Source of the DNA: Candidatus Thorarchaeota archaeon | Lineage (GTDB): Archaea > Asgardarchaeota > Thorarchaeia > Thorarchaeales > Thorarchaeaceae | Assembly: GCA_003345545.1 (NCBI GenBank) | Contig: PRDH01000039.1 | Coordinates: 32,001-96,000 of the forward strand | DNA: 64,000 nt | Direction: 5' to 3' | Shown: in pieces, positions 1 through 64,000 of the stretch | Layout: every line of letters begins with the position of its first letter | How positions within the stretch are numbered: the stretch's first letter is position 1 | Program-made: the position numbers and the translations under genes | Notes under the pieces: generated by a model | What the model was told of the DNA's origin: nothing | The model's input: the letters and a program-made list of their open reading frames with translations, nothing else | Databases searched by the model: none

Positions 1-155
1 CATGAAGGTGCATCACAGATATATCGCGGGATTCATACACGGAGCTTGATACAAGGTCCCTCTTTTATTCTGGAGGGCTTTCGCGGATTGATTTCTCAGA
101 ATCCTTTACATGTGGTTGTGTTTCTGTGCTAATGGGACTAGATAGAACTGGATGA

Positions 156-641
156 GTGAGCCTAATGAACCTGAAAGTACGAAGAGAAGGCGAGATTGTC
201 GAACTCCGCAAGGTGGAACTTGACACACTGAGTCCTCCTCTCTTCAGAACTCTGATTGGATACAACTCCCTGAAGCGCCTTGGCTACTCTATCTCATTTA
301 TTCGTCCCAAGAAGAGCTCAAGCGGCGACTTTGAACGGATTCGGTACAACTTCATTGAACGTGGAGTCATGACGCGACAGCTCGAGGGTCAGCTTGAGCC
401 TGATATGAAACGAGGCATACTGAATCAGCTTCCTCGTGGCAACTTTTCAATCATCCTTCTTCTAACACAGATACCGAGGCGAGGTGTCAATATTCGTCTT
501 GACAAGTTTGAATACGAGTTCCTCGGCTGTATCCTTCTGAGAAACGAAGAAACATTAGATGTTGTCATGAATACGACTCCGACTCGTGATATCCTGTTGC
601 CGATGTATCCAGACACTGAGACTACGCCTCTAGAGAGTTAG
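156..641 (+). CDS. hypothetical protein
   Basis: 161-aa ORF with protein-like composition and no recognised motif; start may be ATG 165. Confidence 0.55.
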   Translation: MSLMNLKVRREGEIVELRKVELDTLSPPLFRTLIGYNSLKRLGYSISFIRPKKSSSGDFERIRYNFIERGVMTRQLEGQLEPDMKRGILNQLPRGNFSIILLLTQIPRRGVNIRLDKFEYEFLGCILLRNEETLDVVMNTTPTRDILLPMYPDTETTPLES

Positions 642-643
642 CA

Positions 644-859
644 TCAGATCTCTCTTGTAAAAGGCGTTGTCTTCTTCTCAAGTTGACGCAGTTCGCTCCT
701 TTTCTTCCATGCCCTATACCCCGCAAGAGCAGCTCTCAAGCCAAGGAGTGAAATAGGTACTGCGTACCAGATGAACAGAATCGTAAGGTCATACTGAAGC
801 ATTCTTGGTCCATCGTACTCCTTGGCGAAAGGAATTAAGGCTGTTGCATAGGGCATCAT
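644..859 (-). CDS. small single-pass membrane protein
   Basis: hydrophobic stretch LTILFIWYAVPISLLGL followed by a basic tail; fills the gap between larger genes. Confidence 0.45.
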   Translation of the reverse strand: MMPYATALIPFAKEYDGPRMLQYDLTILFIWYAVPISLLGLRAALAGYRAWKKRSELRQLEKKTTPFTREI

Positions 860-912
860 TCAACTTCATTTTTATCTAGGGATTAGACATACTCATTTGA
901 GAGGAAAGTTGG

Positions 913-2610
913 TTGTCAAAGATATCCAGAGATGTTCCCAAGGCGATTGCAGCTTTCGGAGAGAAGCAGTTCAATGAGACTGGTGCTGCTGCTGTTGAAG
1001 TCCTGAGGGTGAAGGAAGCCGTACTGAGGAAGCATTTCCGAGAGCTCAGGGGGATTCTATACCTCGTGGCAGTGGTGTCCACCGACCGAGTAAGAGTCTA
1101 TTTCTTCAATGCCGCTGGTGTGATGGTCATTGGTGAGAATCTAGGCCTGTCTGTCTATGACGATGTAAGAAAGAGCTCAAAGCTCGTGGCGAAGTATGAG
1201 AAGCCCAGGCCACTAACCCCCGAGGAGCTTCGTATTGAGGCCACTCAAGACTTGCGCGATGCTCTAGGGAAGGCAATCCGGCGAGTGTCACGTTTGCTGT
1301 CTCTGAAAGAACCAGAATTTCCCGACATCTTTGTCACTCGGTCAGAAACAGAGAGGGGAAGCCAGACCTTCGGAATTCAGATAACTGACGACAGTGAATT
1401 ACTGTTTGAAGAATCCATAATTGCGAAGATCTGGCATGAGGGTCTCTTGCTTCGGGTTGCCTACCTATTGCACCTAGATAGGTCACAATGGAAGAGCGAT
1501 TTTGCTGGTTCCGTGGGGAATGGCATAGCCTACTCCCTCCTCAAGGATGAAGCCAAGGCTGCGTGGTACAGTGAATGGAAGAAACGAAGCAAGGGGAGCA
1601 TTTGGGAGCCCATCGTCAACCACTTCACTAATCATGCTTTGACATATTCCTCAAAGGGTTATCTCTGGCTGACCTCTGTCCTGCGTGAACTGCCTTCAAA
1701 CATCGATTTTTCTGAATGGGTGACTTCAGTTCAGGCTGTTCACGACTCAGTATTGGTTTCCCTCGGCACAGAGGAATACCACATCATCGATGGTTTCTGC
1801 AAAACCCTTGCAAATCCTCAGCAGCTGATAAAGCGGCGCTATCTGTTAGAATCAATTCATCTGTCCCCTCGAGTTATGTGTGATCCCACGTCTTTAGGAT
1901 TCCAGCTTTCTCTGGAAGTGAGCGAACAAGCCGCTGGGAATACTTGGGCATCAATTCTGTATTTTGATGGTGCAATAGTGAGATCACTCGCCGTAGTCGA
2001 AGGCAGCAAGCATGCCATTGACTCGATTGAGTATTGGCTAAACCTGGAAGATATCTTCCCTCTGACTGGCGGTCCCATTTCACACGGTTTGTCTATCGTC
2101 AGACATGCCTTGGAGAAGGCCGGTTTCAAGAAACCAGTGAAGGGGACGTTCGAAGCTACACTAGAAATGAAGATAAGAACACAGCTGGAGCAAAAGGAAG
2201 CTGCAGTTCTCGGGCGACTCGTACTTGGTGAGTTGGCTATTCTATCGAACACTCTAGTAGGCTCGCCTCTGATCGTTAGAAATCTGGTAGAGCAGCGAGC
2301 TATTGTCCTTGTACCATCTTTCAGTCATCTAGGCATACAACCCGAATTCTTGATTGAGGGTCCGGCTGAGAGAGTCAGAGAACTGGCCCGCTTGGTACCA
2401 GAAGCCACGATATTCGAATCGGGAGCTCGCGCCAACGCGATTCTATCTGCTCCGACAAGTTGGAAGGCCAATCTCGTTGAGTCTATCGCAAGGGAGAAAG
2501 TGTCACTCTGGCCAATCATCTCTGCGAAATCATCACGACGACTCATTCGTGATGAGGTATTATTCCCCACTGGTGATGGTCCTCATACTTGGACCGCGGA
2601 CTCTACCTGA
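913..2610 (+). CDS. hypothetical protein (565 aa)
   Basis: long ORF with no confidently recognised motif. Confidence 0.75.
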   Translation: MSKISRDVPKAIAAFGEKQFNETGAAAVEVLRVKEAVLRKHFRELRGILYLVAVVSTDRVRVYFFNAAGVMVIGENLGLSVYDDVRKSSKLVAKYEKPRPLTPEELRIEATQDLRDALGKAIRRVSRLLSLKEPEFPDIFVTRSETERGSQTFGIQITDDSELLFEESIIAKIWHEGLLLRVAYLLHLDRSQWKSDFAGSVGNGIAYSLLKDEAKAAWYSEWKKRSKGSIWEPIVNHFTNHALTYSSKGYLWLTSVLRELPSNIDFSEWVTSVQAVHDSVLVSLGTEEYHIIDGFCKTLANPQQLIKRRYLLESIHLSPRVMCDPTSLGFQLSLEVSEQAAGNTWASILYFDGAIVRSLAVVEGSKHAIDSIEYWLNLEDIFPLTGGPISHGLSIVRHALEKAGFKKPVKGTFEATLEMKIRTQLEQKEAAVLGRLVLGELAILSNTLVGSPLIVRNLVEQRAIVLVPSFSHLGIQPEFLIEGPAERVRELARLVPEATIFESGARANAILSAPTSWKANLVESIAREKVSLWPIISAKSSRRLIRDEVLFPTGDGPHTWTADST

Positions 2611-4267
2611 TGATTGCGACGATGGTCCCTATCGCCCTTGTATTCTCTTCCCTCAGAACGATTCTGTCATCGACTCCGACTGCCTCTGGTGTCACCATGA
2701 ATCTAAGCCGGACTCTTGCGAAGTCTCCCACACACAAATAATCGGCGTCGTATATCCTATCGAGAACGACTGTCTGCTGGATTGTGTGACACTGCAATAC
2801 GGGCGTGTAGCCCACAGCAATTCTTGTTGGATGTCTTGTGACCACTATGTTGGCTTCAAATTCCCGGCAGCCCTGAACCTGTTCTTCAGGATCGGCTATC
2901 ATCTGTCCTCGTCGAATCGTATGCTTGTCGACATCTTTGATATCAAATCCGAAGAGATCGCCTGCTCTCGCAGCACTGATTCGTTTCTTGAACATCTCAA
3001 TACTGAATAATCTGCCTTCTTGAAACTGATTGTTCTTTTCGGGACCAACCTTTACAGTCTGTCCTGTCTTGAAGATTCCCGATTTTACAGTGCCCGTCAC
3101 GACGACATTAGTTCCTTTGATTCCTCGGTATACTTTGTCAACGTACGCACACGCGGAATCTGTAGGACTGGCATGCTTTGTATTAGAAGGAACACTTCTG
3201 AGGAGATCTGTAAGCAGCGCTATTGACGTGGAATCCAGCGCAGAAAAAGGAACGACTGGCACGATCACTCCATGCTGAATCTCTTTCACAAGAAGTTGTA
3301 TCTCGTCCGGAGACCGGACTGTGATAGGTATCTTGCCAATGTCCTTGAGGCTTGTTCTTAGGACATTGTATACGAGTTCAAAATCCTCAGCACGTGTCTT
3401 GTCTACCTTGGATATCACAACAAAGAATGGAGCCTGCTGGCTGGACATGAGAATCAGATGTTCTCTTGTGATCTCATCGAGTCTGGGGATTCTTGTTCGG
3501 TCTTCCTCTTGGCGTATCAAGCGTGCTTCCTCAGGCCCCGGCACAAGTATGAGGCCGTACTGAGCATCAGCGCCCAGAATGCTTCTTATCATGGTCTTGC
3601 TAAATTCTCGATGACCCGGAGCGTCAAAGAATGTCACTATCTTTGTAGACTGGTCAAGAATCCTGGCAGACTCCTCCTTGTTGAGAGGATTCACAGGATG
3701 AATTGGATTTCCGTTCTCATCGAATCCTAGAAATGAAAGGTGAATATCTGCTGTCTGACCACGCGTAATCTCCTGTGGGTGTGTGAGCAGAAATGATCTG
3801 GATCTTCCTTTTCCGTCATCCGGCTTTCCGGTAACAAGTGCTCCGACTAGACTGGACTTTCCTGAGTTCACCCTTCCTGCTATATTCACGGAGCATGTTT
3901 CCTTGATCTCCGGTGCTGCTAGTTTCTTCAGCAGGTAGATTCCCACAAGTCCCTTTGGAGTTTCTACTTGCTCTTCTTCTACAATCTCTACTGCCGCTTC
4001 CTCACAGAGTTCCTTCAATACGTCTTCTGCAACCTTGAGAGCAGGTGCAGAGATGCCGAAGATCTCCCACTCCTTTCCTGCGATATCATCAATCCCCAAG
4101 AGGAAGAGACCCTCAAATGGGTTCTCACACGTCAAGTACTTTATCCTAGTGACAAGTTTCTCTCGTCTATCTTTCTTGAGGTCCGCCTTCGTCAGTCTTC
4201 TCTTGAATTCGGTATGATGGTCCTCCCCATTCTTGAGTATCTGCAAAATATCATCATGAGATGTCAT
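2603..4267 (-). CDS. archaeal GTPBP1-like translational GTPase with N-terminal Schlafen/AlbA_2 domain
   Basis: GEDHHTEFK...FLLGIDD (AlbA_2); G1 GRVNSGKS, G2 RGQT, G3 DAPGH, G4 SKVD; EF-Tu-like domains II/III (VVTGTVKSG, CREFEANIVV, GYTPVLQCHT). Confidence 0.85.
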   Translation of the reverse strand: MTSHDDILQILKNGEDHHTEFKRRLTKADLKKDRREKLVTRIKYLTCENPFEGLFLLGIDDIAGKEWEIFGISAPALKVAEDVLKELCEEAAVEIVEEEQVETPKGLVGIYLLKKLAAPEIKETCSVNIAGRVNSGKSSLVGALVTGKPDDGKGRSRSFLLTHPQEITRGQTADIHLSFLGFDENGNPIHPVNPLNKEESARILDQSTKIVTFFDAPGHREFSKTMIRSILGADAQYGLILVPGPEEARLIRQEEDRTRIPRLDEITREHLILMSSQQAPFFVVISKVDKTRAEDFELVYNVLRTSLKDIGKIPITVRSPDEIQLLVKEIQHGVIVPVVPFSALDSTSIALLTDLLRSVPSNTKHASPTDSACAYVDKVYRGIKGTNVVVTGTVKSGIFKTGQTVKVGPEKNNQFQEGRLFSIEMFKKRISAARAGDLFGFDIKDVDKHTIRRGQMIADPEEQVQGCREFEANIVVTRHPTRIAVGYTPVLQCHTIQQTVVLDRIYDADYLCVGDFARVRLRFMVTPEAVGVDDRIVLREENTRAIGTIVAIIR

Positions 4268-4494
4268 CAAGCGCTCTCCGATTCAATCAATTAGCTCTAT
4301 CAATGAGTTATAAGTGCTACCACGTTGCTTTTGGTATAGCTATCCATCGCCCTCAGTCCCAGTGGCAATCTTATTGGAGGTTTCGCGGTCAACGAAGATG
4401 GTCTGTCTGTGCGTACTCTATCATAGTGCCAAGGGCAAAAGCATATGAGTCGAAGACATGGAGCAGGAAAGGTAACCATCCTCGAGGGACACTG

Positions 4495-7400
4495 ATGTAT
4501 CGAAGCCACCTCATAGTTGCTCTACTCATAGTATCGATTCTACCCTTGTCTGGAAACTCGGTAGTGCAGCACAGCAGCTACTATAGCCCTATTGCGGATG
4601 GCTACTTGATTGAAGCAAGGCTCCAGATGGAGATAGCATCTGCACAAGAGAGTGGCGCGAGTGCGATCCTTGAGTTCAAGGGACCGCTGTCATCAACAGA
4701 AATAGCACAAGCAGAAGCTCTCGGGCTTGACTTTGCGAGACGCGGGTCCACAATCATCAATGTCGGTCGTATCTACTCTGCCATAGTCACCTCGAGAGAT
4801 GTCCTTGATCATCTCACCGATTTGGGGCTTGTCCGAGCCACCTCTGGTACAAAACAGTATGTTCCATCCCTTGACACATCCGTATCAGAGATTCGGGCTG
4901 ATGACGTGTGGAACAACCTGCATGCTGATGGTCAGGCTGTGAATGGTTCTGGCGTCACTGTGGCAGTAATCGATACCGGCGCCATGTGGACCCATCCGTC
5001 CTTTTGGCGACAGTATCCTGGCCAGTTTGACTTCCTCCTATCAGGACCCGATTACTTCATCGACCTCAATAACGATTCAGTTGCTGGCATAGGCGAAGGT
5101 CCAATTCGAACTGTCAACTCGCAGTCAGGACCTATGATAAGCTATGCTTTGGATTACATGTATGCCAATAATGATGGTGCAACTGGTTTCAACTACGCAG
5201 CTGGGGATAGATGGATTGGAGGAATTGATGCGAACGTAGACAATTCAATCGACCTGTCCTCTGAGAAAGCAGTAATTCTGAACATCTCAAAGGTTGCCTT
5301 GTTCTACGATCAGGAAGAGTCACTCGTCTATGCACGTGGAGTCAATCTGACTTTGGCTACTTCTGTCGGAGACACGAATGGTCATGGTACGCATGTAGCA
5401 TCAACAATTGCAGGGGGACAACCCGGTCTCACATCCTATGTGGGGGTAGCTCCCGGAGCTGACCTGATTATCGTTCGCAGCCCGCTCCAGTCAGCAGACA
5501 TCATCGACGGGATTAGTTTTGCAGTAGAAAACGGGGCAGACATCATTAACATGTCGTTCTCATCGTATCTGGGCTTTCTTGACGGAACTGATCCTGAAGA
5601 TCTTGCGATTACAGAAGCCTTTCTCAGTCATGGGGTCTTGTCAACTGCAGCAGCGGGCAATCTGGCCACCCACGATAAACATGCACGTATCAGCGTTTCC
5701 TCCGGTTCGTACAATACTGTCGGTCTAGATGTCTACAGTGAACCTAATTTTACCTTCTTGAGTCTACTGTGGCAGTCTACAGATCGTGATGAGCATGTGA
5801 TCTTAGGTTACTCCTCGGGTGAACCAATCGACCTTGGGAAGTACTCAGACATAGCAGGACGTTCTTTCTTCCTAGACACGGAGAATCTCTCTGCATATGT
5901 GTTCTGCGAGATTAGTCCACGCGGGATGAATAACATCATCATCCAAGTCTCGACCGCTGAGCATGATTGGCTTGATGGGCATTGGACTATCCGAGTCGAA
6001 AATCCTGAAGGAGATACAGTCTATGTTGATGGCTATGCATGGGATGGCGACTGGGGCACTTCTTACATGACCTTCAGTGACCATACTGAAGACCTGCACA
6101 CTATCAGTGGTCCTGCTACTTCAGACTTTGCCATTGCTGTCGCATCATTTGATGAGGACTCTGGAAGTATTAGTTCTTCATCAAGCAGAGGACCCCGCAT
6201 TGATGGTGCACCTAAGCCAGACATTTCAGCTCCTGGTGTGGGAATATCTGCCGCAAGAAATAGTGTATCTTCGCTCTGGATTTCAAAGGCAGGTACTAGC
6301 ATGGCTTCTCCGCATGTTGCTGGAGTCCTTGCTCTGATTCATCAGGCTGAAGGTACGTCCAGCAAATGGAGCGACTACACTGCCTTAGTCAATGGTGCTG
6401 GAGGCAGATCCTCGCACTATGACCTGTCCTCCGTGTATTGGGGCCATGGACTCTGCGACGCCGCTCTCTCCGTCATGCACGTTCTCAGTGAAGCCCTTGA
6501 GAGTGGCTCTTCACAATCAGATTGGGCACTCATTGAGGATTTGGTGAGTGACCCTGTGGATCCAGCAGTTTCGGGAGAGCTGGACATTCTCTCGGTCAAG
6601 GTAATGCAACAAATCGGGTCTATGGGCTTTGCAGCAACGACAAGGTCTGGCAGTGATTTCAGTGGTGCTGATATGTTGAGCATGGAGTGGGACTCTGACT
6701 CGAACGTTTCTACTGGAGTCAACGGTGCCAATCTATTGTTCAACCTGACTGGAAACACGTTCTCTATCTATGAGTGGTCTGGGTCATCCTATGAATCATC
6801 AGCATTGCTTGGTTTGTGGTGGCAGGATGGTGCAATGACCGTCCTGAAGATTGAGGGCTTCCAAGATGTGGAGCGAGGAAGCGTCATCTGTGCCACTCAC
6901 AATGCAACAGGACTCTACCGTGATCAGACCGGAGTCGGAGTCCTCTCTGATCAATGGCGACCACTGATTGATAGCTTAGCGATGACACCCATTGACAGTT
7001 CTCTCTCTGTCGAGCTCACGGCTGATGACCGAGACTCATCGGTGCGTACGATGACCATTGGCGCAAGTATTGTGGATGGATCGTATGAGGAGCTTCAATC
7101 ATCGACGGTGAATGGAAATGCAACAATCCAATTCCTCATAGAGTCCGATACTCTCTTGACCCCATACATCAATAGCCTCCTCTTCAATCTGACATCCGAA
7201 TCTGAATCACTCTTCTCACCACTGGTCATGCTCTCTGGACAGACTGGCGGATTCATGAGAATCGTGAGTGCATCATTGGATAGTTCAATAGTCCGCGTTG
7301 GCCTTCTCTATGATGAGCAGATATCCGGTCAGTTCACTCTTGAAGGATTTGCGCTCGCATCAGAGGTCTTGATTGGATTCCGCTATTCCTCTGGATTATG

Positions 7401-7656
7401 GTTCAATTTCACAGTTTCAGGCATCGATGGTCTCTATGAGTTTCTTATTGCCCCTGCGGGGTTTCCTGTAGGCAATTATGATGTCTACGCTATCGCCAGA
7501 GGTGCTACAGTCTCAGCGACCGAGTTGAACTTCGCCACACTGTCGATTATTGAGGACAATACAGCAATCATTATGGGATTTGCGCTGGTTGTCATTGTAG
7601 TTGTAATAGTCTTGGTCATGAGAAGAATGAGAGATAGAAGAGGTCTTGAATCATGA
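4495..7656 (+). CDS. S8 subtilisin-like serine peptidase, secreted with C-terminal membrane anchor
   Basis: signal peptide after ATG 4495; triad VIDTG, HGTHVAS, GTSMASPHVAG; C-terminal TM followed by RRMRDRR. Confidence 0.9.
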   Translation: MYRSHLIVALLIVSILPLSGNSVVQHSSYYSPIADGYLIEARLQMEIASAQESGASAILEFKGPLSSTEIAQAEALGLDFARRGSTIINVGRIYSAIVTSRDVLDHLTDLGLVRATSGTKQYVPSLDTSVSEIRADDVWNNLHADGQAVNGSGVTVAVIDTGAMWTHPSFWRQYPGQFDFLLSGPDYFIDLNNDSVAGIGEGPIRTVNSQSGPMISYALDYMYANNDGATGFNYAAGDRWIGGIDANVDNSIDLSSEKAVILNISKVALFYDQEESLVYARGVNLTLATSVGDTNGHGTHVASTIAGGQPGLTSYVGVAPGADLIIVRSPLQSADIIDGISFAVENGADIINMSFSSYLGFLDGTDPEDLAITEAFLSHGVLSTAAAGNLATHDKHARISVSSGSYNTVGLDVYSEPNFTFLSLLWQSTDRDEHVILGYSSGEPIDLGKYSDIAGRSFFLDTENLSAYVFCEISPRGMNNIIIQVSTAEHDWLDGHWTIRVENPEGDTVYVDGYAWDGDWGTSYMTFSDHTEDLHTISGPATSDFAIAVASFDEDSGSISSSSSRGPRIDGAPKPDISAPGVGISAARNSVSSLWISKAGTSMASPHVAGVLALIHQAEGTSSKWSDYTALVNGAGGRSSHYDLSSVYWGHGLCDAALSVMHVLSEALESGSSQSDWALIEDLVSDPVDPAVSGELDILSVKVMQQIGSMGFAATTRSGSDFSGADMLSMEWDSDSNVSTGVNGANLLFNLTGNTFSIYEWSGSSYESSALLGLWWQDGAMTVLKIEGFQDVERGSVICATHNATGLYRDQTGVGVLSDQWRPLIDSLAMTPIDSSLSVELTADDRDSSVRTMTIGASIVDGSYEELQSSTVNGNATIQFLIESDTLLTPYINSLLFNLTSESESLFSPLVMLSGQTGGFMRIVSASLDSSIVRVGLLYDEQISGQFTLEGFALASEVLIGFRYSSGLWFNFTVSGIDGLYEFLIAPAGFPVGNYDVYAIARGATVSATELNFATLSIIEDNTAIIMGFALVVIVVVIVLVMRRMRDRRGLES

Positions 7657-8933
7657 GAATAGTAATAGTCGGTTACGGCCCCGGCGGAGCAGCTGCAGCA
7701 ATTGCAGCAAGGATGTTCAATCCCGAAGCTGAGGTAAGAATCCTGACTGAGGAGGTTCTTGACGCCCATAAGAAACCAGGTGCCTCACTTGCTCTGGAGT
7801 TCCCAGATACAAAGGATCTATCAATCAATGACTGGTCCATAAGCTCACTGGCAAAGAAACGCATCGATGTTGTCACCGGTACAAGCGTAATCAGCGGAAA
7901 CCCGAAGTCAAGATCACTCAAGACAAAGAACGAGCAGGGCAAATCGACAGTGAAGTATGATCGTCTCATCTTGGCCACTGGAGGCATTCCGAATATCCCT
8001 GAGATACCAGGAACTGATTTGCCTGGCATATTCACGATTCAGAACATGACTGACACAAGCGAGATCGGCAGACAACTCTCAGAAATGAATGAGGTTGTCA
8101 TTGTCGGTGCTGGATTCAGTGGTCTTGAAGCTGCAGAGAGACTGATTTCTCTTGGCAAGGATGTGCATATGATTATCCGTTCTCGTTTCATGAGAAGGCA
8201 ACTTGAGGAACCAATGAGTGATGAGCTCCAATCGAGGCTGCCTCAGATTCTAAAGTTGCACTTTGGACTTGCTCCCTCCGCAGTCCTTGGTGACCAGCAC
8301 GTCCAGAGTGTTCTCCTTGGAAATCAACAGGTTGATGCGGATGCTATTCTTTTCATGACTGGCGTCAGACCCAACACCGCCCTTGCTCAACAACTTGGTG
8401 CCAAGATCGGAAGTCTTGGTGGAATCCTTGTTGACGAGCAGATGCAGACCTCTGTCAAGGGCATTTTCGCTGTGGGCGACTGCGTCGAGATGAAGGACTC
8501 ATATACAGGTCTAAATCTTCTTCTTCCGATTGGCAGTGTGGCAGCGAGAGCTGGAAGGCAAGCTGGCGTTGCAGCAGTTGGAAGTACCAAGATATACGGG
8601 GACACATCAAAGCGACTTCAGTATGACAGAATCTTTGGGAATGATGTTGTCTGTGTTGGTCATTCCTCGACTTCTGCTGAGGACTTGGGTGTCAAGACAA
8701 AAGTCCAGTATGTTGAGGATCCCAGTGAGTTCAGCAAGGTCGCGCTTGTTATCGGACCAAGGGGTCAATTGATAGGTGGACAGGTCATAGCCGCAAGACA
8801 GGGCGCTCGACTCGGATATGAGATTCTGGAGCGCGTTGAAGCCAGAGCCAAACTCAAGAATCAGCCGCTGCTGAAGCCGCGTCATGAACGGCTTCGTGAT
8901 TTTCTAGAGTCCACCTTCGGCCCTATTCAATAG
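7653..8933 (+). CDS. FAD-dependent pyridine nucleotide-disulfide oxidoreductase (NADH oxidase/CoA-disulfide reductase-like)
   Basis: GYGPGG, LILATGG, GAGFSGLE, TSVKGIFAVGDC; 4-bp ATGA overlap with the upstream protease. Confidence 0.85.
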   Translation: MRIVIVGYGPGGAAAAIAARMFNPEAEVRILTEEVLDAHKKPGASLALEFPDTKDLSINDWSISSLAKKRIDVVTGTSVISGNPKSRSLKTKNEQGKSTVKYDRLILATGGIPNIPEIPGTDLPGIFTIQNMTDTSEIGRQLSEMNEVVIVGAGFSGLEAAERLISLGKDVHMIIRSRFMRRQLEEPMSDELQSRLPQILKLHFGLAPSAVLGDQHVQSVLLGNQQVDADAILFMTGVRPNTALAQQLGAKIGSLGGILVDEQMQTSVKGIFAVGDCVEMKDSYTGLNLLLPIGSVAARAGRQAGVAAVGSTKIYGDTSKRLQYDRIFGNDVVCVGHSSTSAEDLGVKTKVQYVEDPSEFSKVALVIGPRGQLIGGQVIAARQGARLGYEILERVEARAKLKNQPLLKPRHERLRDFLESTFGPIQ

Positions 8934-11844
8934 AAGGTGGGGGTACCTCCCATTCATCCTGAGGCTCTTCCACTTTGGGCTTCGGTTTTCTCCCGGATCC
9001 ATACTTGAGCCATCCCACATATATCAGCCCGACGCCTACCACGCCTAGCAGTGTGTAGACAACAGCCTGAATGAATAGGTCATCTGCCGCATTCACGGGT
9101 ACAAGAATCGTCTTCTGGAATATCTTGATGTTGCCCTCTGTGTCAGACGCCTCCACCTGGATTGAGTAGAATCCTCCACTACTGAACACAAATATCGTTG
9201 AGAACTTGTAGCCCTGATTCTCTGTTATTGGGCCCGTGAGGTTTGTGTTTCCGGGTCCAATGATGTCAATCGATACACGCTCCAGATCATTATCAAAGAC
9301 ATATGCAGTGATGTTTGCAAGTTCGCCCAACTTACCCATATTCATTTCGACATCATAGATTCTGGGCGCGTTAGGAAGGATTGCCTCTGCGAGGTTTCTG
9401 AGCAACCTTAGGTTGTCTGCTCCATAACGAATTGCATCGAACAGAATATCATCATAGAGCGTCGAGCCATCCGAGATGACAAATACATGGCCGTTACCGT
9501 ACTCTGCGGTGGCCACAATCGCATGAGTCTTTGCTGAGTCAGCCCAGAACAGCCCGCGTGCGTTTGAGATGCTTGGTTCAACGTGCAGTGTGCTTCCTTG
9601 GACAATGTAAAGGCTCCTCACTCCTTCCATGAGTGTAACATTCTCTACAGCGCTTCCGACGTCGGCGTCATATATCAGCCCAGAGCCTCCAGGACCATCA
9701 CCTATCCCATTTTGTTCACACTGTATGCCAAACGGTTCAAGTATGAGGTTATAGGAATCTATTCCGAATGTCGCTGAATGTGTTGTAGCATTCCAGAACT
9801 CCGATAGTACTAAGAGGATTCCACCGTTTTCAACAAATCCGTGCAATGCGGCAATCTCTGCATCAGAATATGCGGTTTCAGTATCCATAATCATGAACAC
9901 ATCTGAGCTGGAGATTGTACCGAGGTCTATGTAACTTCGTCTAAGATCTTCAGGATTTCCGAACTCCGTAAGCAGCATGCCTCGCTCTCTTAGATATTCG
10001 GTGAAGTATCCAAAGTATGATGGATCATCGATGTCACCGGTCAGCCCCGTTGAGTGGTGCTCCATATCAACCATCAAGCTCCCACCAAAGAGAGTGATGC
10101 TGAACTTGATATCAATTGAAGCTAGCGTTGTGTTTCCCGCAGTCAAATTCAACGTTCCTGTGTAGAGCCCCGCATTGCTAAGAGGCAGGTCCTCTGGAAT
10201 GTTCAGGAGAATGGCAAAGTGCGAATAGCCAGAGATTACTGAAACCTGTTCAACATTTGTTTCCACATATTGGCTTGCATTTCCGATTATCGTGATGCCG
10301 GCTGTTCCTGCTTGCACAGTGGAAATGACAGTAATATTCTGAGGTGGTCTATCGTCTCCTACAATCAGAACCTGCGGGCCCCAAGGGAGGGTAGGGAAAC
10401 GTCTTGGTGTCATGATTGTTATGTCACGTGAAGAGTCAGCCAGAGCCTGAGAAGCACGAGTAACATTGACCAGACCCCACCCCTGAAGCATTGGGTCAAG
10501 GCCTAGGTCTGTGGATGACAACATCAGTGCTGTCTTTGCCTCTTCCGGAGTCAGCACAAGATGTTTCTGTGCCAATAGCGCAACAGCGCCTGCAACCATG
10601 GGAGCCGATGCCGATGTTCCTGACCAGACTGTATAATTGTTGGCATACTGTGAGGAGTTGTAGCTGGGATACTCACTTGGAATGGCATCTTCGCCCCTTC
10701 CTGAAACAACATAGTAACCAGGTGCGACGACATCTGGTTTAGCCATGTATCCTTTAGGCTGCGAAACAGTTCTCCAGACTGGACCAACACTACTAAATGC
10801 AATGACTCCCTCAGCTCCAGATGATGCTCCGACTGTAATGACCTCTTCTGTGATGCCTGGTGAGTTGATAGAGAACGCTTGTGGTCCTGAATTGCCCGCG
10901 GCGACCACTACAGAAATGCCCGCATCAACGGCGTTTCGACAGGCTACTACGGATGGTTCGACAACGAAAGTACTGTCTGTCCATTCGCCACCCAGACTTA
11001 GGCTTATTACATCTGCGTCGTTATCAATAGCAAACTCGATGCCCTGTGCAATGACTGAATCATCGCCAGAACCCTCATTATCGAGAACCTTGATAGAGAG
11101 AATGCTCGCACCAGGAGCCATACCTGTGAGATTGCCACCGCTTGCCGTGCCATCCCCTGCCACATTCCACGTGCAGGCAGTACCGTGACCATTGTCGTCG
11201 TATGCATCGATGCCATTCGCAGGTGTCATATCATCTCGTCCGTTGATGAGGTCCTTGAATCCAATCAGCCGGTTCTCAAGATCTGGATGATTTCCGTCCA
11301 CTCCGCTGTCCAATACAGCGACAACAATCCCGCTTCCGTTGAATCCTTGCTCCCACAAGCCATTAGCGTCCATGATTTCAGTGAAGTGCACATACTCATT
11401 TCCATTTGCTGCGAACACTGCCTGCGGGTCTGCTGTTTGAGAGGTGATCTGTCTGTTCATGTCTAGTGTTAGAGCAATCATCTTAGTGTTTTGAGCAAGC
11501 TTGGTGATTTCATCGCTCCTCACATACAGCGATACCATTGGCATGATATGAAATGCATGTCGAATCTGAATGCTGATAGCCACTGACATGTCAATCGAGG
11601 CAATCATCTCTTCGGGTGTGCTTCCTTCAGGAAACAACGCTATGAGTGACATCACGTCATCTGATTGAGACTCTGCTAATGCGGCAATCAGATCTGCACT
11701 CATGAAAGTTTCCTGAGATGAATCTGCGGCACTGGTATGCCACACAGGCACTGGTGAGAACATCAATGTCACAAGAATTATGAGAACGATGGTGGATCTA
11801 CGAATCGCTGGCATTACTGCGTGTCCTTCCATGTCGTCAGCCAT
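8923..11844 (-). CDS. membrane-anchored S8 serine peptidase with C-terminal GATase-like/DUF4350-type domain
   Basis: VLDSG, HGTACT, AAGNSG, GTSASAPMVAG; signal peptide; C-terminal TM. Confidence 0.9.
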   Translation of the reverse strand: MADDMEGHAVMPAIRRSTIVLIILVTLMFSPVPVWHTSAADSSQETFMSADLIAALAESQSDDVMSLIALFPEGSTPEEMIASIDMSVAISIQIRHAFHIMPMVSLYVRSDEITKLAQNTKMIALTLDMNRQITSQTADPQAVFAANGNEYVHFTEIMDANGLWEQGFNGSGIVVAVLDSGVDGNHPDLENRLIGFKDLINGRDDMTPANGIDAYDDNGHGTACTWNVAGDGTASGGNLTGMAPGASILSIKVLDNEGSGDDSVIAQGIEFAIDNDADVISLSLGGEWTDSTFVVEPSVVACRNAVDAGISVVVAAGNSGPQAFSINSPGITEEVITVGASSGAEGVIAFSSVGPVWRTVSQPKGYMAKPDVVAPGYYVVSGRGEDAIPSEYPSYNSSQYANNYTVWSGTSASAPMVAGAVALLAQKHLVLTPEEAKTALMLSSTDLGLDPMLQGWGLVNVTRASQALADSSRDITIMTPRRFPTLPWGPQVLIVGDDRPPQNITVISTVQAGTAGITIIGNASQYVETNVEQVSVISGYSHFAILLNIPEDLPLSNAGLYTGTLNLTAGNTTLASIDIKFSITLFGGSLMVDMEHHSTGLTGDIDDPSYFGYFTEYLRERGMLLTEFGNPEDLRRSYIDLGTISSSDVFMIMDTETAYSDAEIAALHGFVENGGILLVLSEFWNATTHSATFGIDSYNLILEPFGIQCEQNGIGDGPGGSGLIYDADVGSAVENVTLMEGVRSLYIVQGSTLHVEPSISNARGLFWADSAKTHAIVATAEYGNGHVFVISDGSTLYDDILFDAIRYGADNLRLLRNLAEAILPNAPRIYDVEMNMGKLGELANITAYVFDNDLERVSIDIIGPGNTNLTGPITENQGYKFSTIFVFSSGGFYSIQVEASDTEGNIKIFQKTILVPVNAADDLFIQAVVYTLLGVVGVGLIYVGWLKYGSGRKPKPKVEEPQDEWEVPPPSIE

Positions 11845-11995
11845 CAGTGGAAAGATAAGGCTTTTCTTCCATGCCAGACTCCTCGGGCAAGCCGCCGCAC
11901 TCTAGCTCGGATATGCCGAGAAAGAAGAACAAATCCCTTCGGGTTCACTAATTGATTAGGCTGCATTAGGGCATCCCAAACAACAAGCGGAGCGC

Positions 11996-12292
11996 ATGAG
12001 AATGGCAACAAAAACATACACGTACGAGCGTCGACTTCAACTCAAACACTTCTTCGATGATCGTGGATCGGGTCAGACGAGAAGAACGTGGCTTGAGATT
12101 CAGCTTGCCATGCCTGAGAAGACAACAGAAGGATGGATCAATGATGGGAAGGTCCGACTATCGATCGGTGAGGATCGTGATGTCAAAGGTTCGTTTCTTC
12201 TGTCCGTCGATGAGGCAGTCAGATTGGTCAAGAGCCTCGATATGGCAATTGAAGATCACGAAGCTGAGAAAGTCAGACTCTGGAGAGAATAG
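11996..12292 (+). CDS. hypothetical protein (beta-rich with C-terminal helix)
   Basis: 98-aa ORF preceded by a GGAG SD-like motif. Confidence 0.7.
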   Translation: MRMATKTYTYERRLQLKHFFDDRGSGQTRRTWLEIQLAMPEKTTEGWINDGKVRLSIGEDRDVKGSFLLSVDEAVRLVKSLDMAIEDHEAEKVRLWRE

Positions 12293-12413
12293 TCACAGCT
12301 GAGCCCCTTGTTCCTGGTTCTCAATGGGAAACAATCTCTCCTTACTTCTTGGCGCCCTCATAGTTTTGCCAGAATAGTTTTAACCTAGCATATGCCTATC
12401 CTATCGATATTAG

Positions 12414-13520
12414 TTGGGAGGCCCTCCAATGACTGTTTCGGCTCTTCTATCAGACTATCAATCGCTGGTCGCTCTTGGCGCACCGATGGATGATATTCTC
12501 GCTATTGGTATATTCGCGCTGCCACTCGCTGCTCTGGGTATCATTCTTCTGGTCTATCAGCGACACCTTCCACAGAATGAGCTCAAACGCAATCTCATGG
12601 TGGTATCTGGTATCATCTGCTTGGCAGCAACTTCTCTGGGCGTCCTCTTTGCGGCTTCCAGCGCACTTCCTTGGAGTTTTGGGTCGTGGGACACATTCTC
12701 ACGAGGGCTGCAACTGCTCGTAGATCTATTCTTCGGATCAGTTCTGTTTTCTCTCCTGTACCTCCTCGGATGCGTGGTCTTCTTTGCACTTCTGGCTCAC
12801 TTCATCATTGCGGCTCCAGAACCAGATCTGGTCAGTCTGAGAACAGAGATGAAGGCGGCCAAGGAAGAGGCCAAACTTAGCAAAGAAGCTGTTCAGCGGC
12901 TTGAGGTGGACAACAAACGACTCAACGAGTTCCTCTCTGAGAAAGAAACATCATTAGCATCTCTTGAGGGGGAGCTTGAAACAATTAGGGCCGAGATAAG
13001 CGAACGTGAAGGTTCGATTTCTCTGATGGAGGCGCAACTCAAGGCGAAATCGGGACCTTCAGGCATTGAGGACAATGTGCGGGCTCAAATCCAGCAGAAG
13101 GATTTGACTATTGGCTCTCTCCAATCTGAAATTGCTGATTTAAGACTCAAGGTGGAAGGCACCAAGGACAGACCGATGACCTCACGAGACGATCGCAAGC
13201 TTGCGGAACTTGAGAAAAGCCTGCAGAACAGTCAGGCAAGATGGATTGACTTGACTCGTCGTGCAGAAACTGCATCGCAGGTTTCTGACAGCGTCATCTC
13301 TGACTTGGTGGAATTGATTTCGCAGGTCAAATCCACTAAGAAGGAAGATTCAACCAAGCAGACCCTGATCTCTCTCATTGAAGGTCTCGGGAAATCCGTT
13401 ACTAGGGTGGCTCGAGAAGCCGGAGAAGCAAAGGCTGACGAACCGAGGGTTGAGCTGATTGGCGCGATTATTATGACCAACGAAATAGTGGATGCCATCA
13501 AGAAAGTGATTCGTCAGTAG
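12414..13520 (+). CDS. membrane protein with three N-terminal TM helices and long coiled coil
   Basis: hydrophobic segments in aa 28-133, then E/K/L heptad-rich region; start may be ATG 12429. Confidence 0.8.
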   Translation: MGGPPMTVSALLSDYQSLVALGAPMDDILAIGIFALPLAALGIILLVYQRHLPQNELKRNLMVVSGIICLAATSLGVLFAASSALPWSFGSWDTFSRGLQLLVDLFFGSVLFSLLYLLGCVVFFALLAHFIIAAPEPDLVSLRTEMKAAKEEAKLSKEAVQRLEVDNKRLNEFLSEKETSLASLEGELETIRAEISEREGSISLMEAQLKAKSGPSGIEDNVRAQIQQKDLTIGSLQSEIADLRLKVEGTKDRPMTSRDDRKLAELEKSLQNSQARWIDLTRRAETASQVSDSVISDLVELISQVKSTKKEDSTKQTLISLIEGLGKSVTRVAREAGEAKADEPRVELIGAIIMTNEIVDAIKKVIRQ

Positions 13521-13809
13521 AAATACGCGGCGGCATGCTCGGCCCATCGAATTGGGTTCCGCAAAAGTGAGTGATTCGTACTGAATTAGGAGCTCATTAC
13601 AAGAGAGGGCCATAGGCCCTTGCATAGGAGTATTTGAAGCACAGTAGAATCACACTCTGGCCACAAACTCTGAAGGGCTACCAGCATGATTCTAAGCAGC
13701 CGCTCATTTCATTCGCAGCACTCATGAAAAGGAATTTCCTCTATTGCGAAAATCTTGCGCAATGCTTAATAGCAGGGTTGTCGCAGCTCGAAACTAATCA
13801 CATTACCCG

Positions 13810-13926
13810 TGGAGAACGCTGAAGAGGAGATAGCCAGTTTCACAAGAACTGGTTTGGAAGTTTTGTTGCGTCCAGAGGACGTCATCTTTGTTGAGGTGAT
13901 GCTACTCTGTCCGTGCTTGTTCTCCA
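13810..13926 (+). promoter_or_regulatory. putative structured 5' leader of the large surface protease
   Basis: TGGAGAAC/GTTCTCCA closing stem enclosing three hairpins; TATA-like CTTAATA at about 13765. Confidence 0.45.
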
Positions 13927-13953
13927 TCGAAATCGTGAGGAGAAAAATGAAAA

Positions 13954-16900
13954 ATGATTAACCTGAGAAAAACTATGGTTCTATTTGCGATCGGCGTGAT
14001 GACCATAAGCTTGGTCCTCGTCCCATTCGCGCCAATGACCAAGGTTGACTCCCAGGTAGCCGCTCCGACAGACTATGAGCGTGAGTTCGCCGAAAGATGG
14101 GCGAGTCGCTTGCAGCAGAATCCTGTGACGGAGCGAGTAGATCCGTTACTGGTTTCCTATATGGAAACTGGTGCTCTGGATGAAAAGATGGTCACCACAC
14201 GAAGTGGTGATGTCAAGCTGTTGCTTTATCTTGAGCCAGCGTTTGACACTGACACTTTGGCAGGAATCGCCAAAGTTCGGTGGCAGATTGACTTTAAGCT
14301 GATGCGCATAGCTTCAGTCGAGGTCAGCTCGGTCAAAGAACTAAGACAGCTCAAGGCTCTTGATGGTATTACTTACCTCCAAGCCGATATCTTCATTGAT
14401 CCAGAACCTTCCTATGAAGACGGAGACGACATATCACCCGATATGTTCCACATCAACGATGTTGTTGGTGCTACTCAGGCTAACGCTTTAGGCTACACTG
14501 GTGATGGTGTTATTGTAGGCATTGACGATACTGGCATAGACTTCAGCCAGTCTGACATGTGGAATACTGAATACCACAACACTACTCACCCAATGTCATA
14601 TGACCCATCAAGCTACGGTCTAACAGAGATGGTCATTGCAAACAATACGTATGTAGAGAATACAACAGCCTGGCTTGAGGCTGGTTACCTCCTGACCTAC
14701 GAGCTGGGTGGTAACTACTATCTCAATGTGACAGGATGGGATCCGGTCTGTAACAACGGAAACACTCACAGATACCTGATGGGCCTTCTGGCACCGTACG
14801 GTAATGGCTATCCCCCTGGACCGAATATTGGTTTCATAGGTCTCTATCAAAATGCTTGGGGCATCGACAATGCTTCTGAGTTCGTCTACAACGAGATGTG
14901 GAAGGACTGGCAGATCCCTGCCCCCGGAGCGCACAACTACACCTTTGGTTGGGCTCAGCAGCAACGCAATGCTGGGTACATGAAGGTGTTCGCTGCCTCA
15001 ATGATCTACGAGGGCGACCTCATCATCGACTGGAACGGCTCGCTTGCATGGACAGAGATGTGGATGGGCGCAATGTACTACGAGTACTATGACCTGAACA
15101 GCACTGCTGACCGTACAACAATCACAGGTATGATGGACTGGAGCTTTGTAGATGACTATGACTTAGGTTTCATCTATAATGCTGCAGATAATGTCCTCTA
15201 CGCAGATGGGCTTATTGGCGGTAGCTTGGCTATGGGTCTCGGCTCACTCAGCTGGGCCTATGACGAGGTAGGCTATCTATCATTTGATCCTGGCCTCTTC
15301 TGTGCTATCACAGACGATGGCATGGCATGGAATGCGCTGTATCCTGGTGGGACAACCACAGAGAGCAACCACGGACACTGGACTGGAGCCGCAATTGCGT
15401 CACAGGGTGTCTATGGTCATAATGTGTATGGTAATGGGACCCTCTACAACCTGCCCGGTGTTGCCCCTGGTGCAAGGCTCATAGCAACCAAGGGTATTAC
15501 CTCCGGTGGTGGCATCATGTCTGATTTCTGGGCCGCTGGTTTCCATCTCAATGAAACCTCTGGCTCTTGGGAATACATCGGTGATGGACCCTCGCATAGG
15601 GCAGACATCGTTTCCAACTCTTGGGGTTGGGGACCTGGTGGTTCTTACCTGCAGCTCTACTACTATGCTCTAATGTACGATATGGCATCAGTACCCAATG
15701 TACTTGGCACTGGATACCCTGGAACTCTCTTTGTGTTCTCAGCGGGTAACAATGGCAACGACTACGGTACATCTGGCACTCCCGCTGGTTCGTACTCAGT
15801 TGTTTCGGTTGGTGCTTCATACACTAGCCACTACTACGAGACTTCCTATGGCCCAGAACAGACTGATGGCCAGGCTGTTGAGTTCTCATCAGCTGGTCCA
15901 GCCTTCACTGGCGTTGTGAAGCCTGATATTATGGCTCCCGGTTACAGGGGTGTCAGTCCACAGCCATCACAGAACGAGTGGTGGGGAGCAGGTGCCACAT
16001 ATTACTGGTGGCAAGGTACAAGTCTCTCCTGTCCTCTCGTAGCTGGTGTCGCAGCTATCATCATTGATGCATACGTTACTGTGCATGCAGTGAAGCCCAC
16101 TCCGCAGATGCTCAGGAACATCCTTCTGTCATCAGCAACTGACATGGGCTACGATCCGTTCATACAGGGTCACGGTCTAGTCAATGCTTTGGCAGCAGTG
16201 ACTGCTATCGATGCCCAGACTCTAACTGAATACATCTTCGAGTCAGAGGGCTTTGGCAACTACGGAGCTCAGGTAGCTGAGGCTTGGAGTGTGTATGGAT
16301 ACAACGATGATCCGTTTGGTATCTACATGCCATCACCGACACCTGTCGGAATGGAGTCAAGCAGCATCTTCTTCGGTTCAGTCGAACGAGGTGAGACAGA
16401 ATTCGCGGACCTTACTGCTTGGGACTATGCCTTGAATGAGGTACAGACTGGAGCATTTGATACAATAACAGCCTGGCAATACACTCAGGGCAGCAAGTTC
16501 TCGTTCGGTCTGACAACAGGCCAATACAATGACACGAACTTCAGTCCCGTGATCGTACGTCCAAAATCATTCAACCTCTATGACTACATGGATGCTGGAC
16601 AAGAGGCTGCATTCCTGGCTGCAAAGTACGTGACAATCAACGTCGCGTTTGGTGCCGGGGACATCCCGATCTATGCGCGACTGTTCGATTGGAACGACCT
16701 CATCTTGCCGGGTGAACTGAACTACTGGAACTTCACGTCTGGCGTGGGCGACATTGTTGACCACGTTAGCCGCTACACAAGTACCTGCAACCTGCTAACG
16801 CTTAGGCTTGCAGATCCAGCTACGATGGCTAGCCTGTTCGACTATGTTCCAGCCCTACAACTCGAGGATACTACTGCGCCAACAACTGTGACTGTGACCA

Positions 16901-18765
16901 TCACCATCTGGCAGACTACTGTCGAGGATGACATTGTCATTGCTGATGGTGTCCCAGAAGGAATCAATGTCACATTGAATGTCAATGCTGCCGCAGAGTA
17001 TGGAATCCACCAAGGTTCCATCCTCTTCGTTGATGGTGCATGGAGTCACATGGTACCATACTCCTACATGGTTGATTTCAACATGGCATCGCTCTATGGA
17101 ACAAATCAGACCATTGTTAATGGTGCTGGTACCGTAACACCTTACGATACTGGTGCGGTGACAACCTCATTCATTAGGGGCTCGACCCGAACAGACGAGA
17201 GTGGTGGTATCGACGTATTCCGTGTGAACATCCCATATGACATTACCCTCAACGCATCTGTTCTTGTCATTCGAGCAGAATGGCAGAACCCGGGAACAGT
17301 TGTTGACTTCCAGCTACGTGATCTATGGAACGGTCTCATCACAACGACCAATGATAGACCGAGTTCAACCTCTGCATTCAATCCTGTCCCATTCGATGAT
17401 CTGTACAACATGATCATCTGGGACAATGAAGGCGGGCTGATCAATGGCAGCTACTGGTTACTCCTCTACACACACGTGTTTAACGGAACATCTGTACCTG
17501 AGGATATCAAGGTCATACTACAGCTCTACAATGCTACAACATTTGCTGATCTGGCCTATGACAACAAGTGGACCTCGAGAACCATGACCACTCCAACACC
17601 TTACTACAACGGCAATAACATCGTGGGTGACCATGTTGTCATTACAAACACTTGGAGCGTTCCAACTATCCCAGGTGTCCCTGAGTACGCACTTGCCAGT
17701 ACAAAGACTACTCTCCTGAGTGGCCTATACGTTGAGATGACAGGCAGCTATGCTAACCCAGGGGGTGTAGATGACTGGCCAATCTCAGTGTCTCTGACAA
17801 ACCTCTACACGTGGGAAACTGTTGAAGGCATCAATGCAGGCGATGTCGTCAGAGTTGTGTTGGATGCACAAAACGGCGCGGACCCATCGTTTGATGTCTG
17901 GACATGGGACGATGAAAACGATGATGGTGAGGTTAGTCTGGATGAGATAGGTGATGCCTCTCTGTTGAGCGTGGATAACGGCGGTGGCGGAGGGGTCGAG
18001 TCCGGCCAATACACGGCGGCTGATACTGGGGCTATCGCAATCCGTGTGTTCTGCTGGGATTATTCGTTCGCTGGTCAGAACTACAAGCTCACTGTAGACA
18101 CAAGGGCCTCGGCGATTAGTCTGAGCGAGGCTGGTACACCTGCGTACACTGAATACGATACCTACCTCATGTTGCGTAACGTTACCGTGGCGGTTATCTT
18201 CACGTGTTACACAACAACCAACCTGGTACACGTGGTTCAGTTCCCGGGAGTCACATTCAGCAACTACTTCAAGCCACACGTGACAGTGGGTGTTCCAAGT
18301 GAAACGACTGCTGATCACTTCAATCTCACCTGGTCCTCCACTGATCAGAATGCTGATGATGTGGCCTACTACTCGATCTGGTTGAGCAGAGACGGTGGTG
18401 CGACATACGCGTTGTTGCTGCAGAACACGACAGGTACCTTCTATGTATGGGACTCGACCACATGGGTTGAGGCGAACTATACCTTGAGAGTACGTGCCTA
18501 CAGCTGTGACTTCTCCCTCGGTCTCTGTGATGTCAGTGAGAATCCGCCAACCGGCTACTGGCCCGCTGATTTCACTGATGCGTTCACCGCGCCATTCGCA
18601 GCAGGTGGTATCCCACCACCGGTGACAACCACAACAACGACAACCACGACTCCACCCACAACGGGTCCAGTAACTCCAATTGATCCATTGCTGATCGGAT
18701 TGGTTGCTGGTATCGGTGTTGGTGTTGTAGTGGTCCTCATACTCTTCTTAATCAAGAAGAGGTAG
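13954..18765 (+). CDS. giant S8 peptidase (pyrolysin-like cell-envelope glycoprotein) with Thr-rich linker and C-terminal TM anchor
   Basis: IDDTG, HGHWTG, SAGNNG, KPDIMAPG, GTSLSCPLVAG; many N-x-S/T sequons; poly-Thr then TM then KKR. Confidence 0.9.
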   Translation: MINLRKTMVLFAIGVMTISLVLVPFAPMTKVDSQVAAPTDYEREFAERWASRLQQNPVTERVDPLLVSYMETGALDEKMVTTRSGDVKLLLYLEPAFDTDTLAGIAKVRWQIDFKLMRIASVEVSSVKELRQLKALDGITYLQADIFIDPEPSYEDGDDISPDMFHINDVVGATQANALGYTGDGVIVGIDDTGIDFSQSDMWNTEYHNTTHPMSYDPSSYGLTEMVIANNTYVENTTAWLEAGYLLTYELGGNYYLNVTGWDPVCNNGNTHRYLMGLLAPYGNGYPPGPNIGFIGLYQNAWGIDNASEFVYNEMWKDWQIPAPGAHNYTFGWAQQQRNAGYMKVFAASMIYEGDLIIDWNGSLAWTEMWMGAMYYEYYDLNSTADRTTITGMMDWSFVDDYDLGFIYNAADNVLYADGLIGGSLAMGLGSLSWAYDEVGYLSFDPGLFCAITDDGMAWNALYPGGTTTESNHGHWTGAAIASQGVYGHNVYGNGTLYNLPGVAPGARLIATKGITSGGGIMSDFWAAGFHLNETSGSWEYIGDGPSHRADIVSNSWGWGPGGSYLQLYYYALMYDMASVPNVLGTGYPGTLFVFSAGNNGNDYGTSGTPAGSYSVVSVGASYTSHYYETSYGPEQTDGQAVEFSSAGPAFTGVVKPDIMAPGYRGVSPQPSQNEWWGAGATYYWWQGTSLSCPLVAGVAAIIIDAYVTVHAVKPTPQMLRNILLSSATDMGYDPFIQGHGLVNALAAVTAIDAQTLTEYIFESEGFGNYGAQVAEAWSVYGYNDDPFGIYMPSPTPVGMESSSIFFGSVERGETEFADLTAWDYALNEVQTGAFDTITAWQYTQGSKFSFGLTTGQYNDTNFSPVIVRPKSFNLYDYMDAGQEAAFLAAKYVTINVAFGAGDIPIYARLFDWNDLILPGELNYWNFTSGVGDIVDHVSRYTSTCNLLTLRLADPATMASLFDYVPALQLEDTTAPTTVTVTITIWQTTVEDDIVIADGVPEGINVTLNVNAAAEYGIHQGSILFVDGAWSHMVPYSYMVDFNMASLYGTNQTIVNGAGTVTPYDTGAVTTSFIRGSTRTDESGGIDVFRVNIPYDITLNASVLVIRAEWQNPGTVVDFQLRDLWNGLITTTNDRPSSTSAFNPVPFDDLYNMIIWDNEGGLINGSYWLLLYTHVFNGTSVPEDIKVILQLYNATTFADLAYDNKWTSRTMTTPTPYYNGNNIVGDHVVITNTWSVPTIPGVPEYALASTKTTLLSGLYVEMTGSYANPGGVDDWPISVSLTNLYTWETVEGINAGDVVRVVLDAQNGADPSFDVWTWDDENDDGEVSLDEIGDASLLSVDNGGGGGVESGQYTAADTGAIAIRVFCWDYSFAGQNYKLTVDTRASAISLSEAGTPAYTEYDTYLMLRNVTVAVIFTCYTTTNLVHVVQFPGVTFSNYFKPHVTVGVPSETTADHFNLTWSSTDQNADDVAYYSIWLSRDGGATYALLLQNTTGTFYVWDSTTWVEANYTLRVRAYSCDFSLGLCDVSENPPTGYWPADFTDAFTAPFAAGGIPPPVTTTTTTTTTPPTTGPVTPIDPLLIGLVAGIGVGVVVVLILFLIKKR

Positions 18766-18792
18766 GTGTAGGAATGTAGCTTTAGTAAATTT

Positions 18793-18826
18793 AGGGGGCT
18801 TTTGCCCCCTCCCTTCTTTTTCTGTT
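18793..18826 (+). terminator. hairpin plus pyrimidine/T tract terminator
   Basis: AGGGGGC-TTTT-GCCCCCT followed by CCCTTCTTTTTCTGTTT, 28 nt after the stop. Confidence 0.7.
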
Positions 18827-18958
18827 TCTATGCCAATGAGCGAGAATCAGGTCAATGAGCATCATAGAAGACAGCCCGGACTTGAAGTAGACTTAATCTG
18901 AGCGGGGATGTCACGAACGTGTCTAGATTCTAAAATGACTCCTTGATAACGACTTCTT

Positions 18959-19459
18959 TCACTGCTCTGCGAACGGGTTGAGCGGCATATTTCCCATTGC
19001 CTTTCCTACTGGAACGATAGCCACCGGACGAATCTCTTTAGGAATGCTCAGTAGTCTGACGACCTGTACTTCATTGAAAGCACCAATCCAGCAGGTGGCA
19101 TAGCCCAGAACATGCGCTGCCAAAAGTAGGTTCAGTACGAGTGCAGCAGCGTCTTGGATAGCGCAGAGCCTGCGTCCTCTCTCACCATATCTCTCAGCTG
19201 ACTCCTCAGGGACTGCGCATATCACAAAGACAATGGGCGCCTTTGCAAGGAAGGTCTGACCCCCAGCTGCCGCTGAAAGCCGTTCTTTGAAATCTTGACG
19301 CCTTACTAATACTACTCTCCAAGTTTGTCTATTTCCAGCACTCGGAACACTAAAACCCGCAATGAGGATCTCCTCAATGTCTGCATCCGGAATAGCTTCA
19401 TCTGAATATCTCCTGATTGACTGTCTCTCTCGAATTCTCTTCAGACAATTGTCACTCAT
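18959..19459 (-). CDS. nitroreductase family protein
   Basis: RQSIRRY, PSAGNRQTW, LGYATCWIGAF. Confidence 0.9.
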   Translation of the reverse strand: MSDNCLKRIRERQSIRRYSDEAIPDADIEEILIAGFSVPSAGNRQTWRVVLVRRQDFKERLSAAAGGQTFLAKAPIVFVICAVPEESAERYGERGRRLCAIQDAAALVLNLLLAAHVLGYATCWIGAFNEVQVVRLLSIPKEIRPVAIVPVGKAMGNMPLNPFAEQ

Positions 19460-20446
19460 CTATAGCACCTCTGGATTAACGATGTTTGGAGGTCTTGCAC
19501 CTGATAGGGCAGCTCGAAGATTCTCTGCACACATCTTTGCCATGGTGGACCTTGTCCGAGTGCTTGCACTGCCAATGTGTGGAAGTAGGACAACATTCTC
19601 TAGCTCAAGCAGCGGACTATCTAGCCTAATTGGCTCTTCAGCAAAGACGTCGAGACCTGCTGCTGCCAGACGTTTTGATCGAAGTGCTTGGTATAGTGCT
19701 TCTTCATCAACCACCGGACCTCTTGATGTGTTCACTAGGATAGCACTTGGCTTCATTTTTGCGAGTTCAACCTTGCCAATGAGATGCCTGGTTTCGGGCG
19801 TAAGAGGTACATGAAGGGTCACAACATCTGATTCTCGAAGAAGAGTGTCCATGTCGACGCGTTGTGCGCCTAGATTCTCGGGCAACGACTTGTCTGACTC
19901 CCTTGTGCTGCGTGAAGAATATAGAATCTTCATATCAAAACCGCATGCGCGTCTAGCAACAGCTGCACCAATTCTACCCAGCCCTATGATGCCTAGAGTT
20001 GCTCCATGGATGTCTGAACCTAATAGGAGTTCTGGACCCCAAGCAACTCTCCAGTTACCCCTCCTGACGTACCTATCTGCTTCGACGATCCTTCGTGATG
20101 CTGCCATGATCAGAGCCCAAGTCAAGTCAGCCGTGGTTTCTGTTAGGACTCCTGGGGTGTTAGTTACAATGATTCCTCTCTTTGTGGCATACTTCAGGTC
20201 GATATTATCATATCCTACAGCATACTGTGCTATCACCCGCAGATTTGGCAGCCGCTCAATGATGTCTGCTGATATCGGGTCCGACAGGAGGGTCACGATG
20301 CCTTCACAGTCCTTTCCGTTTTCGATTATTTGTTCCTTTGATGGGGGCATCTCATTCTCCCATACTGAAGCATGGAACTCCTGCTTGATTATCCTCAGTC
20401 CATCCATTGGTATCTTTCTGGTCACGAAGACGTGTTTCTTCAACAA
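19460..20446 (-). CDS. gyaR: glyoxylate reductase / D-2-hydroxyacid dehydrogenase
   Basis: AVGYDNID, NTPGVLTETTAD, GLGRIG, NTSRGPVVDE, PHIGSA. Confidence 0.9.
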   Translation of the reverse strand: MLKKHVFVTRKIPMDGLRIIKQEFHASVWENEMPPSKEQIIENGKDCEGIVTLLSDPISADIIERLPNLRVIAQYAVGYDNIDLKYATKRGIIVTNTPGVLTETTADLTWALIMAASRRIVEADRYVRRGNWRVAWGPELLLGSDIHGATLGIIGLGRIGAAVARRACGFDMKILYSSRSTRESDKSLPENLGAQRVDMDTLLRESDVVTLHVPLTPETRHLIGKVELAKMKPSAILVNTSRGPVVDEEALYQALRSKRLAAAGLDVFAEEPIRLDSPLLELENVVLLPHIGSASTRTRSTMAKMCAENLRAALSGARPPNIVNPEVL

Positions 20447-20541
20447 TTACACCGACCTTAGGTTGAGTAATTCATCATTATACTGTTTTGCTTCCCGAAT
20501 GCCGCTGTGTAGATATGAGGATACAGAATGATGCTGACAAG

Positions 20542-20567
20542 AATGCTTTGACCCTGCATCTTATATT
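20542..20567 (+). promoter_or_regulatory. conserved promoter element AATGCTTTGACC-N5-TCTTATATT, copy 1
   Basis: same motif and spacing upstream of both wHTH paralogs; includes TATA-like TTATAT. Confidence 0.7.
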
Positions 20568-20606
20568 CACGGATTGTTGATGCCCCCATGTGGTTGTGAG
20601 TCTGCA

Positions 20607-20918
20607 ATGCCCGTCGAACTTCCAAACAGTGCACTGATCGTCTTAAGCAGTCTTGGCTCCGAGGGTCCTATGACTCCCAAGACAATCATAAGTCGCATCG
20701 ATTTGCCCTCCCGTACGATAACGTTTGCTCTTCATCTACTCCTCGAAGAGAATATAGTTCGAAGAGTGCCCAACTTGCTTGACATGCGGCAGCCCTACTA
20801 TCATATAAATATGGAGCGAATCAAGGAGCTGCAACTCGCATTCATGGTCGACCGCGTGACACGTCTCCAGCCCGAGATACGCCATGGCAGTCTTCAAGGA
20901 AGCACATTCAATAAATGA
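20607..20918 (+). CDS. winged-helix (MarR/ArsR-like) transcriptional regulator, paralog 1
   Basis: ELPNSALIVL..L..EGPMTPK.I......RTITFAL..L....DMRQPYY. Confidence 0.75.
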   Translation: MPVELPNSALIVLSSLGSEGPMTPKTIISRIDLPSRTITFALHLLLEENIVRRVPNLLDMRQPYYHINMERIKELQLAFMVDRVTRLQPEIRHGSLQGSTFNK

Positions 20919-20979
20919 TGGCCAGTGCTTTCGAAAAGGATATTATTCAATATTGAGTAGGCACTCAAAAATGTGCTTT

Positions 20980-21005
20980 AATGCTTTGACCTTATCTCTT
21001 ATATT
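20980..21005 (+). promoter_or_regulatory. conserved promoter element AATGCTTTGACC-N5-TCTTATATT, copy 2
   Basis: matches copy 1 at 21 fixed positions. Confidence 0.7.
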
Positions 21006-21070
21006 ACTATCAATGCAAGTATGTGATGGGAACAGAAAGACCCGATTAGTCTAGGGATGGTACAAAGCAC

Positions 21071-21337
21071 ATGTCTATTGAACTTCCTCGTAGTGCAATC
21101 ATTGTTTTGGACCGTCTGACTTCAGAAGGGCCAATGACTCCAAAGGCAATCAGCAGCAGGGTCGATCTGGCTCCTCGAACTGTTAGTTTTGCGCTCAGAA
21201 AACTCATGGGTCAGAAACTCTGCAAGAAGATACCCAATCTCAATGATATGAGACAACCTCTCTATGCTGCTGATATGGAGCGAGCGAGAGAACTCAGGGC
21301 AAGGTTCGAGCACGTCTTCAGGCAGGTGCTGGTATAA
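21071..21337 (+). CDS. winged-helix (MarR/ArsR-like) transcriptional regulator, paralog 2
   Basis: ELPRSAIIVL..L..EGPMTPK.I......RTVSFAL..L....DMRQPLY. Confidence 0.8.
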   Translation: MSIELPRSAIIVLDRLTSEGPMTPKAISSRVDLAPRTVSFALRKLMGQKLCKKIPNLNDMRQPLYAADMERARELRARFEHVFRQVLV

Positions 21338-21464
21338 GCAGCTCAGGGGCTGCTGCTGCAGAGATAGCTATCAAAGCCTTCTATCATCATACCCAAAGTT
21401 GAGCTGAGAAGTGATGACTAGGTTAATATTCTGGCATTTTAAGCGCAGTGGCGAGTGACTACTG

Positions 21465-21650
21465 ATGGCGCACGAGGGATTAGTCCTGTTCATGATTGCC
21501 TTGGGCATACTCCTTCTGTTGGCGTTCTATCTTGGACCAGACAGAGAAACAAGGCTCGTCAAGCGAAATGAGGGGAGAATTATGCTCGTCCCTTCTGCGA
21601 TGATCATGTTAGTCCTCGCCATCATTGTTTTTAGCGGCGTGCTTGGCTAG
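21465..21650 (+). CDS. small two-TM membrane protein
   Basis: two hydrophobic helices separated by a charged loop. Confidence 0.65.
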   Translation: MAHEGLVLFMIALGILLLLAFYLGPDRETRLVKRNEGRIMLVPSAMIMLVLAIIVFSGVLG

Positions 21651-22618
21651 AATTCTGGATATGCGAGACCGACAAGCCTGCAGAAGACTGCAGCTGATAT
21701 GATGTCGGCTGTTGTCCCAGGGTTGAGCAAGTTCCCCTCCTCCCGCAGGGTATCATCTAGTCTGACTATCAGCTCCACAGGCTCGCACACATCAGACCAA
21801 TTCTCCACGGTCTTCTCTGCCAGTCTTCGGATCTCTTCTGCTCGTGCTCTTCCAGCTTTCTTTACGATTAATCCATCAGGTCGCTTTGATAGAAGCCAGA
21901 TAAAGGAACGAACAATCGCTTCTTCTAGGTCATCCAAGGATTGGGATATCTCAGCAATGAATGGATAGACCTCTCCCAGAATCAGTTCGAAATTACTTGC
22001 CCACTCTCGACTTATCTCATCGATGTCTGAGGACAAGCTGAAAAGCTCTGCGAGCTTCAGGTCATCCTTCATGACATTATCAATTGCGGCAGGATTGTCA
22101 AAATCGTATCTCCTATGGATATCTGACCATTGAGAATCCTCCTTGATCTTGCGCCCCCCTGGTGTGGAACGGGCGAAGGCCCGGTACAGCCCGGCTGTAT
22201 CTTCTACTGTCGTCCCTTGGATGATTCTCTGAAGCCAACTGCGTACATTTCCCGTTGAAAAGTGCCTGTCTTCGACTAGACTGGCAGCTATTGCCACAGT
22301 CAGAGGCACGTATAGAAGAATCGAGCCAAGGATTGTGTTTCTCTTATTGAGACCACTCAAGGACTCCGATACACAGGTTTCAATGAGTGCGCCAAGACCT
22401 GCCTCCTCTGGAGCTAACTTGCTTTTTCCGATTCTTACCCCCTTTGACGCACACATGTGGAGTCCTCTCGACATCATTGAGGCGCTAGCAAGAAAGTGCC
22501 TGTATTCAGTGTCTGAGAAGCGAGCACTTCGATTCACATTTCCAGGTTTTGGGGCACTAGCCTCCAGGAGCAATGAAAGCTGACCCAGTTCTGTCAATCT
22601 CCAATTGATGTCGCTCAT
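21647..22618 (-). CDS. citG: triphosphoribosyl-dephospho-CoA synthase (CitG family)
   Basis: LLEASAPKPGNV, NTILGSILL, NPGTTAD. Confidence 0.85.
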   Translation of the reverse strand: MSDINWRLTELGQLSLLLEASAPKPGNVNRSARFSDTEYRHFLASASMMSRGLHMCASKGVRIGKSKLAPEEAGLGALIETCVSESLSGLNKRNTILGSILLYVPLTVAIAASLVEDRHFSTGNVRSWLQRIIQGTTVEDTAGLYRAFARSTPGGRKIKEDSQWSDIHRRYDFDNPAAIDNVMKDDLKLAELFSLSSDIDEISREWASNFELILGEVYPFIAEISQSLDDLEEAIVRSFIWLLSKRPDGLIVKKAGRARAEEIRRLAEKTVENWSDVCEPVELIVRLDDTLREEGNLLNPGTTADIISAAVFCRLVGLAYPEF

Positions 22619-22692
22619 TGCGGTGGCATTGTATCATACTCCGTTTAAGATTCGCGGTGGCACGCAAATGGAATAAGTGTAAATAGGAGATT

Positions 22693-23046
22693 ATGTCAGA
22701 CCCGTATGGTTGTACAATGAGTCTCCCTGCCCGTATCTCATTTGCGCAAATTGGTGTTCTAGTTTCTATCATTGTCTACATTGCAGTAAGAGTATTCTTT
22801 GCGCTGATCAATTTCGGTCTACTATGGACTCATCTCGGTGGGTGGTGGGCCATCATACTGCCCTTGCCGCCTGTTATCGTTTTGGGCTTTACGGCCTGTG
22901 TTGTTTCATATGCTTTCACATACCTAGGTCTCTGGATGATGGACAGTGACTACTATATCTTAGGGGTGATTACAATCATCCTCTCTGCAATCGTCATTCC
23001 TGGGGGGCTGGGTGTGTACAGTTGGTTCGGATTTACAGTCGGTTAG
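22693..23046 (+). CDS. membrane protein (3-4 TM)
   Basis: almost entirely hydrophobic 117-aa ORF. Confidence 0.65.
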   Translation: MSDPYGCTMSLPARISFAQIGVLVSIIVYIAVRVFFALINFGLLWTHLGGWWAIILPLPPVIVLGFTACVVSYAFTYLGLWMMDSDYYILGVITIILSAIVIPGGLGVYSWFGFTVG

Positions 23047-23789
23047 TATTTTGTGATTAGAGGGACTAGCTCAGTTGCTCTGCCAGTCAGAATGATGTCC
23101 GCAAAGTCTTCTCTATTGACACCCCTTAAGTTGACAAGAATCACTCTAGCTCCGGAATTCTTGGCGATTTTGGGAAGAATTGCAGCAGGGTAGATTGAGA
23201 GGCTTGTACCAATTACCAGCATCAGGTCTGTATCTCGACAAAGAGCCACAGCATTTTCCATCGGAGTTTCTGGGAGTGGCTCTCCGAAAAGGATGGCCTC
23301 CGACTTGAGAACACCTCCACACTTGTCACACTTGGGTGGTATTTCACCCTTAGCTACTCTCTGATGTACTTTTTTTCCTACATATTCTGCCTTGCATCGA
23401 GTACAGCATGCCCTGAGATAGTTGCCATGTAGTTCAATGACTTTCTTGTTTCCGGCCAGTTGATGGAGATTGTCAATATTCTGTGTAATAATGCCCTGGA
23501 GTTTTCCATCTGCTTCGAGCTTAGCAAGAGCCCGGTGTGCGGCATTGGGCTCTGCTTTGATGATGGTCGCTGCCAATTCACGCCCCATTGTCCAGAACCT
23601 AGTGGGGTCCCTGTTGAAGCTGTCCAAGGTGGCATATTCGTGAGGATCATATCTCTTCCAAAGACCCCCCTCAGATTTGAAGTCTGGAATTCCTGAATCC
23701 ACGCTTATTCCTGCTCCAGTGAGAGCAGATATTCTATTGGACTTGGAGATGAGATTCTTTGCTCTCTCGATATCGGTATTAATAGTCAT
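23043..23789 (-). CDS. cobB: NAD-dependent protein deacylase (Sir2 family)
   Basis: TGAGISVDSGIPDF, ITQNIDNLHQ, ELHGN, two CxxC, IGTSL; ATG 23789 with GGTGA SD. Confidence 0.92.
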   Translation of the reverse strand: MTINTDIERAKNLISKSNRISALTGAGISVDSGIPDFKSEGGLWKRYDPHEYATLDSFNRDPTRFWTMGRELAATIIKAEPNAAHRALAKLEADGKLQGIITQNIDNLHQLAGNKKVIELHGNYLRACCTRCKAEYVGKKVHQRVAKGEIPPKCDKCGGVLKSEAILFGEPLPETPMENAVALCRDTDLMLVIGTSLSIYPAAILPKIAKNSGARVILVNLRGVNREDFADIILTGRATELVPLITKY

Positions 23790-24020
23790 TTCACCTTGCA
23801 CAGATTCATTCCAGCTAGATGATGTTTTCAATCTTTGGCTACTTACCTTCCCCGTACTTCCGCTGTCGAAAGGTTTTTCTTGGCATGACCAAGGTGTTGA
23901 CTGAGTCATCAAGGGGAATTGTGGTCAAGGAGCCAGTCCCCGACCGGCAGTCGTGTCGGTTTCCTTTCTATATAGTCCTGCTAGTCATCTTCACGCAAAA
24001 ATAGGCAGAGTGGACTTAAC

Positions 24021-24635
24021 ATGTCTGAAAAAGAGAATGAGAATCATGAGACTGATATTGACATGTCTGATGAGGGTCTCGACTCTGAGGAAGCCATTGA
24101 AATCATTCCAGAGAATCCTGATGAGAGGAATTTTGCGAAGGAATGCCAGAGGTCAAAGGACCTGTTTGACAGGCTGCAAAGACTCCAAGCTGAGTTTGAC
24201 AACTATAGAAAGCTAATGGAAATGCGCTTCTCTGAAGCTACGAAATTCGCCAGCGAGGGCATACTTCTGAAGATGCTGGACGTCTACGACAATCTGCTTC
24301 GTGCCCTTCAGATTGACTTCAGGAAAGACACGAAGGGCGCTGAAGCTGGTATTCGAGCAATCCGCCAGCAGATGGACAAGATTTTGGCTGATGAAGGTGT
24401 TAGACCAATCAAGTCAGTCGGACTACCGTTTGATCCCTATTATCAGCATTCTGCTGGCACACGTAACGATCCAAAGGTACCCGATGGAGTCGTTGCTGAA
24501 GAATACCAGTCTGGGTATATGTTAAGAGAGAAGGTGTTGAGACCGGCTATAGTATGCGTGAATAGACACGAAGCTCCTGACAATGATGCGACTGAGAGTA
24601 AGAGTGAGAAGACACACAAGGATAGTGAAGTATAA
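24021..24635 (+). CDS. grpE: nucleotide exchange factor GrpE
   Basis: [28 protein letters not shown]; upstream of dnaK. Confidence 0.93.
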
Positions 24636-26524
24636 TGGCGAAGGTTGTAGGTATCGATCTCGGAACAACATTTAGTGGCATTGCGTATATGCTGGCTGGA
24701 AAGCCAACAATGATTCCTAATGCGGAAGGACAACGGATAACCCCGTCAGTCGTTGGAATCACACCCAAAGGTGAAGTTGTTGTTGGCGAGATTGCAAAGC
24801 GACAAGCTATATCAATGCCTGATAGAACTGTACGCTCAATCAAACGTAAGATGGGACAAGACTACAGGATCAAGATAGGTGACAAGGAGTATACTCCTCA
24901 GGAAATCTCAGCCATGATTCTCGCCAAGATGAAGCGCGATGCTGAGGCATTCCTAGGTGAGCCGATCAAGCAAGCCGTGATTACAGTTCCAGCTTATTTC
25001 AATGACAGTCAGCGACAAGCGACGAAGGATGCTGGAAAGATTGCTGGCATGGAAGTCCTACGTATTGTGAACGAGCCGACTGCATCAGCACTTGCCTATG
25101 GTTTGGATAAGAAGGAAGAGGCTAAGATTCTTGTCTATGATCTCGGCGGCGGAACATTCGACGTTTCGATTCTTGATATTGGTGAGGATGTCTATGAGGT
25201 TCTAGCAACCAGTGGAAATACACAGCTCGGCGGAGATGACTGGGACAAACGAATCATTGATTGGGTTGTGAGAGAGTTCAGGAAGTCGACAGGAATTGAC
25301 ATAACGAAAGACCTCTCTGCAATGCAGCGTATCCGTGATGCATCGGAACAGGCAAAGATTGAACTCTCTACAGTCCTGAAGACAACAATCAATCTACCCT
25401 ATATCACAGCAGATCAAAGTGGTCCGAAGCATATCAACCTTGAACTGACCCGATCCCAATTAGAGAAGATGACTGACGATTTAGTCCAAGCGACAATGGG
25501 TCCGATTCGGCAAGCTCTTAGCGATGCGAAGTTGGAGCCTGAACGTCTGGACAAGATCCTGCTGGTCGGCGGCGCAACAAGAATGCCGATGATTCAAAAC
25601 TCTGTGAGAGCAATATTCGGAAAAGAAGGTGACAAGAGTATCAATCCTGATGAGTGTGTTGCTCTCGGAGCCGCAGCTCAGGCAGGTGTTTTAACTGGTG
25701 AAACCAAGGAGGTTGTGCTTCTTGATGTCACTTCCCTGACACTCGGCATTGAAACTCTGGGAGGCATATCGACCCCGCTGATTGAACGCAATACGACTAT
25801 TCCTATTTCCAAGAGCAAGATCTTCTCGACAGCTGCTGACCATCAGACGGCTGTCGACATCCATGTGACTCAGGGTGAGCGCAAGATGGCTGCTGATAAT
25901 ATGACTCTTGGTCGGTTCCAGCTCGTAGGAATTCCACCTGCGCCTAGAGGTATACCAAAGATAGAAGTGTCATTTGACATCGACGCGAACGGTATCGTCA
26001 ATGTAAAAGCAAAGGACCTTGCTACAGGTAATGAGCAGTCGATAACCATCACTGCAAGCACGAACCTGTCAGACTCTGATGTAACTAGAATGGTCAAGGA
26101 CGCAGAGAGATATGCTGAGGAGGATGCAAAGCGATTTGCCCAGACTGAGACCAGGAACAATGCTGACCAGATGGTCTACCAGGGCGAGAAGCTTGTCAAG
26201 GACATGGGCGACAAGGTTCCTGCCAATCTCAAGAAAGAGATTGAAGCTAAATCTGAAGAAGTCCGAAAGGCTATCGAAGCCAATGATTATGCAAAGATGA
26301 AGTCTGGAACTGAGGAGCTTCAGCAGATAATCTTCAAGATATCAGAGAAGGTCTACGGTTCTGCAGGTCCTGGCGCCCAAGCTGGGGGAGCTGGTTTTGA
26401 TCCCTCCCACATGGCTGGTTTCGATTCGTCAAAGAGGAGTGGCAAGAAGGGCAAGAAGGGGCCGAAGCCTGATGAGTCCTCAGACGAGGATGTAGTTGAT
26501 GTGGACTTTGAAGATCTAGATTAA
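24635..26524 (+). CDS. dnaK: chaperone DnaK (Hsp70)
   Basis: [35 protein letters not shown]; lacks the ~23-aa N-domain insert, as in archaeal and Gram-positive DnaK. Confidence 0.98.
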
Positions 26525-26538
26525 TCCTTCACAGAGAG

Positions 26539-27585
26539 GTGAGCTTCTTGGCTGAGCATGACTACTACGATATACTTGGCGTTGGAAGAAATGCAACCCA
26601 AGATGAAATCAAGAGAGCATATCGGGAGCTTGCTAAGAAGTACCATCCTGATCGTAATCCAAATGACAAAGGAGCAGAGTCAAAGCTGAAAGCCATCAAC
26701 GAGGCCTATGGCGTTCTTGGGGATCCTGAGAAACGCACCAAATACGACCGGTGGGGAACAGCTGATGAACAAGGTATTGATATGGATAACTTCGGTGACA
26801 TATTCAGCTCAATCTTTCGGGGGTTTGGTGGCTTTGGCGGATTTGGGGGTCGAGGTGAGCCCTCAGGGCCCGAACCGGGTCAGACACTTCGAATTTCAAT
26901 CGATTTGACCTTCGAAGAAGCTTTCTTTGGCATTGAGAAAGAGATTGCATTCAACAGGAAAATCCATTGTGAGACCTGCAAGGGATCCGGAGCCGCGCCA
27001 GGCAGCGCACCTAAGACTTGTCCGACGTGCCGTGGCCAAGGCCAAGTCGCTCGGTCGATGGGATTCTTGAGCGTCGCCCAGACATGTCCTACATGTGGCG
27101 GAATTGGGGAGACTGTCGATACACCTTGTCCTGATTGTAGAGGCCAAGGCCTACAAAATGAACGTCGGAAGACCGCTCTCCCGATTCCTCCTGGCGTTGA
27201 AGATGGACAGGGTATAAGAATTTCAGGTGGCGGAAATGCAGGTGCGCGAAGAGGACCATATGGCGACCTCATTGTCATGTTCAATGTGAAACCTCATGAC
27301 AACTTTGTCCGGCGAGGTCTGCATGTCTATATGGAGCATGAGATACCGTTTTCTCTTGCAGTGCTAGGTGGCGAAGTAGAGGTGCCCACGATGAGGGGAT
27401 TGAGTAAGATGAAGGTTTCTCCCGGCACCGAAGGTGGGACATTGTTCCGAATGAAGGACAAGGGTGTTCATGCAGAAGACGGTCGTCGGGGTGACCAGCT
27501 TGTCCGCATCAAAATCCAGATTCCTCGGAAGCTCTCAAAGGAACAGAAGGAATATCTCAGCAGGTTCTCAGAGGTCTTTGATTAG
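26539..27585 (+). CDS. dnaJ: chaperone DnaJ
   Basis: J domain with HPD, G/F region, four CxxCxGxG repeats. Confidence 0.96.
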
Positions 27586-28151
27586 AATTCTAGAGGCTTG
27601 CAGAGGCAGGCCTTCATTCTGAGTTTCGGAAACGTCTGAGTGTATGCCGGTTGTACGACCCATGCCGTATCTGCCCCTCTTCCTGTTCCAGCGATGCACA
27701 CCGCATCGTGGTCTGTGGGAACTAGTCCCGCATCAGCAGCCATCATTGCAATCTCAGCGCATACCTTTGTTCCCTGACCAAAGGTGCGAAATGCTACTGC
27801 GATAATCTCAGTGGGCTGCCACCCACCCAGTTCCACTCTGATTCCTCTGGCAATTCCTGCAAATGCGTGAGTTGCCGTGAGAACATGTGCTCCTTCATTG
27901 ATAATTCTCTCTCGTTGATCATCCTTCAATTCATTCTCATTTGGGGTGGCGAAGCCTGCCTGGTGTGACACAACAATGACAGTCTTGTTCTTGAACCGCT
28001 GTGCTGCCTCTAGTCCCGTTGTTCCTTCGGTCGATGCAACAACAATGTGCTCAATTGATGGATTTGCGGCGAGGTACTCACTCACAACTGAGAGGACTTT
28101 CTGCGTTTTTGCTTGTGACAGCTCATCGAAATAGTAGGTTTCGACTCTCAT
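27582..28151 (-). CDS. pyruvate-kinase C-terminal-like archaeal protein (COG1751-type)
   Basis: [38 protein letters not shown]. Confidence 0.8.
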
Positions 28152-28190
28152 GATGTTACTGGTGCAGCTGCTTGTACTTGAGGCTTCCTT

Positions 28191-28637
28191 CTAGGACTCC
28201 CCACTCTGCTTGGCTCGTACAAACCACTCGATGACAGCGAACACCATCAATACAACAACTGCGAGAGAGAAATTGACTGCTCCATTTGTGATAGTTGAAA
28301 CAATCCATGCTGCTAGGACAACGACAATAAGAGCTGCTACCAAACGAATTGCATAGTACCGGACTCGACCAGAACTGCGCGCTTGCTCAGGTTCATGGAC
28401 TTGCTCGATTGCATATTCTTCTGCTATTTCCTCAGGTGTGCCAACGTCATCAAGGACCTCTTGAATCAGCTTAGATTGGCTTTCATCTGGATTGCCCCTG
28501 ATCTTGTTGTTCAATGCTTCATGAATATGAGATCGGAGATCTGCTATCAGATCTTCGGCGGCAAAGTTGTCAGGAAGAAGCCGCGACGTCTTCTTGATGA
28601 AATCCTCAATCATTCTCTCAGTCTCGCCACTAATCAT
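28191..28637 (-). CDS. HAAS-type sensor membrane protein associated with PadR
   Basis: DLRSHIHE...VGTPEEIAEEY plus two C-terminal TM helices; overlaps the PadR gene. Confidence 0.75.
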   Translation of the reverse strand: MISGETERMIEDFIKKTSRLLPDNFAAEDLIADLRSHIHEALNNKIRGNPDESQSKLIQEVLDDVGTPEEIAEEYAIEQVHEPEQARSSGRVRYYAIRLVAALIVVVLAAWIVSTITNGAVNFSLAVVVLMVFAVIEWFVRAKQSGES

Positions 28638-28986
28638 GTCCTAGAACCTCCAGTTTTTGAAAGATATCTCTGACAAGCACAGTCAGTTGTCGGTAAACTC
28701 GGTCTCCCTCTCCAGTCAGGACGTATACCTTTCTGCTCGGCCCCGAATCAGACTTCTCATCGTATACATTGAGGAGTCGCTCCTTGCGAAGTCTATGGAG
28801 AATAGGATACAGGGTTCCTTCCTTTACTTGAAGCAGCCCGTCTGTCTTCTCCTGCAATTCGCGGGCAATACCATATCCATGAATCCCTGACTCGTGGTTC
28901 TTCACTATCGCTAGGACTGCATATTGAAGAACGCCTCTTCTGAATTCTACTCTCCATGCGTCTTCAAAGCTGGGTCCTCTTTGCAA
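28630..28986 (-). CDS. PadR family transcriptional regulator
   Basis: FRRGVL, HGYGIA, EGTLYPILHRL, RKVYVLT. Confidence 0.93.
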   Translation of the reverse strand: MQRGPSFEDAWRVEFRRGVLQYAVLAIVKNHESGIHGYGIARELQEKTDGLLQVKEGTLYPILHRLRKERLLNVYDEKSDSGPSRKVYVLTGEGDRVYRQLTVLVRDIFQKLEVLGHD

Positions 28987-29048
28987 TGGATGCAGTCCTC
29001 TCAGGTCTTGAGAAGGTGTTTCTGTACGTGTCCTTAAGGTTGTCTATC

Positions 29049-30440
29049 TCAGACAGTGTCTGCGTCATGGCGTCTACGGTGGACAAGTGACCGGAACTCT
29101 CTCCATAGCGTCGATGAGTACTGCCTCGGTTCTCTGATTAGCAGGTAGAGGAATGAAGCAACAAGCCTTAGAATCCCGCTCAGCATGAGCATTATAAAGA
29201 CCGTCAGTATGGGGTCGAAGATGATAATCAGGATTGCTTCTCCCAGAAGACCGGCAAGAAGCGAGCCTAGTAGGTATACGATACCCGTGAAAGTATTGAA
29301 TACTGCAATATGGGCTCCCCTCTCCGATTCTGGAGCGATATCATAAATGTACGCAGTGATGGCATTGACTGCCGATGCTGTGCAGAATCCTGCTATTACA
29401 TTGGCAAGGTACACCAACCAGACATTCGTTGCCAAGGCATAGAGGACTGGGACCAAACACAGAAAACCCCGCCCCAGAAAAATCAGGGGTCTCCTACCAA
29501 TTCTATCGCTCAGTCTACCGAATGGCACAGTGAAGATGACTGTGGAAGCAGTCATAATCGCTGAAGCGAGCGCAATTTCGAATATTGTATTATGTAGCCA
29601 CTCTCGCTGGACAACAATGAAATACGGCCATGCCATGGACATCGAGAACGAGTAGAAGATAGCAACAAAACTGAAACGACGGAAATCGCCAGGTCTTGAG
29701 AGTAGCTTGAGCAACGGAGGGAAGCGTCTTGGTCCGTCACCCTTTCGAGCTTTCTCGCGAAGTCCAAGAGAGAGTATAGAAGCTGAGATTCCAATTACAG
29801 CTGTGAGAAAGAACGGAATATAGTATGCTTCCCGCCAAGCATCTACGGATGGAAATAGAACGGTGCCTATGTCACCAAATGAGGCCCTCAAGAAGGGAAG
29901 GATGCCTGGCACGCCTGCAAGGAATCCGGAGATAAGGGTAGCAAGAAGCGAGGCGATATTCGTTACTAGTCCCAGTTTTCCTAGTTCGTCGCCTCTATTC
30001 TTCTCACCCATGAGACATCCGATTAGAGATAACCACGTCGGAATCTGAATGCTAAACAGAATGGACTGAATTGCATACATGGCTATCATATCAATTGGAG
30101 TCGCTGCCCACAGGAACAAGTAGACAAACGCAAGTCCCCACATTGTGCCAAATGCTACGAATGCCTTCGCGTGTCCCGCTCTGTCCGATGCTGCTCCCCA
30201 AGCCGGTTGTAGAACAGTGGGCGCGAAATTCCCTACACTCCTGAACGCGCCAAGTTGTGCGAAATTCAATGAACCGTACAAGTTCGTCTGCATATCGACA
30301 AGATATGTCTGCAGGAAAGGTGCATGAAGACCTAAAGCAAATTGAGTCATGGCTCCAACAGCGACTGCTCTCTTGGGGAGCTTCTGTTCCTCAACTGCTT
30401 CACAAGTCTCTTCAGTCAAAGGAGATTCTCCTTGAATCAC
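29049..30440 (-). CDS. MFS transporter
   Basis: about 12 TM helices; WGAASDRAG and FGRLSDRIGRR. Confidence 0.9.
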   Translation of the reverse strand: MIQGESPLTEETCEAVEEQKLPKRAVAVGAMTQFALGLHAPFLQTYLVDMQTNLYGSLNFAQLGAFRSVGNFAPTVLQPAWGAASDRAGHAKAFVAFGTMWGLAFVYLFLWAATPIDMIAMYAIQSILFSIQIPTWLSLIGCLMGEKNRGDELGKLGLVTNIASLLATLISGFLAGVPGILPFLRASFGDIGTVLFPSVDAWREAYYIPFFLTAVIGISASILSLGLREKARKGDGPRRFPPLLKLLSRPGDFRRFSFVAIFYSFSMSMAWPYFIVVQREWLHNTIFEIALASAIMTASTVIFTVPFGRLSDRIGRRPLIFLGRGFLCLVPVLYALATNVWLVYLANVIAGFCTASAVNAITAYIYDIAPESERGAHIAVFNTFTGIVYLLGSLLAGLLGEAILIIIFDPILTVFIMLMLSGILRLVASFLYLLIREPRQYSSTLWREFRSLVHRRRHDADTV

Positions 30441-30547
30441 GTTGGCACGCGGTCCCCCTCTTAACTGTGATTCTGATTGCTAATACTTGAAACATCAAAA
30501 ACCGTCAGACTATTATTGCGTCTAGCTCAACCTGTGTGCGTTGAAAG

Positions 30548-31657
30548 ATGCTCGGAGAGTCATTATACAAGTCGAGACTGGAACAAATCCAGAAGCAATT
30601 GGAGACAACCGGTGCGGATTTCGCACTTCTGACTCCTGCAGCCAATTTCCAATATATTACTGGATACACATATCACATGAGAGAGCGTCTAGTGGCTCTT
30701 GTCATTCCGAAAGGTGCCGAACCTGAGCTTGTTGTTCCAGCTTTTGAGGCGTCTGATCACTCCTCGCACACCTGGGTCAAGGAAATAAGATCCTGGACGG
30801 AGGATGAAAATCCATACCTGATGATAGCAGATGCCATTGGAAAAGGTGGCAATGCCTCCACAGTCATGCTTGATGACAGTCTTCCTCTGGGTGTCTATTG
30901 GTCACTGGAGAAGGCCTTTGGCGGCTTCAAGAAGGCATTGTCGATTACACCTGCGATTGACGCTTTGCGAATCTCGAAATCCGAGGATGAGGTTGCTTTG
31001 ATGCGAAAGGCAGGCCACATCATTGACGAGGCGATGATGAAGGCTTTCAGAGAGGCTCAGATTGGGATGACTGAGGTGCAGGTTAGTCAGATAGTGCAAG
31101 AAGAGATTCTTCGTCAGGGTGCTGCTCCCAGTTTTAGTGCTGTACTTTTTGGAAGAAATAGCGCCCTGCCTCACGCGGACTCGAGCTCGAGAGAGCTGAG
31201 GCGAGGAGATGTTGTCCTGATGGACTGCGGCTGCTCCACTGATGGATACAACACTGACATGACTCGCGTTGGAGTCGCAGGAAGACCATCGCCTGAGATG
31301 GAACAAATCTACTCTATCGTGCGGAAAGCCGAAGAAACTGCGATTGAGAGTATATGTTCCGGAATGGTCTGTGGCATAGCAGATGGAATTGCTAGACGTA
31401 TCATAGAGGCGGCAGGATACGGTGACTACTTCACTCATCGTCTAGGTCATGGGATTGGACTTGAGGTCCATGAACCCCCCTATCTTGTCCGCGGTAGTTC
31501 TTCAGTGTTGGGACTGGGAATGTGCCACAGCGTTGAACCTGGCGTCTACTTCGAGGGCAAGTTCGGCATGCGAGTAGAAGACCTTGTATGCATCCATCAA
31601 GATGGGCTTGAGGTCATAACCTATTCCCCCAAGGAATTGATCACAATGAGCCTCTGA
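30548..31657 (+). CDS. Xaa-Pro peptidase (M24B)
   Basis: creatinase-type N-domain; ALPH, DCG..GYNTDMTR, HRLGHGIGLEVHE, VEPG, RVED. Confidence 0.93.
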   Translation: MLGESLYKSRLEQIQKQLETTGADFALLTPAANFQYITGYTYHMRERLVALVIPKGAEPELVVPAFEASDHSSHTWVKEIRSWTEDENPYLMIADAIGKGGNASTVMLDDSLPLGVYWSLEKAFGGFKKALSITPAIDALRISKSEDEVALMRKAGHIIDEAMMKAFREAQIGMTEVQVSQIVQEEILRQGAAPSFSAVLFGRNSALPHADSSSRELRRGDVVLMDCGCSTDGYNTDMTRVGVAGRPSPEMEQIYSIVRKAEETAIESICSGMVCGIADGIARRIIEAAGYGDYFTHRLGHGIGLEVHEPPYLVRGSSSVLGLGMCHSVEPGVYFEGKFGMRVEDLVCIHQDGLEVITYSPKELITMSL

Positions 31658-31660
31658 CGA

Positions 31661-32284
31661 TTAGTCATGGGTTTCACTATCAGATGGTGATGGATGGTCC
31701 TTGGGACCCTGCGACGAGTCCTCGCCAGTTTCCTTCTTTTCTTCTTCTGAACGTTTCTTCATGGCTTCAGCAGACTGTCTAATGAGTTCAGCCATTATGA
31801 CGGAGTAGACTGCTGGAAGTGCAGCGTCTGTTTCGGTCCTCTCCCTGAACTCCTGTTCGGCCAGGTCTCTCGCCTCTTGGAGAACCTCCTTGCTGACCTC
31901 TCCCTGTCCAACGCCGGGGCAGTCCTTGCTACTCAGATAGTATTTCTCTCCGTTGTACTCAAGCGGATAAGTTCGGCATGAGATGGGTCTTGAGTATCTG
32001 ATTTCACAGCCATTGGCTTTTTCATTGAAGAAGATGCAGCATGTGCTCTCCACCGCTCCCTCCAGTGGTTTTCGCGCTGTTTCCAAAGACATAGGATCTT
32101 CCCCACTCTCAGGCAATGTCAGTGACATGCCTGGTAGGATGTTCATGAGATACCCCTGCGCAGTCCATCTGCCCAGATCTCCTAGAGTGACGTATACATG
32201 GGGTCGGGTATGACAGGCTCTTGTCGTACATTTTTGTTCGAGGCATTTGAAGTTGTACTTAGACTTCTCAGACATCTTCATCAC
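31661..32284 (-). CDS. YkgJ-family cysteine-cluster protein
   Basis: FKC....C....C, CCIF......C......RPISCRTYP, CPG. Confidence 0.8.
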   Translation of the reverse strand: MMKMSEKSKYNFKCLEQKCTTRACHTRPHVYVTLGDLGRWTAQGYLMNILPGMSLTLPESGEDPMSLETARKPLEGAVESTCCIFFNEKANGCEIRYSRPISCRTYPLEYNGEKYYLSSKDCPGVGQGEVSKEVLQEARDLAEQEFRERTETDAALPAVYSVIMAELIRQSAEAMKKRSEEEKKETGEDSSQGPKDHPSPSDSETHD

Positions 32285-32448
32285 CGAGACTCGGTATCCT
32301 GTCCTTGTCGTTATTATGAAGACTTTAATGTTTTCGAAATAGCTAAAACATCTTCAATTCCTTCCTCTGTCGGCAGGTTTTTGTATAGCCAAAAGGCGGG
32401 TGATGCTCGCCTCAAAGATAACATCTGTCTTGATTCGGAGTACTCAAA

Positions 32449-32712
32449 ATGGCTCAGAACTCATGCTACGACAATGATATCCAGAACGTCTTGATGAAGT
32501 CTGACATCTCTTCCAAAAATCTATCGCAGGAAGATGCCGAAACCAAATTAGTTCAATACGGTCCGAGTGAGCTCGTGAATGCTGATGCGTTCAATCCTCC
32601 GATGATGTTTCCGGAGCCATTCAGGAGGCCTATGGCTATGCTCTCTATGATATCTGCTGTGGCCGCACTTGGGGCACGAACTAAGGGTTTGCGAAACAGC
32701 GGAGGCGACTGA
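32449..32712 (+). pseudogene. degenerate fragment of a P-type ATPase N-terminal (Cation_ATPase_N) domain
   Basis: NLSQEDAETKLVQYGPSEL..F.EPF..PM..L..ISA parallels GLNQDEAAARLEQHGTNEI..FIRQF of the next gene. Confidence 0.55.
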
Positions 32713-35477
32713 TGATGACCGAGTCGTGGCACACACTGGAAACTGAAATGGTCCTTAATGTATTGGACAGCTCCCACGAGGGCCTCAACCAGGATGAAGC
32801 GGCAGCCCGCCTTGAGCAACATGGAACAAATGAAATCATGATTGCACAGAGAGGTTCCGCAATCCGGATGTTCATTAGACAGTTTTCAAACATCCTCACA
32901 ATTATTCTTCTCGTGGCTGTTGTAGTCTCTTTTGTCGTAGGAGAAGCGGTAGATGCTGCTCTCATTATGGTCATTGTGCTCTTTTCGGCATTGCTTGGCT
33001 TTTCTCAAGAGTATCGTGCTGAGAAGGCTTTAGATGCTCTACGGCGGATGCTTACTCCCACTTCGGTCGTGCTCAGAGATGGACGACCTGTGGCAGTGGC
33101 AAGCAAGGAGATTGTACCAGGAGACATCTTAATTCTGAAGGAAGGAGATCGACTTACTGCTGATGGTCGCGTGCTAGAGTCTATCAATTTGAAAATAAGT
33201 GAGGCGGCAATTACTGGGGAGTCTGTTCCTGTACAAAAAAGCGCTTCACTTCTTCCTGAAGATACACCGCTCGGTGACAGACGCAACATGGTGCTCTCGG
33301 GCACCGATGTCATCTACGGGAAAGGAACTGCTGTCGTTGTGGCAACGGGCTTGAACACTGAATTCGGAAAGATTGCAAGTCAGGTCGCCACTGTGAAGAA
33401 GGAAAGCACTCCTCTTGAGAAGCGAACGAGAGAGATCGGCTTTTGGTTGGGGACTATTTCGCTGTCAGTGTGTGGCATAGTCATCGCCATTGGTCTTCTC
33501 AGGGAGTTTTTCATTAGGGGTTTCATTGAAACTACTTTCGCTGTCCAGATGCTATTGTTCGGAATCGCACTTGCTGTGGCAGCAGTCCCGGAAGCATTGC
33601 CTGGTGTTGTTACCGGAAGCCTCACAATAGGAATGCAGCGCATGGCTCGTCAGAATGCATTGGTCAGAAGAATGGCGGCAGTAGAAACACTGGGATGCAC
33701 TAGCGTTATCTGCTCGGACAAGACTGGCACGATAACTCATGGGGAGATGACGGTCAGAGAGGTGTACCTCCATGGTGCCACTCTTAGCGTCAAAGGTGAA
33801 GGATATGACCCCGTGGGTGAAATCGTTCCAACAGATTCGGATGAATCAATCCTAAAGCAAGACCGATTCCGCATGTTGATGGAAGCCTGTGTTCTCTGCA
33901 ATGATGCACGGCTTGAACAGGCTGATGGTCGCTGGAAAGTGCTGGGTGACCCCACTGAGGGTTCCTTGATTGTTCTGGCAGAAAAGGCCGGAATCAATGC
34001 CGAACTCCTTAGGTCTCAGCATCCGCGTATTGGTGAGGTTCCATTCAGTTCAGACAGAAAAAGGATGAGTACCTTGCACTCAACTGCGATCGGCACTACT
34101 CTGGTGTTCACCAAGGGCGCTGCTGAGGTTGTCTTGGACAAATGCAGCCACGTTGCTGGTGATAGTGGTCACGAGCAGATGACGCCTGCCATACGAGACG
34201 CCATACTTGAGAAGACCTCCGACATGGCAGCTCGAGCTCTTCGGGTCTTAGCTCTTGGCTACTGTGAAACTGGTCTTCTTGATATGACAGACGAGGATGC
34301 TGTAGAGCACAACCTGACTTTCCTCGGTCTTGTCGGAATGATTGATCCGTCAAGGAAAGATGCAATTGACGCGATTGGGATATGCAAGTCTGTGGGCATC
34401 CGCCCAATTATGATAACAGGTGACCATAAGCTGACCGCAGTCGCTATCGCAAATGAGGTTGGAATTCGCCAGCCAAATGACCTAGTCCTGACAGATACGG
34501 AATTGCAGGAGCTTTCTGACCCGGACTATATGAATCTCGTTGATAAGGTCACTGTCTATGCGCGCGTGTCGCCATCGAGCAAACTCAAAATTGTCCAGGC
34601 TTGGAAGCGACGTAACGAAGTGGTAGCAATGACCGGCGATGGAGTCAACGATGCACCTGCGTTGAAGCAGGCTGACATAGGTGTCGCCATGGGAATCACT
34701 GGCACCGACGTCACGAAGGAGGCTGCCGACCTTGTGCTGGCTGATGACAATTTCGCGACCATCCAGAAGGCAGTCGAACTCGGCCGATGGATATATGACA
34801 ACATCAAGAAGTACCTTGCCTATCTGCTGAGAGCTAATCTCATCGAGATTATAGTCTTGTCAGCTGTCGTCCTCATCGGTTATCCATTGCCGTTACTTCC
34901 TGTTCAGGTGCTCTACATCAACCTTGTCACAGATGGACTTCCCGCCATTGCACTCGGGCTGAGTCCCCCCGATGCAGACATCATGAAGAGACCGCCAAGA
35001 AATCCAAATGAGAGCATATTCTCCAGGGATGTCAAGCAGTTCTATGTCATCACTATACTCATTCAGGTTCCCTTATTCCTGTTCGCCTTCATGAGTACGG
35101 CTCCCCTTGGAGTCGCCGTTGATGATCCTTCAATGGTAGCAGCACGTACGCTCCTATTTTACCTGTTCGTGTTCTGCGAGCTGACTCTGGCTCTCACATG
35201 TCGGTCGCTGAAATACACTATCTGGGAGGCACGACCTCACAGACTACTTGTAGGCTCTATCGTTTTCAACATAATTCTGACCGTAGGACTCTTTGGCTTT
35301 GTCCCTGGTGCGGCAGAAGCCTTTGGTATTGTCCCGCTGAGTTTGATGGGCATAGAGATAATCATCGGCGCTTGCCTAATATCACTCTTGGCCATTGAGG
35401 GACTAAAGCTAATAACTCGCAGGAATAACAACAACAACACAAATCGACTCAACACGATGATGACGATAGATCGGTGA
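32712..35477 (+). CDS. P-type cation-transporting ATPase, type IIA (Ca2+-like)
   Basis: TGES, PEAL, DKTGT, KGAAE, MITGD, MTGDGVNDAPALK, INLVTDG. Confidence 0.95.
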   Translation: MMTESWHTLETEMVLNVLDSSHEGLNQDEAAARLEQHGTNEIMIAQRGSAIRMFIRQFSNILTIILLVAVVVSFVVGEAVDAALIMVIVLFSALLGFSQEYRAEKALDALRRMLTPTSVVLRDGRPVAVASKEIVPGDILILKEGDRLTADGRVLESINLKISEAAITGESVPVQKSASLLPEDTPLGDRRNMVLSGTDVIYGKGTAVVVATGLNTEFGKIASQVATVKKESTPLEKRTREIGFWLGTISLSVCGIVIAIGLLREFFIRGFIETTFAVQMLLFGIALAVAAVPEALPGVVTGSLTIGMQRMARQNALVRRMAAVETLGCTSVICSDKTGTITHGEMTVREVYLHGATLSVKGEGYDPVGEIVPTDSDESILKQDRFRMLMEACVLCNDARLEQADGRWKVLGDPTEGSLIVLAEKAGINAELLRSQHPRIGEVPFSSDRKRMSTLHSTAIGTTLVFTKGAAEVVLDKCSHVAGDSGHEQMTPAIRDAILEKTSDMAARALRVLALGYCETGLLDMTDEDAVEHNLTFLGLVGMIDPSRKDAIDAIGICKSVGIRPIMITGDHKLTAVAIANEVGIRQPNDLVLTDTELQELSDPDYMNLVDKVTVYARVSPSSKLKIVQAWKRRNEVVAMTGDGVNDAPALKQADIGVAMGITGTDVTKEAADLVLADDNFATIQKAVELGRWIYDNIKKYLAYLLRANLIEIIVLSAVVLIGYPLPLLPVQVLYINLVTDGLPAIALGLSPPDADIMKRPPRNPNESIFSRDVKQFYVITILIQVPLFLFAFMSTAPLGVAVDDPSMVAARTLLFYLFVFCELTLALTCRSLKYTIWEARPHRLLVGSIVFNIILTVGLFGFVPGAAEAFGIVPLSLMGIEIIIGACLISLLAIEGLKLITRRNNNNNTNRLNTMMTIDR

Positions 35478-35520
35478 GTTCATAGCACCATACTCAACTG
35501 ACAGGAGAAGATTAGAGGCA

Positions 35521-36363
35521 CTATGAGGGCAACCTTTTCTCCAGCCACGCTGCCAAATCAGCCATGACTTGGTCCTTTTCAGGCTCGACATGAAGCTCGT
35601 GATAGAGGCCCTCATAGAGTTTCCATGTCTTGTCCTTCGAGGATAGCCTATCGAAGAATACCTTGTTTTTGTTCGGGTCAGTGGCTTTGTCAAGACCTGC
35701 CTGCTGAAGCAGAACGGGGAGTGTAATTAGTGATGCAGAATTGAATGCATCTTCTGATGCTCTGAGACCTTCAATGCCAAACCTCGCTGTGACTCTCTCG
35801 AATCTCAAGGGGTCAGTCTCATGATCTCTTATCACACTGGGGTTCCTGCTCAAATCACTGTAGTTCAGATTGCTGTCGAAGTATTTTTTGATATTCAGGA
35901 TAGAGAGAAGATGCCCCGCAAGACGCTTGCCGGTGCCAATACCAAGTGTCTGACTGACTGCTGGCACTTGAAGTATGAGGCCATCGATGTCTCGAGGATA
36001 CTTGGCTGCATACCTGACTGCGTTGACTCCTCCGAGCGATGACCCGAACAGGAATGCAGTTCTGTTGAGGTATCGGTCCTTGGCTTGCATTATCAGATTC
36101 TGAATGTCTTCGACATATTCATCGAAGTTCATGACATGCCCTTTCAAAGCAGAATAGTGCCCAAAGCCACGCATATCCGGTATGAAGACAGCGATTCCCT
36201 GTTCTGCAAAATACTCCCCAATGTTCTTGAAGTCACCAGCATGACTACCCAGCCCGTGGATGACTATCAGAAGAGCCCTCGGGTTGTCATTGTCAGGACG
36301 CCATACCGCCAGGAACATACTTGTCCCGTCATATCCGCTGTACTTCGTTTCCTCGTACTGCAT
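35521..36363 (-). CDS. alpha/beta hydrolase (monoacylglycerol lipase/lysophospholipase-like)
   Basis: IHGLGSH, DMRGFG, GSSLGG nucleophile elbow, YHELHVEP. Confidence 0.9.
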   Translation of the reverse strand: MQYEETKYSGYDGTSMFLAVWRPDNDNPRALLIVIHGLGSHAGDFKNIGEYFAEQGIAVFIPDMRGFGHYSALKGHVMNFDEYVEDIQNLIMQAKDRYLNRTAFLFGSSLGGVNAVRYAAKYPRDIDGLILQVPAVSQTLGIGTGKRLAGHLLSILNIKKYFDSNLNYSDLSRNPSVIRDHETDPLRFERVTARFGIEGLRASEDAFNSASLITLPVLLQQAGLDKATDPNKNKVFFDRLSSKDKTWKLYEGLYHELHVEPEKDQVMADLAAWLEKRLPS

Positions 36364-36456
36364 GACTACCACTGTTCGCTTGTGGTGACTCTCCACTATT
36401 TATCTTAGTGCGATGAGAGGAGAAACATGACCCTGAGTGTCACCTCAGTCATCAGA

Positions 36457-37338
36457 CTAGAATCTCATCGGTTTTGGCTCATCGCCTGAATAGTCATAGA
36501 AGCCTCTTCCAGATTTTCGACCCAGCCATCCTGCTCTGACCATCTTCCGTAGTAATGCCGGTGCCCTGTACTTACTATCTTTGAACTCATCGACAAAGTA
36601 GTCACTGATGTAGAGTGCTGTATCGAGACCAACGAAGTCGAGCAATGTCAACGGACCCATGGGCCAGTTAAGACCCAGTTTAACCGCCAAATCCATGTCT
36701 TCTACGGTGGCCACACGTTCTTGAATGGCAAAGACTGCCTCATTGAGTGCTGGTACCAGTACCCTGTTGACAGCAAAACCTGGCGCCTCGTTGACTATCA
36801 CGGTCTTCTTTCCGGCCTTGTGGGATACATCCTCGATTACTTTCACAGTGGCCTCCGCAGTTGCCTGCCCCTTTATGATCTCTACGAGACCCATAACTGG
36901 AACCGGATTGAAGAAGTGCATTCCTATGAATTTCTCAGGTCTCTTTGTGACTGCGGCCATCTGGGTGATACTGATGCTGGAGGTATTCGAAGCGAGTATG
37001 GCACGTTCGGGTGCTGCTCCATCGACTTCCTTCCAGGTGTCTAGTTTCAGCTTGACAACCTCAGGAATTGCCTCGATAACTAGATCAGCATCCTTCACTG
37101 CGCTCTTTAAATCGAGAACACCTTTTACCCGTCCCAAGATTGCATCTGCTTCGTCTTGACTCATCTTGCCCTTGGAAACCCCACGATCAAGATTCTTCTT
37201 GATTGTTGCTAGTCCATTATCTACGAATTTCTGTTCAATATCTCGCATTTTGACCTCATAGCCAGCTTGTGCGCAGACATGGGCTATTCCATTTCCCATC
37301 TGTCCGGCGCCTAACACTGCAATCTTTTTGATTTCCAT
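36457..37338 (-). CDS. hbd: 3-hydroxybutyryl-CoA/3-hydroxyacyl-CoA dehydrogenase
   Basis: GAGQMGNGIA, ASNTSS, GMHFFNP, PMGPL..LDFVGLD, GRKSGRGFY. Confidence 0.92.
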   Translation of the reverse strand: MEIKKIAVLGAGQMGNGIAHVCAQAGYEVKMRDIEQKFVDNGLATIKKNLDRGVSKGKMSQDEADAILGRVKGVLDLKSAVKDADLVIEAIPEVVKLKLDTWKEVDGAAPERAILASNTSSISITQMAAVTKRPEKFIGMHFFNPVPVMGLVEIIKGQATAEATVKVIEDVSHKAGKKTVIVNEAPGFAVNRVLVPALNEAVFAIQERVATVEDMDLAVKLGLNWPMGPLTLLDFVGLDTALYISDYFVDEFKDSKYRAPALLRKMVRAGWLGRKSGRGFYDYSGDEPKPMRF

Positions 37339-37456
37339 GATATCACCTCGTAGTACGAATACGAAACGCCACTCGTTCGATGCTGCCACTAAATATGTCT
37401 ATTGATAGAAGGCTGGAATCCAGCAAGAAGTGAACTCACGAGAGTGCAATGGACGT

Positions 37457-38086
37457 TCATATTCTCTCATACCTGAATGCACAGCGCTTGTCACCTGACG
37501 CAATGGTTTCCTTGCGGGTGAATCTTATCCAGGTGTCGACGACGCTAGCAAGAATGCCATCATACTCGCAAAGGATTGGCCCCAATTCAGGTCTCCCTGC
37601 TTCTCGCAGGATATCAAAGTAGAAACATCTCTGAATATCAAATCCGAATTCTTTGTCGTTCTTGTGGACCTCAATTAGCTTGAAGAACTCATTTTCATAG
37701 TTTGCCTTGTTTCCACTTCGGACCCATTCTGTGAAAGCATTCCATGGGTCTTTGCTCTGCTTGAAACCGGCTGCTTCCGTTTCAAAGAAACCCAGCAACA
37801 TCTCTCTATAGATTGCAAGAACTGACTTCCTCAGTTGCGAATACGATGCTTTGCCTTCTCTGAGTACATCATCGACGGCCATGACAAAGAGCGAGTTGAT
37901 GCCGTGCCTCTTTGCCAATGGATTAGGCATCATCTGGCTGTAGTTGTTATAGTGTATCCTGAACTGCCTATCATACAGCTTATGCAGAGCTTCTCCTCTC
38001 TGCTGGCCAAAGAGTCTGGTGAACTCCTTTCCTGCCAAATCGGAAAAATAACCAATGAGTTGTTGAGATTGAGATACCTCGGTCAT
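37457..38086 (-). CDS. L-2-amino-thiazoline-4-carboxylic acid hydrolase-like protein
   Basis: DIQRCFY, PELGPILCEYD, RKETIASGDKRCAF. Confidence 0.8.
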   Translation of the reverse strand: MTEVSQSQQLIGYFSDLAGKEFTRLFGQQRGEALHKLYDRQFRIHYNNYSQMMPNPLAKRHGINSLFVMAVDDVLREGKASYSQLRKSVLAIYREMLLGFFETEAAGFKQSKDPWNAFTEWVRSGNKANYENEFFKLIEVHKNDKEFGFDIQRCFYFDILREAGRPELGPILCEYDGILASVVDTWIRFTRKETIASGDKRCAFRYERI

Positions 38087-38879
38087 CGTCTTCCGTCTTC
38101 TTTGCGGTTGTTAAAGGAGTTTGGGATACTTGCATGTTTCTCTCGGATATCACTCTTGCCGTGAGTGGTCACCATGTGGTCAGATTCGTGGTCAGTCCAG
38201 CTCAGAAGGGGCATATCTTGTGACCACTCCACGATGGGTTGTGAATCATTATGACTAGGGACAGTCAAACACGCAATCGTAACTTGAAATACGGATATCA
38301 TAGGTACGTTCAAATCGCTGACGCACTGGCCCACGCCTTTGCCTATAGAAGGTGAGTGAATTTTCGGTGACGAAATGGCAGAGAGCGCCCCAACTGCATT
38401 CCCGATCAGTGATTGCTGACACATACTTTAGAAAGCAGTCCATCACGGCAGTATCCAGCTCTGCTCCCTTCAAATGTGTCCTCGGAATGGTCTATGCAAA
38501 ACACTCAATATTTCAAATAGTATATGAAGCAAATTCTTGCGTACTGGAAAATGTTTATAATAAACCGTTCACAGATTTTGGTTTGTCAGTCAAACCTTAT
38601 ATGCATCCGAAGCACAGCGAATGCGCGACCGATATCGGCGTCGCAAGACGTTTCCGAATAGTCTTGGTGTTTCACTTGCACATGCATCAAATGAATCTTC
38701 TATCTGCAAAGTGGTCCCGGTCGAGCGGCCTTGGGACCGCTGCCCTAAAATGGAGTGTTGACAGAGATGAAACTCACTGTTGCTGACCAATGGCATGGCT
38801 CACGAGCCATAACACAACTAGGATTTGCATTGAAGAAACTTCTTCTCAGGAAGACGCATACCCGCAGGAGCAAGGAAAT

Positions 38880-40418
38880 ATGGGTCTATTAAAATCGTTT
38901 CTCGGTCTGCCAGAGGCGACAGACAAAGTCTTGCACTTGGCAAAAATCATGGCCATCCTCGGACCTCTCGCCAATTTCACTTTCGTGCTCTCCACGACAT
39001 TCTATGTGATTTTTGTTGCAGAGGCTCTTGGCGGCGGCTCCGGTATGTACCTTCAAGGTATGGGTCTTGTTGGAACTCTTGTAGTTGTTCAGATGGTTGT
39101 TCAGACGATGCTGGACTACCCGACGGGTGCAATCGGAGATTGGATTGGTCAGAGATGGATCATTGCATCATCCTGCATATGCTTTGCTGTGTCCTTCATC
39201 ATGCTTTCTTTTGTTACCACTTCAACACCATTCCTGTACTTGGTTGTGGTCTACCTTCTAGCTGGAATTGCGGCGTCTCAGCAGAGCGGCGCTTTCAGCG
39301 CCTGGTTCGACAACAACTACCGTGTAGCGATGCCTGGTGACTCCGATCGGAAGCAGTATGGTGTATTCTTGGGTCGCACGGGCATGGTAATGCAAATCGT
39401 TGCGACTGCGTCCTTGATTCCTGGGAGTATTCTTGCTGTGTTATTCTCAAGACCTTGGGTATTCCAGTTTCAAGGTGTTCTTGCCCTAGTCTTGGCTTTG
39501 ATTTCATTCCGTCTGGTCAGAGACTTTCCAGAGGTCGAAGCGCAGCGAATTGAGCGACCAGATATGGGCGAGTACATTTCGATATTGAAGGGCGGCGTGA
39601 GTTTTCTCTTCAGATATCCCTTTGTGAGGTATATCGTTATGGGAGGCATGCTTGCTACGAGCAGCATAATGGTGTGGGGCAATCTAATCCTCTTTCCGAT
39701 GTACTATCTATATCTTATCACAGATGTTGCTGTGGCTAGTTTCAGGACGCTCCTCTTTTTGCCAGGCATTCTTGCACAGGAACGTTCTGGCATTTGGTCT
39801 CGAAGATTTCAGCCAAAGAAATGGATTCCACGTTTCCGATTTATGGAAACCTGTGGATTTGTCTTCTTCTGGCTATTTGCGACGATCATGTATCTCTTCC
39901 CACCCGTCGCTGGTGAGTCTTCCAACATCATCTCAATCTATTGGCCGTTCACAGGGATTCAGCTGTTGACCCTTCCTCTTGAGAATCTCCTGCCAATCGT
40001 TCTGATTTTCACTATATTCGTCACTACGAGCTTCTTCGGCGGCTTTGCGGATGTCTTGACCCAGAGAGTGCTATTAGACGTGATTCCAAATCGCATTCGG
40101 AATAGCATGTATTCACTCTATCCAACCATCGCCACAATCTTCGCGATTCCTCAAATCGCTCTCTTCGGATGGCTAATCATGATCATTGGCTTTCCGTTGA
40201 CTCTGGCTGGTTGCGGTATAGTATCCCTTGTAGGCGTCATTATGATAGTACATGGTTTTAGACATGAGCCTCCAGAGCGCGAGGAAGCTACATGGTCCGA
40301 TAGAGGCCCGGCACTAGACCAATCAACAGGTGCCACAACTCGGGATGAAGTAGAGGTCGAATCAGAGCTACTTGATACAATTGAGCAGTTGCTCGACGAT
40401 AAACCCCCCAAAGACTAG
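38880..40418 (+). CDS. MFS transporter
   Basis: DYPTGAIGDWIGQR, SQQSGAFSAW; about 12 TM helices; ATG 38880 most plausible. Confidence 0.88.
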   Translation: MGLLKSFLGLPEATDKVLHLAKIMAILGPLANFTFVLSTTFYVIFVAEALGGGSGMYLQGMGLVGTLVVVQMVVQTMLDYPTGAIGDWIGQRWIIASSCICFAVSFIMLSFVTTSTPFLYLVVVYLLAGIAASQQSGAFSAWFDNNYRVAMPGDSDRKQYGVFLGRTGMVMQIVATASLIPGSILAVLFSRPWVFQFQGVLALVLALISFRLVRDFPEVEAQRIERPDMGEYISILKGGVSFLFRYPFVRYIVMGGMLATSSIMVWGNLILFPMYYLYLITDVAVASFRTLLFLPGILAQERSGIWSRRFQPKKWIPRFRFMETCGFVFFWLFATIMYLFPPVAGESSNIISIYWPFTGIQLLTLPLENLLPIVLIFTIFVTTSFFGGFADVLTQRVLLDVIPNRIRNSMYSLYPTIATIFAIPQIALFGWLIMIIGFPLTLAGCGIVSLVGVIMIVHGFRHEPPEREEATWSDRGPALDQSTGATTRDEVEVESELLDTIEQLLDDKPPKD

Positions 40419-40522
40419 GATGGGCAGAACCACCACTCAGATGGCTCCTCTCTTTTGCCTGTATCATCTCAACAGAGTAAAGTTAATAGACGCCTGCGTG
40501 AAATCTCGCTAGGTGTTCTAAT

Positions 40523-41425
40523 TTGAGCGATAGGCCAGGATTTCTTGTGGTTTCCCAATCGGGATCGGGCCTTCAGACAATGGACTATGAGAGGAAAATG
40601 GTCCTTGCGAAGGATGTAAAATTCGCTGGAGAAGATGGTTCTCTCGAGCTGACTGATGTACGCCTCGTTTGGTACAAAGCCCCGAAGAAAACGAGCGGTC
40701 TGAAGAAGTTTGGAGCAATCGCTGGTGCAGTGGCTGGAGCCGCGCTCCTAGAAGGTGCTGGCAGGCAGCTGGGCGGCATTGGCGGGAGTCTCGTGCGTGG
40801 CGCAGGCCGGGGGCTAGGATATGTTGCAGTCGGTACTGCTGTGTCTCGCTGGACATCTGATTCATTCTATAACAAAGACGCCAAAGGAAATACAGAGAGT
40901 ATTGCAGTGCCCCTCCTGGCAATTGCCCAGGCAACACAGAGTGGTAATAAGCTCATTGTAGAGCTGAAGGCCGGGGGCAACATGCAGTTTGAGTTCAAGG
41001 AGAATAAAATGATTCCATCGATTGTTGCCAATGTTGACACAGCCCAAGACCAAGGCAAGTGTCCATATTGCGGAGCCGGAGCTGGTAATGTGTCAGCTTG
41101 TCCGAGATGTGGAGCTGCACTTGGAGGAAGTGGGCAAACCAGTAGCGGTGAAGCAGGAGCAGCGCATGTTTCCACAAGTGGTGGTTCTGGTAGACCTACT
41201 CATATCGATATCGGCCCCGCTGGAGGCGGCGGCGGCTCCGGATCAATGCGCATTACCTACTCAGTCGATAATGATGAGAGTGGCGAACCTAAATCAGTCG
41301 ATATAGACTACTCGGGCGATAAGGCAAGCAGTGGCAAAGGCGCTGGAGGATATTGTCCCAATTGCGGACAGCCCTATCCAGTCGGTGCCAGATTCTGTAA
41401 TGCGTGCGGGCAGAAGCTTAGTTGA
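40523..41425 (+). CDS. zinc-ribbon protein with PH/GRAM-like domain and glycine-zipper insert
   Basis: CPYCG..CPRCG and CPNCG..CNACG; GSLELTDVRLVW; Gly/Ala-rich hydrophobic insert. Confidence 0.7.
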   Translation: MSDRPGFLVVSQSGSGLQTMDYERKMVLAKDVKFAGEDGSLELTDVRLVWYKAPKKTSGLKKFGAIAGAVAGAALLEGAGRQLGGIGGSLVRGAGRGLGYVAVGTAVSRWTSDSFYNKDAKGNTESIAVPLLAIAQATQSGNKLIVELKAGGNMQFEFKENKMIPSIVANVDTAQDQGKCPYCGAGAGNVSACPRCGAALGGSGQTSSGEAGAAHVSTSGGSGRPTHIDIGPAGGGGGSGSMRITYSVDNDESGEPKSVDIDYSGDKASSGKGAGGYCPNCGQPYPVGARFCNACGQKLS

Positions 41426-41437
41426 TTCAGTTTTCTT

Positions 41438-41467
41438 GAAAAGGTTCCTCTACTGAGGAACCTTTTC
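41438..41467. terminator. 13-bp perfect inverted repeat between convergent genes
   Basis: GAAAAGGTTCCTC-TACT-GAGGAACCTTTTC. Confidence 0.7.
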
Positions 41468-41477
41468 TTCCTCTTCT

Positions 41478-42233
41478 TCATCTGAACATGTCTTCATTCT
41501 TAGGTCTGACAATGTCCTTCGCAGAATCATCATCTTTCAGGAATGCGTAGCCCCTGATGATGACTGCAGGAATCCCTTGTCCAGCTTGTCCCATCAACGG
41601 CTCGGCAAGTGAAGCTATCTCATCCACCTGACAAACAGTGGAACGTTGCAGGATTCTGCCATAGAGGTCACTTCTCCCCTTGTTATACTTGAACGGAGCA
41701 ATGCCTGCACAGCCAACAGCAATATTCACAGAGCCTCTTCGCCAAGGCCTTCCCTGAGTATCTGAGATGATGACCGCTAAACGCTTTCCTGACTCTCTCT
41801 CCATATTTCCCAGTAGCTTCCTTGCAGATGCATCGGGGTCTGCCGGCAGGAGAATATAGGTTCCCTTGGGAGCATTAGATCTGTCTACCCCACTAAAGTT
41901 GCATACTATCCCTGAGCGAGTTTCAGTGATTAGAACTCCTTTGCTTCTTATGACCTCGTTGCTCTCTCTGAGGGCAAGTTCCACCTGAACTGGGTCAAAG
42001 TTATTGTCATTAGCAATCTCTCTTGCCCGAGCAGAGATCTCCACAGACTCTCCAATGATCACTCTCCCCTCAGCCTTTGACACAATCTTCGACGCTACAA
42101 CGATGATATCGCCATCTTCGAGTCTGATTTCGAGTTCCCCAAGAGCTTCGAGTATCCGTCTGGATATGCTATCGCCGCTCCTGATACTCGGTATATTGGG
42201 TATGCCAATTGCATGAACACCTTGATGCGACAT
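41478..42233 (-). CDS. cofE: coenzyme F420-0:L-glutamate ligase
   Basis: SKIVSKAEGR, SGVDRSN, PADPDASA, SDTQGRPWR.G, DEIAS. Confidence 0.92.
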   Translation of the reverse strand: MSHQGVHAIGIPNIPSIRSGDSISRRILEALGELEIRLEDGDIIVVASKIVSKAEGRVIIGESVEISARAREIANDNNFDPVQVELALRESNEVIRSKGVLITETRSGIVCNFSGVDRSNAPKGTYILLPADPDASARKLLGNMERESGKRLAVIISDTQGRPWRRGSVNIAVGCAGIAPFKYNKGRSDLYGRILQRSTVCQVDEIASLAEPLMGQAGQGIPAVIIRGYAFLKDDDSAKDIVRPKNEDMFR

Positions 42234-42571
42234 TGTCCCAGTCTCTCATACCTCCTACTCATAAACATCTTTCTTCAATGCGAATCGAATTGCGTTTTCC
42301 TGCTAGTTTCTCCATTCTCATTGGTTGCTGCGGATACACATTACGGTACAGAAGGATTGGCTTCATGGACATAGTAGGCTCTAATGGATCCATCAACGTA
42401 GAGAAGAGGAGTTTGAAGGCATTAGCGACGGGAAAGAATAATATGCAATAGAAATCACTTCGAGAACACAGTCAAGATGCGCAAAGCATGTTGAAGCAGG
42501 GAAAGATTATCAACCGGATGCGAATTCAAGTATTGAGTCACAGCTGACGGTTTCTTGTGGAGTGACAGAAA

Positions 42572-44590
42572 TTGAGTCCTAATGAAGATGCGAGTCCAGA
42601 CAAAGAATCTAAACCAAAGCCAACTCCAACAGCAAGCCCAGTCGCAGGTGTAGGCGATATCAAGGAGGGAACAATTGCAAAGTTCATGCGCAAGAGGACT
42701 CAACTGGTTGGCTTTGAAACAGGTCTGAACAAGCACACTCAGTATTCTATTGAGTTTCTGGACAATGCCATCGATGCACTGGAGTCATGGTGGTGGAAGT
42801 CAAAGAAACGTCCTCGCCTCGCAGATAGACTGGAGCCTGAGATTATTGAGGAAGTCAAGAAGAAGCTTTCAGAGGGCTTGATCGACACAATTGCACTCAG
42901 CAAGCAACTTGAGAAAGACGTTCGAGCGGGAAAAGAAGTTCAACTTCCACCCAGGAAAAAGGAGACTCTTGAGGAGCGCATCACTGAGTTCAGAAAATTC
43001 GTTACACCCCTTCGAACTCTCATCACCAAGCGCGAGCCGCTGGTCGTCATGCAGATAACGGAAGTGCAGATGCCCGATCTCATCCCTATTGATGACGAGG
43101 AGGGTTTCAAGGTTTATGAATTCACCTGCTTTGATACTGGCGTGGGAATGGTTCCAGCAGACCTAGAGAAGTTCGGAATGTATCTGGCGTCGAGCAAGTC
43201 AGAAAAACTACGGCAGACAAGGGGAAGTCAGGGCTTTGGAGCTCCCTCTGCTTTCAGTGATGCCCAGAACACCACTGGCAAGCCGATATTTGCAGTCACC
43301 AAATGCTATACTTCTGAGCTTGCCACTGCGAGCAGCTTCTATACTACAACAGCGAATACCAAGGACTATGTTGGCGGACCGATAGACATGGATTTGCCAT
43401 TCAATCATGGCACTTATATCAGGCTCTACTATTTGAATATACAGTATCGAAGGGGCTATTCTGATATCTACGTAGAGATGGCATCCCTCCTGAACTCACA
43501 TGTGACGATCATCCTCATAGACCCGTATGGTGAGGTTCGTATCTATCCAAGAAGAGTCGCCAAATTCCCCGATGAACCAAAGTATGCGCAGCCCCACCCT
43601 GCGAGTATCAGAATCGGCGAGTTTCAAGATCTTCTTAGAGAGACTCCAGAATCTGATCTCAGAGGCTTCCTCACAAAGGCCTTCTGCCGTCTGAGCCCGA
43701 ACAAAGCGAAGACCATAGTCGATGAAGCAAGTAAAGAGCTGCGTAAGCGACATCTTGAACCCATAACTCTTCAGACACCTGCAGACTCACTGTCGAAGAC
43801 CGAAGTAGAGCTTCTCTATCGCGCGTTCTCCAGTGAAGAGTACATTGCCCCACCTACTGACACTGTTGTCACAGTAGGGGAGGAGGTTTTTGAACGGACG
43901 ATTATGGAAGCATACAAACCAGATTTCGCAGCAGCAGTGACCAGAAAACCTACATCGGGAAAAGGTCTGTCGTTCGCAGTTGAGGCGTGTATTGGTTATG
44001 GTGGCGAGATAAAACCCGCATCATCTGCTCCGATGGTACTCTGGAGGTTTGTCAATAGGGTTCCAAAACTGAGAGATAACAGCGACTGCGCTACTTGGAA
44101 GGCGTCGGCACAGGTCAACTGGAGGAACTACAAGGTTCAAACCTTTGATAACGGGATACCTCGTGGTCCAATAATGGTCTTCATTCATGTCTGCGGAGCC
44201 TATGTGCATGTGATGTTCAAGGGTCAATCGAAGCAGGCTCTGGCAGAGGATGAGGTGCTCATTCGAGAGATCAAACTGGCTCTAGAAGATGCAGGTCGGA
44301 AGTTCCGAAGATTCATCACAAGAAGAGAAACAGATCGGAGAAAGGCAAAGCGTGCAGGTATTCTTGCTATGTACGCCGACCAGTTTGCAGAGAGTCTGGT
44401 GTACATCGCCAATGATGGAAGGAAGAAGCCCCTCTTTGACGCTGAAACAATTGCGGGCCGAATCCGCGACTCCATCTCAGGCTTTGAAACTGAGGGAGAG
44501 GAAGACGAGTCTGAAGTAGGAGTGGAGGAGTCTGAACTTATCGCAGATCCGACCACTGATGATCTGGATTTCGATGACATAGGGAGTTGA
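42572..44590 (+). CDS. top6B: DNA topoisomerase VI subunit B
   Basis: GHKL motifs EFLDNAIDA, DTGVG, QTRGSQGFG; PHP, RFVNRVP, SKQALA, EIKLAL; acidic C-terminal tail. Confidence 0.9.
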   Translation: MSPNEDASPDKESKPKPTPTASPVAGVGDIKEGTIAKFMRKRTQLVGFETGLNKHTQYSIEFLDNAIDALESWWWKSKKRPRLADRLEPEIIEEVKKKLSEGLIDTIALSKQLEKDVRAGKEVQLPPRKKETLEERITEFRKFVTPLRTLITKREPLVVMQITEVQMPDLIPIDDEEGFKVYEFTCFDTGVGMVPADLEKFGMYLASSKSEKLRQTRGSQGFGAPSAFSDAQNTTGKPIFAVTKCYTSELATASSFYTTTANTKDYVGGPIDMDLPFNHGTYIRLYYLNIQYRRGYSDIYVEMASLLNSHVTIILIDPYGEVRIYPRRVAKFPDEPKYAQPHPASIRIGEFQDLLRETPESDLRGFLTKAFCRLSPNKAKTIVDEASKELRKRHLEPITLQTPADSLSKTEVELLYRAFSSEEYIAPPTDTVVTVGEEVFERTIMEAYKPDFAAAVTRKPTSGKGLSFAVEACIGYGGEIKPASSAPMVLWRFVNRVPKLRDNSDCATWKASAQVNWRNYKVQTFDNGIPRGPIMVFIHVCGAYVHVMFKGQSKQALAEDEVLIREIKLALEDAGRKFRRFITRRETDRRKAKRAGILAMYADQFAESLVYIANDGRKKPLFDAETIAGRIRDSISGFETEGEEDESEVGVEESELIADPTTDDLDFDDIGS

Positions 44591-46809
44591 GATTCTTGAG
44601 CGGAAAAAAGAAGACTAAGAAAGAACCGGAAATTGTGCAATCAACTCTTGGCGACCTCATTGAGGCAAAAACACAGAAGAAAACCACCTCAAAGAAGAAA
44701 TCAGAATCAAAGCCTCAGAAGAAAGCCGCATCAAAGAAGAAAACGGAATCAAAGCCTCGAAAGAAAGCCGCATCGAAGAAGAAGCCAGACGCAAAGCCTC
44801 AGAAAGAACGGAAACCATCTTCTAAGAAGACAAAACCAACCTCTACGAAAAGCACCAAGGCTCCGAAAAAACAAACGAAAAGTAAGACCGAGCAGAAGAA
44901 AGAAACTCCTGCAACCAAGAAAGACACCACCGAGATATCTCTGCAGATGCTACCCGGCATCGGACCGAAGCTCGCGGAGCGTCTCACAGCAGCTGGTTAT
45001 GGTTCAGTAGAACATCTGTCAAGAGCTCGTCCGGACTCACTCTCAAAGAAGGTTGATGGTCTAAGTAGTGCTGGAGCCAGCAGTCTAACTTCCGCCGCGA
45101 AAGACCTTTTGCGTAGGACGGAAACAAAGAGTCAGCCAACTGAAGAGGCTCCTCTGGATGAAGTTGCGGCATCTGAAATCCCTGAATCGAAGTTGAAGCT
45201 CACTGACATACCAGGGGTCGGAACAAAGCTAGCGCTATCTCTTGAGAGAGCAGGCTATACTTCGGTAGCTAGACTTTCACGCTCCCGCCCTGATGCTGTT
45301 GCAGCCAAAGTGGATGGCCTTAGCATAGCGAGCGCGACAAAGCTAGTTGCATCCGCCAAAGAACTTGAGCACGAGGAAGAGGTCGAGAGAATCATTGGTG
45401 AACCTGCTCCGATCATCGTTGCAGGAAAGGAAGACACAACGATAGCCAAGAAACAGGTAGAAACACCTGTGGAGAAGCCCATGGAGCAACCCAAGAAAAC
45501 AAAAGAAAAAGCTTCCAAGAAGAAGGAAAAGCCAGTAGAGGTTCCCATCAAGAAGAGAGCCAAGAAGGCTGCTGCTCCGCCCAAGAAGAAACCAAAACCC
45601 ATCAAGAAGAAATCTAACTTGAAGGTCTCTCCTGCCATCATTAAACTCGCTGCGGAGATGAAACAAAACTGGGCTGAAGCGGAGAGGACGGCAATGGAAC
45701 CCAAGTCGGAGGGAGAAATTGCACTAGCAGAGACTGTCGAGGTCATCAACCTGACAGCTGAAGACACAACTGACCGGTTGGTGGAAGCTGCTCTTGATGT
45801 CCTGAATGAAACAATGATGACGGGTCGTCCAGCATTTGAAATACCTAGTAGGAGCGGAGACAACATCGTGTGGGATGAGGTTCGCGACTTGCTTCTGCTG
45901 GGAATGCGTACGATCTCACGGCCATATCACTCTCTCGCATCAGTCGTTGACGCCACGCGTACTGCCAGAGTCATGGAGATTGTCTTCAATCTCCTGAAGG
46001 CGAATCTGCATGCAACGAAAAGAGAGATCTATTACAGTGATGTCAATCTATTCAGAGATCAAAAATACAGTGACAAGATCATCGAAGATGTAGCGTCAAT
46101 GCTGCAGACAACTCGTGATAGCGTACACATAGTTGCATCAGCTCGTGGCTCAGCAATGGGCAGAGTCACTATACGCGATGGCGGCGATGTTATTGATCTA
46201 ACCAAGATGGGAACTGGCGGTTGGGCTGTGACACCCTTCCTTGACCAACTGGAAATAATCGAGAGTGACGCAGAGTTTATTCTCTTGTCAGAGAAGGATG
46301 CAGCTGTCATGCGGTTGGCAGAGGCAAAGTATTGGAATCGTCAACCTTGCATAGTCATCACAGGAAAAGGTTCTGGGGACATTGCTACTAGGGCTTTTCT
46401 GAAAATGCTCGTGAAAGAACTAGAGATACCTGCGTTCTCTCTGGTGGACTCTGATCCCTATGGGCACTACATCTATTCTGTCTTCCTCAGAGGAAGCAAG
46501 CGGCTCAGCTATGAGTCTCCCTTCATTGCCACACCAGAACTCAAATTGCTGGGAGTCCTCAGCAGAGATTTGGACGAGTACAAGATTCCCAAATCAGTCA
46601 GAATCCCAATGCAGCCTGCCGATGTCAAGCGTGTCAAAGATATGTTGAAGGAACCATTTGTCCAGCGCAACAAACCTTGGGTTGAGGATCTTCAGTTGAT
46701 GCTCAGGATAAAGGAGAAGGCCGAGATACAAGCGTTCGCCAGCCATTCGTTCGAATACCTGACTGATGAGTACCTACCTAGGAAACTCGACACCGGCGAC
46801 TGGATCTAG
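44587..46809 (+). CDS. top6A: DNA topoisomerase VI subunit A (Spo11-like) with long Lys-rich/HhH N-terminal extension
   Basis: TKREIYY (catalytic Tyr), SEKDA, ITGKG, DSDPYG (TOPRIM), KAEIQA; overlaps top6B. Confidence 0.92.
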   Translation: MRFLSGKKKTKKEPEIVQSTLGDLIEAKTQKKTTSKKKSESKPQKKAASKKKTESKPRKKAASKKKPDAKPQKERKPSSKKTKPTSTKSTKAPKKQTKSKTEQKKETPATKKDTTEISLQMLPGIGPKLAERLTAAGYGSVEHLSRARPDSLSKKVDGLSSAGASSLTSAAKDLLRRTETKSQPTEEAPLDEVAASEIPESKLKLTDIPGVGTKLALSLERAGYTSVARLSRSRPDAVAAKVDGLSIASATKLVASAKELEHEEEVERIIGEPAPIIVAGKEDTTIAKKQVETPVEKPMEQPKKTKEKASKKKEKPVEVPIKKRAKKAAAPPKKKPKPIKKKSNLKVSPAIIKLAAEMKQNWAEAERTAMEPKSEGEIALAETVEVINLTAEDTTDRLVEAALDVLNETMMTGRPAFEIPSRSGDNIVWDEVRDLLLLGMRTISRPYHSLASVVDATRTARVMEIVFNLLKANLHATKREIYYSDVNLFRDQKYSDKIIEDVASMLQTTRDSVHIVASARGSAMGRVTIRDGGDVIDLTKMGTGGWAVTPFLDQLEIIESDAEFILLSEKDAAVMRLAEAKYWNRQPCIVITGKGSGDIATRAFLKMLVKELEIPAFSLVDSDPYGHYIYSVFLRGSKRLSYESPFIATPELKLLGVLSRDLDEYKIPKSVRIPMQPADVKRVKDMLKEPFVQRNKPWVEDLQLMLRIKEKAEIQAFASHSFEYLTDEYLPRKLDTGDWI
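44689..44814 (+). repeat. three degenerate 42-bp coding tandem repeats (14 aa, SKKKxxxKPxKKAA)
   Basis: units start at 44689, 44731 and 44773. Confidence 0.85.
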
Positions 46810-47015
46810 TAGTGGTCATAGTTCAGTTCTTGTTGCCACTGTGCTTCCCGGTCCGTGAACTGCTGCGTCCCAGAAATGGACGAGAACGAAAGATGGTCAC
46901 ATCAAATACCATCAATAAGCTCTCAACTATGCCTTAGTGAGAGTGATATCGACCTCATCTCTCGTGGAAAAACCTCGAGGCTGACCCGATTCAAACCACG
47001 GTAATGTCTTGCCAA

Positions 47016-48233
47016 TCAAGCCTTTCGGATTTTTCTATCTAGAATCTTCAAGCGCTTTGTATCCTCGCCCTCACGATACTTTGCTGCTGACTCCTGGTAC
47101 TTCGCAAGAGCATCTCTTGTTTCACCGGCTTTTGCAAGACGGTCTCCCTCATCCTCAAGAGACTTCCCCCAAGCTAAATAGGCGTCACGAGCTCGTTCAG
47201 CACATCGAGCTCGTTTCTTTGCATCAGTAGTAAACATATAGAGTTCTCGAGCTTTCTTGAACTGAACTACTGCCCACTCAAACTCACCTTCCTTTAGGTG
47301 ATTCTCTGCTTGCTCGTAATGAAACCTTGCCATATCGTCGTAGCCAACATCGATTCTCTTGGTGGCTTCTGCAAGGTTCTTCTCATTTCCTGATTTCTCA
47401 AACAGCAACTTTGCCATTTCGAAGTTCTCAATCGCTGCTTCGTGTTCGTTCTCTTGTAGGAGTCGATCTCCGTTCTCTACCCTTGCTTTTCCCAGTGCAT
47501 CAAAGACATATTGTGGGTATTCAAAGCCATCAGATGTTGGTATGTTTCCGCACGTTAGGCAAACCGGAGTTCCGAGTTCACCAAGAGGCTTCTTGAGCGA
47601 GATTCTTTCTGGTTTTCCGACGACCACATCAATGAAACTTGGACTTGTACTGCCTCTTCCCTCGGGGAATAAGTGCGCAACTGCATCCCTTGTAGCGTCA
47701 TCCCTTACTTCAGGAAAGAGATGAACCAACGCTTCATCAGTAGTGACCGCGATAGCATGAGCTTCGGCGAATACTCTTGGGGGCTCAATCTCCTTGAAGG
47801 GCATACCTTCCTTTATCTCTTCGACGCCCTCTTCCCAAGAGAGTTCACTTGGTGCTTTGCTGCTCTCTACTTCAAATGCAGGCGCCGGTGTAGTGACAGG
47901 GCTTAGTTCTCCTTCAGCTTCCGGGAGTTTCTCATCAGCAGGCAGCCCTGGCAATTCATCATCCCAACTTAGCTTCTCCGCAGAGCTTGATTCGGTGGAT
48001 TCAGGCAGAGATTGTCCGGCAATAGGTTCTAGTTCTGGGATATCTTCTAATCCTGATTCTTCAACAGCAGGCAGAACATCATCTACTCTATCCGAGAGTT
48101 GCGCCTCTGGAATCTGCTCAGGGAGGAGATTCTCTGGAATCTTATTCCCACACTTTAGGCAGAAAGTCGAACCTCTTCTCAGTTTTGCACCGCATTTAGG
48201 GCATTTTACGTGTTCTGACATTAGTTGAACCAC
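47016..48233 (-). CDS. zinc-ribbon plus acidic disordered linker plus TPR/SNAP-like helical protein
   Basis: CPKCG..FCLKCG; helical repeats such as AAIENFEMAKLLF, AVVQFKKARELY, ALAKYQESAAKY. Confidence 0.75.
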   Translation of the reverse strand: MVQLMSEHVKCPKCGAKLRRGSTFCLKCGNKIPENLLPEQIPEAQLSDRVDDVLPAVEESGLEDIPELEPIAGQSLPESTESSSAEKLSWDDELPGLPADEKLPEAEGELSPVTTPAPAFEVESSKAPSELSWEEGVEEIKEGMPFKEIEPPRVFAEAHAIAVTTDEALVHLFPEVRDDATRDAVAHLFPEGRGSTSPSFIDVVVGKPERISLKKPLGELGTPVCLTCGNIPTSDGFEYPQYVFDALGKARVENGDRLLQENEHEAAIENFEMAKLLFEKSGNEKNLAEATKRIDVGYDDMARFHYEQAENHLKEGEFEWAVVQFKKARELYMFTTDAKKRARCAERARDAYLAWGKSLEDEGDRLAKAGETRDALAKYQESAAKYREGEDTKRLKILDRKIRKA

Positions 48234-48336
48234 TTCAAGTTCTACTTTGTTTTAGCCTTAACACATTGGGAAAGATGCTGTAATTCTCTCGGGTTTCCAT
48301 ATGAACGCTTTTCGTACGGCATCGAGGAACTACACG

Positions 48337-48960
48337 TCAGCTGATGTAAACAAACGGATAGGTCAACGCAGTTATGATCACTCCCAAGAAGACCCCACTG
48401 ATTGATTGGATCATGGAATGCTGCTGCAAGACTGTTCTAGCCCATATGACCAGTATCCAGAGCAAGATCACAGGAGTCGCTATTGCTCCGAAGACGTATA
48501 TCAGTGCAGTTCCAGGTCCACCCACTCCAGCGCAATGCACAGAGACCTTTGTCCTCAGGCTGACAATTGTTACGCCCAAAGTCACAGTGAAATAGGCTGC
48601 GGCCAAAGCACTCATGACAGTACAGCTGTAGAGATGATACAGTATGAATGCCAGTACATAGCAGAGCAATGAAAAAAGAAAGAACTTGGTTCTGCTCTCC
48701 CGCTGAGACACATCCAGATCGATATTGCCTCTTGCCGCCTCAAAGATGATTGGTGAGATAGGCAAAACGACCATGAAGATGATACATAGCAGAAGTGATG
48801 TTGTTGGCGTCAGAGTCGACCCAAGACCTATCGGAGAATACCACGAAAAGATAATACCAACATAGAGGTTGATGAGCGGCGCTGGGGTCAATCTTGACAC
48901 AATGCGAGCAGCAGTGATTCTTCTTCCATGAAGCTCAATAAGCTCGTCTCCATATTTCAA
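48337..48960 (-). CDS. PAP2-like integral membrane protein
   Basis: about 6 TM helices; KVSVH and WAR.....HS..Q...G motifs. Confidence 0.7.
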   Translation of the reverse strand: MKYGDELIELHGRRITAARIVSRLTPAPLINLYVGIIFSWYSPIGLGSTLTPTTSLLLCIIFMVVLPISPIIFEAARGNIDLDVSQRESRTKFFLFSLLCYVLAFILYHLYSCTVMSALAAAYFTVTLGVTIVSLRTKVSVHCAGVGGPGTALIYVFGAIATPVILLWILVIWARTVLQQHSMIQSISGVFLGVIITALTYPFVYIS

Positions 48961-49168
48961 GGATTCATTTCTCCGGATGGAAGTGCACCAGAAGCATTAG
49001 ACTTTTCATCTTTTCCCCTGAAATCATCCTTCTGATGAGCATTCCGTTTTACCTTAACTGGTCACTAATGGGCGGAACATATGACAACAAACCTTTTCTT
49101 TGTCATCTGCCACGTTTTCTTCCAAGAGAACCACAGAATCCGCTAGGATGTGCGACATAATGCCAGCA

Positions 49169-49468
49169 ATGCCAAAGCGAGAGATATTCGAGAGAATCAT
49201 CCAAAACATTACGAGCAAGTTTCCTGACGTTTACGCAGCACTATTCATCAGTCCTGAGGGATTTCCTATCAATACTTGGGGCGTTTCATTAGAACGAGCT
49301 GAGGAAATCTCAGCGTTACTAAGCTCCTTGATTGGTAAGACATTGGAGATAGTCAAGGGAGTTAAGGAAGGGGGTCTGCTGTCCTTCATCCAGATTCAGA
49401 CGAATATGGGCGGCATACGAATCGCACCTCAAGAGGAGTTCATCTTGGTCACGTTGACCAAGACATAG
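49169..49468 (+). CDS. Roadblock/LC7 domain protein
   Basis: AALFISPEGFPI, EISALLSSL, IQIQTNMG; about 100 aa. Confidence 0.8.
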   Translation: MPKREIFERIIQNITSKFPDVYAALFISPEGFPINTWGVSLERAEEISALLSSLIGKTLEIVKGVKEGGLLSFIQIQTNMGGIRIAPQEEFILVTLTKT

Positions 49469-49599
49469 ATGGACCATCAGTCGGAAAGCAGTTGCATATC
49501 ACTCGGAAAGTCCACTAGTGCTATTTTTATACTCTGTGAATCGATTACTGCATGTCCACGAGCAGATGCAATGTTGAGCATCTGAGGGAGGCCTTCATA

Positions 49600-50661
49600 G
49601 TGTCACCAAAGAAGACAGATGTCGAAGATACAGAGGATACAGAGGATACAGAAGATTACGAGGAATTCGAAGGTGGAGTCAGCGAATCTGGCGAAGCCGC
49701 AGAGGTAGGGAGCGAGTCCGTCGCAGGAGTAAATGTCACCGATCTGCCTGGCGTCGGCCCTGCCATAGGCAAGCGGCTTGCTGAGTCTGGGTACAAGAGT
49801 GTTGAAGCAATAGCCGTGGCTTCTCCAAGTGAGTTAGCGGCGGCCGGGTCGATTGGCGAAACAACAGCGACCAAGATAATCAAGGCTGCCCGTGAGATGT
49901 TAGATATCGGTTTTGAAACCGCAGATTTGCTACTTGAGAGGCGCAAGATTGCAGGTCGAATCTCGACTGGTTCAAAGGCTCTGGATGACATGTTCGGTGG
50001 AGGTCTTGAAACCCAATCGATTACCGAAATGTATGGCTCTTTCAGGTCTGGGAAGACCCAGATTGCGCACCAACTGGCTGTAATGGTTCAGCGACCACCT
50101 GGCTCTGGCGGTCTCAGTGCCACTGCCATCTATGTTGATACAGAGGGGACATTCCGACCAGAACGTCTTGTGGATATGGCTGAAGCGCTGGGAATGGACG
50201 TTGCCAAGGTACTGAAGGGTGTCGTCTGGGCTCGTGCGTATAACTCGGACCATCAAATCCTGCTATGTGATCAGGCAATGGAGATGGCACCTGATACAAA
50301 TGCCAAGCTCCTAGTCATTGACTCTGTTACGAGTCATTTTCGTGCGGAATACACGGGCAGAGGTACCTTGGCTGCAAGGCAGCAAAAACTGAACAAGCAC
50401 CTCCACCATCTGCAGAGAGGCGCTGAGATCAATAATATGGCTGTCTACATAACCAACCAAGTAATGGCACGACCTGATGCATTCTTTGGCGATCCCACAG
50501 CTCCTGTCGGTGGCCATGTTCTTGCTCATGTCCCGCAGACAAGATGCTATTTGCGAAAATCCAAGGGCGAACGTAGGATATGTCGGCTGGTAGACTCTCC
50601 GAATCTCCCTGAAGGCGAGGCTGTATTCACGGTCGTCAAAGATGGCATTCGTGACGTCTAG
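49600..50661 (+). CDS. radA: DNA repair and recombination protein RadA
   Basis: HhH LPGVGP, GGGLETQSITEMYGSFRSGKTQ, DTEGTFRPER, VIDS, TNQV; GTG 49600 after GGGAGG. Confidence 0.96.
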   Translation: MSPKKTDVEDTEDTEDTEDYEEFEGGVSESGEAAEVGSESVAGVNVTDLPGVGPAIGKRLAESGYKSVEAIAVASPSELAAAGSIGETTATKIIKAAREMLDIGFETADLLLERRKIAGRISTGSKALDDMFGGGLETQSITEMYGSFRSGKTQIAHQLAVMVQRPPGSGGLSATAIYVDTEGTFRPERLVDMAEALGMDVAKVLKGVVWARAYNSDHQILLCDQAMEMAPDTNAKLLVIDSVTSHFRAEYTGRGTLAARQQKLNKHLHHLQRGAEINNMAVYITNQVMARPDAFFGDPTAPVGGHVLAHVPQTRCYLRKSKGERRICRLVDSPNLPEGEAVFTVVKDGIRDV

Positions 50662-50680
50662 GTTGATCTTACGTAGAGAT

Positions 50681-50699
50681 GGATGGTTTCCGACCATCC
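50681..50699. terminator. hairpin between convergent radA and geranylgeranyl reductase genes
   Basis: GGATGGT-TTCCG-ACCATCC. Confidence 0.5.
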
Positions 50700-50705
50700 T
50701 GCCTC

Positions 50706-52064
50706 TCATTGAAAGTTTGCATCTTCAATTATGCTGAGTACATTCTTCTCCCAGGACTCTAGACCTGTGGGATTAGATGGATATGTTGCGTATACCCTGC
50801 CCAACTTCTTCATTAGAGAGGAAGCTTTTTGGATCTTAAGAAGAAGCGATATACGTCCCGCTCCTCTCTTCGCCCTCTTCATCTTGTCAACAATCCCGAT
50901 AGAGATCCCGCCACCCTTATTGGCAGCAATGAGGTCATCGGCCTCAAGCAGTCTTCTCTCAAAGCCAAAATCCAAGTCCTCGTCCGTGACGCCCTGCAAC
51001 AGCTTCCTGAAAATCTCAAGAGATGCCAGTCTCTTTCCAAAATCCGGCAAGTATCGTGTATTGTAAGACCATAATCCATTGGCAGACAAATCCCGTTTCG
51101 CAATCGCCTCTCGGGCCACTTCACCGAGGATGATGCCCGCCCTCATGCCTGCACCGATGCCACCACCATGAATTGGATTCACCTGCAGGGCCGCGTCGCC
51201 TACGAAAGCCACGCCATTGCCAACTAGACTTTTCAGTGGTCTTCTGACAGGAACTGCGCCGCCTTTCCCATCAATGACAGTGCTCTTGAAGAGGAGCGGA
51301 TAATTGCTCTTGAATGACTCAAAAAGGGCTTTTGGCGAACCTCTACCACTTCCACCAGTTATTCCCACGCCTGCGTTGACTTCCTGTATTCCCTTGGGAA
51401 ATATCCATGCGTAGCCACGAGGGGCAGTCTGACCACCGAGAAAGACTCGCGCAACCTCCGGTTCAGCCAGAGGAACCTTCAAACTCAGTATCTCTCGATA
51501 ACAGAGCGCCACATCAGCCTTGTCGATGTTATTCTCAATTAAGGGGCCATCCAGTTGATTCCTGATTACTGCTGCAAATCCACTCGCATCGATGACAATC
51601 TTGCTCTTTATCGTGGTCTCCTCCCGAGTGGATGCATCTCGGTAGTGTATCCCTGTAACCTGATCCCCGGCAATAGTGGGCGGTCCGACATGAATATTGG
51701 GGATGAACTTGACACCGGCCTTCACTGCCTCATTAAGCAGTCTCTGGCCGAAAGTCAGTCTGTCAATTGTCCAACCATCGAAGTCTGACCAACCACGGAC
51801 TTTTAGCTCATTCTTCATGCTTGGTGGGTATACGTCTGCACCATCAATCACTGAGGAGATCTCATTGTCATAAGGGCTGTTGATACCTGTGGCCTCAAAA
51901 TGCGACTTACTTATCTCATCGCCACATACTTTCTGTCCGACTTCATTCTGAGGCTTCCTGTCCAAGAGAAGTGTCTGAAGGCCAAGTTCTGCACACCGTC
52001 GAGCTGTAACACAGCCAGCAGTACCTGCCCCAACAACAACAACGTCTAGCCTCTTCAATGTCAA
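50706..52064 (-). CDS. geranylgeranyl reductase family (digeranylgeranylglycerophospholipid reductase-like)
   Basis: GAGTAG, KVCGD, DASG, PRGYAWIFPKG, GDAA..VNPIHGGGI. Confidence 0.9.
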   Translation of the reverse strand: MTLKRLDVVVVGAGTAGCVTARRCAELGLQTLLLDRKPQNEVGQKVCGDEISKSHFEATGINSPYDNEISSVIDGADVYPPSMKNELKVRGWSDFDGWTIDRLTFGQRLLNEAVKAGVKFIPNIHVGPPTIAGDQVTGIHYRDASTREETTIKSKIVIDASGFAAVIRNQLDGPLIENNIDKADVALCYREILSLKVPLAEPEVARVFLGGQTAPRGYAWIFPKGIQEVNAGVGITGGSGRGSPKALFESFKSNYPLLFKSTVIDGKGGAVPVRRPLKSLVGNGVAFVGDAALQVNPIHGGGIGAGMRAGIILGEVAREAIAKRDLSANGLWSYNTRYLPDFGKRLASLEIFRKLLQGVTDEDLDFGFERRLLEADDLIAANKGGGISIGIVDKMKRAKRGAGRISLLLKIQKASSLMKKLGRVYATYPSNPTGLESWEKNVLSIIEDANFQ

Positions 52065-52198
52065 TCGTGGTCTAGAATCACTCTAGGGATTTAAATACCT
52101 GCATGACACACACGATGTTTTTCCTGTTCAAACGAAACAAAAGGCTCTTGACACAACCATTATTTGCATCAATGAGTGGTCAGGCTCATGTGAGCCAA

Positions 52199-53506
52199 AT
52201 GCAGAATCTTGTTGTTGTCGGTCTCCAATGGGGGGATGAAGGAAAGGGCAAGATTGTCGATGTCCTCTCGGAAGATTTCGATATAGTTGTTCGCTTTCAA
52301 GGCGGTAGCAATGCTGGCCATACTGTCAAGATTGGCAAGGATGTTTTCAAATTCAGGTTGATGCCCGCGGGAGCAGTGCGTGGCAAGAAGACAGTAATTG
52401 GCAATGGCGTTGTTGTTGATCCCTTCGTTCTAGCACAAGAGATTGACCAATTGAAAAAGGCCGGCTTCAAAATCGACCTCGTTTTGAGTAGTAGAGCTCA
52501 TCTCACAACTCCCTATCAGGTCTTGATTGACGGACTCCAGGAGTTGTCAAGGGGGAGTTCGAAGGTTGGAACGACCAAACGCGGGATTGGTCCCACGTAT
52601 GCAGACAAGATATCAAGGAATGGAATTCGAGGAGCAGATATTGCTACACTTGAGATTTCTGATGAATGGCACATGCTCAAGGAGATATCGGAGTCCAAAA
52701 TTCACCAGCTTTACCATTCAGTGATTGACTCAACAACAAAGGACCAACTGGATGAGTTTTCTCATACATTGAGGAAGATCCTGCCCTATGTAGGCGACAG
52801 CAGCGACTTTCTTAACGACGCCATTGATTCTGGAAAAAGAGTCCTCTTTGAAGGCGCTCAGGGTGCCCTTCTTGATATTGACCATGGCACCTATCCCTTT
52901 GTGACAAGTTCCAACTGTGTGTCCGCCGCTGCTTCGACGGGCACTGGAGTGCCGCCGACCAAATTGGGTTCGATACTCGGTATCGCAAAAGCCTACATGA
53001 CCCGGGTGGGTTCCGGTCCGTTTCCTACCGAACTGGAAGATGAAACGGGGCAGAAGATTCGGGAGAGAGGTGCGGAATTTGGAACAGTCACAGGAAGGCC
53101 GCGAAGATGTGGCTGGCTTGATCTGGTCGCCCTCAGATACAGTGCAAAGCTTAATGGAGTGCGTTATTTGGCAATCACTAAGGCTGATGTTCTCACTGGT
53201 ATCGATCCCTTGAGAGTCTGTGTCGCCTACGAGATTGATGGTACTGAAGTGAAGACCATTCCAGCATCCTCCTCAGTGTTTGCAAGAGCAGTGCCAATCT
53301 ATGAAGAGATGGAAGGCTGGTCGGAGCTGCCTAGGATCACAAGGAGTCCCGATATGTTCAAGCGGCTGCCTGATGCAATGCATCTCTATCTAAGGAAGAT
53401 TGAAGCCTGGACCAAATCCAAGGTTGCAATAGTTTCTTTAGGCCCCGATAGAGCAGAAACCATCGTTGTTCCGAAATCACTCCCGGTGAGCTCTATCCAT
53501 GTCTGA
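52199..53506 (+). CDS. purA: adenylosuccinate synthetase (long form)
   Basis: GLQWGDEGKGK, GGSNAGHT, EGAQG, HGTYPFVTSS, GTVTGRPRRCGWLD. Confidence 0.97.
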   Translation: MQNLVVVGLQWGDEGKGKIVDVLSEDFDIVVRFQGGSNAGHTVKIGKDVFKFRLMPAGAVRGKKTVIGNGVVVDPFVLAQEIDQLKKAGFKIDLVLSSRAHLTTPYQVLIDGLQELSRGSSKVGTTKRGIGPTYADKISRNGIRGADIATLEISDEWHMLKEISESKIHQLYHSVIDSTTKDQLDEFSHTLRKILPYVGDSSDFLNDAIDSGKRVLFEGAQGALLDIDHGTYPFVTSSNCVSAAASTGTGVPPTKLGSILGIAKAYMTRVGSGPFPTELEDETGQKIRERGAEFGTVTGRPRRCGWLDLVALRYSAKLNGVRYLAITKADVLTGIDPLRVCVAYEIDGTEVKTIPASSSVFARAVPIYEEMEGWSELPRITRSPDMFKRLPDAMHLYLRKIEAWTKSKVAIVSLGPDRAETIVVPKSLPVSSIHV

Positions 53507-54059
53507 ACTCTATCATAACAATCGACGCAACGATAATGAGAACGGCGACTGCCAGAAGAGGTGGCACCCAGGTCAGAAAGCGTCCAAATAGCTGCAGAAG
53601 CGTCGACGGTTCCAGACCGATGACTGCCAAGTATCCCCATACGACGAGGCCTCCGTAGATAGCAAAGATAGGAAAGAGAATCGGCCCACCACTTATGACC
53701 AAGAATAGTATCAGGACTGCAAGCTTGCTCTTCGTCGGATCCAAGAGGGGCAATGGAATAGACTCGTTGTCGTTGAACTTGAAGTAGTACCAGATTAGGA
53801 GTGTTGGAAAACGAGCCTTGATGATCTCTAAGACCTGAGTTCCGAGTTGTATTGATAGCAGGAGGCCTGTGTGAACTAGCATATAGCCCAGAACCAGGAC
53901 GTTCAGGATGGGCAGCGGATTTGATGGGTCAAAAAACAACTGCAGGCTCTGAATGATACCAACAAGAACTGAGAAATTCACAATAAGCAGTAAGATGTGG
54001 CCAATAGCGCCTTTGAAGATAGGCTGCCAAGTCGCCATCGCGATCCATCCAGAGGTCAC
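53493..54059 (-). CDS. integral membrane protein (4-5 TM)
   Basis: hydrophobic ORF directly downstream of, and in frame with, the Rab-like GTPase; start may be ATG 54038. Confidence 0.75.
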   Translation of the reverse strand: MTSGWIAMATWQPIFKGAIGHILLLIVNFSVLVGIIQSLQLFFDPSNPLPILNVLVLGYMLVHTGLLLSIQLGTQVLEIIKARFPTLLIWYYFKFNDNESIPLPLLDPTKSKLAVLILFLVISGGPILFPIFAIYGGLVVWGYLAVIGLEPSTLLQLFGRFLTWVPPLLAVAVLIIVASIVMIEFRHG

Positions 54060-54686
54060 TCATACCCCAAGCTTAAACGGCTTTTGGGACTGCATCCCAG
54101 TAGATGTTGGGTCCAATGGGCCAAGCTCATGCTGTTTTGCGATGGCTCTCGTGACTAGGTCGGTAAAAAGCGTATCGACGTTTTCTCCAGTCTTAGCACT
54201 TGTCTGGTAGTGGAGAACATCAAGCCAGTCTTCCACCATACTCCCAGCTTCTGGTGGGACTAAACGATCTGGCCTATCAATCTTATTGGCGACAACGGCA
54301 ACGACTGCATTCGGGCAGACTGTGATTAGTTTTGTGTACCATTCGCCTATGTCCAGAAATGTCTGTGGTCGAGTAACGTCATACACAATGATAGCCATTG
54401 ATGCTCCTGCCATATACCTGCGGCGGAGTTCATTGTAGGTTGGTTGCCCTGCAAGATCCCAGAGGACAACACGTGCTGTCACTCTGCTTCCGGTGGGTAG
54501 GTCAACTTCAAGGGTCTTGAGTGCGAAGGTTGTGCCAATTGTAGCAATGTATCGCTCACTGAAGCTTCCTTCGGTGTATCTGCGGATGCAGCTGGTTTTG
54601 CCTACTGCTCCATCACCTAGAGCAACCAGCTTGAACATATGCGAGATACTCTCTGTTGACAATTCAGACTCTATCCTATTACTCAC
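54060..54686 (-). CDS. Rab-like small GTPase
   Basis: GDGAVGKT, TIG, WDLAGQ, YDVT, NKID, TSAKTG; no C-terminal Cys. Confidence 0.93.
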   Translation of the reverse strand: MSNRIESELSTESISHMFKLVALGDGAVGKTSCIRRYTEGSFSERYIATIGTTFALKTLEVDLPTGSRVTARVVLWDLAGQPTYNELRRRYMAGASMAIIVYDVTRPQTFLDIGEWYTKLITVCPNAVVAVVANKIDRPDRLVPPEAGSMVEDWLDVLHYQTSAKTGENVDTLFTDLVTRAIAKQHELGPLDPTSTGMQSQKPFKLGV

Positions 54687-54856
54687 TCTGCGGGTGAAGT
54701 TCCAGTCTTAGGCATTTAACTATTCTCGGAATGTATGCCAGCCATATGGAGGACGCTCGAGCAGCGAAATTTGCTGCTTTTTTGAGGTATTTATCACCAT
54801 AAGGATTAAGTCAATGCTTTCCCCAGAGTTGTTGTAACTCAAACTGGTGATACTCT

Positions 54857-55561
54857 ATGGCAGAGCAATTCCTGAACCGATTGAACAAGATGGATGAGAG
54901 CATCCACCAACTTGGAGAGACCCTAAAGCGAATGATTACCATTCTTGGTACAGTAACTGAGATTAAATCTGAAGTGCGCGCAGCAAAGGAAGATATTATT
55001 CGAGCGTTGGCAAGCAAGCCTGCTGCCGCGCCTATAGAACATGATCATACCGATGAGCTAGCAAAAATGGTTGTTCAGGAAGTTGGAGATGTTAGGGTCT
55101 TTGTGCAGCAATCCATGGAATCACTGAAGAATGATATGGTTGAGTTACTTCAAGTGATGATTGCTAATGTAGAGAGAGTGCAAATAACCGCTCCTTCTGC
55201 GCCATCGAAGCCATCTGCGTCAGCAGCTCCTCGACGCGCACCCGCGCCTGAGTATGTGGAAAGTGAGGATCAAGTTTCATCTTCGCTCCCTGCTGACCGA
55301 TCTATGAAGATTGGGGAGGAACTGACCGGAATACTGAGTTCATTGAAGATGGGCTGTGTTTCAGGAGACGTATTGGATGCGATGGCCTTAGCAAAGGATT
55401 CTATCATGAGTACAGTTCCAAGCGACCCGATCATGGTCAAAATTGACAAGTGGATTGGGCTTGTTAGCAACTACCCAAGGCGAAATGAATTGCAGGCACG
55501 AGACCTAGTCAAGCTGAAGAAAGAACTGAAAGAGGAGATTCAGAGATACAGTCTTGCTTAG
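54857..55561 (+). CDS. hypothetical helical/coiled-coil protein
   Basis: two helical regions separated by a Pro/Ala/Ser linker; GGTGA SD. Confidence 0.75.
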   Translation: MAEQFLNRLNKMDESIHQLGETLKRMITILGTVTEIKSEVRAAKEDIIRALASKPAAAPIEHDHTDELAKMVVQEVGDVRVFVQQSMESLKNDMVELLQVMIANVERVQITAPSAPSKPSASAAPRRAPAPEYVESEDQVSSSLPADRSMKIGEELTGILSSLKMGCVSGDVLDAMALAKDSIMSTVPSDPIMVKIDKWIGLVSNYPRRNELQARDLVKLKKELKEEIQRYSLA

Positions 55562-55998
55562 TCTTCCTCATCCGCTTGTGGTGCTCCGTCGGCAATCATC
55601 TTCATTGTGGCCAATACTCGAATCACATCTGTCGCTGTGACAACTCCGATGATATCATTGCCTTCAATCACTGGTATATGTAGTCTATTCGCTTGATTCA
55701 TCAGTGCGATTACCTGTCCGAGGTCTGCCTCCGGGCCAATTGTCACTACTGGAGTAGTCATGATGTCCTCTAACGTCAGAGATTTGTACAATTCCGGTGA
55801 CAGAAGCTGTGCAGCAATAATCTCCTTTCTCGTCACAAGTCCTGCCATGACATCTGAGCTTGTCACAATGAGACTGCCGACATCTTCAGCAGCCATCAGT
55901 TTTGCAGCATTGACAAGAGGTGTATCCGCCTCAGCAGTCAGAATCAGAGATGTCATGAAATCTCTCACCGTGAGCTGAGCCATTCTTCCACACTCCAT
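55558..55998 (-). CDS. stand-alone tandem CBS-domain protein
   Basis: VRDFMT, VGSLIV, EDIMTTPVVT, HIPVI..IIGVVT..D. Confidence 0.9.
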   Translation of the reverse strand: MECGRMAQLTVRDFMTSLILTAEADTPLVNAAKLMAAEDVGSLIVTSSDVMAGLVTRKEIIAAQLLSPELYKSLTLEDIMTTPVVTIGPEADLGQVIALMNQANRLHIPVIEGNDIIGVVTATDVIRVLATMKMIADGAPQADEED

Positions 55999-55999
55999 A

Positions 56000-56623
56000 C
56001 TACGTTAGAGGGTTCTTGCTACCCTTCAGTGCATTAAGAAGAAGCTTTTCGGCGCACTTTGAAAACACATCAGCGACTGCTGTGCCGGTCTTGGCAGATG
56101 TTTCGTAATACTCTGCTTGGAACCAACTTCGCAGCATCAAACCTGGTTCTTGAGGAACCATCCGTTTGTCGGTCAAGTCTATCTTGTTCGCACAGATTAA
56201 GACTGGCGCTTCCGGGCATACTTCACGGAAGGATTCAAACCAGTTGTTCATAGCCATGAAGGTTTCTGGTTTTGTCACGTCATATACGATTATGGCGGCT
56301 GATGCCCCCTTCATGTACTGACGTCTCAATTCCCGGTATGTAGATTGGCCACCCATATCCCAGATGCTCAAACGGACCTGTCTGACATTCCCTTGAGTGT
56401 CTCTTGTTTCAACATCCTTCGTGGCGAATGTAGTTCCAATTGTCTGTTTGTACTCCTCGTTGAATATGTTCTCGGTGTATCGCCTCAGTAGCGAAGTTTT
56501 TCCCACCATGGCTTCTCCCAGTAGAACAATTCGGAACTTGTACCCCTGAAAGCCGTCCGCGGCATCAGGGTCTTGTATAGAGTTCGTTCTTTCTATTCTC
56601 TGAGCCATTTGGGAGAACTCCAA
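56000..56623 (-). CDS. Rab-like small GTPase
   Basis: GEAMVGKT, TIG, WDMGGQ, YDVT, NKID, ETSAKTG. Confidence 0.93.
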   Translation of the reverse strand: MEFSQMAQRIERTNSIQDPDAADGFQGYKFRIVLLGEAMVGKTSLLRRYTENIFNEEYKQTIGTTFATKDVETRDTQGNVRQVRLSIWDMGGQSTYRELRRQYMKGASAAIIVYDVTKPETFMAMNNWFESFREVCPEAPVLICANKIDLTDKRMVPQEPGLMLRSWFQAEYYETSAKTGTAVADVFSKCAEKLLLNALKGSKNPLT

Positions 56624-56713
56624 TCAGTAATCAGAACTATCTGTAGGGTGTCATCCCTGTCCGCCACTTATATGTTTTCTGCGGAGAGCTCTCCTAGCTT
56701 CGCCAGAATATCA

Positions 56714-58381
56714 TCATGTCCCGTTCAAGCTACTAGGGAGGAATAGTTCGAAAGCAACTACCGGATAGCCTAGACCGAAGTTGTTGAGTATCTCAGGTGA
56801 TATCTCTCCAAAGAACCCACTGAGTCTGCCTCTGACCTTGATACTTGCGGATCTGCCCTGGATGAAGTCAGAGCATGCAGATGCTTCGAACTCGAACTGA
56901 TTGTCAAGTCCCAGGTTCCTGAGCAGGAATCCGATTTCTGTCATAAGACTTGTGACGTTGACTTTGGCATCAGTCACTAGACCGCATACCGATGGTAGTT
57001 GGTCTACGCAGGTTTCCTTGGATTCATCAGGGATTATGATGTCGCCAACTTCGAAGATCCTCTGCGGGTAGTCTGCATGCTCGTTCTTCGAGGCAAAATC
57101 AAGAAGAACAGGCAGGAGAGAGTTCCTGAGCACGGAGTAGCTTCTGCTCTTGGGATTGCTCGTAGTCACAACCGGCCTGCTGCGACCCATGCGTTCATTC
57201 AATACCTCAGTTGACGTCATTATGTAGTTCATGACCTCAAGATACTTCATACCGACCATGAGATCTCTGACCTTATTCTTGAGTCTGGTGACTGGATTTA
57301 CACTACCCGTGGTCATCGTCTGTGGCATTGCAGGTTGTATCTTATCGAACCCGAATCCGATGGCGATGTCCTCCATGATATCAACAGGATGAAGAATGTC
57401 CATCCTGTATTTCGGAATCTGCACACGAACCTTCTCTCCTTTGGCCAATCTTGCGCCATATCCCATCCTTTCAAGAGCTCTGGTTATCCTATCGCCATCG
57501 AGATCGAGGCCCAGTAGCTTATTGACATCCTCAATACTGATTGTCATCTGTTCAGGACTGAAATCGGGAGTTTCCTCGACTGTGTCATCTGGATAGGTGA
57601 TAGTCACTGATTCAATCTGTGCTCCCCGTTCAGCTAGCGACGCAGTGATTATGTTCAACGCCTGTTGCACTGTCAAAAGATGCGTTCCTGTGACTTCCAC
57701 AAAGAGATTCTTTGTTTCAGTTGTTATACGTCCAAGGTCATTACTATTGATTATCGGTGGAAGACTCAACACTTGCCCTTTCGAATCATAGAGGAGCGGC
57801 CATCTTTTGTGAGCTTCGATGATTGCTCCGAACTCGACTCCCTTCTCATGATGAGCCAAGATTCCTGGCCCGTCCATTTCCGCTTCATATCCCAGCGGTA
57901 CGAACCTTATCTTCTCAGGCTTTTCCGTTCCGTAGATTATCGGAAATTCCAGTTCATCATAGACGTAGAGACCTATGCTTGCCTTTTTCCTGTTCCTTCC
58001 GTGCGTCGAAGTAAGTGCTTCCTGAAGGTGCATATACTCCTTGATCAGTTCATCGTCAGCTCTTACGCCCTTGAGTATTGAGCAGCAAATGAACGGCCTA
58101 ATCTTGTTGAGACCTGGTTGAACGATTATTTGCTTTCCCGATTTCTTCACATTGTACTTCTTGAGTCCTGGCTCTATATCTAGAAATGATCTGACAGCAC
58201 GTGCTATACCCTCAGTAGAAAGCATGTCTTGACGGTCTGGATTGACCTCTATCTCAACGACATTCCCCTCGATTCTCTCAACTTCAGCCTTCAAGAGGAA
58301 TAAGGATTCCTCGAGTTGCTCCAGAGTGAGTTTCTCACCAATAAGTGACAAGAGATCATTGATTCTACATTCTACTATCAT
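56714..58381 (-). CDS. pheT: phenylalanine--tRNA ligase beta subunit (archaeal/eukaryotic type)
   Basis: NPDRQDMLSTEG, SLPPIINS, RMDILHPVDIMEDIAIG, LRNSLLP. Confidence 0.95.
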   Translation of the reverse strand: MIVECRINDLLSLIGEKLTLEQLEESLFLLKAEVERIEGNVVEIEVNPDRQDMLSTEGIARAVRSFLDIEPGLKKYNVKKSGKQIIVQPGLNKIRPFICCSILKGVRADDELIKEYMHLQEALTSTHGRNRKKASIGLYVYDELEFPIIYGTEKPEKIRFVPLGYEAEMDGPGILAHHEKGVEFGAIIEAHKRWPLLYDSKGQVLSLPPIINSNDLGRITTETKNLFVEVTGTHLLTVQQALNIITASLAERGAQIESVTITYPDDTVEETPDFSPEQMTISIEDVNKLLGLDLDGDRITRALERMGYGARLAKGEKVRVQIPKYRMDILHPVDIMEDIAIGFGFDKIQPAMPQTMTTGSVNPVTRLKNKVRDLMVGMKYLEVMNYIMTSTEVLNERMGRSRPVVTTSNPKSRSYSVLRNSLLPVLLDFASKNEHADYPQRIFEVGDIIIPDESKETCVDQLPSVCGLVTDAKVNVTSLMTEIGFLLRNLGLDNQFEFEASACSDFIQGRSASIKVRGRLSGFFGEISPEILNNFGLGYPVVAFELFLPSSLNGT

Positions 58382-58389
58382 GCTATCAC

Positions 58390-59898
58390 CTACCTTACGA
58401 AATAACTCCTTCTAAGCCAATTGAGGTCCTGTGAAAAAAGGTCCCTGATGTCATTGATGCCCATCGCTGCCATGTAGAGTCTTCCTGCTCCTATTCCCCA
58501 TGCAAGAACAGAGTCCCTAATCCCTAGAGGCTGCGTGACTTCGGGTCTGAAAATGCCTGATCCTCCAAGCTCTATCCATCCCAGTTTGTCATGTTTTCCA
58601 AAGGTTTCGACACTGGGTTCTGTGAAGGGAAACTGGCCCGGTTTGAACTTCAGCTTCTCAATGCCTACTGCCTTGCATATCGCCGTGAGATAACCAAGTA
58701 AGTTTCTCAGAGTCAATCCTTTGTCCATGATTATACCCTCGCATTGGTCAAACTCATGAGCATGTGTCACGCTGAGTGATTCCGATCTGAAGTTACGATC
58801 AACTATGAACATCTTTTGAGGGCTCTCTCGATGTTGGTACAGAAATCTCATTGATACCGGTGTGGTGTGAGGACGCAGACAGAGTCTTGTTGCGACTTCC
58901 TTATGGTATGGCCAATCCCATCCCTTTGACCCTGTTCCACCGCCATTCTCATGAACGTTCTTCACAGCTTCGTAGTACTTCTTATCGATAATGTGGCCAT
59001 GGTCGTACGGAGCTGCGACTCTGAATTGATCCTGTACATCGCGAGCTACATGGTCTTGCGGGACGAAGAGAGCATCATGACCCCAGAATTCAGTTTCAAC
59101 ATAAGGACCGAACCATTCTGTGAAACCCAGTCCCACCATAATCTCCCTTAGCCAATCATTGAACTCTGCATATGGATGTTTTTTCCCGTAATTGACATAC
59201 TCTGGCTGAATGCCAACATTGTAGGGTCTGAACTTCCTTCCCTTCCAAGCACCACTAGAAAGCATCTCCGGTGTGAGGTTTCCAATGTCTTCAGTTAAAT
59301 CTGCAAGAATATCCTCCGCATGGACCAAGTAGTTTCTAGATAACTCCGCTTCAATGATTTTTGTGATGACTTCACTGACTAGCTTTCTCTCAAGCAGCTG
59401 CTGAAGAGCTGGATCATCATTCTGAATGCTTGCACCATTCCCTTTGGCAATTGATTCAAGTGCTGCTGCGACTGGCGATTTGGAATAATCTCCAATAGTA
59501 GATAGAATCGTTGTATCCCCTTGTTTTGAAGCGTGAGCCCATTCATTGCGTACTGCCCAGGCCATTGCGATGCCTTTTGTTCTGGGTGATATGCCAGATT
59601 TTGTCAATACAACTTCAAACGGAGCTGTTCTTCCCGATTCCTCTAAAGCCTTCACCAACCGGATTTCCGGAAGCCCGTCTCTTGCATATTCCTTGCCTTC
59701 ATCTGTGAGGGCATACGATATCTTTTCGCGAGTCTCTAGTTTCACGATTCCTCGTACAGCAAGAGCATTAAGAATGGAGATGACTCTCTCAGTGTTTTGT
59801 TCTGTGATTTTGGCTATCTCGTCTGCTGAAGATTTTCTTCGTAATTCGACCAGACCCTTGAGAATCGTCTTCTCTCCTGTCGTCAGCTGCTCACTCAT
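58390..59898 (-). CDS. pheS: phenylalanine--tRNA ligase alpha subunit (archaeal/eukaryotic type)
   Basis: LFVPQDHVARD, LRPHTT, FRSE, FPFTEPS, GSGIFRPE, AWGIG. Confidence 0.95.
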   Translation of the reverse strand: MSEQLTTGEKTILKGLVELRRKSSADEIAKITEQNTERVISILNALAVRGIVKLETREKISYALTDEGKEYARDGLPEIRLVKALEESGRTAPFEVVLTKSGISPRTKGIAMAWAVRNEWAHASKQGDTTILSTIGDYSKSPVAAALESIAKGNGASIQNDDPALQQLLERKLVSEVITKIIEAELSRNYLVHAEDILADLTEDIGNLTPEMLSSGAWKGRKFRPYNVGIQPEYVNYGKKHPYAEFNDWLREIMVGLGFTEWFGPYVETEFWGHDALFVPQDHVARDVQDQFRVAAPYDHGHIIDKKYYEAVKNVHENGGGTGSKGWDWPYHKEVATRLCLRPHTTPVSMRFLYQHRESPQKMFIVDRNFRSESLSVTHAHEFDQCEGIIMDKGLTLRNLLGYLTAICKAVGIEKLKFKPGQFPFTEPSVETFGKHDKLGWIELGGSGIFRPEVTQPLGIRDSVLAWGIGAGRLYMAAMGINDIRDLFSQDLNWLRRSYFVR

Positions 59899-59921
59899 TG
59901 ATACGCAAAACTCCTGAGTTC

Positions 59922-60030
59922 AGTACTAGGGACCGATAGACCGCACACACAATAGAATGATGATTGAGGGCTCCTTTCAGTGGAGCATCGTAAATTGGCG
60001 GTTATCCATCCGTCCTTCACCTAGTCTACT
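59922..60030 (-). promoter_or_regulatory. long irregular hairpin in the pheST 5' leader
   Basis: six nested complementary segments between a TATA-like TTAAAAA and the AGGAG SD. Confidence 0.55.
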
Positions 60031-60074
60031 TGACCTATTGGCTCCTCCTTTTTAATCTGTCGTCTCTCTTCGTC

Positions 60075-60122
60075 TGACGCATGACGCAACGTTAAAATAG
60101 CGTCACTAGTGCGCGTCACTAG
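60075..60122. promoter_or_regulatory. TGACGC x2 and GCGTCA x2 boxes flanking a TATA-like element
   Basis: TGACGC at 60075 and 60082; GCGTCACTAG at 60100 and 60113; TTAAAATA between them. Confidence 0.5.
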
Positions 60123-60185
60123 GCGCAATTTGCCACCTGAGTTTTTTGGGAAATAGGCAATAATGAGCAGTTGAAGGAGAAGAAC

Positions 60186-61265
60186 ATGTCCGCGGAGCGT
60201 CAGAAACTCAAACGCAAGGTAGAGCAGCTCAAGGCCTTTAAAGGACGGCACAGTTCTTTCACTACTCTCTATATTCCTCCCACGAAGGCACTGACAGATG
60301 TAGTCACTTTCGTGAAGACTGAACTAGCCGGCGCTGACAACATCAAGAGCAAGACAAACCGCAAGAATGTTGCAGATAACCTGACTGCGATTCTCAGTGA
60401 ACTCACTAAGGTTCGCAGCTTGCCTCCTACAGGAATGGTCTTTTTCTTTGGCATCGAAGAGGTAGGTGGGATTGGTAGACCAATCCGCGAGATAGTGGTT
60501 CCACCATCACCAATCTCTCAGTTCGTCTATACATGCGGCCGCGAATTCATAACTGAAGAGCTCGAGGCCATGACTCACCCTAGAAGTCTAATCGTGATTG
60601 TACTCCTTGAAGGTGGCAAAGTCACAATTGGCTATCTTCGCGGCAAGCATATGGAACTTGTACGGGATGAGGACTTTTACATTATAGGAAAGACTAGAGC
60701 TGGTGGACAGAGTGCAAACCGATATCTCAGAATTCGTGAGGAGAAACTGCAGGAGTTCTTCAAGCACGTAGGTCGGATGCTAGGAGAGCTACTGATTGAC
60801 AATATTGCCAATGTGGATGCCATAGTGCTTGGCGGCAATACAATCAGATGTCTAGAATTCCTCGACAAGGGGGACCTTGACTACAGAATAAGGAACAAGA
60901 TTGTAGATACGATAATACCTGTAAGTGTGATTGATGAAACCGGTCTCTTTCAAGCAATGAAGGAAGCATCTAGGATTCTAAAAGAGACCGAGATATACGC
61001 GGAGCGTCAGGCTTGGGATGGTTTCTTGGAGGATCTCATGAAGGGGTCGAATACAATAGCCTATGGAAAGAAAGAGGTTCTCGAGGCGCTCAAGATGGGG
61101 CGTGTGCAGACTCTTCTGATCACAGAGGATCTTGCTAACCAAATGGACTCGCTATACGATGATGTTACCCAATATGGCTCCGAGCTCCTCGTGTTCTCAA
61201 ATCAGACGGAGTCCGGAGCTGAGTTGAAGTCCTTTGGCGGAATGGCTGCTCGTCTTCGATACTAG
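60186..61265 (+). CDS. prf1: peptide chain release factor aRF1 (short, divergent)
   Basis: LYIPP, NIKS, YTCGREF (YxCxxxF), GGQSANRY, AYG..EV..AL..G.V, FGGMAA.LRY. Confidence 0.9.
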   Translation: MSAERQKLKRKVEQLKAFKGRHSSFTTLYIPPTKALTDVVTFVKTELAGADNIKSKTNRKNVADNLTAILSELTKVRSLPPTGMVFFFGIEEVGGIGRPIREIVVPPSPISQFVYTCGREFITEELEAMTHPRSLIVIVLLEGGKVTIGYLRGKHMELVRDEDFYIIGKTRAGGQSANRYLRIREEKLQEFFKHVGRMLGELLIDNIANVDAIVLGGNTIRCLEFLDKGDLDYRIRNKIVDTIIPVSVIDETGLFQAMKEASRILKETEIYAERQAWDGFLEDLMKGSNTIAYGKKEVLEALKMGRVQTLLITEDLANQMDSLYDDVTQYGSELLVFSNQTESGAELKSFGGMAARLRY

Positions 61266-61280
61266 TCCATACAGATTGAC

Positions 61281-61697
61281 CTATTCTCGTGGCGGCTTCG
61301 GTATCTCAGTCAAGGTGATAATATCCTCAATCCATTTCGCCAGTTCTTGCCCAATAGACTCAATGTACTGCAGCAATGAGTCGGCGTATTTGGTCAGGTG
61401 CTGTTGTTCAAGACTCTTGGACTTCTCAGTGAATTCCTTGATTCGTTTTGGTAATCCTATTGACCATCTACCTGTCGTCAATTCTGCTTTTCTATCACTG
61501 AGGACCTTCTTGGCGACTCTCTTCTTCCGACTAAGGTCAACAAGCTCTTCCAGCAACTTTTGAACCGCGATGGTTGCTGCTACTAACCCCTTGGCATCTA
61601 TCTTAGATTCCTTGTCTCTGCTCGTATAGTAAACTTGCTTTAGATCTCTCTTGGCAGCAACTACGTTGGCGAGGAGTTTCAATAATTCGTGAGCCAT
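61281..61697 (-). CDS. hypothetical alpha-helical protein
   Basis: 138-aa ORF with a TTTATA box about 27 nt upstream and a GGAGG motif. Confidence 0.7.
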   Translation of the reverse strand: MAHELLKLLANVVAAKRDLKQVYYTSRDKESKIDAKGLVAATIAVQKLLEELVDLSRKKRVAKKVLSDRKAELTTGRWSIGLPKRIKEFTEKSKSLEQQHLTKYADSLLQYIESIGQELAKWIEDIITLTEIPKPPRE

Positions 61698-61751
61698 GAT
61701 GCCTTCATTCCCTCCTCGAACGTATAAAGGTCTATGTTTCTTTAGTTGCCT

Positions 61752-62414
61752 TCAGACAGCTGAGTAATTGCATTCTCCACTTGTGGAAAATGGGCATACT
61801 GTGCACTTGGTTTCGCTAGGCGATGCTCTAGGGAGCCGCTTGTTGTACCAGACTTCATCAAGCCTTTTCAGATGCATACGAATCTCATCAGGATTGAATT
61901 TCCTCTTGAAGACTCTCGCATCTCCACAGTTCCAGCAGTTTCTTCCTAGTTTGTCTTGAAGGCACTGCTTCGCAGTGTCCTGAAGACAATACACAGTGAC
62001 AAGTCTGGCTAATCTACACGAGACTCCACTCTCCGCCAAGGCAAGCGAATACAGCCCGGCCTGAAAGAGGTCCTCCGGTTTCATCTTGCTCGGCAGGCGA
62101 TTAACTGGGAACTTGTGCTCAATCAGCGCGTCTAGAATCGGAACGTCGTCCCAATGCAGAACTGCACCATCAAGCCTGCCAATGAACCGGTGAGCAAATG
62201 ATCTCACCTGCTCTTCGCTGAACAGATAATACACGCCTCTATTGCGCTGACTTGGCCGCAGTGAGAGAAACTCGGTAAGGCTCAATGGCGCTCTCTTGGC
62301 CTTCTTGACGGACGACCAAACCGGACCTAGACTGAAGCTGGATCTCCCAAGTGATAATATGGAGACAATTATGATGAGAAGCGTGAATACCAGTATGCTC
62401 AACAGTTGTTGCAT
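61752..62414 (-). CDS. Cas4/RecB-like PD-(D/E)xK nuclease, C-terminal part, with N-terminal TM helix
   Basis: GRLD, IEHK, QAGLY, C-terminal KCTVCPF....C. Confidence 0.8.
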   Translation of the reverse strand: MQQLLSILVFTLLIIIVSILSLGRSSFSLGPVWSSVKKAKRAPLSLTEFLSLRPSQRNRGVYYLFSEEQVRSFAHRFIGRLDGAVLHWDDVPILDALIEHKFPVNRLPSKMKPEDLFQAGLYSLALAESGVSCRLARLVTVYCLQDTAKQCLQDKLGRNCWNCGDARVFKRKFNPDEIRMHLKRLDEVWYNKRLPRASPSETKCTVCPFSTSGECNYSAV

Positions 62415-62418
62415 TTCA

Positions 62419-62679
62419 TCACCATACTATCCAAATGATTCCAAGGACCACTACTGCAATTATCCCAAAGATCGGCATCCATTGAGTGCCTCCTGGTTCA
62501 TGAGTCCTTATTGTGGACACTAGATTATGAAGCATCGTGCCATCGATGCTTGCTTTACTGACTGCGTTACTCTGCCTTTGCGTTAGATAGAATCTGTACT
62601 CACATAGGAATTGAGTTCTGAGTTCAGAAACCTCTCTGAATCTCGAGAACGACGTTCGTTCATCTTCAGTAAGCCGCAA
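62419..62679 (-). CDS. Cas4-like nuclease N-terminal part with C-terminal TM helix
   Basis: VSEL...FLCEYRFYL......ASIDGTMLH, then hydrophobic IFGIIAVVVLGIIWIVW. Confidence 0.7.
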   Translation of the reverse strand: MRLTEDERTSFSRFREVSELRTQFLCEYRFYLTQRQSNAVSKASIDGTMLHNLVSTIRTHEPGGTQWMPIFGIIAVVVLGIIWIVW

Positions 62680-62833
62680 CTTGATTCGTCTAATAGTTCC
62701 GTACGGCTATTGAAAAGGGGCACACCCCGAAGCGCAAGTCCGGAAGCAAACACTAGATGCTTTTATATTCGAGTTTTGGATGAATTCACAAACAGGATTT
62801 CACTCTGGAGAAAAAAGGGTGAGTGGTGATTAG

Positions 62834-63256
62834 ATGTCAGAGGATTCCTATGAAGGAGCAACAGCTGGAAGAGTACTCGTGTTTGGAAGTAGTGGATCCG
62901 TGAAATTCCCAACTGCTTTCAAGAATGCGATGGGAACAGATCGCGGCTTGATGGTGCTCGTGCATAAAGATCGACTCATCAAAATTTTCCCTCTAGATAG
63001 TGACGAGGTGCTCTTCTTGAGTCTCGAAATTGGAAAACTCAGCAACGACTTCCTCACAAAGCTATCCCAAATCTTCAAGAGAGCTGGTCTTGTAGATCTC
63101 TTGTTCTCTACAGGTGTCTGTCTTCGAGGAACGAGGTGTTTCTACGAGTGCTATTTCAATCCGAGTCAACTCAGTTCCGATACGAATGAGCTTGAGAGTT
63201 CTCTGAAAGTTCTTGATGGAGTTCAGAGAGTTCTGATTCAGAAGGTAGAAGTATAG
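62834..63256 (+). CDS. AbrB/SpoVT-like swapped-hairpin domain fused to ACT-like domain (putative regulator)
   Basis: GSSGSVKFPTAFKNAMG; C-terminal ACT-like pattern ending LKVLDGVQRV. Confidence 0.6.
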   Translation: MSEDSYEGATAGRVLVFGSSGSVKFPTAFKNAMGTDRGLMVLVHKDRLIKIFPLDSDEVLFLSLEIGKLSNDFLTKLSQIFKRAGLVDLLFSTGVCLRGTRCFYECYFNPSQLSSDTNELESSLKVLDGVQRVLIQKVEV

Positions 63257-63285
63257 TTTCAGGAAGGCTTTGATCTTCCTTCGTT

Positions 63286-63966
63286 TTGATTCCGGGTGTA
63301 TTCTCCTTGCAGGACATCATTCTCTTCATAACCGACATGATTAGTCAGGGGTATCTGGGACTTCTCATCATATGTTTCATGATTAACATGATTCCCTTCT
63401 TGAGCCCCAGCAACATGGTTCTTGCAGGGGCAGCAGTACTACTACTCCCGAGCTTCAATCCCTTCATTGTTGGGTTTGTGGTGGCAATATCCGCCACAAC
63501 TGCGAAACTTGTACATTTCTACGTCGTTCGTGGATCTCGTATGGTCCTGTCGCAAGAACGTCTAGCATCTCTTGACTCAGAAAAAAAGAGAGTCGAGAAA
63601 TGGGGCCCTCTTGCTCTCTTTATTGCCGCGGCTTCTCCGGTACCTGACGATCCACTCATTGTATATGTTGGGCTTGCCAAGTATAGCTCTGTGAAGTTCC
63701 TATTCAGTTATTTTACTGGAAAAGTGATTGTGACAACCCTGGGTGCACTGATAGGATACGGTGTCGGTGGCTATTTTGAGTCCATGCCCATCGTGTTAGC
63801 TTCAATTGCCCTGACTGCGTTGATTACGGGATTTCTGTGCAAGAGGAAGACTGAAGGAGAGTCATCTGACATGCTTCAGACTAATCTTGAAGCAGAGATA
63901 CATGATGACGATACGTCAGCTGATAAGGCGGCAGAATCGAATGATTCTGAGGAAGGCTCGGGATAG
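63286..63966 (+). CDS. DedA/VTT (SNARE-associated) family membrane protein
   Basis: GYLGL....F..N.IPF, SPVPDDP.....G, F......GK. Confidence 0.85.
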   Translation: MIPGVFSLQDIILFITDMISQGYLGLLIICFMINMIPFLSPSNMVLAGAAVLLLPSFNPFIVGFVVAISATTAKLVHFYVVRGSRMVLSQERLASLDSEKKRVEKWGPLALFIAAASPVPDDPLIVYVGLAKYSSVKFLFSYFTGKVIVTTLGALIGYGVGGYFESMPIVLASIALTALITGFLCKRKTEGESSDMLQTNLEAEIHDDDTSADKAAESNDSEEGSG

Positions 63967-64000
63967 CTCGCCAACTCACCTACTTCGGTAATCTTAAGTG

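Follow-up and report, generated by a model that had tools for sequence, protein, structure and literature searches.

A candidate Exo5/Cas4-type nuclease divided between two membrane-anchored proteins in Thorarchaeia

Cas4 proteins (PF01930; structures include SSO0001, 4IC1, type I-C, 8D3L, and Cas4-Cas1, 7MI4) combine a RecB-type active site with a [4Fe-4S] cluster that has one Cys ligand in the N-terminal part and three in the C-terminal part. The first of these Cys is located in a C-P-R-K/R motif. In AddB, AdnA/B and Dna2, single-stranded DNA threads under an arch that is stapled by such a cluster. These nucleases are domains of large soluble helicase-nucleases, and we know of no case in which they are split at the staple. 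EXO5 (PF09810; human EXO5, PDB 7LW7) is a single soluble chain and, to our knowledge, iron-staple nucleases in general (Cas4, EXO5, Dna2, AddB) are known only as single soluble chains or domains. A literature search found no paper on a split or membrane-bound Cas4 or Exo5, nor any report of a natural, family-wide nuclease in which the cut separates exactly the first cluster ligand from the remaining three, and the His from the Asp/Glu metal ligands, and in which both products are membrane-anchored.

Here, we describe two adjacent genes, designated ORF A and ORF B, in a 64,000-nucleotide stretch of Thorarchaeota DNA (the window, i.e., the whole stretch analyzed). It is likely, in our view, that their products are the subunits of an obligate heterodimeric, membrane-tethered Exo5/Cas4-type [4Fe-4S] PD-(D/E)xK nuclease. 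The pair would represent a natural split-enzyme experiment on the function of the cluster staple. It also suggests that Asgard archaea process DNA ends at the membrane and, by its Exo5 descent, bears on the origin of eukaryotic DNA-maintenance enzymes.

Two genes at a fixed locus

ORF A (62419..62679, minus strand), the proposed small subunit, has a TTG start and a TGA stop and codes for 86 aa. ORF B (61752..62414, minus strand), the proposed large subunit with the PD-(D/E)xK core, codes for 220 aa. The junction between them, GGTGATGAAATG (62412..62423, minus strand), reads TGG TGA TGA A ATG: the A stop codon lies inside an overlapping Shine-Dalgarno-like GGTGA and is followed, after 4 nt and with a +1 frame change, by the ATG of B. 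The soluble portion of ORF A (residues 1-62) carries VSEL, C26 within QFLCEY and G47..H51 within DGTMLH, and a hydrophobic stretch (approximately residues 66-86) extends to the last residue. ORF B begins with a hydrophobic helix (approximately 4-22), followed by KKAKR (37-41), and contains G79-R-L-D82, I-E99-H-K101, Q118..Y122 and C204-x2-C207-x7-C215. Each sequence feature listed in a preliminary description of this DNA was found in its place.

The two-gene arrangement is conserved. An intact A was found directly upstream of B in 46 of 49 related genomes, all of them from one family, within which synteny shared among kin is not independent replication. When disrupted copies are included, an A homologue adjoins B upstream on the same strand in 48 of the 49 loci; in the remaining locus (G395) the N-terminal part of A is located approximately 8 kb upstream on the same contig. 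An IS insertion breaks ORF A in two genomes, G394 and G395, and since B is still apparently intact in both, B without A may be tolerated, at least transiently.

The spacing of the two genes varies among the 48 loci. Most have a gap of 4 nt (26 loci) or 5 nt (14 loci), and the others show overlaps (-1, -4 and -10), gaps of 1, 10 and 26 nt and, in locus L042, an in-frame arrangement in which one TGA plus 9 nt separate A from B. From A to B, 28 loci show a +1 frame relation, 19 show +2 and one is in-frame, and the relation differs between lineages. GGTGA is present at the A stop in 35 of 48 loci, and the B start is conserved as ATG, GTG or TTG in every locus. Across both genes dN/dS is 0.09-0.26 (0.09-0.25 for A), and the two evolve at similar rates. 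Every B relative is 252 aa or shorter (68/68 in the word-indexed search, 23/23 in the exhaustive search), and neither of the two protein collections searched (5.8 billion and 1.84 billion sequences) yielded a relative of fused length. Both ORFs are genuine genes, kept under purifying selection. The preliminary description had read them as two deliberate genes, a view that a single continuous ORF in orthologs would have contradicted; the retention of the split in so many genomes, across gaps of -10 to +26 nt and three frame relations, bears it out.

In at least 40 genomes the pair is single-copy and occupies one fixed locus, bounded on one side by aRF1 and its neighbor gene and on the opposite side by a VTT-domain gene; PheRS is also among the flanking genes. 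In genus g15 and in genome G317 the same flanking genes are present, and both A and B are cleanly missing from between them. Genus g16 shows decay of the pair: A has been interrupted by IS elements, and G392 no longer has B. The neighbors remain in place in every one of these genomes. A and B come and go together at a fixed position in the core genome, and this fixed position argues mildly against a mobile defense island. A functional link to the downstream gene of 138 aa was considered and rejected, as all 23 high-quality genomes have this gene, even where A and B are missing.

The absence of cas1 from the window, noted in the preliminary description, extends to the source genome (93% complete), in which models for Cas1, Cas_Cas4 and Exo5 gave no match. 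PADLOC and PHROGs gave no match to the window's own proteins. Solo Cas4 genes exist, and the lack of cas1 is still compatible with a Cas4-like mechanism.

Relationship to Exo5 and Cas4

The closest sequence relatives outside the family are unsplit Asgard Exo5-like proteins of patchy distribution (e.g., L051:1501-2280, 260 aa). These are single soluble ORFs that share the catalytic and cluster residues and are colinear with A followed by B. In hhalign comparisons, A residues 13-60 matched residues 24-70 of the unsplit relatives (95.1% probability, E 3.4e-8) and B residues 77-220 matched residues 101-255 (97.7%, E 2.2e-12); the expected alignment of the small ORF with the N-terminus of the nuclease family was thus obtained. 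In the reverse direction, an unsplit protein retrieved ORF B in the source genome (E 2e-5). Judged by these alignments, A and B are colinear homologs of the unsplit Exo5-like proteins. The region at the split site spans approximately 30 residues in the unsplit proteins vs approximately 100 in the split family, where it consists of two membrane helices and linkers. In some unsplit Asgard relatives the first cluster Cys is replaced with Ser.

All four unsplit relatives tested passed the Pfam Exo5 cut-off (PF09810, 25 bits; scores of 36.9, 31.2, 26.8 and 27.2 bits), and a profile of the unsplit relatives detected human EXO5 (E 9.3e-10). With Cas_Cas4 (PF01930), an unsplit relative scored 19 bits, below the cut-off of 22.7. 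The window's own proteins fall below the Exo5 cut-off, and neither ORF alone reached any threshold in Pfam and NCBIfam. A fused relative, P0098, was below the cut-offs of both Exo5 (12.2 bits; 25) and Cas_Cas4 (12.9 bits; 22.7), and the fused relative scored 22.0 bits with PDDEXK_1, exactly at the cut-off of 22. When the B profile was compared with PDB, the best match was EXO5 (E 0.09). The A profile gave nothing meaningful against PDB, with spurious kinase and GPCR matches only, and phmmer of B against PDB returned noise only. A search of the A profile against longer proteins also gave no match, and this search is itself weak evidence.

The order of motifs agrees with that of EXO5: V-S/T-x-L..Q..CE, G..H, D, ExK, Q..Y and W..R.P...CxxC..C. 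The first-Cys motif of A is Q..CE, as in Exo5, and not C-P-R-K/R as in Cas4. Among named families, Exo5 (PF09810) rather than CRISPR Cas4 is nearest in sequence; at the level of fold the two are tied. The Cas4-like identity suggested in the preliminary description is retained for the fold, which matches Cas4, and not for the sequence, which is nearer Exo5 than CRISPR Cas4. The pair descends from archaeal members of an otherwise mainly eukaryotic Exo5 family. Homologs are labeled Cas4 in some JGI records.

Predicted ligands, membrane topology and structure models

Residues of the motifs are invariant in 44-sequence alignments in which identity falls to 24% (A) and 35% (B). In the soluble part of ORF A these are L20, Q23, C26, E27, G47 and H51. 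C26 is predicted to be the first [4Fe-4S] ligand, and G47/H51 correspond to motif I, with H51 as a putative metal ligand. In ORF B the invariant residues are D82 (motif II), E99 and K101 (motif III), Q118 and Y122 (QxxxY), and C204, C207 and C215. These three Cys (61770..61805, minus strand) align with CxxC..C in human EXO5 and in the unsplit Asgard relatives, and are the remaining three predicted cluster ligands. The full set of four cluster-type Cys is therefore present, spread over two polypeptides: the N-terminal one in A and the C-terminal CxxCxnC trio in B. The cut would also separate the His from the Asp and Glu metal ligands. The invariant D82, E99, K101, Q118 and Y122, together with fold matches of Z 12-16, place the pair in the PD-(D/E)xK class.

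The C-terminal transmembrane helix of ORF A (approximately residues 66-86; 62422..62484, minus strand) is a predicted tail anchor with no residues beyond it. Its 19-residue Kyte-Doolittle mean is 2.63, with a range of 2.2-3.2 across all 48 loci, and the tail after it has 0-3 residues in every locus. The N-terminal helix of ORF B (approximately residues 4-22; 62349..62405, minus strand) has the properties of an N-out, C-in signal anchor, with R24, K37, K38, K40 and R41 as its basic flank. This helix is present in 48/48 loci; the charge of its N-flank is zero or negative in 47 of them, and its C-flank carries 1-8 K/R. Because of this charge distribution around the helices, both soluble parts are predicted to be cytoplasmic, in agreement with the earlier placement of the two halves on the same membrane face. 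An ArsA/Get3-type ATPase was found in the source genome; the same model matches in all 14 control genomes, and the match therefore says little about tail-anchor insertion.

An AF2 model of B alone had pLDDT 84.7 and pTM 0.72. Foldseek with this model retrieved Cas4, MGME1, Dna2 and EXO5, with Cas4 8d3l at the top (E 3.4e-4). The complete fold was modeled from the L042 relative as an artificial single chain, obtained by reading through its stop, rather than from the window's own pair. This model had pLDDT 85.4 (85-92 in the A part) and pTM 0.82, and the target-normalized TM-score to Cas4 rose from 0.42 to 0.60. VIA-align matched model residues 6..303 to the Cas4 domain of 7mi4 (chain residues 5..203) with Z 16.0; Z was 14.5 for 8d3l_I and also 14.5 for EXO5 (187 residues aligned, 19% identity). 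The closest structural matches were to Cas4 (Z 16.0, 14.5 and 12.5), and AddB, AdnA/B and Dna2, which share the fold class and cluster arrangement, gave Z 8-13. A two-helix membrane hairpin formed at the split point, with helix 62-81 corresponding to the A transmembrane helix and helix 87-107 to that of B.

The alignment behind the fusion model contained fewer B rows, bridging unsplit sequences and unpaired rows for the halves; it aligned the soluble parts correctly and misaligned the A membrane helix. Alignments of the fused relative with all A and B rows put the A rows onto B and were left out. The fused single chain is predicted to adopt a complete Cas4/EXO5 fold. The model is not independent proof of A-B binding, because AlphaFold may rebuild a known fold from solved structures.

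A proposed split nuclease and competing readings

The ancestor may have been a single-chain Exo5-like gene in which a two-helix membrane hairpin was inserted after the motif I helix, ahead of the first core strand. A cut at the outward-facing tip of this hairpin would then have given two genes, one for a tail-anchored small subunit bearing the motif I His together with the first cluster Cys, and the other for a signal-anchored large subunit with D, ExK, QxxxY and the remaining three cluster Cys, as well as an additional site of four Cys (Cys4). A and B would be co-transcribed, and their translation coupled via the stop within GGTGA, 4-5 nt before the next start. With the soluble parts both on the cytoplasmic side and their membrane helices paired, the catalytic metal site and the cluster would form only across the A-B interface, i.e., only when the pieces meet, because their ligands are divided between A and B. 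Homology and the single-chain read-through model together suggest assembly in trans as two chains, and the pair would be expected to bind the cluster. By analogy with EXO5 and Cas4, the activity may be that of a 5'-to-3' single-strand DNA exonuclease. Our best guess for its role is the trimming of 5' ends of incoming or membrane-attached DNA at the inner face of the membrane, a function that would be vertically inherited, dispensable and distinct from CRISPR adaptation.

Two ORFs 4 nt apart in different frames have the look of a frameshifted gene, and a single Cas4-like gene recently broken by a frameshift, or by an assembly error here, would explain it. However, 46 independent assemblies share the layout across different gap lengths and three frame relations, B never lacks a start codon of its own, dN/dS does not exceed 0.26 in either gene, and neither protein collection holds a fused-length relative; an artifact or pseudogene is effectively refuted, and we assign it next to no probability. 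The split could also be only apparent if programmed frameshifting or stop read-through fused A and B with an intact hairpin. The very short gap, the stop codon that is usually TGA, the in-frame L042 and the good in silico fold of the fused chain are all compatible with recoding. A recoding signal needs a constant frame, though, and the frame relations observed are mixed; the gaps range widely, no slippery sequence is common to the loci, and B has a conserved start codon throughout, mostly behind an SD-like GGTGA. We give recoding very little credence.

It is improbable that the halves do not reassemble, with B acting alone as a cluster-less or Cys4-stabilized nuclease or a non-catalytic DNA binder and A being an unrelated small membrane protein. 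B does fold confidently on its own, four extra invariant Cys could stabilize it, it appears intact where IS elements disrupt A, and some unsplit relatives have Ser at the position of the first cluster Cys. Yet the only invariant residues of the soluble part of A belong to the Exo5/Cas4 first-Cys motif and the motif I G..H, and A aligns with the N-terminus of the unsplit proteins. Moreover, adding A lifts the pTM and makes the Cas4 match whole-chain, A and B were lost together in g15 and G317, and their evolutionary rates match. If the pair were instead a Cas4 for CRISPR adaptation, or belonged to a mobile defense system against viruses, this would account for CRISPR Cas4 proteins being the top fold matches, for the weak match of PADLOC Cas4 models to the fused relative (E 1e-4) and for the Cas4 labels of database homologs. 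We consider this reading improbable, given the source genome without a Cas1 or Cas_Cas4 match and without CRISPR context, the single-copy fixed locus, which is unlike defense islands, the nearer sequence relationship to Exo5, and the lack of PHROG and PADLOC matches for the window's own proteins. A defense role independent of CRISPR would still agree with these results.

Within the heterodimer model, a further and more speculative reading, which we regard as unlikely, is that the [4Fe-4S] cluster is an inter-subunit clasp, such that cluster insertion or loss at the membrane assembles, and could open, a DNA-threading ring. If so, Thorarchaeia would have an iron- or redox-gated exonuclease confined to the membrane, unlike the single-chain Cas4, EXO5 and Dna2. 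Such an enzyme could load on single-stranded DNA without a free end, or become active only where DNA crosses the membrane.

ORF B carries one more Cys motif, C143-x7-C151-x8-C160-x2-C163 (61926..61988, minus strand), which is lineage-specific and invariant. EXO5 differs from the pair in this respect as well, and the region of the unsplit Asgard proteins that aligns with the motif contains no Cys. The motif probably serves as a zinc knuckle or binds a second cluster. It did not figure in the preliminary description.

Two Adjacent Genes Conserved as Separate Units

ORF A runs from 62679 to 62419 on the minus strand, begins with TTG and encodes 86 aa; ORF B (62414 to 61752, minus strand, 220 aa) lies downstream after a 4-nt spacer and in the +1 frame, with the junction sequence TGG TGA TGA A ATG. 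The preliminary description had read the pair as a split, doubly membrane-anchored Cas4-like Fe-S nuclease, and all the motifs it listed were found. ORF A contains VSEL, C26 within QFLCEY, G47..H51 and a hydrophobic C-terminus extending to the final residue, and ORF B contains an N-terminal hydrophobic helix, KKAKR, GRLD82, IE99HK101, Q118..Y122 and C204-x2-C207-x7-C215. Both ORFs fall short of every Pfam and NCBIfam model, so the proposed family assignment needed an independent test. ORF B also carries an invariant, lineage-specific Cys4 motif (C143-x7-C151-x8-C160-x2-C163) that probably forms a zinc knuckle or binds a second cluster and is absent from the unsplit relatives, i.e., single-ORF Exo5-like proteins of other Asgard families.

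The split itself is a property of the family. An index of 5.8 billion proteins yielded 68 relatives of ORF B, all of about 185-243 aa and the majority of exactly 219-220 aa, together with eight relatives of ORF A (86-103 aa). Exhaustive HMMER over 1.84 billion representatives gave 23 relatives of ORF B, the longest of at most 252 aa, and in neither collection was a fused form (about 306 aa, within the length range searched) found. Among 400 genomes of the phylum searched in six frames, ORF B was present in 70 of the 85 that belong to the window's own family, with a single weak match elsewhere. When both genes were located by profile HMMs at 49 loci of the ORF B-bearing genomes, an ORF A homologue lay immediately upstream on the same strand at 48, supporting the earlier view of two genes rather than one broken ORF.

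The intergenic gap is 4 nt at 26 loci and 5 nt at 14; at the remaining junctions the genes overlap by 1, 4 or 10 nt, lie 1, 10 or 26 nt apart or, at one locus (L042), are separated by an in-frame stop plus 9 nt. The frame of ORF B relative to ORF A therefore differs between lineages (+1, +2 or the same), and this variety makes a conserved programmed frameshift joining the two very unlikely. ORF B has its own ATG, GTG or TTG at a conserved position in every locus. ORF A ends in TGA in 44 of 48 loci; in 35 of the 48, the stop codon forms part of GGTGA, a sequence similar to the core of the archaeal Shine-Dalgarno motif. Low pairwise dN/dS values (0.09-0.25 for ORF A, 0.12-0.26 for ORF B) were obtained, and the rates of the two genes match; with the conserved two-gene layout and the separate ORF B starts, they exclude an assembly error or a recent pseudogene.

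Unsplit Relatives and Predicted Fold

The weak match outside the family, in genome G052, is one 260-aa ORF in which the ORF A profile aligns at the N-terminus and the ORF B profile further along. This protein passes the Pfam models Exo5 (36.9 bits, cut-off 25) and PDDEXK_1 but scores 19 bits against Cas_Cas4, below the 22.7 cut-off. Used as a query, it retrieved about a dozen unsplit relatives scattered across four other Asgard families, three further ones passing the Exo5 cut-off, and in the window's family it matched ORF B only (E 2e-5 in the window's genome). The Exo5-passing proteins (L051:1501-2280, L052:1495-2262, L053:1489-2304 and L062:1447-2229) have 256-272 aa and a patchy distribution, occurring in four or more other Asgard families.

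In profile-profile comparison, ORF A residues 13-60 align with unsplit positions 24-70 (95.1%, E 3.4e-8), as expected if the small ORF is the N-terminal part of the nuclease, and ORF B residues 77-220 with positions 101-255 (97.7%, E 2.2e-12). The split pair is thus colinear with the unsplit proteins. Where the latter have some 30 residues, the split family has the ORF A helix, the gene boundary, the ORF B helix and a linker.

The match of the unsplit-protein profile to human EXO5 (E 9.3e-10) takes in the first-Cys motif, G..H, D, ExK, Q..Y and the CxxC..C near the C-terminus, and is far stronger than that to any Cas4; Sulfolobus Cas4 SSO0001 scored E 0.63 only. These Asgard proteins may be relevant to how eukaryotic EXO5 arose. 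Another set of proteins of about 542-560 aa (L054 and L056-L059, e.g., L056:646-2286, minus strand) has an N-terminal Exo5-like domain in which Ser replaces the first cluster Cys and the CxxC position holds His or Glu; no Pfam family matches their C-terminal half (about 290 aa).

The predicted structure of ORF B alone (pLDDT 84.7, pTM 0.72) gave Foldseek matches to type I-C Cas4 (E 3.4e-4), MGME1, SSO0001, Dna2, AdnAB and EXO5. A fused model was built from L042, the sole locus with both genes in the same frame, by reading through the TGA, with an alignment in which both soluble parts were placed correctly. This artificial single chain from a relative, with unpaired alignment rows for the two halves, reached pLDDT 85.4 (85-92 in the ORF A part) and pTM 0.82, with two long helices (62-81 and 87-107) at the split point. 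Its match to Cas4 spans the whole chain, raising the target-normalised TM from 0.42 to 0.60. VIA-align gave Z 16.0 with the 7mi4 Cas4 domain (model 6..303, chain 5..203), 14.5 with 8d3l, 14.5 with human EXO5 and 12.5 with SSO0001; the model itself may reproduce a known fold through likeness to solved structures. The modeled fold is about equally close to Cas4 and EXO5, while the nearest sequence family is Exo5.

Membrane Topology and Proposed Nuclease

Kyte-Doolittle means over 19-residue windows were computed for 48 loci. The top window of ORF A (mean 2.2-3.2) ends 0-3 residues short of the C-terminus in all 48, and that of ORF B starts 0-10 residues past the N-terminus. In 47 of 48 loci, ORF B has a neutral or acidic N-terminal flank. 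Together with the 1-8 Lys/Arg in the 20 residues that follow the helix, this suggests an N-out, C-in orientation by the positive-inside rule. For ORF A, a tail anchor without a tail and lacking a signal peptide, a cytoplasmic soluble part is predicted. The two halves would then share one membrane face, compatible with cytoplasmic Fe-S assembly; flank charges and anchor position thus favor the cytoplasmic placement originally suggested.

RecB-family nucleases bind the catalytic metal through the motif I His, motif II Asp and motif III Glu, and Cas4, EXO5, AddB and Dna2 hold their cluster with one N-terminal and three C-terminal Cys. Here, the motif I His and first cluster Cys are on ORF A and all remaining predicted ligands on ORF B, so neither metal site nor cluster could be complete on one chain. 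The gene may have been cut where an inserted membrane hairpin has its outward tip, in which case pairing of the two helices within the bilayer could keep the halves together, and tight translational coupling would supply both products in step. The pair is quite likely a heterodimeric membrane nuclease, with a membrane-tethered 5'-to-3' single-strand DNA exonuclease facing the cytoplasm as the predicted product. Its fold and chemistry are already known. Literature searches found no report of the architecture: a family-wide split between cluster ligands and between metal ligands, an anchor in the membrane for each half, and the additional Cys4 motif.

Locus, Losses and Possible Role

A single copy of the pair sits at a fixed locus, in the order aRF1, 138-aa gene, ORF B, ORF A, 140-aa gene and VTT-domain gene, which is kept in essentially all loci. 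The flanking genes persist without the pair: in the three genomes of genus g15 (96-99% complete) and in genome G317, the two flanking genes abut with neither ORF between them. Genome G392 retains at the syntenic site an ORF A remnant only (L087:2862-3059 on G392:C39, profile positions 2-49), without ORF B, and represents loss of the pair in progress. A and B therefore act as one dispensable, vertically inherited module, which counts against a part in CRISPR adaptation and also, mildly, against membership of a mobile defence island. The window's genome (93% complete) has no match to Cas1, Cas_Cas4 or Exo5 models, in line with the absence of a CRISPR array and cas1 from the window that was noted initially. 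Trimming of incoming or membrane-attached DNA is a candidate role, although any specific role is at best tentative.

The 138-aa gene (61281-61697, minus strand), helical and without a Pfam match, is co-oriented with ORF B and lies 54 nt downstream of it. All 23 high-quality genomes of the family have it, including those without A and B, and it is therefore a family-wide core gene outside the nuclease module. On the other side, the 140-aa protein gene (62834-63256, plus strand; no Pfam match) is oriented divergently to ORF A, and next to it comes the gene of a VTT/DedA-domain membrane protein (63286-63966, plus strand). Both are syntenic in nearly all loci, and the 140-aa protein keeps 61-97% identity within the family.

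Genomes G394 and G395, both of genus g16, have an ORF A disrupted by a TnpB-type IS element whose C-terminus is a TnpB-like zinc ribbon (L034:200-620 and L038:1700-2110; L082, G395:C355:237-440; L083, G394:C145:886-990). The break points differ between the two genomes (about residue 36 and about residue 70), and in G395 the two pieces of ORF A are about 8.2 kb apart on one contig. In both, the downstream ORF B apparently is still intact.
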